Part shown: one piece after another, positions 1 to 10,978 of the stretch
How the letters are laid out: the number at the start of each line of letters is the position of its first letter
Numbering within the stretch: position 1 is the first letter of the stretch
Origin: a virus
Lineage: Duplodnaviria; Heunggongvirae; Uroviricota; Caudoviricetes
DNA: 10,978 bases
Reading direction: 5' to 3' (one strand)
IMG/VR virus record: IMGVR_UViG_2639762982_000007
Notes under the pieces: generated by a model
What the model was told of the DNA's origin: nothing
Seen by the model: only the letters and a program-made list of their open reading frames with translations
The model's database searches: none
Position numbers and translations under genes: made by a program

Positions 1-232
1 GTTCACCGAATACGTGCGCAACAACCGTCTTCCGGAGCCTGTCATACGCGTAAAACAGCCAGCGCTGGCGCGATTTAGCCCCGACATAGCCCCACTGTTC
101 GTCCATTTCCGCGCAGACGATGACGTCACTGCCCGGCTGTATGCGCGAGGTTACCGACTGCGGCCTGAGTTTTTTAAGTGACGTAAAATCGTGTTGAGGC
201 CAACGCCCATAATGCGGGCAGTTGCCCAGCAT
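1..232 (-). CDS. insB: IS1 InsB transposase frame, partial (made as InsAB' by -1 frameshift); runs off window start
   Basis: Reverse-strand translation of 1..60 gives [19 protein letters not shown], an internal InsB segment. The upper boundary of about 232 is inferred from IS1 architecture, not precisely determined. Confidence 0.65.
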
Positions 233-426
233 CCAACGCCATTCATGGCCATATCAATGATTTTCTGGTGCGTACCGGGTTGAGAAGCGGTGTAAGTGAA
301 CTGCAGTTGCCATGTTTTACGGCAGTGAGAGCAGAGATAGCGCTGATGTCCGGCGATGCTTTTGCCGTTACGCACCACCCCGTCAGTAGCTGAACAGGAG
401 GGACAGCTGATAGAAACAGAAGCCAC
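151..426 (-). CDS. insA: IS1 InsA transposition regulator (91 aa)
   Basis: ORF-track protein [40 protein letters not shown]... matches IS1 InsA. The start lies 55 nt inside the IS1 end, as expected. Confidence 0.9.
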
Positions 427-481
427 TGGAGCACCTCAAAAACACCATCATACACTAAATCAGTAAGTTGGCAGCATCACC

Positions 482-723
482 TGAATAGAAGTGGAAAAAG
501 AAAATCATCTATTGCAGGTAATTTTACTAAATTAGGTGAGGCAATTACCTCGAGTGGGCAGAGGGTTTTTGGTGGTGATCTATCAAATGTAAATTTTTAC
601 GGAACAAATACGATTTTTGATGGAGATACAATATTTTTAATTAAATCACCTGATTCAGAGGAGTGGTCATCACAAAAAGCTTCCAAAGACGTAGAGGGCA
701 TCGTATTTGGAGGGAAAAAATGA
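482..723 (+). pseudogene. 3' fragment of an unknown gene truncated by the IS1 insertion (80 codons, no start codon)
   Basis: Frame beginning at 481 is open for 80 codons (LNRSGKRKSSIAGNFTKLGEAITSSGQRVFGGDLSNVNFYGTNTIFDGDTIFLIKSPDSEEWSSQKASKDVEGIVFGGKK) up to TGA at 721..723. It contains no ATG/GTG/TTG and abuts the IS1 end. So long an open frame is unlikely by chance in AT-rich DNA. Confidence 0.4.
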
Positions 724-1148
724 TTAACATTACTACTAAGGATGGCACTCAAGTCAGTGGTGAAGTAAGAGATCTAGTAATTCTTCTTGAAACTGATGGA
801 AAAACGGTGTCTGATTATTTGCAGCCAATCCCTCCCAAAAAAGATACACACTGGAGCATGATTTTCATTCCGGTAGCAATTTATATACTACTTAATCTTG
901 TATACATTATTGCTCACCCATTATTTCCTGAAAAATATCTAAAAACATCAACATCTATATTTCTATTCATTTCCTTCATATTAAGTGCAATAGTAGCATA
1001 TTTTGTTTTCCATAAGCATAAATCTGCCACTCTATCCATATGCAGCTTAGTGTTCTTAGTGTTAATTGTAGGTGCTAACGTAGGGTTTATCAGTTACAGC
1101 GACCTAACACAAAAAGCGACGCAAAAATTAGATAGTTTGTCTAAATAA
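720..1148 (+). CDS. small predicted membrane protein (about 142 aa, three hydrophobic segments), unknown function
   Basis: ATG at 720 is preceded by GGAGGG (709..714) and overlaps the upstream stop in an ATGA (720..723). The protein MINITTKDG... has a hydrophilic N-terminal ~45 aa followed by three hydrophobic stretches. The ORF-track start at 663 is a GTG without a ribosome-binding site. Region is AT-rich. Confidence 0.5.
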   Translation: MINITTKDGTQVSGEVRDLVILLETDGKTVSDYLQPIPPKKDTHWSMIFIPVAIYILLNLVYIIAHPLFPEKYLKTSTSIFLFISFILSAIVAYFVFHKHKSATLSICSLVFLVLIVGANVGFISYSDLTQKATQKLDSLSK

Positions 1149-1226
1149 TTATGTTGCCATGCGAAGTATGCATGGCTGCATGTCTGCCTTCCATTTAAAA
1201 TGGGCTAAGACCTATAACCCTAAATA

Positions 1227-1940
1227 TTATTCTTTATTATCTTCTTTACCACTTCGCACCATCCCGTTCGACTTGTTGCGGTTGTACTTCGCCTGAAGCA
1301 GCTGGATTGGCGTCGGGCCATGCTCGGCAGCCGGTGCTGCAATCGCCCGGCGCACAGGCGGTACTGGTTTGCCCTCGGTGACGCGCCTCTCCCACATGTC
1401 CAGCAGATCGCCGGCTTCACGCGCCAGCTCACCATGCGTTAACTGGCGCTCTGTGCTGCGGTGGCGCAGTTCGACGCAGATGTGGTACATGACAGGCTGT
1501 GACCACGGGAAATGCTCGCTGGAAGTGAATTCGAAGGAACGATTACGCCAATCCCAGTATTCGGTTATGACTTGGTCAACAGTGATACCTAACGCCCCGC
1601 CACTCTGCTTACACCACGCTACGAACTGGCCGGGCGACGGCAGGAATGGTCGATTCTGCCGACGGGCTACGCGCATTCCAGCGTTAACCTGTTCCATTGT
1701 GGTGATCCCGTTTTCCCGGAAAGCCAGAACCCACTGGCGGCGAATTTCGTTCAGTTCGTTCTGGTCACGGTTAGCCAGGCTCGCAGGGAAAGTTGCCAGC
1801 AACTGGCTGAATACACCGTTGATGATCTGCGCTACCTGCTGTACCTGCGGCTTTTCGTCGTACTGTTCCGGCATGTTGTTGGCGATCCGGCGCATCTGCT
1901 CACGGTCAAAGTTAATCATCTGTGCGGCGATGTTTTTCAT
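1227..1940 (-). CDS. P: lambda P-family replication protein (helicase loader), divergent C-terminal half
   Basis: From the internal Met, MKNIAAQMINFDREQMRRIANNMPEQYDEKPQVQQVAQIINGVFSQLLATFPASLANRDQNELNEIRRQW... matches the lambda P N-terminus from memory. ATG at 1940 overlaps the O stop (ATGA). The ORF-track start at 2045 is an upstream extension overlapping O. Confidence 0.85.
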   Translation of the reverse strand: MKNIAAQMINFDREQMRRIANNMPEQYDEKPQVQQVAQIINGVFSQLLATFPASLANRDQNELNEIRRQWVLAFRENGITTMEQVNAGMRVARRQNRPFLPSPGQFVAWCKQSGGALGITVDQVITEYWDWRNRSFEFTSSEHFPWSQPVMYHICVELRHRSTERQLTHGELAREAGDLLDMWERRVTEGKPVPPVRRAIAAPAAEHGPTPIQLLQAKYNRNKSNGMVRSGKEDNKE

Positions 1941-2866
1941 AGATCCACCCCGTAAATCCAGTCTGTGTTTGTCAGGTCGAGTTTTGGTTTGCCGGCTGTC
2001 ACGCCAGCCTGTTGCTTGTTTCGGTTGATTTCGAGCTGGGTCCACTTGTCGCGGAGTTTGGCCGGACTCAGCACGTTACCGGACCAGAAGTTGTCCTGGC
2101 ATGCCCAGCGGAACAGTACACACATGTCGCGGTGGTTACGTCCGTCACGTTCACGCATCAGGCGGATATCGTTAGCCCACCCTGCAAAATTCGGTTTTCT
2201 GGCTGATGGCGCGATGGTCTTCACCATGTCAAACATCCACTCTGCGGCGGTCAGGTCTTCTGCTGTCCCCCACTTGCTGCCGCTCTGAATTGCAGCATCC
2301 GGTTTCACCACAGGAAGGGCATTTTCTGGCTGGTCAGAGGATTCGCCATAATTCTCGGACGAAAAAGGTTTTATATTGTCTTTTGTTAGTTTGTCTTTTG
2401 TGTTTACCTGATTCGGGTAAACGCCTTTACCTGATTTGGGTAAACTTTTCTTACCTGATTCAGGTAAATTTACCTCTTTCAGGTAAACTTTATTTTTCTT
2501 ACCTGATTCGGGTAATGTTGACCATTCACTGACCACATTATTAATGCCGATATTCCGCCCGCTCTGAATAAGAATCCCACGCTTTACCAGAACGCTTTTT
2601 GCAGCAGAACACTTGTGCGGCAATATCCCGGTCAATTCGGAAAGTTGCTCGTTGCTCACCCAATCCAGTCTTTTATTAAAGCCATATGTTTTGCGCATGA
2701 CAGCCAGGAAGACCAGAAGCTGGTGCTGTGTTAATCCGGCCAGCATCACAGCTTCCAGCAACTCATTTGCAATGCGCGTATAACCATCGTCGAGATCTGC
2801 CACGCGCGGCTCCTTTTGTGCCACATCCGGCACTGGAAAATTGAATATCTCAGCAGTGTTTGCCAT
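1937..2866 (-). CDS. O: lambda O-family replication initiator (ori-binding)
   Basis: From Met at 2866, MANTAEIFNF...VADLDDGYTRIANELLEA...RKTYGFNK...ESYGESSDQPENALPVVKPDAAIQSG resembles lambda O. A strong GGGAGG site lies 4 nt upstream. Iterons sit inside the gene, as in lambda. The track start at 2956 is a likely upstream extension. Confidence 0.85.
   Translation of the reverse strand: MANTAEIFNFPVPDVAQKEPRVADLDDGYTRIANELLEAVMLAGLTQHQLLVFLAVMRKTYGFNKRLDWVSNEQLSELTGILPHKCSAAKSVLVKRGILIQSGRNIGINNVVSEWSTLPESGKKNKVYLKEVNLPESGKKSLPKSGKGVYPNQVNTKDKLTKDNIKPFSSENYGESSDQPENALPVVKPDAAIQSGSKWGTAEDLTAAEWMFDMVKTIAPSARKPNFAGWANDIRLMRERDGRNHRDMCVLFRWACQDNFWSGNVLSPAKLRDKWTQLEINRNKQQAGVTAGKPKLDLTNTDWIYGVDL
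2404..2515. repeat. replication origin iterons: five ~17-bp direct repeats TTACCTGATTCGGGTAA (each an inverted pair TTACC-N7-GGTAA) inside O
   Basis: Copies at 2404..2420, 2427..2443, 2451..2467, 2470..2486 (degenerate) and 2499..2515. An adjacent AT-rich stretch with two TTGTCTTTTGT copies lies at 2368..2400. Layout parallels ori-lambda within O. Confidence 0.8.
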
Positions 2867-2952
2867 AATTCCTCCCGCAATGAGTGTGTTACGATTTGCA
2901 CCTGAAAGTCGGTTCTGTTCGCGCAGACCGGCTTTCGCCATTTCCGAACCTG

Positions 2953-3498
2953 TCATATTGCCCCCAGCATGGTGGTGACCATCGCCATCAGTGGACCAGC
3001 CAAATCCGGGTCCACACGAAACATCGACACAATGCCTTCACTCATCTCCTTCAGTTTCTGGTGGCGTGGTGCGTTGAGAATGACAGCCTGTTTTGCCTCA
3101 CTGAGTTCCTTTTCCATTTCAGCCAGCCGAGCCATGAAGCTATCCTGCTCAACCAGGTGGCCGCGATATTCCAGCGGTAGTACCGCCAGAATTGCCGGGG
3201 TCAATTCACGCACGTTATTTCGGTATTTTTCAGAATCGAATTTGTTATCGAGGAAGCGGAACAGCTTCTGGCGTGCACGGCTGACATCATCAGGGAAATC
3301 GATGGTGCCGCCGCCCTGCTCCCGATACTCATTCACAATGAGTGCGGCAACGACATCCTGATTATCTACAGCCGACCAGGCGCGGACGGCATCACGGATT
3401 TTTTCGTGGCCTGGAGCTTGTTTTGTTTGAGAACGATTTATCACCGCAGTCGGGCTAAATCCGCTAGTCTGTTGGTATGTAAGTGGTTGCATAGTCAT
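2953..3498 (-). CDS. YdaT-family protein, likely CII-analogous early regulator
   Basis: Lies between the cro-like gene and O in the rightward early operon. Motifs NEYREQGGG and LTPAILAVLP resemble Rac prophage YdaT as I recall it. Start may be the second ATG at 3492, which has better ribosome-binding-site spacing. Confidence 0.65.
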   Translation of the reverse strand: MTMQPLTYQQTSGFSPTAVINRSQTKQAPGHEKIRDAVRAWSAVDNQDVVAALIVNEYREQGGGTIDFPDDVSRARQKLFRFLDNKFDSEKYRNNVRELTPAILAVLPLEYRGHLVEQDSFMARLAEMEKELSEAKQAVILNAPRHQKLKEMSEGIVSMFRVDPDLAGPLMAMVTTMLGAI

Positions 3499-3522
3499 TG
3501 CCTTATCAGTTAACGCCGCAGT

Positions 3523-3750
3523 TTAGGCGGCAGAATTACTCGCGTTAAACAATGGTGCGAGGTCGGGACGAATATCTGCTGGTTTAATCTTTCCACCAGT
3601 GGCTGAGACAATTTTCATTACATAGCGGGCATCAATTCCGCCACCGTGTAGCCAACGCCAAACTGTGGGTTGGGCTACACCGCATAGATCTGCCAGTCGT
3701 TTTTGACTACCTGTAATACTGATTGCGAGTTGAATGGTTTGATTTGTCAT
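3523..3750 (-). CDS. Cro-like helix-turn-helix repressor (YdaS/Cro family, about 75 aa)
   Basis: Divergent from the repressor gene. Helix-turn-helix signature QKRLADLCGVAQPTVWRW. ATG at 3750 has a GGA site 7 nt upstream; the track start at 3756 is TTG. Confidence 0.75.
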   Translation of the reverse strand: MTNQTIQLAISITGSQKRLADLCGVAQPTVWRWLHGGGIDARYVMKIVSATGGKIKPADIRPDLAPLFNASNSAA

Positions 3751-3860
3751 TATCAATTCCTATTGGTATTGCAATGAATGAATAATAGCAATGAGTATTA
3801 ATCCAAGCAATAGCAAAACGTGTTTTGACCATCAATACGCAAGCGTATAAATTAAAACTT
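3751..3860. promoter_or_regulatory. OR-like divergent operator/promoter region (PR leftward, PRM rightward)
   Basis: Intergenic between the divergent cro-like and cI genes. AATAGCAA(T) motif at 3784..3792 and 3809..3816 (25-bp spacing). Candidate PR on minus strand: -35 TTGCTT (plus 3805..3810), 17-bp spacer, -10 TATTAT (plus 3782..3787). Candidate PRM on plus strand: -35 TTGACC 3825..3830, -10 near 3846..3852. Confidence 0.55.
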
Positions 3861-4553
3861 ATGAAAAAAGAAACTCTTGCTGATCGCTTAAATCTAGCGA
3901 TGGAACAATCTGGAATGTCTCAAGGCGCTCTTGCAAAGGCGTCTGGCGTAGCTCAACCCACAATCTGGAGACTGACAAGCGGCAACGCGCGCGGCTCAAC
4001 AAAAATTGTTGAAATAGCTAATGCATTGGGTGTTCGAACAGAATGGCTCTCTTCAGGCATAGGCCCGATGAGAAATGACGGTCAACAATCAGGGAAGCCT
4101 GCTGTCAGCCATTCCAAATACTTCAAAATTGACGTTCTTGATATAGAAGTCAGTGCCGGGCCGGGTGTAATCAACCGTGAGTTTGTAGAAGTTCTACGCT
4201 CGGTTGAATACTCGTTTGACGATGCTCGTCACATGTTCGATGGCAGGAAGGCGGAAAATATCCGCATCATTAACGTGCGTGGTGACAGCATGTCAGGAAC
4301 GATCGAACCAGGTGATCTGCTGTTCGTTGATATCACGGTTAAATCTTTCGACGGTGATGGTATCTATGCGTTTCTGTATGACGACACCGCCCATGTAAAA
4401 CGCCTGCAAATGATGAAGGATAAGCTGCTGGTTATCTCTGATAACAAGAGCTACTCACCGTGGGACCCGATCGAGAAAGACGAGATGAACCGCGTGTTCA
4501 TCTTCGGGAAAGTCATCGGGAGCATGCCGCAGACATATAGAAAGCATGGGTAG
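3861..4553 (+). CDS. cI: CI-type prophage repressor: N-terminal helix-turn-helix plus C-terminal LexA-like S24 autopeptidase (230 aa)
   Basis: Helix-turn-helix MSQGALAKASGVAQPTIWRL. S24 motifs GDSM (catalytic Ser) and HVKRL (Lys). The track start at 3825 is TTG; the first ATG is 3861 with no ribosome-binding site, consistent with a leaderless PRM transcript as in lambda. Confidence 0.85.
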   Translation: MKKETLADRLNLAMEQSGMSQGALAKASGVAQPTIWRLTSGNARGSTKIVEIANALGVRTEWLSSGIGPMRNDGQQSGKPAVSHSKYFKIDVLDIEVSAGPGVINREFVEVLRSVEYSFDDARHMFDGRKAENIRIINVRGDSMSGTIEPGDLLFVDITVKSFDGDGIYAFLYDDTAHVKRLQMMKDKLLVISDNKSYSPWDPIEKDEMNRVFIFGKVIGSMPQTYRKHG

Positions 4554-4682
4554 AAATCAGAACAAAATTATGCACTTCGCTTTTCAGCTTACTGTAGTAA
4601 GGCAATAAATTAGGCTTGACGTTAGCTATCAGGTGCACAACAATAATTGTTGAATAATAGGTTTTTTTAACTAGGTGATAAC

Positions 4683-5822
4683 ATGGCAGCGGTTGAATTT
4701 CAATTGTCTAGGAAGATGATTGATTGGATAGCAAATTCTCAAGGAGTTTCTATCGAAACTCTTGCTGACCAAGTCATGCCCAAAAAGATTAATAAATTTC
4801 TTAACGGAGTGGTAAGTAAATCCGCAGCAGAAAAACTGGCAAAAATTGGAGGAATCCCTTTCGGTTTTTTATTTCTTGAAACGCCACCAACTCCAGCCAA
4901 ACCCAAGATCCCTGACTTAAGGCAAGCTATAAATAGCCGTGAGTTAGGAAAAGATTTTTTTGATGTTTACTATGATATAGAATATAAACTTGAGTGGTAC
5001 AAAGACTATTTAAGAGAAAATGGTAATGATGATCCACTCGATTTTATTGGTAAATTTAAATTTAATAGAAAATTAAATTATAAGGTTGTTGCTACAGACA
5101 TAGCAAACACAATACATTTTGATATACAAAAAGAGATAAAAAATGTCACTTTTGAGAGCTATTTTTCTAAAGTGGCAAAACTAATAGAAGACACTGGCGT
5201 ATTAGTTTTCAAGAATGGTGTTGTGGGTAATAATAATAAAAGAAAACTTGACACGCGAGAGTTTCGTGGTTTCTGTATATCTGATAGCGTTGCTCCGATC
5301 ATTTTTGTAAATAGCTCGGACGCGTTATCTGCGCAGGTATTTACATTATTTCATGAGGTGGCTCATCTTTGGCTTGGAGTCGATGGAGTCTCTGGGTGGG
5401 ACACAGAAAAAAACATAGAATCTTTTTGTAATAAAGTTGCTGCTGAAATCTTAATGCCTGATAATCTCTTCAAATCTTTCTGGCTTAATGCATCCAGCGA
5501 TAATAATTATTATCGAGTAAAAGAGGTTTCTAAGTTATTTAAGGTTAGTGATTTCGCTTGTGCAATCAAAGCGTTACAATTAGATTTGATAGAAAGAAAC
5601 ACTTTGGAGATAATTAAAGATCAAGCTTACAATAAGCCCAAAAAAGAATCCAATGGTGGTTCTTTCTTTAACACATTACCTGTTCGTAACAGTCCAAAAC
5701 TTACGAATATAATAATTTCCAAAGCAATGTCTCAACAATTACCATTAAGGGAAGCAGGCGTACTGCTAAATGTAAAAGCAGATACAGTTGTTGAATTTTA
5801 TAAAAAACGAGAATCTCTATGA
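4683..5822 (+). CDS. ImmA/IrrE-family (M78, COG2856-type) zinc metallopeptidase with helix-turn-helix-like N-terminal domain (379 aa)
   Basis: HEXXH at residues 224..228 (FTLFHEVAHLWLG) followed by the family-typical downstream motif NKVAAEILMPDNLF. N-terminal ~70 aa helical and helix-turn-helix-like. AGGTGA ribosome-binding site 4 nt upstream. Markedly AT-rich relative to neighbours. Confidence 0.8.
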   Translation: MAAVEFQLSRKMIDWIANSQGVSIETLADQVMPKKINKFLNGVVSKSAAEKLAKIGGIPFGFLFLETPPTPAKPKIPDLRQAINSRELGKDFFDVYYDIEYKLEWYKDYLRENGNDDPLDFIGKFKFNRKLNYKVVATDIANTIHFDIQKEIKNVTFESYFSKVAKLIEDTGVLVFKNGVVGNNNKRKLDTREFRGFCISDSVAPIIFVNSSDALSAQVFTLFHEVAHLWLGVDGVSGWDTEKNIESFCNKVAAEILMPDNLFKSFWLNASSDNNYYRVKEVSKLFKVSDFACAIKALQLDLIERNTLEIIKDQAYNKPKKESNGGSFFNTLPVRNSPKLTNIIISKAMSQQLPLREAGVLLNVKADTVVEFYKKRESL

Positions 5823-6331
5823 TTCATAATGGAAAATTCTTAATTGATAGTAATGTCTTCATAGAGGCAAAAAACTTTGCATATAACTTCAATTATTGCA
5901 AAATATTTTGGGATTTTCTTCTCGCTTTACACATTAATGGTCTGATTTATAGCATTAATGCTGTAAAAAAAGAACTATGTGCAAAAGATGATCCATTGTG
6001 TAAATGGATTAAAGAAGAGTTACCATCATCATTCTTCGAAGATGAGCATAGTTCAATAGAAAATTATGCAAAGTTAATAAATTGGTCAACTAAATTAGAT
6101 GTTACCGAAAAGGCAAAGTTTGATTTTGCAAGCCATGAAAAAGCAGATGCTTTTTTAATAGCCCATGCGATGACACATGGATATACTATTATTACCCATG
6201 AGAAACCATCCGGTGGCAAACCTAAAAAAAGAATAATGATCCCGGATGCTGCTGCTTCTCACGGCGTTAAGACATTAACACTATATGAATTTCTTCCAAG
6301 ATACGCTAGTCATAATTTTTCTTTGAAATAA
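5819..6331 (+). CDS. PIN-like putative nuclease (DUF4411-like), 170 aa; candidate effector/toxin
   Basis: N-terminus FLIDSNVFIEAKNFAYNF...FWDFL has the PIN-type first strand with conserved acidic residue and resembles DUF4411 proteins as I recall them. Start overlaps the upstream stop (ATGA 5819..5822). Same AT-rich composition as the upstream gene. Confidence 0.65.
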   Translation: MIHNGKFLIDSNVFIEAKNFAYNFNYCKIFWDFLLALHINGLIYSINAVKKELCAKDDPLCKWIKEELPSSFFEDEHSSIENYAKLINWSTKLDVTEKAKFDFASHEKADAFLIAHAMTHGYTIITHEKPSGGKPKKRIMIPDAAASHGVKTLTLYEFLPRYASHNFSLK

Positions 6332-6336
6332 AACGT

Positions 6337-6363
6337 CCCGGCCACCGTGCCGGGTTTTCTTTT
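6337..6363 (+). terminator. intrinsic terminator ending the cI-module transcription unit
   Basis: GC-only 6-bp stem CCCGGC (6337..6342) / GCCGGG (6349..6354) with 6-nt loop, followed by TTTTCTTTT (6355..6363). Lies 6 nt after the stop of the PIN-like gene. Confidence 0.7.
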
Positions 6364-6485
6364 GCCTCCCCTCATCACACACACCGTTCAAAAAACCACC
6401 ACAACCCCGCTTCAGTTATCGCTATGCGATGCAAGTCACAAAATTAATTCTTTTTGCTATCAAATATTTAATATCAAAACACATC

Positions 6486-6532
6486 TAGCAATAGCAATAA
6501 GTATTGATATCATCAATAGCAATAGCTATTAT
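6486..6532 (+). promoter_or_regulatory. OL/PL-like operator-promoter for the leftward early operon (gam-bet-exo)
   Basis: -35 TTGATA 6504..6509, 17-bp spacer, -10 TATTAT 6527..6532. AATAGCAAT at 6490..6498 and 6515..6523 (same 25-bp spacing as OR). Palindrome AATAGCTATT at 6521..6530. Confidence 0.5.
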
Positions 6533-6725
6533 CACCATGTCGCAACAACACAACGATACGGCAATCACCTGATTCACCGTTGCGATGACCGCTTAGATCC
6601 GCAGCTTGAATTTCAGCAGGCTCCGGGGAGTGCGAGGGGTGAAGCGGACGCGTGAACGTCGGTGTGACCAGCTGAAATCAACTCAACACTTCATACCTCA
6701 GTCGCTTCAACGAGGCGGCTTAGTT

Positions 6726-7016
6726 ATGACAACCGGCGGCCATCCACCGCCTGAATACGCGCAGAAGTCTTTATATGTTCAGCAGCCCAGCTTACGGGCA
6801 GGAGTTTTTATGGTTCATCAACATTACGGAACGCAGACCGTTAATCGCGGTGCGGTCATGCCAGGAATGCTGGTCAAACACAAAGATGGTACCTGGACTG
6901 CATCAGCTAATTTACGCGGACGGCTTTATCTGCATCGCGGCATCGAGCGCACTTATACCCGTGATTTGCTCGTAGAAGTTTTTCTCGACGGACGCGGTAA
7001 CGGCCTGAATCACTAA
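6726..7016 (+). CDS. hypothetical protein, first ORF of the PL operon (96 aa from first ATG)
   Basis: ATG at 6726 with GAGG 10 nt upstream. The ORF-track version (6606..7016) starts at TTG and adds an Arg-rich N-terminal extension. No recognisable family. Confidence 0.3.
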   Translation: MTTGGHPPPEYAQKSLYVQQPSLRAGVFMVHQHYGTQTVNRGAVMPGMLVKHKDGTWTASANLRGRLYLHRGIERTYTRDLLVEVFLDGRGNGLNH

Positions 7017-7092
7017 CCCCTCTTTCCTGTTTTCCTAATCAGCCTGGCATTTCGCGGGCGATATTTTCACAGCCATTTTCAGGAGTTCAGCC

Positions 7093-10978: not shown

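Follow-up and report, generated by a model that had tools for sequence, protein, structure and literature searches.

What was the gene into which an IS1 element has inserted, and what is the small membrane protein encoded immediately downstream? These questions are raised by positions 482-1148 of a Caudoviricetes sequence found in the IMG/VR record IMGVR_UViG_2639762982_000007. The whole stretch of 10,978 nucleotides that was analysed is called the window in the following. In a sequence-only reading of this region, the frame that abuts IS1 had been taken for the C-terminal domain of an enzyme or of a toxin, the 5′ part of which would have been removed by the element, and the membrane protein had been taken for a possibly orphaned immunity-like product. 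The present analysis leads to a different explanation, in which the region would be a copy, inactivated by IS1, of a self-contained cassette of two genes, A and B, that is horizontally mobile. Taken as a whole, that is including a role of the cassette in phage exclusion, we consider the case for this explanation to be evenly balanced.

The left end of the window is occupied by the mobile element.

1-481, minus strand: partial IS1, in reverse orientation; the window begins within the element.
151-426, minus strand: InsA-like open reading frame, from the list of open reading frames; it reads leftward, away from the cassette.
482-490, no strand: right-hand copy of the 9-bp target-site duplication of IS1, TGAATAGAA, defined from both IS1 ends in the CV839-06 record.

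An IS1 insertion is recognized by a terminal inverted repeat, an InsA frame and a target-site duplication of 8-10 bp (usually 9 bp). All these features are present here. A terminal inverted repeat, which we take to be IRL, is located at 459-481, the sequence up to 481 ending in cagtaagttggcagcatcacc. The InsA-like frame lies within the element and the 9-bp sequence TGAATAGAA is found on either side of it. The CV839-06 record, where the same element carries the annotation IS1A transposase, shows 1 mismatch with the window in 7226 bases. In this record, a complete IS1 is located within gene A, at codon 46, and both halves of the gene are present. The uninterrupted allele reads actTTGAATAGAAGTgga at the insertion site. 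In view of the 9-bp duplication, of the two halves of A in CV839-06 and of a junction between IS1 and gene A that is found in just one complete genome, the IS1 event is a recent, simple insertion into a small gene, and nothing was deleted. Thus, the 5′ part of the gene has been displaced, not removed as first thought: the first 46 codons of A and its promoter region are found past the other end of IS1, outside the window.

On the right-hand side of the insertion, what is left of gene A overlaps the beginning of gene B.

484-723, plus strand: 3′ remnant of gene A, codons 47-125 and the stop codon (translation; WP_000182282.1, PHROG 18061).
709-714, plus strand: Shine-Dalgarno sequence GGAGGG for gene B, within the 3′ end of A (read from the sequence).
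720-723, plus strand: ATGA overlap between the stop codon of A (TGA, 721-723) and the start codon of B (ATG, 720-722).

From position 481, a frame of 80 codons runs without interruption to the TGA at 721-723. With a GC content of 34% and a stop frequency of ~0.073 per codon, the chance of such a run may be estimated at ~0.002. The frame, which translation confirms from the IS1 junction to 723, is a real gene, as shown by homology. Joining the two IS1 flanks, as the sequence-only reading had recommended, could be done thanks to CV839-06 and to uninterrupted alleles, and it yields a gene encoding 125 amino acids. This intact gene A (WP_000182282.1; 5865-6242 in locus L003) is uninterrupted in 45 of the 46 E. 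coli carriers. Its product matches the PHROG 18061 profile over its full length (9.3e-85, residues 1-125 of 125). An exhaustive profile search gathered a family of 109 cluster representatives that align end to end and are nearly all 120-135 residues long. Conserved positions are Y10, L22, G39, F84-x-G-T-N, an invariant K100, W107 and D115. Its pI (median of 8.8 in the family, 9.5 in E. coli) is that of a basic protein, and its predicted secondary structure, drawn from a poor model (pLDDT 55), is alpha-beta-beta-alpha-beta-beta-alpha. A is a soluble basic alpha/beta protein of 125 residues.

No domain, toxin or enzyme could be detected when A was compared with Pfam, NCBIfam, PADLOC and PDB profiles, and Pfam searches with 63 of its relatives returned nothing above threshold. 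Fold searches with the low-confidence model gave generic weak matches only. One candidate link, to pentapeptide-repeat proteins (P0013), was rejected. The chimera concerned breaks off abruptly at position 341 of L004, a metagenome contig of 1.65x coverage, and is a probable assembly artefact.

These data bear directly on the explanation in which A would be the toxic C-terminus of a larger protein, deprived of its 5′ part by IS1, and B an orphaned immunity protein. The layout agrees with such an idea: an open frame is followed by a small coupled membrane frame, in the place where a cognate immunity gene would be sought. In addition, a genuine colicin-like/immunity pair is found in the same prophage slot in another locus (L041). 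However, the intact A has 125 residues, with its own start codon and upstream region. Considering also that its relatives are uniformly 120-135 residues long, A forms a complete family of small proteins and is no piece of a larger toxin. Profile searches in Pfam, NCBIfam and PDB did not reveal any toxin domain in the reconstructed protein, and no delivery domain was found in the 23 loci examined. Furthermore, IS1 is a simple insertion flanked by its target-site duplication, with no deletion. Hence, as compared with polymorphic toxins and colicins, A is neither the C-terminus of a larger protein nor the bearer of a toxin or enzyme domain. The reconstruction effectively refutes the model of a toxin C-terminus with its immunity protein, which we regard as highly improbable.

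Gene B is complete in the window.

720-1148, plus strand: gene B, encoding a membrane protein of 142 residues (translation; WP_000608370.1, PHROG 16940).
720-827, plus strand: conserved soluble N-terminal segment of B, residues 1-36 (alignments and charge analysis).
855-1094, plus strand: three transmembrane helices of B (hydropathy peaks and AF2 helices).

The ATGA overlap with a three-helix membrane protein of 142 residues and the good ribosome-binding site, both recognized at the outset, are upheld, as are the other statements of that reading on the sequence itself. The GGAGGG motif is separated from the ATG of B by 5 nucleotides (715-719). Purine-rich A-B junctions are present in distant loci too. 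The B protein matches PHROG 16940 from end to end (2.3e-96, residues 1-142 of 142). The 482-1226 segment shows 0 mismatches with strain A7, and B is identical to the alleles of IS1-free prophages. The transmembrane helices span approximately residues 46-68, 77-99 and 103-125 (nucleotides 855-923, 948-1016 and 1026-1094). In an AF2 model of low confidence (pLDDT 68), the N-terminal segment is a beta-hairpin plus a helix and is followed by three long helices, 44-68, 71-100 and 103-141. The N-terminal segment is acidic (net charge -3 here, -2.4 on average across the family) and it carries the family motif K-x-G-x-x-EGTPEE...F..NGL...Y..P. The loop between the second and third helices is basic, with HKHK here and R-F-K in the family (charge +1.57). 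When the two sides of the membrane are compared, K+R amounts to 2.96 for the segment preceding the first helix together with loop 2, versus 3.48 for loop 1 together with the C-terminal tail. As far as can be judged from charges, the positive loop between the second and third helices (+1.6) favours an orientation with the N-terminus inside. The C-terminal tail of B is Lys-rich as well, and translocation of the acidic N-terminal segment is conceivable.

Searches of B against Pfam, NCBIfam and PADLOC gave nothing above threshold. Matches such as 7TMR-DISM_7TM were discarded, as they are sub-threshold and due to hydrophobic bias. Similarly, Pfam searches with 23 relatives of B gave nothing above threshold and the comparison with PDB profiles showed nothing significant. 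Fold searches with the low-confidence model were uninformative.

What would be the fate of B in the window? The remnant of A (codons 47-125) does not contain any in-frame ATG, GTG or TTG. Consequently, it is untranslatable on its own, and the coupling between A and B would be lost. Moreover, 768 bp of IS1 lie between gene B and its putative promoter, and the element is transcribed away from B. IS1 insertions are classically polar. With B cut off both from the promoter and from translational coupling, the cassette of this window is most probably inactive, and gene B, though intact, is probably silent. Since its own Shine-Dalgarno sequence has been kept, gene B could be translated from any transcript that happened to cover it. 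Still, B is probably not the functioning orphan that had been imagined.

Beyond B, the cassette faces the replication genes of the prophage.

1151-1220, no strand: convergent intergenic spacer with two stable hairpins (RNA folds).
1227-1940, minus strand: replication gene P, annotated as replication protein P in matching records; it borders the cassette and is no part of it.

The GC content of 482-1148 is 34.2% versus 52.2% for P and O. Gene P, on the minus strand, is convergent with gene B, from which it is separated by a spacer of 78 nucleotides. The view of an AT-rich, foreign pair placed outside the replication operon is thus confirmed. In the spacer, a first hairpin, GCCATGC-7-GCATGGC, is located at 1156-1176, directly past the stop codon of B, and a second one, GGGCTA-7-TAACCC, at 1202-1220, is terminator-like on the strand of P. 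The RNA folds of the spacer have z = -2.6 on the plus strand and z = -3.0 on the minus strand.

In Enterobacteriaceae, the A-B module always belongs to lambdoid prophages, where it is carried by the strand opposite to the lytic genes. It has the nin genes (ybcN/NinB or DUF1367-NinE) on one side and, on the other, a replication module that may be of the O/P, DnaB or DnaC/IstB type. In lambda, the slot contains ren. The colicin-like/immunity pair that adjoins the module in the L041 prophage marks this slot as a hotspot for accessory genes. In Enterobacteriaceae, the cassette is an antisense moron of lambdoid prophages, and these prophages are those of E. coli, Shigella, Klebsiella and Enterobacter. 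A distance of ~4 kb separates it from the lysis genes essD-rrrD-rzpD, which are encoded by the other strand. Concerning transcription, a -10-like box is found 35-40 nucleotides 5′ of the ATG of A (TATACT in E. coli, TATAGT following TG in other species). In a cross-species alignment, this box is kept while the surrounding sequence is not. A sigma-70 scan did not list any promoter upstream of A. From the resemblance of the box to the consensus, we infer that the cassette has a putative promoter of its own.

Is this pair of genes a peculiarity of enterobacterial prophages? Close homologues of A and B are found in Enterobacteriaceae alone. Each of the two genes is present on at least 1,000 contigs, including those of Shigella sonnei, and all public sources describe the products as hypothetical. 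Among 5,426 complete E. coli genomes, 46 carry the 482-1226 segment (745 bp) with an identity of at least 99%. Both genes are annotated in UPEC 536 and in strain A7 (WP_000182282.1 and WP_000608370.1). A megablast search of the INPHARED phage genomes with 482-1226 gave no match. The module is known from prophages and metagenomes only.

More distant homologues of A (~20-45% identity) were then considered, in loci drawn from metagenomes, viral contigs and named genomes. Wherever the downstream sequence was long enough, a B-like open reading frame of 121-154 codons comes after A (23 of 23 loci). Three hydrophobic segments are predicted in the product in 22 of these 23 loci, and two in the remaining one at the threshold used. 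The 4-nucleotide overlap between A and B is found in 17 loci and a gap of 1-4 nucleotides in five others. The exception (L030) has a gap of 45 nucleotides and there A is apparently truncated. The partners of A are homologous to B: they have in common the acidic N-terminal motif, a W-x-x-I-P sequence opening the first transmembrane helix, the basic R-F-K loop ahead of the third one (HKHK in E. coli) and P-x-E past it. The conservation of the small three-helix membrane protein, on which its description as a gene depended, is therefore clear. No third conserved gene accompanies A-B among the loci compared. The hosts of the module belong to nine phylum-level lineages: Pseudomonadota, Nitrospirota, Thermodesulfobacteriota, Acidobacteriota, Cyanobacteriota, Myxococcota, Omnitrophota, Saganbacteria and Bacteroidota. 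A and B form a translationally coupled and co-inherited pair. Comparison of the E. coli copies with those of Klebsiella and Enterobacter gives dN/dS values of 0.08-0.13 for both genes, which are approximate as dS is saturated. Both A and B are thus under purifying selection.

A search of the literature by accessions, PHROG identifiers and keywords returned nothing on the A or B proteins, and PHROG 18061 and 16940 are both labelled 'unknown function'. The A-B pairing and its reach beyond enterobacterial prophages are undescribed in the searchable literature.

The genomic contexts of the module are diverse. In one case (L008), it is part of a temperate phage, with the integrase on one side and the lysis genes on the other. 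Elsewhere (L012), it belongs to an island rich in toxin-antitoxin genes, with BrnA, HigB-like/HTH and Hypoth_Ymh, or it has an Xre-MbcA antitoxin as its neighbour, in a variable region that follows smc-zipA-ligA (L005). Many chromosomal copies are flanked by ordinary housekeeping genes. The flanks of the module include 4 integrases. As for defence genes, about 10 of the 145 flanking open reading frames from 22 loci match PADLOC models. The matches that were mapped are a DrmD-like SNF2 helicase (L019) and PDC-M49A (L023); others are to BrxA, BrxB, PD-Lambda-3_B, SoFic, mad3 and three PDC-S families. This signal of a defence neighbourhood is modest, and suggestive only. The A and B proteins of E. 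coli had no match in PADLOC-DB v2.0.0 at E<=1, and 91 members of the two families compared with 5,027 PADLOC models gave 2 chance-level matches only.

Considering these contexts, the cassette might serve the life cycle of the phage or the physiology of the host membrane, either as a holin with a soluble antiholin or as a pair involved in stress, transport or anchoring. The many chromosomal copies amid housekeeping genes and the weakness of the defence-island signal would agree with this possibility. So would B itself: like class I holins such as lambda S105, it is small and has three transmembrane helices and a charged, Lys-rich C-terminal tail. Unlike them, it is encoded outside the lysis cassette and on the opposite strand, and it has an additional conserved N-terminal domain of 35 residues. 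No holin family of Pfam matches B. The distance of 4 kb from essD-rrrD-rzpD and the location on the strand opposite to all lytic genes would fit a gene that is active in the lysogen. Moreover, most lambdoid prophages do without the cassette, which is thus dispensable (46 carriers among 5426 E. coli genomes), and its distribution across phyla is patchy. A life-cycle or physiological function is distinctly unlikely.

The same contexts may also evoke a toxin-antitoxin or addiction module. In such a model, B would be a small toxin damaging the membrane, and A, produced from the upstream gene at a fixed ratio to B, would neutralize it either by binding to it or through an action on its mRNA. The main effect of the cassette would be to stabilize the mobile element in which it resides, phage defence coming second or playing no part. 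Two small genes that overlap by 4 nucleotides, the soluble one coming first, are in line with this model. So are the patchy distribution across nine phyla beside unrelated genes, as is seen with toxin-antitoxin cassettes, and the presence of the module amid toxin-antitoxin genes or near the Xre-MbcA antitoxin in the two loci described above. A toxin-antitoxin locus would also tolerate a knockout of the present kind, where a polar IS1 element in A would silence B as well. Known bicistronic systems have a comparable layout: in SdhE/YgfX (CptB/CptA) and in GhoS/GhoT, a small soluble protein is encoded upstream and a small inner-membrane protein downstream, as in A-B. However, B is larger than GhoT and has in addition its conserved soluble N-terminal domain. 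This segment is the most conserved part of B, a feature not usually seen in toxins that simply lyse membranes, and A does not have the DNA-binding domain typical of type II antitoxins. Finally, comparison of A and B with Pfam and NCBIfam, a search space that would include the Cpta_toxin, Sdh5, GhoS, GhoT and holin models, gave no match above threshold, to toxin-antitoxin families or to others. We hold a toxin-antitoxin function to be unlikely, though it is the main rival of the explanation proposed here.

Another comparison is with the RexA/RexB system of lambda, in which superinfecting phages are excluded by a loss of membrane potential. There, too, two accessory and dispensable genes are borne by a prophage, on the strand opposite to the lytic genes, and a soluble protein comes first and a polytopic inner-membrane protein second, as predicted from sequence for A-B. 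RexB, with 143-144 residues, is close in size to B (142 residues), whereas RexA is much longer than A (278-279 versus 125 residues). RexB has four transmembrane helices and B three. The locations differ as well: rexAB adjoins cI, whereas the A-B cassette is found in the slot between P and nin, with its own putative promoter. Homology with the lambda proteins was ruled out by hhalign, which gave probabilities of 0.08% for A and RexA and of 0.55% for B and RexB. A second parallel is offered by gp30/gp31 of the mycobacteriophage Butters, where a cytoplasmic protein is paired with a multi-pass membrane protein. Expressed from the prophage, this pair excludes heterotypic phages. The logic would be that proposed for A-B, in another phylum and with other protein families, the two pairs being likened by layout alone. 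Thus, the cassette is like RexAB, CptAB or Butters gp30/31 in its layout and is a member of none of these systems.

On the basis of these likenesses, a role of the pair in phage exclusion is plausible, and the explanation that we propose for the cassette may be formulated as follows. A and B would be produced at a fixed ratio from one mRNA, under the control of their own promoter. The two proteins would form a complex, A being a soluble sensor or regulator and B a membrane effector. The coupling and the co-inheritance of the two genes are the grounds for proposing such a physical interaction. Once A had detected an infection, B would act on the inner membrane and perturb it, leading to an abortive infection of the Rex type or to a block to entry. 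In the present copy, IS1 would have cut B from promoter and coupling, rendering the cassette non-functional. By analogy, a function in prophage-borne phage exclusion or abortive infection, as for lambda RexAB, can be advanced tentatively, as the most likely of the roles considered and yet short of probable. In its broader form, the proposal would make of A-B an unrecognized anti-phage system shared across phyla, whose mode of action would be superinfection exclusion or abortive infection; it would be an analogue of RexAB reduced to a minimum, without homology to catalogued defence families. A, with a new fold, would then sense infection and gate the three-helix protein B via the conserved N-terminal domain of the latter. 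We view this broader form as somewhat doubtful.

The locus itself is a dead copy, of little weight alone, and its value lies in the module that it reveals. This module is compact (~0.8 kb) and under strong purifying selection, and it moves among the members of nine bacterial phyla and the phages of these. The prophages of clinically relevant Enterobacteriaceae commonly carry it. It has neither annotation, domain, structure nor literature. It is reasonable to regard A-B as a candidate new defence or toxin-antitoxin system, which can be tested cheaply, the naturally IS1-disrupted CV839-06 providing a ready-made negative control. If A-B turned out to be a toxin-antitoxin module, it would define a new family of membrane toxins. 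If the phage-exclusion role were true, a very small sensor-effector system would be added to the catalogue of defences, and it would help to explain the patterns of lysogen resistance in UPEC, ETEC and Shigella.

Shortened copies of A, the 125-aa soluble protein of the cassette coupled to the 142-aa membrane protein B, are found at other loci:

L043, 1560-1853: truncated A allele, a 97-aa E. coli ORF (P0012)
L030, 5998-6843: shortened A (111 aa) with an extended B (154 aa), in a single betaproteobacterial MAG

The E. coli allele departs from A after residue 62, 27 nt from the contig end, and in Shigella sonnei many partial A entries are likewise located at contig ends. These other truncated alleles hint that IS elements strike the A-B cassette repeatedly in IS-rich lineages. 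In the betaproteobacterial MAG, where A is seemingly truncated, a 45-nt gap to the lengthened B replaces the overlap, and this may be a decaying copy of the cassette.

In another ORF (L004, 1-340; P0013), of 127 aa, the C-terminal 48 residues of A follow an N-terminal part made of pentapeptide repeats. Although the join coincides exactly with a shared DLSNVNF-like stretch, an assembly chimera is the most likely reading of this ORF, given the abrupt break and its location on a 1,145-bp metagenome contig with 1.65x coverage.

Features noted within the window itself are the following:

2953-3498, minus strand: YdaT-toxin-domain protein, in a cII-like position upstream of O
4683-6331, plus strand: ImmA/IrrE metallopeptidase (379 aa) and DUF4411 protein (170 aa)
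8177-8857: exo gene, upstream of the methyltransferase gene
9008-9565, plus strand: orphan Dam-like DNA methyltransferase (PADLOC oMTase, 8e-32)
10703-10772, minus strand: RNA-OUT (RF00240), full-length Rfam match (98.8 bits, E 3.5e-20)

The RNA-OUT match places an IS10/Tn10 end at the window's right edge, and the prophage segment is thus edged by IS1 on the left, nin-side, and by IS10 on the right. Directly past the cI-like repressor gene, the metallopeptidase and DUF4411 genes, which overlap by 4 nt, form the window's second accessory pair. The metallopeptidase matches PADLOC CapP (9.8e-15) and RmrA of RosmerTA (about 6e-8). In E. coli UPEC 536, the repressor-adjacent slot holds another pair, a 353-aa hypothetical protein and an ASCH-domain protein.

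Finally, the A-B module has colicin-like neighbours in an Enterobacteriaceae prophage (GCA_030132385.1):

L041, 3665-5348: colicin-like gene and immunity-like gene

The 377-aa product of the former weakly matches a colicin pore-forming domain, and the latter, a convergent gene, encodes a 174-aa colicin-immunity-like protein. This pair directly adjoins the A-B module in the same slot between the replication and nin genes, which points to this site as a likely conflict-gene hotspot.

Follow-up and report, generated by a model that had tools for sequence, protein, structure and literature searches.

Predicted CI/Cro operators at OR and OL and a probably leaderless cI in the immunity region of a lambda-like Escherichia coli prophage

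Introduction

The operators of phage lambda are spaced 24 bp apart, centre to centre, as against the 25 bp described below, and those of phage 434 are 14 bp long and read ACAA-N6-TTGT. In 434, as at the locus analyzed here, repressor and Cro are homologous helix-turn-helix (HTH) proteins that have a common recognition helix and therefore share operators. The HK022 repressor binds cooperatively to adjacent operators and loops OL to OR (Carlson and Little, 1993, as cited in PMC8053113), and HK022 has an OL3 that is set apart from OL2. In CP-933P, 5′ RACE combined with N-terminal sequencing showed that the repressor gene paaR2, located beside ydaS/ydaT, is leaderless, and four 18-bp palindromes were reported (PMC8630535). 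Finally, ST104 forms a repressor specificity type together with BTP1, SE1 and ST160, for which 92% identity serves as a rule of thumb (Villafane et al., 2008; PMC2629481). BTP1, the Salmonella ST313 prophage with reported high spontaneous induction, carries the same immunity type as the present locus, and in its lysogens cI-bstA is transcribed from a single start site (PMC7067206).

Here we describe the immunity region found in a viral record of 10,978 nucleotides, the whole of which is referred to as the window. Judged from its gene order and predicted sites, this lambda-like E. coli prophage has an immunity switch that is constructed like that of lambda. We consider it likely that the repeats discussed below are CI/Cro operators at OR and OL of a lambdoid switch in which a leaderless cI is transcribed from PRM. 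No description of operators for this immunity type was found in the literature searched, and a search for AATAGCAAT together with 'operator' returned unrelated matches only.

Repressor, Cro and Neighboring Genes

The cro and cI genes are divergent, and computational analysis places several dyad-symmetric operators on PR/PRM and a second set at PL.

3861..4553, plus strand: cI, 230 aa, 434-like HTH N-terminal domain and S24 autocleavage domain, no Shine-Dalgarno (SD) sequence
3523..3750, minus strand: cro, 75 aa, YdaS-family HTH (Pfam YdaS_toxin, 9.6e-15), recognition helix GVAQPTVWRW

By its sequence, CI belongs to the HK022 CI family of HTH + LexA/S24 repressors. The N-terminal HTH matches Pfam HTH_3 (1.8e-6) and aligns with the DNA-binding domain of the 434 repressor over residues 6-66 (E = 2e-5), whereas the recognition-helix residues differ (QQSIEQ in 434, QPTIWR here). 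The C-terminal domain matches Pfam Peptidase_S24 (1.3e-18), and the cleavage site Ala99-Gly100 (VSAGPG), Ser143 (GDSM) and Lys180 (VKRL), as read from the translation, align with HK022 CI; RecA-stimulated autocleavage of CI may be expected by analogy. The two repressors are 40% identical overall, mostly in the C-terminal cooperativity/cleavage domain, and it is solely from this homology that we infer cooperative binding and OL-OR looping by CI.

Cro and the N-terminal domain of CI are 40% identical across the HTH and have the recognition helix GVAQPT(I/V)WR in common. Unlike in lambda, the N-terminal domain of CI is 434-like, Cro is a YdaS-type HTH protein homologous to it rather than a protein of the lambda Cro fold, and CII is of the YdaT type (Pfam YdaT_toxin, 7.4e-30). 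The YdaS-type Cro and YdaT-type CII are found likewise in CP-933P, where the repressor PaaR2 is however only of about 15 kDa and is followed by a toxin-antitoxin pair, whereas the present repressor of 230 aa with its S24 domain is followed by a cargo of an M78 peptidase and a DUF4411 protein.

Promoters

The following promoter and terminator elements were predicted.

3782..3787, minus strand: PR −10 TATTAT, read from the sequence, predicted start near 3775
3805..3810, minus strand: PR −35 TTGCTT, 17-bp spacer, 3/6 consensus match
3825..3853, plus strand: PRM, −35 TTGACC (3825-3830), 17-bp spacer, −10 TAAATT (3848-3853), from a promoter scan; predicted start 3860/3861
6337..6354, plus strand: terminator-like hairpin and T-run, from a terminator scan, directly past the DUF4411 stop codon
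6504..6532, plus strand: PL, −35 TTGATA (6504-6509), 17-bp spacer, −10 TATTAT (6527-6532), from a promoter scan, 10/12 matches; predicted start near 6539

A preliminary description of this DNA had noted a 9-mer whose copies overlap promoter hexamers, which agrees with the PL (TTGATA-N17-TATTAT) and PRM (TTGACC-N17-TAAATT) hexamers called by the scan. PR, whose −35 agrees with the consensus at only 3/6 positions, was not called and was identified by manual reading; this −35 hexamer is TTGCTA or TTGTTA in relatives, while the PR −10 is invariant in six phages and identical to that of PL. PRM does not vary among the relatives from E. coli, Klebsiella and Salmonella. PL is directed towards kil, gam, bet and exo, and the hairpin upstream would terminate the cI-cargo operon ahead of OL. 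Rfam gave no matches at OR, OL or the PL leader, and the 272-nt PL leader folds no better than shuffles (z = −0.88).

Predicted Operator Sites at OR and OL

According to the preliminary description, the 9-mer occurs twice in the cro/cI intergenic region and twice near PL, 25 bp apart in both places, with a variable last base. Positions and spacing were reproduced: AATAGCAA has exactly four copies in the window, all on the plus strand (3784, 3809, 6490 and 6515) and 25 bp apart within each pair, as against a mean of 0.63 copies in shuffles, none of which reached four (0/200). Three of these copies (3784, 6490 and 6515) match the full 9-mer AATAGCAAT without mismatch, and the deviating copy at 3809 reads AATAGCAAA. 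A repeat finder independently returned a 17-nt direct repeat (6489-6505 and 6514-6530, 88% identical, 25 bp apart). The proposal that these repeats are tandem repressor operators at OR and OL is supported by their placement on promoters and by the comparative evidence, but the 9-mer by itself should not be equated with the operator, as it comprises one half-site and a single further base of a putative 18-bp pseudo-palindrome, YAATAsCwA-TwGsTATTR, which we predict to be the operator consensus for CI and Cro. The GCAAT core of the 9-mer is inverted in relatives. Moreover, OR contains three phased sites instead of the two proposed, OR3 having been overlooked, and probably a fourth.

3754..3771, minus strand: CAATACCAATAGGAATTG, candidate for a fourth site at OR; covers the cro SD sequence, corresponds to about +5..+22 of PR, 29 bp from OR1
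3783..3800: OR1, TAATAGCAATGAGTATTA, spans the PR spacer and 5/6 bases of the PR −10; leave-one-out rank 4/10,961
3808..3825: OR2, CAATAGCAAAACGTGTTT, right half degenerate; leave-one-out rank 7
3833..3850: OR3, CAATACGCAAGCGTATAA, near-perfect palindrome within the PRM spacer, overlaps the PRM −10 by 3 bp
6445..6462, minus strand: TGATAGCAAAAAGAATTA, candidate OL3, weak and distal; its centre lies 44 bp from that of OL2
6489..6506: OL2, CAATAGCAATAAGTATTG, overlaps the PL −35 by 3 bp; leave-one-out rank 3
6514..6531: OL1, CAATAGCAATAGCTATTA, spans the PL spacer and 5/6 bases of the −10; leave-one-out rank 3

The three OR sites start in a 25-bp register at 3783, 3808 and 3833. OR2 shares 3 bp with the PR −35 and meets the first base of the PRM −35; it is invariant in 6/6 aligned phages, OR1 is kept in ST104, BTP1 and Klebsiella phages, and OR3 is kept in all relatives. 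At OL two strong sites (6489 and 6514) are accompanied by a weak distal one (6445), and the placement of O1 and O2 is identical on PR and PL, OL1 lying on PL as OR1 does on PR.

Since an asymmetric 18-bp position weight matrix recovered OR3 poorly in leave-one-out tests (8.5 bits, with 17 positions outscoring it), a symmetric half-site model was used instead. In leave-one-out tests with this model every site was found within the top 9 of 10,961 positions (OR3 at rank 9), and none of the top nine fell outside OR and OL. The window contains seven matches of at least 14 bits, versus 0.12 in shuffled windows.

The site at 3754-3771 scores 16.8 bits; it was never part of the model, yet it ranks 3rd-5th of 10,961 under the symmetric model, above OR2 and OR3. 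In Klebsiella phages its half-sites are kept and its centre is different, and in Lambda_4C10 it shows a symmetric pair of changes (C..G to T..A). This is probably a fourth OR operator, and the four sites are then spaced 29/25/25 bp. Overlap with the cro ribosome-binding site (RBS) could alone account for its conservation.

The site at 6445-6462 is probably an auxiliary OL3. It scores 14.3 bits in the asymmetric model and 9-10 bits in the symmetric one, shares the variant half-site AATTC with the site at 3754, and contains an element, wAATTCwTTTnnnTATCA, that is kept in every OL family, including those of Klebsiella and ST104 with diverged flanks. By eye, the OL3 region of the window also fits the IHF consensus WATCAANNNNTTR; an IHF site as the reason for the conservation of this region was dropped, as the consensus is missing in ST104 and in a second OL family.

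Conservation of the sites was followed in 80 IMG/VR viral contigs (637 kb) that encode a 100% identical CI. Matches of at least 14 bits were found solely at −107, −78, −53 and −28 from the cI ATG and in the OL cluster, so that the sites travel exclusively with this cI; the match at −107 (site 3754) is present in nearly all of the 80 loci, and OL3 travels with OL1 and OL2 in these 80 loci. The distance from the OL cluster to cI ranges from 1351 to 2699 bp, depending on the cargo, and OL thus tracks cI across different cargo. Polymorphic positions are rarer in half-sites (8/70) than in spacers (23/85; Fisher p = 0.016). A megablast search of E. coli genomes with the 106-bp OL retrieved only 163 genomes and is unusable as a test of co-occurrence because of its 28-nt word requirement, for which reason the IMG/VR loci were used.

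Comparison with Lambda, HK022, CP-933P and ST104/BTP1

The arrangement resembles that of lambda in its divergent cro/cI genes, three phased OR operators over PR and PRM, and O1 and O2 sites on both PR and PL. It further shares with lambda an OR2 that abuts the PRM −35, an OL about 2.7 kb from OR with cargo in the rexAB slot, a cI ATG 6-7 nt past the −10 without SD sequence, and a CI with an S24 autocleavage domain. It differs from lambda in operator sequence, which is unrelated, and in operator length (18 bp versus 17 bp in lambda), in a further OR site, probably a fourth one, on the cro RBS, in the weak distal OL3, in a PRM −35 that is near consensus, and in having no N gene after PL. HK022 likewise has a −10 followed by 7 nt and the cI ATG, yet it has its own recognition helix and 15-bp operators (TGAAC-N5-GTTCA), the centres of which are 24 and 33 bp apart, one lying over the cI ATG, as read from the HK022 sequence. 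As in CP-933P, cro and the repressor gene diverge from a short intergenic region in which 18-bp sites lie over PR/PRM (four in CP-933P, three and a probable fourth here), and a distant PL has hexamers resembling those of PR and operators of its own (three at OL in CP-933P) (PMC8630535). However, the CP-933P palindrome consensus, GTTTAGTAA, is unrelated to the present sites, and the latter are unequally spaced, with the fourth over the cro RBS.

In ST104/BTP1, OR1-OR3 and PRM are almost base-for-base identical to those of the present locus, and the OL pair is spaced by 25 bp. These phages differ in having P22-like virions and an N gene, no site over the cro RBS, a weaker site within cro and a flipped OL1; divergence of their cro DNA is beyond the reach of megablast, although the Cro protein is still of the YdaS family with the same helix.

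Predicted Operators Change Together with the Recognition Helix

The helix AQPTIWR is found in ST104, BTP1, two Klebsiella phages and SaltyDalty, and the sites are retained in all of these, some OL sites being flipped, since a palindrome permits either orientation. In PhiR47_2 and Kp ST101phi6.1, where the same C-terminal domain is combined with the helix SQAAIQK, the sites at OR and near PL read AAAACCwTGGTTGT, while the operators of HK022 and Kp 2b are of the type TGAAC..GTTCA; none of these four has a site of at least 12 bits with the present operator model. The motif search across related prophages that the preliminary description had called for thus found the sites kept in same-helix relatives and replaced in the others: operators covary with the recognition helix, while the remaining repressor and the neighboring genes stay unchanged.

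The HTH of ST104 CI is identical to that of the present CI, with seven differences in the N-terminal 70 residues and 86% identity overall. In its HTH and in its set of sites at OR and OL the locus agrees with the ST104/BTP1 immunity type; as 86% lies below the 92% rule of thumb, homoimmunity with ST104/BTP1 is offered as a prediction. The immunity specificity of HK022 is a different one (helix AQPTIWR here versus TPKAISK), with no HK022-type sites in the window and none of the present sites in HK022.

The cI Start Codon

We take ATG 3861 as the cI start codon, and the cI mRNA is probably leaderless. That this ATG lacks an RBS, as previously noted, is borne out by an anti-SD duplex of only −0.1 kcal/mol, versus −3.0 to −8.6 kcal/mol for 11 other genes of the window. 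The PRM −10 TAAATT ends 7 nt before the ATG, so that T3860 occupies the canonical seventh position and the ATG opens at the eighth. Among relatives these 7 nt are variable in sequence and constant in length, and in sister immunity types, too, 6-7 nt separate the −10 from the ATG; the experimentally leaderless paaR2 of CP-933P has a similarly placed −10. The earlier suggestion of a leaderless transcript is hence consistent with every sequence test run; what qualifies it is an upstream in-frame TTG (3825), separated from the ATG by 12 codons, without intervening stop, and used as the cI start in the BTP1 RefSeq annotation.

In all, three different cI starts are in annotation use. The predicted CI N-terminus is MKKET... 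from the ATG and (M)TINTQAYKLKLMKK... or (M/L)TINTQ... from the TTG. The expected leaderless start of BTP1 cI corresponds to about coordinate 379527 in D23580; no such coordinate was found in the supplementary data searched (PMC7067206, PMC5856525 and PMC6333337). SaltyDalty, with the same helix, has GGAGG 8 nt before the annotated start, and a leaderless start is therefore not universal among relatives.

Proposed Mechanism and Alternative Explanations

We propose that CI and Cro, having the same helix, would bind the 18-bp pseudo-palindromes at PR and PL. The promoter-proximal O1 would cover the spacer and the −10, and O2, 25 bp upstream, the edge of the −35; from this placement, a cooperative pair of CI dimers would shut both lytic promoters, the 25-bp spacing being typical of pairwise cooperativity. 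OR2, adjoining the PRM −35, occupies the position from which lambda CI activates and may do the same here, whereas OR3 on the PRM −10 would serve negative autoregulation by CI and allow Cro to turn cI off. The site over the cro RBS and the distal OL3 may act as auxiliary sites. Transcription from PRM would begin at the A of the cI ATG or 1 nt earlier, yielding a leaderless mRNA, and a CI octamer could join the OL1-OL2 pair to the OR1-OR2 pair across 2.7 kb, on the model of lambda and HK022. More tentatively, and with rather less than even confidence, the locus may differ from the three-operator lambda in a four-site OR, whose additional operator (+5..+22 of PR) lies on the cro RBS, and in an OL3 that is weak and distal; CI/Cro would then exert a second layer of control on cro, the looping geometry would be nearer to CP-933P/HK022, and the HTH and operators would be swapped as one cassette at the CI linker.

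The operators could be real and cI nevertheless not leaderless, being translated by leadered, SD-independent, A/U-rich initiation (from a start a few nt upstream, or by PRE-type read-through from beyond cro) or from TTG 3825. We regard this as unlikely, although if TATAAA (3846-3851) is taken as the −10, transcription would start near 3858 and leave a 3-nt leader, and the BTP1 RefSeq start and the GGAGG of SaltyDalty point the same way. The frame between TTG and ATG is also free of stops in all relatives, but it is of no use as a test because a stretch of 12 codons would be stop-free by chance in about half of all cases. Against a leader speaks the same −10-to-ATG geometry in HK022-type and PhiR47_2-type relatives. 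The TTG itself is no better provided with an SD sequence (+0.2 kcal/mol) and opens the only good −35 of a promoter reading into cI. Furthermore, in the alignment of relatives, the codons ahead of the ATG differ by radical, non-synonymous substitutions (LKL / FEI / LNI), whereas synonymous changes at third positions set in directly after it; similarity to the 434 repressor starts at residue 6-7, so that a protein begun at the ATG has an ordinary N-terminus; and PGAP chooses ATG 3861 in the 100% identical prophage of E. coli CV839-06.

A different objection concerns the number of operators: only the four sites with the 9-mer would be operators, and the other three would be look-alikes, OR3 being kept by the PRM −10, site 3754 by the cro RBS and site 6445 by an A/T-rich element ahead of PL. 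The low asymmetric score of OR3, the low symmetric score of site 6445 and the cro SD sequence within site 3754 would fit this idea. We think it quite improbable, given that OR3 lies exactly 25 bp past OR2 and matches the palindrome at 7/8 positions per arm, that site 3754 outranks OR2 and OR3 without being in the model, that only 0.85% of intergenic-composition shuffles yield even one match of at least 14 bits, and that the element at 6445 persists in OL families with unrelated flanks; CP-933P, moreover, has four OR palindromes and three OL operators, and HK022 a distal OL3. That the repeats are no CI/Cro operators at all, and represent chance A/T-rich promoter repeats or sites of another factor such as a host nucleoid or replication protein, appears extremely unlikely. 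The regions are indeed A/T-rich and the OL3 region has its IHF-like match, but this match is missing in ST104 and in a second OL family, no shuffle reached four copies, the sites occur solely beside this cI in 637 kb, and they switch with the recognition helix while the rest of the repressor and the neighboring genes are constant. CI/Cro operators at OR and OL, with a leaderless cI, thus remain the reading that we prefer.

Distribution and Significance

In concept, the switch adds nothing to the paradigm of lambda, HK022 and CP-933P. The operator map and the predicted promoters can be used to predict which prophages of E. coli, Salmonella and Klebsiella are homoimmune, and the predicted promoters and start could serve to correct inconsistent cI start annotations. 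The immunity type is common, being present in 719 of 5,426 complete E. coli genomes and in 509 IMG/VR contigs, and about 40% of complete E. coli genomes carry the C-terminal module of CI.

Repeated Motif and Predicted Operators

The window is a lambdoid Escherichia coli prophage, with the chromosome of strain CV839-06 being 100% identical to window 1-10658, the position at which identity stops. Its gene order is the reverse of that of lambda:

P, O, cII (YdaT family) and cro (YdaS family; 3523-3750), - strand
cI, 3861-4553, + strand
two-gene cargo after cI (ImmA/IrrE M78 peptidase and DUF4411 protein), + strand
terminator-like hairpin, 6337-6354
kil, gam, bet and exo, after the intergenic region beyond the hairpin

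CI carries HTH_3 and Peptidase_S24 domains, and its translation, read directly, contains the Ala99-Gly100 cleavage site, Ser143 and Lys180. The N-terminal domain can be aligned with that by which the 434 repressor binds DNA (E about 2e-5), and over its full length CI has 40% identity with HK022 CI, the C-terminal domain contributing most.

The four-copy motif noted in the preliminary description is real: the 8-mer AATAGCAA occurs at 3784, 3809, 6490 and 6515, on the + strand only and nowhere else in the window, and dinucleotide-preserving shuffles contain on average 0.63 copies, none of 200 reaching four. It extends to the 9-mer AATAGCAAT in three copies, the one at 3809 being AATAGCAAA. The reported 25-bp spacing also holds within both pairs, and a repeat finder independently returned a 17-nt direct repeat (6489-6505 / 6514-6530). 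The assignment of operators to OR (the cro/cI intergenic region) and OL (at PL) stands, but the 9-mer makes up only the left arm of a pseudo-palindrome of 18 bp, and at OR the earlier count had captured OR1 and OR2 but overlooked OR3. The half-site consensus, read from the outside to the centre, is YAATAsCwA, and from the sequence it is very probable that the operator assignment is right.

Predicted operators and further candidate sites.
OR1, 3783-3800, TAATAGCAATGAGTATTA
OR2, 3808-3825, CAATAGCAAAACGTGTTT
OR3, 3833-3850, CAATACGCAAGCGTATAA, near-perfect palindrome exactly 25 bp past OR2
OL2, 6489-6506, CAATAGCAATAAGTATTG
OL1, 6514-6531, CAATAGCAATAGCTATTA
Further candidate, 3754-3771, - strand, CAATACCAATAGGAATTG
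Further, weaker candidate (OL3), 6445-6462, - strand, TGATAGCAAAAAGAATTA

When each operator in turn was left out of a symmetric half-site model and 10,961 positions were scored, every operator ranked within the top nine, all of which lie in the OR/OL clusters. Seven matches of ≥14 bits were observed in the window, versus 0.12 in shuffled windows, and shuffles of intergenic composition gave one such match in 0.85% of trials. The main weakness for OR3 is its poor recovery by the asymmetric model (8.5 bits). The candidate at 3754-3771 never entered the model, yet among window positions it places third to fifth. It lies at about +5 to +22 of the predicted PR start, over the cro Shine-Dalgarno (SD) sequence. 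The asymmetric model gives 14.3 bits to the candidate at 6445-6462 and the symmetric one 9-10 bits; both candidates share the variant half-site AATTC. The OL3 candidate is overlapped by a 28-bp A/T-rich near-palindrome (6452-6479; TTTTGCTATCAAATATTTAATATCAAAA). In Klebsiella phages its right-hand part forms a strong operator with the sequence TAATAGCCATTGCTATCA, at a distance of 20 bp from OL2; only a TAATA half-site is left of it in the window.

The Same Repressor in Different Surroundings

A scan of IMG/VR gave 509 contigs with a relative of this CI, from which 80 loci, all with 100% identical CI, were kept (637 kb, scanned on both strands, cut-off ≥14 bits). This motif search in related prophages bears out the earlier proposal, since matches are confined to the OR and OL clusters. 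Upstream they lie at -107, -78, -53 and -28 from the cI ATG; the downstream cluster has the form x, x+44, x+69 and lies 1351 to 2699 bp from the ATG, depending on the cargo. In a second and a third OL family the flanks are unrelated, but a pair of sites at 25-bp spacing persists, with some sites flipped, which fits a palindromic protein site because a palindrome, and not a directional motif, tolerates flips. Variable positions, counted over haplotypes, are rarer in half-sites (8/70) than in spacers (23/85; Fisher p=0.016) or operator centres (15/56; p=0.036). Among 36 distinct OL sequences (loci L008-L087 of the IMG/VR set), two loci have 8-9 consecutive C residues in the stretch from OL2 to OL1, which alters the spacing of these sites from 25 bp to 28-29 bp. 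The cause is either faulty assembly or natural variation in spacing, and the latter would offer a test of the phase dependence of cooperativity.

Promoters and Proposed Switch

A promoter scan returned PL (TTGATA-N17-TATTAT, 6504-6532) and PRM (TTGACC-N17-TAAATT, 3825-3853), and a manual reading of the - strand gave PR (TTGCTT-N17-TATTAT; 3810-3805 / 3787-3782), the -35 of which matches at only 3/6 positions. As had been claimed, the motif overlaps the -10 and -35 elements: at PR and PL alike, O1 extends to the fifth -10 base and O2 3 bp into the -35. At PRM, OR2 just reaches base 1 of the -35, and OR3 spans the spacer plus 3 bp of the -10. This layout is lambda logic, and the proposed switch works like those of lambda and HK022. 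Lambda operators are 24 bp apart from centre to centre; the distance is 25 bp here, versus 24 bp for the cro-proximal pair of HK022 sites as read from the HK022 sequence. CI on O1 and O2 would repress the lytic promoters, OR2 would be the site of its activating contact with RNA polymerase, OR3 would mediate cI autorepression, and Cro on OR3 would shut cI off.

A distance of 2.7 kb separates OL1/OL2 from OR1/OR2. The CI of HK022 shows cooperative binding to adjacent sites and forms OL-OR loops in vivo, the HK022 OL3 being set apart from OL2 and the DNase patterns loop-like (PMC8053113). Cooperativity and OL-OR looping are plausible for the window's CI too, given the C-terminal domain it has in common with HK022 CI.

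Between PL and kil (6810-7016) there is no N-like ORF, and an untranslated leader of ~270 nt (6533-6810) had no match in Rfam and folded, over its whole length, no better than shuffles (z=-0.88). Early antitermination in this phage may be N-independent or put-like, as in HK022.

Start of cI

The suggestion that cI lacks a ribosome-binding site was upheld, the 20 nt before ATG 3861 pairing with the anti-SD at -0.1 kcal/mol, versus -3.0 to -8.6 kcal/mol for eleven other window genes; the same pairing test found no SD for the alternative starts TTG 3825 and ATG 3900. The candidate -10 just before the ATG was likewise found: the PRM TAAATT ends 7 nt upstream, so that transcription is predicted to start at T3860 or A3861. 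This 7-nt gap is variable in sequence and fixed in length when relatives from E. coli, Klebsiella and Salmonella are compared, and the PRM -35, OR3 and -10 are invariant. Lambda has TAGATT + 6 nt + ATG, HK022 has TATAGT + 7 nt + ATG, and sister immunity types have TACATT or TAAATT, each + 6 nt + ATG. On these sequence features the cI mRNA appears rather likely to be leaderless.

The alternative is a short leader, or translation from the upstream TTG. The frame from TTG to ATG is open in every relative and the BTP1 annotation begins cI at this TTG; TATAAA as -10 would give a 3-nt leader, and in SaltyDalty GGAGG precedes the start. Further support for a leaderless mRNA comes from the third-position synonymous changes, which start directly past the ATG, whereas the "codons" before it change radically. 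In the same direction, the repressor mRNA of the related CP-933P YdaS/YdaT region is leaderless, as proven by 5' RACE and N-terminal sequencing (PMC8630535), and in BTP1 lysogens a single start site serves cI and the downstream gene (PMC7067206). ATG 3861 is the best supported cI start. Three starts for this gene are in public use (window 3825, 3861 and 3900, with equivalents in the comparison loci L088, L002 and L001): the upstream TTG (BTP1 RefSeq), the ATG (PGAP, Lambda_4C10) and Met14 (PhiR68_2).

Covariation With the Recognition Helix and Known Systems

Recognition helices and operators in related phages.
ST104 and BTP1 (CI 86% identical), two Klebsiella phages (82%), SaltyDalty (77%): AQPTIWR; same OR/OL sites
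PhiR47_2 and Klebsiella ST101-KPC2phi6.1 (same C-terminal domain): SQAAIQK; AAAACCwTGGTTGT at OR and near PL
HK022 and Klebsiella 2b: TPKAxSK; TGAAC..GTTCA

OR1-OR3 and PRM are almost invariant among the AQPTIWR phages, and the window's model found no site of ≥12 bits in the SQAAIQK and TPKAxSK loci. Of 5,426 complete E. coli genomes, 2,209 carry the C-terminal half of cI (4102-4553; 90-99% DNA identity) and only 719 the full OR and cI, so that the DNA-binding domain and operators move as a cassette; the break between shared and exchanged parts is the interdomain linker. Over the HTH, the window's Cro and CI have 40% identity, and both contain GVAQPT(I/V)WR (GVKQPTVWRW in ST104 Cro); by these sequences they should read the same operators, as in 434. 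Salmonella relatives are without the cro-RBS site and instead have an operator-like site of 13-14 bits in the first cro codons, 63 bp from OR1 (3860-3877 in BTP1, L088; 4940-4957 in ST104, L005).

The window's immunity is of the "ST104" specificity type of Villafane et al. (PMC2629481), for the operators of which a literature search found no description. CP-933P shares with the window the Cro type, the CII type and, if the candidate at 3754-3771 is counted, a four-palindrome OR; the CP-933P region has four palindromes of 18 bp and, at a distance, a PL served by operators of its own (PMC8630535). Homoimmunity with HK022 was rejected, as operators and helix both differ, and a PaaR2-type region because the window's repressor carries an S24 domain. 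This is an uncharacterised example of a well-known kind of switch, and the operator map, of use for annotation and immunity prediction, is not surprising.

Flanking Elements and the cI-OL Slot

Window 1 to ~426 is IS1 (an IS1A transposase is annotated in the identical CV839-06 region), owing to which a whole-window search matched >10,000 E. coli records. A full-length IS10 RNA-OUT at the right end (10703-10772, - strand; 98.8 bits, E=3.5e-20) indicates an IS10 end inserted in this prophage copy near the excisionase/integrase side.

The cI-OL slot (4683-6331) occupies the rexAB position of lambda and encodes an ImmA/IrrE-type M78 metallopeptidase of 379 aa, with weak PADLOC matches to CapP and RmrA, and a DUF4411 protein of 170 aa, followed by the hairpin. 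The slot is probably a hotspot for defence or accessory genes: elsewhere it holds BstA (BTP1), GevT/GevA as annotated (PhiR47_2) or RexAB (a Klebsiella phage), and the IMG/VR loci show it in at least 20 different lengths.

Follow-up and report, generated by a model that had tools for sequence, protein, structure and literature searches.

A low-GC pair of genes lying between the cI repressor gene and the OL/PL region of an Escherichia coli lambdoid prophage adjoining icd is probably a type II toxin-antitoxin module of the VapBC52 kind, carried as cargo that is expressed in the lysogen. Gene 1 encodes a metallopeptidase of the M78 (ImmA/IrrE) family that would serve as the antitoxin, and gene 2 encodes a DUF4411 PIN-like protein that would serve as the toxin. 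The window referred to below is the whole 10,978-nucleotide stretch that was analyzed, IMG/VR record IMGVR_UViG_2639762982_000007, and all coordinates are positions within it. The features on which the argument draws are as follows.

3861 to 4553, + strand: cI repressor gene (HTH_3 plus Peptidase_S24; Pfam, RefSeq WP_001295669.1), upstream of the pair on the same strand; context only
4554 to 6336, + strand: variable cargo cassette of low GC content, occupying the cI-OL/PL slot (GC content and BLAST edges)
4616 to 4644, + strand: candidate promoter of the pair's own, with −35 TTGACG at 4616 to 4621, a 17-nucleotide spacer and a weak −10 AACAAT at 4639 to 4644 (promoter scan, 9 of 12 matches)
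4638 to 4652, no strand: perfect palindrome CAACAAT-a-ATTGTTG overlapping the −10, a speculative autoregulatory operator (sequence)
4673 to 4677, + strand: Shine-Dalgarno sequence AGGTG, 5 nucleotides before the ATG of gene 1 (sequence reading)
4683 to 5822, + strand: gene 1, putative 379-amino-acid HTH/M78 zinc-peptidase antitoxin, VapB52-like and RmrA-like (Pfam, PHROG, PADLOC, profile, AF2)
4914 to 4922, + strand: D78-L79-R80 linker motif, aligned to the "FR" motif (D-F-R) of VapB52, a probable self-cleavage site (profile alignment to 9vzy_A)
5352 to 5420, + strand: zinc site H224-E225-x-x-H228 ... E246, with Ser237 at the position of VapB52 Cys229 (alignment)
5819 to 6331, + strand: gene 2, putative 170-amino-acid DUF4411 PIN-like toxin, VapC52-like (Pfam, PHROG, profile, AF2)
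6337 to 6364, + strand: intrinsic terminator, CCCGGC-caccgt-GCCGGG plus a T-run, at the end of the cI operon and belonging to the phage backbone (terminator scan)
6487 to 6532, + strand: OL/PL, operator-like repeats plus promoter TTGATA-17-TATTAT; context only (promoter scan, repeat comparison)

The peptidase identity of gene 1, which a first-pass annotation made from the sequence alone had proposed together with the DUF4411 identity of gene 2, was borne out by profiles, by a structure model and by homology to solved structures. Pfam Peptidase_M78 matched residues 169 to 291 (E=1.2e-13), phrog_2439 matched the full length of the protein (3e-76), and the AF2 model (pLDDT 89.3) consisted of a five-helix N-terminal domain, a peptidase core and a four-helix C-terminal domain, with a low-confidence linker at about residues 70 to 90. 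The top Foldseek matches were CapP (7t5t) and then IrrE (3dti). The HEVAH motif occupies residues 224 to 228, the third zinc ligand, E246, falls within an E-x-x-C-N-x-x-A-A-E-x-L-x-P block, and the catalytic residues are intact, with H224, E225, H228 and E246 invariant in 34 gene 1 homologues. The helix-turn-helix-like N terminus that had also been proposed was favored by the profile alignment to the N-terminal domain of VapB52, by the five-helix AF2 domain and by a weak PHROG match, but Pfam did not detect an HTH there. The NCBIfam spr1629 antitoxin family was considered and rejected, as the score lay far below threshold (24.6 bits against a cutoff of 335).

Gene 2 matched Pfam DUF4411 over nearly its full length (E=1.2e-37) and phrog_11126 at 1.3e-67. 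The AF2 model (pLDDT 87.7) had a VapC-like PIN fold, and its top Foldseek matches were the VapC toxins 3h87_B, 6a7v and 3tnd. All four acidic residues of the PIN site (D10, E52, D110 and E128) were invariant in 31 gene 2 homologues. The gene starts within the stop of gene 1, at an ATGA overlap (5819 to 5822). The profile searches that the first-pass annotation had suggested were significant for both M78 and DUF4411, and the sequence features that it had listed (the two genes, the overlap, the low GC content, HEVAH and the terminator) are all present where it had placed them.

The two genes form an obligate pair. In every context examined, an M78 gene encoding 365 to 384 amino acids was found immediately upstream of, and overlapping or abutting, a DUF4411 gene encoding 169 to 174 amino acids, and the antitoxin-then-toxin order was kept in 13 of 13 related loci. 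Among the contexts were a Rac-like prophage of Klebsiella, three lambdoid prophages of Providencia (each with a different repressor), a region resembling P22 immI, and a chromosomal site in Actinobacillus without a prophage. One related pair adjoined DUF499, DUF1156 and HEPN defense genes, and relatives of the pair were present on plasmids or megaplasmids in 25 of 72,556 records. Among sequenced phages, megablast returned no match and tblastn gave no more than one or two metagenomic phage contigs with distant matches. We conclude that the module is an element of prophages, plasmids and chromosomes rather than one seen in isolated phages.

In the window, the pair occupies a cassette with sharp edges. 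The GC content of the cassette is 0.334, compared with 0.502 in the left flank and 0.482 in the right flank. On the left, BLAST homology to prophages with other cargo stops at 4549 to 4554, where the cI gene ends (stop at 4553); on the right, homology is back at 6336 to 6337 in four of the five slot variants compared, and in the variant with SIR2 it is back only at 6573. The same cassette was found at 99% identity or higher in 33 of 5426 complete E. coli genomes, and an Rfam scan of the window indicated no RNA element inside it. The first-pass annotation had described a strong terminator closing the gene pair. A terminator is indeed present, as a hairpin of six G-C pairs at 6337 to 6354 followed by TTTTCTTTTG, but because homology among the slot variants resumes exactly at 6337 it belongs to the conserved phage backbone and not to the cassette, and it was kept at 91 to 97% identity in four of five prophages with other cargo or an empty slot.

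The position of the cassette was likened in the first-pass annotation to that of rexAB in lambda, a hotspot for cargo, and comparison of the prophages upheld that view. The 9-mers CAATAGCAA and AGCAATAGC are common to the OR region (3784 to 3816) and to OL/PL, and since the operator-like repeat CAATAGCAA occurs both at OR and beyond the cassette at OL/PL, the immunity region encloses the pair, just as it encloses rexAB in lambda. Other E. coli prophages that encode the identical cI (WP_001295669.1) hold in this slot either a hypothetical protein plus DUF3037 or a DUF6414 protein, and downstream of related cI proteins the slot contains SIR2 or a Panacea-domain pair, or else is empty. A published account treats the interval between cI and N as a mosaic hotspot, with rexAB and bstA as occupants (PMC8585504). 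Given the sharp edges, the occurrence of the identical cI with other cargo, and the presence of the pair behind unrelated repressors and outside prophages, we conclude that the module is self-contained cargo in the rexAB-equivalent hotspot and not a helper for the repressor.

Expression of the pair in the lysogen is likely. Lambda RexAB and BTP1 BstA occupy the corresponding place, behind cI and codirectional with it in a terminator-closed immunity region. Between 4553 and 4683, the scan detected no terminator on the + strand. The −35 element TTGACG that the first-pass annotation had noted upstream of gene 1 is present, and the same TTGACG-17-AACAAT arrangement recurs upstream of a 53%-identical Klebsiella homologue in which the spacer has diverged; the upstream region in Providencia reads TTGACC-17-AATACT. 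The −10 is nonetheless weak, and a single match of such quality is at chance level, as 12 were found in the scan where 10.2 were expected. The palindrome over the −10 has no conserved counterpart in the upstream regions of the Klebsiella and Providencia homologues.

The pairing of these two families is not new, as the first-pass annotation had implied it might be. It was predicted to be a three-component toxin-antitoxin system in 2009 (PMC2701414) and 2017 (PMC5499597), and in 2019 the Mycobacterium tuberculosis pair was shown to be a toxin-antitoxin system in which Rv2515c rescues cells from the toxicity of Rv2514c (PMC6504116). That pair, VapBC52 (Rv2515c/Rv2514c; PDB 9vzy and 9vzz), was solved and dissected in June 2026 (PMC13273310). 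VapBC52 is a 1:2 complex in which ssDNA triggers HExxH-dependent self-cleavage of the antitoxin's N-terminal domain, freeing the toxin, and VapC52 cleaves tRNAs, host ones included, and arrests growth (PMC13273310). In the 9vzy structure, the antitoxin's N-terminal domain sits against the outside of the toxin dimer, and its C-terminal domain covers one of the active sites. In the inactive antitoxin, Cys229 occupies the zinc site as a "cysteine switch" that is proposed to maintain VapB52 in that state until ssDNA binds (PMC13273310). Searches of the literature by RefSeq accession, by DUF4411, by RmrA/RmrT plus PIN and by PDB codes turned up no work on the E. coli proteins.

By profile comparison, the window pair is a distant relative of VapBC52. 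The gene 1 family profile matched 9vzy_A (VapB52) at E=2.5e-22 over profile positions 10 to 333, and the gene 2 family profile matched 9vzy_D (VapC52) at E=1.1e-13; the single sequences matched at 8e-7 and 7e-6, respectively. Because the Foldseek PDB library reached to April 2026 and held neither 9vzy nor 9vzz, the link to VapBC52 comes from sequence profiles and not from a fold match. The gene 1 neighbors CapP and IrrE are also those reported for VapB52 itself (PMC13273310). Both systems have the antitoxin followed by a DUF4411 PIN toxin with the same four acidic residues, and both antitoxins have three domains, of which the N-terminal one is HTH-like, the middle one an IrrE/CapP-type HExxH...E peptidase and the C-terminal one helical. 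Moreover, both have D-x-R at the linker that joins the first domain to the second. In gene 1 this motif falls in the stretch of lowest pLDDT, and D78 and R80 were invariant in 34 homologues.

The two systems also differ. The homology is remote (pairwise E about 1e-6) and spans Actinobacteria and Proteobacteria, and VapBC52 is a chromosomal locus whereas the window pair sits in a prophage immunity region. The middle residue of the linker motif is Phe in VapB52 and Leu at position 79 of gene 1, where the 34 homologues had L in 23, F in 10 and M in 1. Cys229 of VapB52 corresponds to a near-invariant serine in the gene 1 family (position 237 was S in 32 of 34 homologues and T in the other 2), the loop of gene 1 is shorter, and none of the 34 homologues had a cysteine between H228 and E246. 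Given the remote pairwise similarity of both toxin and antitoxin, mechanistic details of VapBC52 may not transfer, and because the cysteine is replaced by Ser or Thr in a cysteine-free loop, the trigger or the auto-inhibition may differ from that of VapB52.

We infer by analogy with the mycobacterial pair how the module might work. Gene 1 would hold a dimer of the toxin inactive. In the lysogen, transcription would come by read-through from the cI promoter, from the pair's own weak promoter, or from both, and with translation coupled the antitoxin would neutralize the toxin. A signal associated with infection or damage (ssDNA in VapBC52) would activate the peptidase, which would cleave itself at the D-L-R linker and so shed its N-terminal domain. 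The freed toxin would then cleave tRNAs and stop translation, such that the infecting phage would be aborted or the cell arrested. The first-pass annotation had pictured a sensor peptidase controlling a nuclease, and VapBC52 matches that picture, but there the peptidase is the antitoxin and cuts itself and not a repressor (PMC13273310).

A trigger based on ssDNA would be expected to fire also during SOS induction of the prophage itself, and no self-immunity feature was identified for the cassette. One way in which this could be reconciled is if the enterobacterial clade is a prophage abortive-infection system with a rewired VapBC52 switch, in which serine has taken the place of the zinc-capping cysteine. 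Activation could then come from a cue specific to phages (a phage protein, for example, or an intermediate of replication) in place of the cysteine-switch route, and the toxin would not fire when the prophage is induced; the self-immunity problem would resemble the one solved by aba in BstA. We regard this version as rather unlikely.

Phage defense by the cassette is plausible, and the same toxin-antitoxin biochemistry could instead serve a selfish addiction or stabilization cassette that penalizes loss of the prophage or of itself and has no anti-phage role. The plasmid and megaplasmid relatives and the non-prophage Actinobacillus site are typical of addiction modules, the host prophage is decaying and yet is kept in 33 genomes, and coexpressed VapB52 and VapC52 gave no protection of Mycobacterium smegmatis against phage D29, which VapC52 expressed alone did give (PMC13273310). 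On the other hand, the slot holds SIR2, Panacea-domain and other defense-type cargo in sister prophages and rexAB or bstA in other phages, one relative adjoins defense genes, and systems with ImmA-type antitoxins (RosmerTA and PD-lambda-2) do defend against phages. A purely selfish role thus seems doubtful to us. The toxin might also exclude phages directly, with the freed PIN-like nuclease selectively degrading phage nucleic acid or phage tRNAs and the host surviving. VapC52 did cleave all five D29-encoded tRNAs in vitro (PMC13273310), and PIN-like domains include DNA-processing nucleases (PMC5499597), but the growth arrest and host tRNA cleavage by VapC52 speak against selectivity, and the conserved and translationally coupled toxin-antitoxin architecture implies self-toxicity. 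We consider direct exclusion very improbable.

The first-pass annotation had itself named a competing view, with gene 1 as an accessory induction protease of the prophage repressor. Gene 1 would then be an ImmA-like anti-repressor that cleaves cI, or Cro/YdaS, for induction, with gene 2 as an accessory nuclease. Points in its favor are that such M78 proteases as ImmA, IrrE and CapP cut HTH repressors encoded as separate proteins, that cI is the immediate upstream neighbor of gene 1 and shares its strand, and that the repressor next to the pair in the Klebsiella Rac-like prophage lacks an S24 domain. The cI of the window, however, has a Peptidase_S24 autocleavage domain of its own (E=1.5e-18), and the identical protein functions in prophages that lack the module. 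Moreover, the pair occurs behind at least five different repressors and also with none, and VapB52, the closest characterized homologue, cuts itself and not a partner. This alternative was accordingly rejected, and we consider it extremely unlikely.

The first-pass annotation had suggested a PADLOC check, which gave matches for gene 1 and none for gene 2. The best match of gene 1 was capP (1e-14); 12 RmrA models matched weakly (E 6e-8 to 8e-4, 17 to 30 bits), some of them in alignments covering residues 20 to 314, and PD-Lambda-2_B matched weakly as well (E=8.5e-4). No model of PADLOC-DB v2 matched gene 2 at an E value of 0.1 or below, and no RmrT partner was recognized. Assignment of the pair to RosmerTA or CapP was rejected, as gene 1 matches through the shared peptidase domain only and gene 2 has no PADLOC match. 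RosmerTA (RmrT/RmrA; Millman 2022; Ernits 2023) resembles the window pair in having an antitoxin with an HTH and an ImmA-type zinc peptidase and in occurring in phages and prophages. Its toxin partners are interchangeable and its defense phenotype is validated for some members, but the characterized RmrT toxins are of unknown function or membrane depolarizing and are not PIN nucleases. NetFlax associated PIN-like domains with the ImmA-type antitoxin node (the "ImmA/Rosmer zone"; PMC10440598), and the window pairing falls in that zone.

CapH/CapP, IrrE/DdrO and ImmA/ImmR share the M78 fold with gene 1 and use a stress- or DNA-damage-activated protease as a switch. CapP, IrrE and ImmA cut a separate HTH repressor and so derepress transcription, whereas gene 1, by homology to VapB52, would take its own N-terminal domain as substrate and release a bound toxin. 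No CBASS genes were found in the window and no CapH-like or small HTH partner in the cassette. RexAB and BstA act by abortive infection, and RexAB consists of a sensor (RexA) and an ion channel (RexB) (PMC8585504), where the window has a predicted peptidase antitoxin and RNase toxin. The window pair is unrelated to RexAB and BstA in sequence and in domains, and neither of its proteins showed RexA or RexB homology, the Pfam, PHROG and PADLOC matches of both being to the M78 and DUF4411 families. PD-lambda-2 (Vassallo 2022) is similar in having an Xre-HTH/ImmA-IrrE fusion in a toxin-antitoxin-like E. coli defense operon that acts by abortive infection. It has three genes, however (HigB-like, Xre-peptidase and P4 antitoxin-related), and the peptidase protein is itself the toxic component.

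The discovery is incremental, since earlier publications cover the pairing of the domains, its toxin-antitoxin character and a mechanism. It gives E. coli a tractable member of a toxin-antitoxin family so far dissected only in mycobacteria and missed by PADLOC-DB v2, none of whose models matches the toxin. Of the defense slots in lambdoid phages, the one that the module occupies has been studied best, and prophages with the same repressor and different cargo are natural isogenic comparators, which make the idea of peptidase-gated PIN toxins as lysogen-expressed immunity directly testable. The exchange of serine for cysteine also offers a handle on the proposed cysteine-switch mechanism. Should the enterobacterial clade indeed be an abortive-infection system with a rewired switch, the cassette would provide the first demonstration of defense by an intact M78-antitoxin/DUF4411 pair and would indicate how its trigger separates self from non-self.

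The host prophage carries IS1, IS3 and IS10 insertions and is decaying. In E. coli ATCC 43886, gene 1 is interrupted by an IS1, and the toxin gene is intact and identical. Either the insertion is polar on the toxin gene, or the fragments of gene 1 still neutralize, or the toxin is not lethal at its native level of expression.

The M78/DUF4411 gene pair is carried by a lambdoid prophage. Sequence comparison indicated that nucleotides 1-10658 of the window are 99.99% identical to a lambdoid prophage of E. coli CV839-06, integrated beside icd. In window coordinates, the pair and its neighbors are arranged as follows.

3861 (RefSeq start)-4553, + strand: cI, with HTH_3 and Peptidase_S24 domains
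4683-5822, + strand: gene 1, 379 aa
5819-6331, + strand: gene 2, 170 aa
6337-6354, + strand: terminator, six G-C pairs and a T-run
6487-6532, + strand: OL/PL, operator-like repeats
After OL/PL, + strand: kil, gam, bet, exo, Dam methylase, and xis
On the - strand: Cro/YdaS-like gene, YdaT-like gene, O, and P

Operator-like 9-mers (CAATAGCAA) were common to the cro-cI intergenic region and the stretch just past the terminator, and thus gene 1 and gene 2 lie inside the immunity region, in the place of lambda rexAB. All of the elements described in a first-pass annotation of the sequence were found in the window: an M78 peptidase encoded by gene 1 (Pfam Peptidase_M78, E=1.2e-13; phrog_2439 over the full length, 3e-76), a DUF4411 protein encoded by gene 2 (Pfam, 1.2e-37; phrog_11126, 1.3e-67), an ATGA overlap joining the gene 1 stop to the gene 2 start, a low GC content (0.334 in the cassette versus 0.50 and 0.48 in the flanks), and the strong terminator. 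Moreover, a Shine-Dalgarno sequence, AGGTG, precedes gene 1.

Both proteins matched a toxin-antitoxin complex when sequences of solved structures were searched. The gene 2 profile, built from 31 homologues, matched PDB 9vzy chain D ("DUF4411 family protein"; E=1.1e-13), and the gene 1 profile, built from 34, matched chain A ("HTH cro/C1-type domain-containing protein"; E=2.5e-22) over nearly the whole length; the single-sequence matches were 7e-6 for gene 2 and 8e-7 for gene 1. In chain lengths and copy numbers, 9vzy agrees with the M. tuberculosis VapBC52 complex (Rv2515c/Rv2514c) published in NAR in June 2026 (PMC13273310). The DUF4411 protein of M. tuberculosis is toxic and is neutralized by its upstream partner (PMC13273310, PMC6504116). 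VapC52 is a tRNA-cleaving toxin, the dimer of which is bound by one VapB52 antitoxin (PMC13273310). [quoted passage not shown] Single-stranded DNA causes VapB52 to cleave off its own N-terminal domain, in an HExxH-dependent manner, at a linker with an "FR" motif (PMC13273310).

Catalytic competence of the prophage pair was evident at both active sites: the PIN acidic residues D10, E52, D110, and E128 are common to gene 2 and VapC52 and invariant in the 31 homologues, and the zinc ligands H224, E225, H228, and E246 are common to gene 1 and VapB52 and invariant in the 34 homologues. D78 and R80 of gene 1, which align with the D-F-R of VapB52, are also invariant and fall in the least confident, presumably flexible, part of the AF2 model. 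The nearest solved folds were VapC toxins for the gene 2 model (pLDDT 87.7) and CapP and IrrE for the gene 1 model (pLDDT 89.3), the latter two also being reported fold neighbors of VapB52 (PMC13273310), and gene 1 has the helix count of VapB52, with five N-terminal and four C-terminal helices. We conclude that the gene pair is a remote, prophage-borne relative within a known, recently characterized toxin-antitoxin family and that its novelty is therefore modest.

Makarova et al. 2009 (PMC2701414) had predicted that the pairing is a three-component toxin-antitoxin system, as did Matelska et al. 2017 (PMC5499597), who placed DUF4411.1 genes downstream of fused DUF955-HTH genes. In the NetFlax network, the pairing falls within the "ImmA/Rosmer zone," for which PIN-like partners were noted (PMC10440598). 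PADLOC-DB v2 does not call it RosmerTA. Gene 1 matches RmrA weakly, and gene 2 has no match in that database.

One difference between gene 1 and VapB52 is clear. Cys229 of VapB52 caps the zinc in the inactive state, a "cysteine switch" shared with CapP (PMC13273310), whereas its counterpart in gene 1 is Ser237 (32 Ser and 2 Thr among the 34 homologues), and no cysteine occurs in the H228-E246 loop of any homologue. In place of the Phe of VapB52, the middle linker residue encoded in the window is Leu (L, F, and M in 23, 10, and 1 of the homologues, respectively). The enterobacterial clade therefore probably restrains its peptidase, or senses its trigger, somewhat differently.

The cI-N interval that holds rexAB has been described as a hotspot (PMC8585504), and the proposal that the pair occupies a cargo hotspot was supported by slot contents that vary between E. 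coli prophages. In BLAST comparisons, homology to flank-sharing prophages broke off at the stop codon of cI (4549-4554) and resumed, in four of five slot variants, where the terminator stem starts (6336-6337). In prophages with an identical cI (WP_001295669.1), the slot was occupied by a DUF6414 protein or by a hypothetical protein with a DUF3037 protein; with a near-identical cI, it was occupied by a SIR2-family protein; and with a third cI, it held a Panacea-domain pair or was empty. ASCH-domain and DUF6932 proteins were also seen in this slot (equivalent to window 4554-6336) in E. coli sister prophages whose cI is the same or related, and the hypothetical/DUF3037 pair is elsewhere a HipA-family kinase with DUF3037. 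Several of these proteins are uncharacterized candidates for lysogen-expressed functions.

Pairing of gene 1 with gene 2 is obligate, as adjacency and gene order were constant in every setting found: a Klebsiella Rac-like prophage (behind a non-S24 repressor), Providencia lambdoid prophages (behind three different S24 repressors), the Actinobacillus chromosome beside truA without a prophage, a P22 immI-like region, a site adjoining DUF499/DUF1156/HEPN defense genes, and plasmids. The alternative that gene 1 is no more than a repressor-directed induction protease is rejected given the sharp edges of the slot, the presence of other cargo behind an identical cI, the presence of the pair behind other repressors or none, and the S24 autocleavage domain that cI itself carries. 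The comparisons instead indicate that the pair is self-contained cargo and not a cI helper.

The -35 element TTGACG, suggested earlier as a source of PRM-independent transcription, is present, but its partner -10 AACAAT at 17 nt is weak and the two hexamers alone are at chance level. In Klebsiella, both hexamers recur upstream of the homologue with equal spacing and a diverged spacer, and Providencia has a similar upstream pair, making a promoter belonging to the module plausible. A scan found no + strand terminator between cI and gene 1, and read-through from the cI promoter is thus also plausible.

Within the reach of computational tests, the model of a sensor peptidase controlling a nuclease is supported. 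By homology, the lysogen would make an inert complex in which the gene 1 product neutralizes the predicted gene 2 toxin. The peptidase would be activated by a signal related to infection or DNA damage and would then cleave itself at the D-L-R linker, removing the N-terminal domain, and the released PIN toxin would cleave tRNA, stop translation, and abort infection in the infected cell. CapH/CapP, IrrE/DdrO, and ImmA/ImmR are functionally alike but cut a separate repressor, whereas the module is predicted to cut itself; RexAB and BstA have position alone in common with it. M. smegmatis was protected from phage D29 by VapC52 expressed alone but not by toxin and antitoxin together (PMC13273310), and thus defense by an intact system of the family is hypothetical. 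Moreover, a single-stranded DNA trigger would be at odds with SOS induction of the prophage itself, and no feature reconciling the two was found. The module is a tractable E. coli test case that could show whether DUF4411 toxins gated by a peptidase are real defenses expressed by the lysogen and how activation occurs in a clade lacking the cysteine switch.

Lethality of the toxin when full-length antitoxin is missing is put to a natural test in E. coli ATCC 43886 (locus L020, 1630-4055, corresponding to window 4683-6331), in which IS1 splits gene 1 into 188-aa N-terminal and 205-aa C-terminal ORFs while the toxin gene is intact and its product identical (WP_000581650.1). This combination requires a polar effect, residual neutralization by the fragments, or weak toxicity. 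Elsewhere, the toxin relative of Enterobacter kobei (P0038/P0039) is split into ORFs of 94 and 108 aa, and the toxin-gene match in E. coli P0061 covers only 38% of the query, which suggests that the toxin is sometimes mutationally inactivated.

Outside the cassette, the Cro- and cII-position genes (2953-3756, - strand) matched Pfam YdaS_toxin (1e-14) and YdaT_toxin (7e-30), and the early-right region is thus Rac-prophage-like despite the lambda-like S24 repressor. In the interval from PL (6504-6532) to the kil-like gene (6810-7016), no gene for an N-like antiterminator was annotated or could be detected; the sole long ORF of the 6355-6810 region (6606-7016, TTG start) has no Pfam match and overlaps kil in frame. 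The window begins (1-~460) in the interior of an IS1 element, adjoined by an ORF at 663-1148 (+ strand; 161 aa; RefSeq, 143 aa, hypothetical WP_000608370.1) with a GC content of 0.348 that is oriented against the replication genes. Its product is hydrophobic and multi-transmembrane-like, with a subthreshold match to Pfam 7TMR-DISM_7TM (3.7e-4), and the ORF may be a second accessory cargo item. At the other end, the match to the CV839-06 prophage runs as far as 10658 and there gives way to the IS10 terminal sequence CTGATGAATCCCCTAATGATTTTGG. The IS10 end (10659-10978), with RNA-OUT at 10703-10772 (- strand; Rfam, 98.8 bits), is inserted 58 nt inside the excisionase gene (start, 10601), and because it interrupts that gene, the prophage of the source strain is probably unable to excise.
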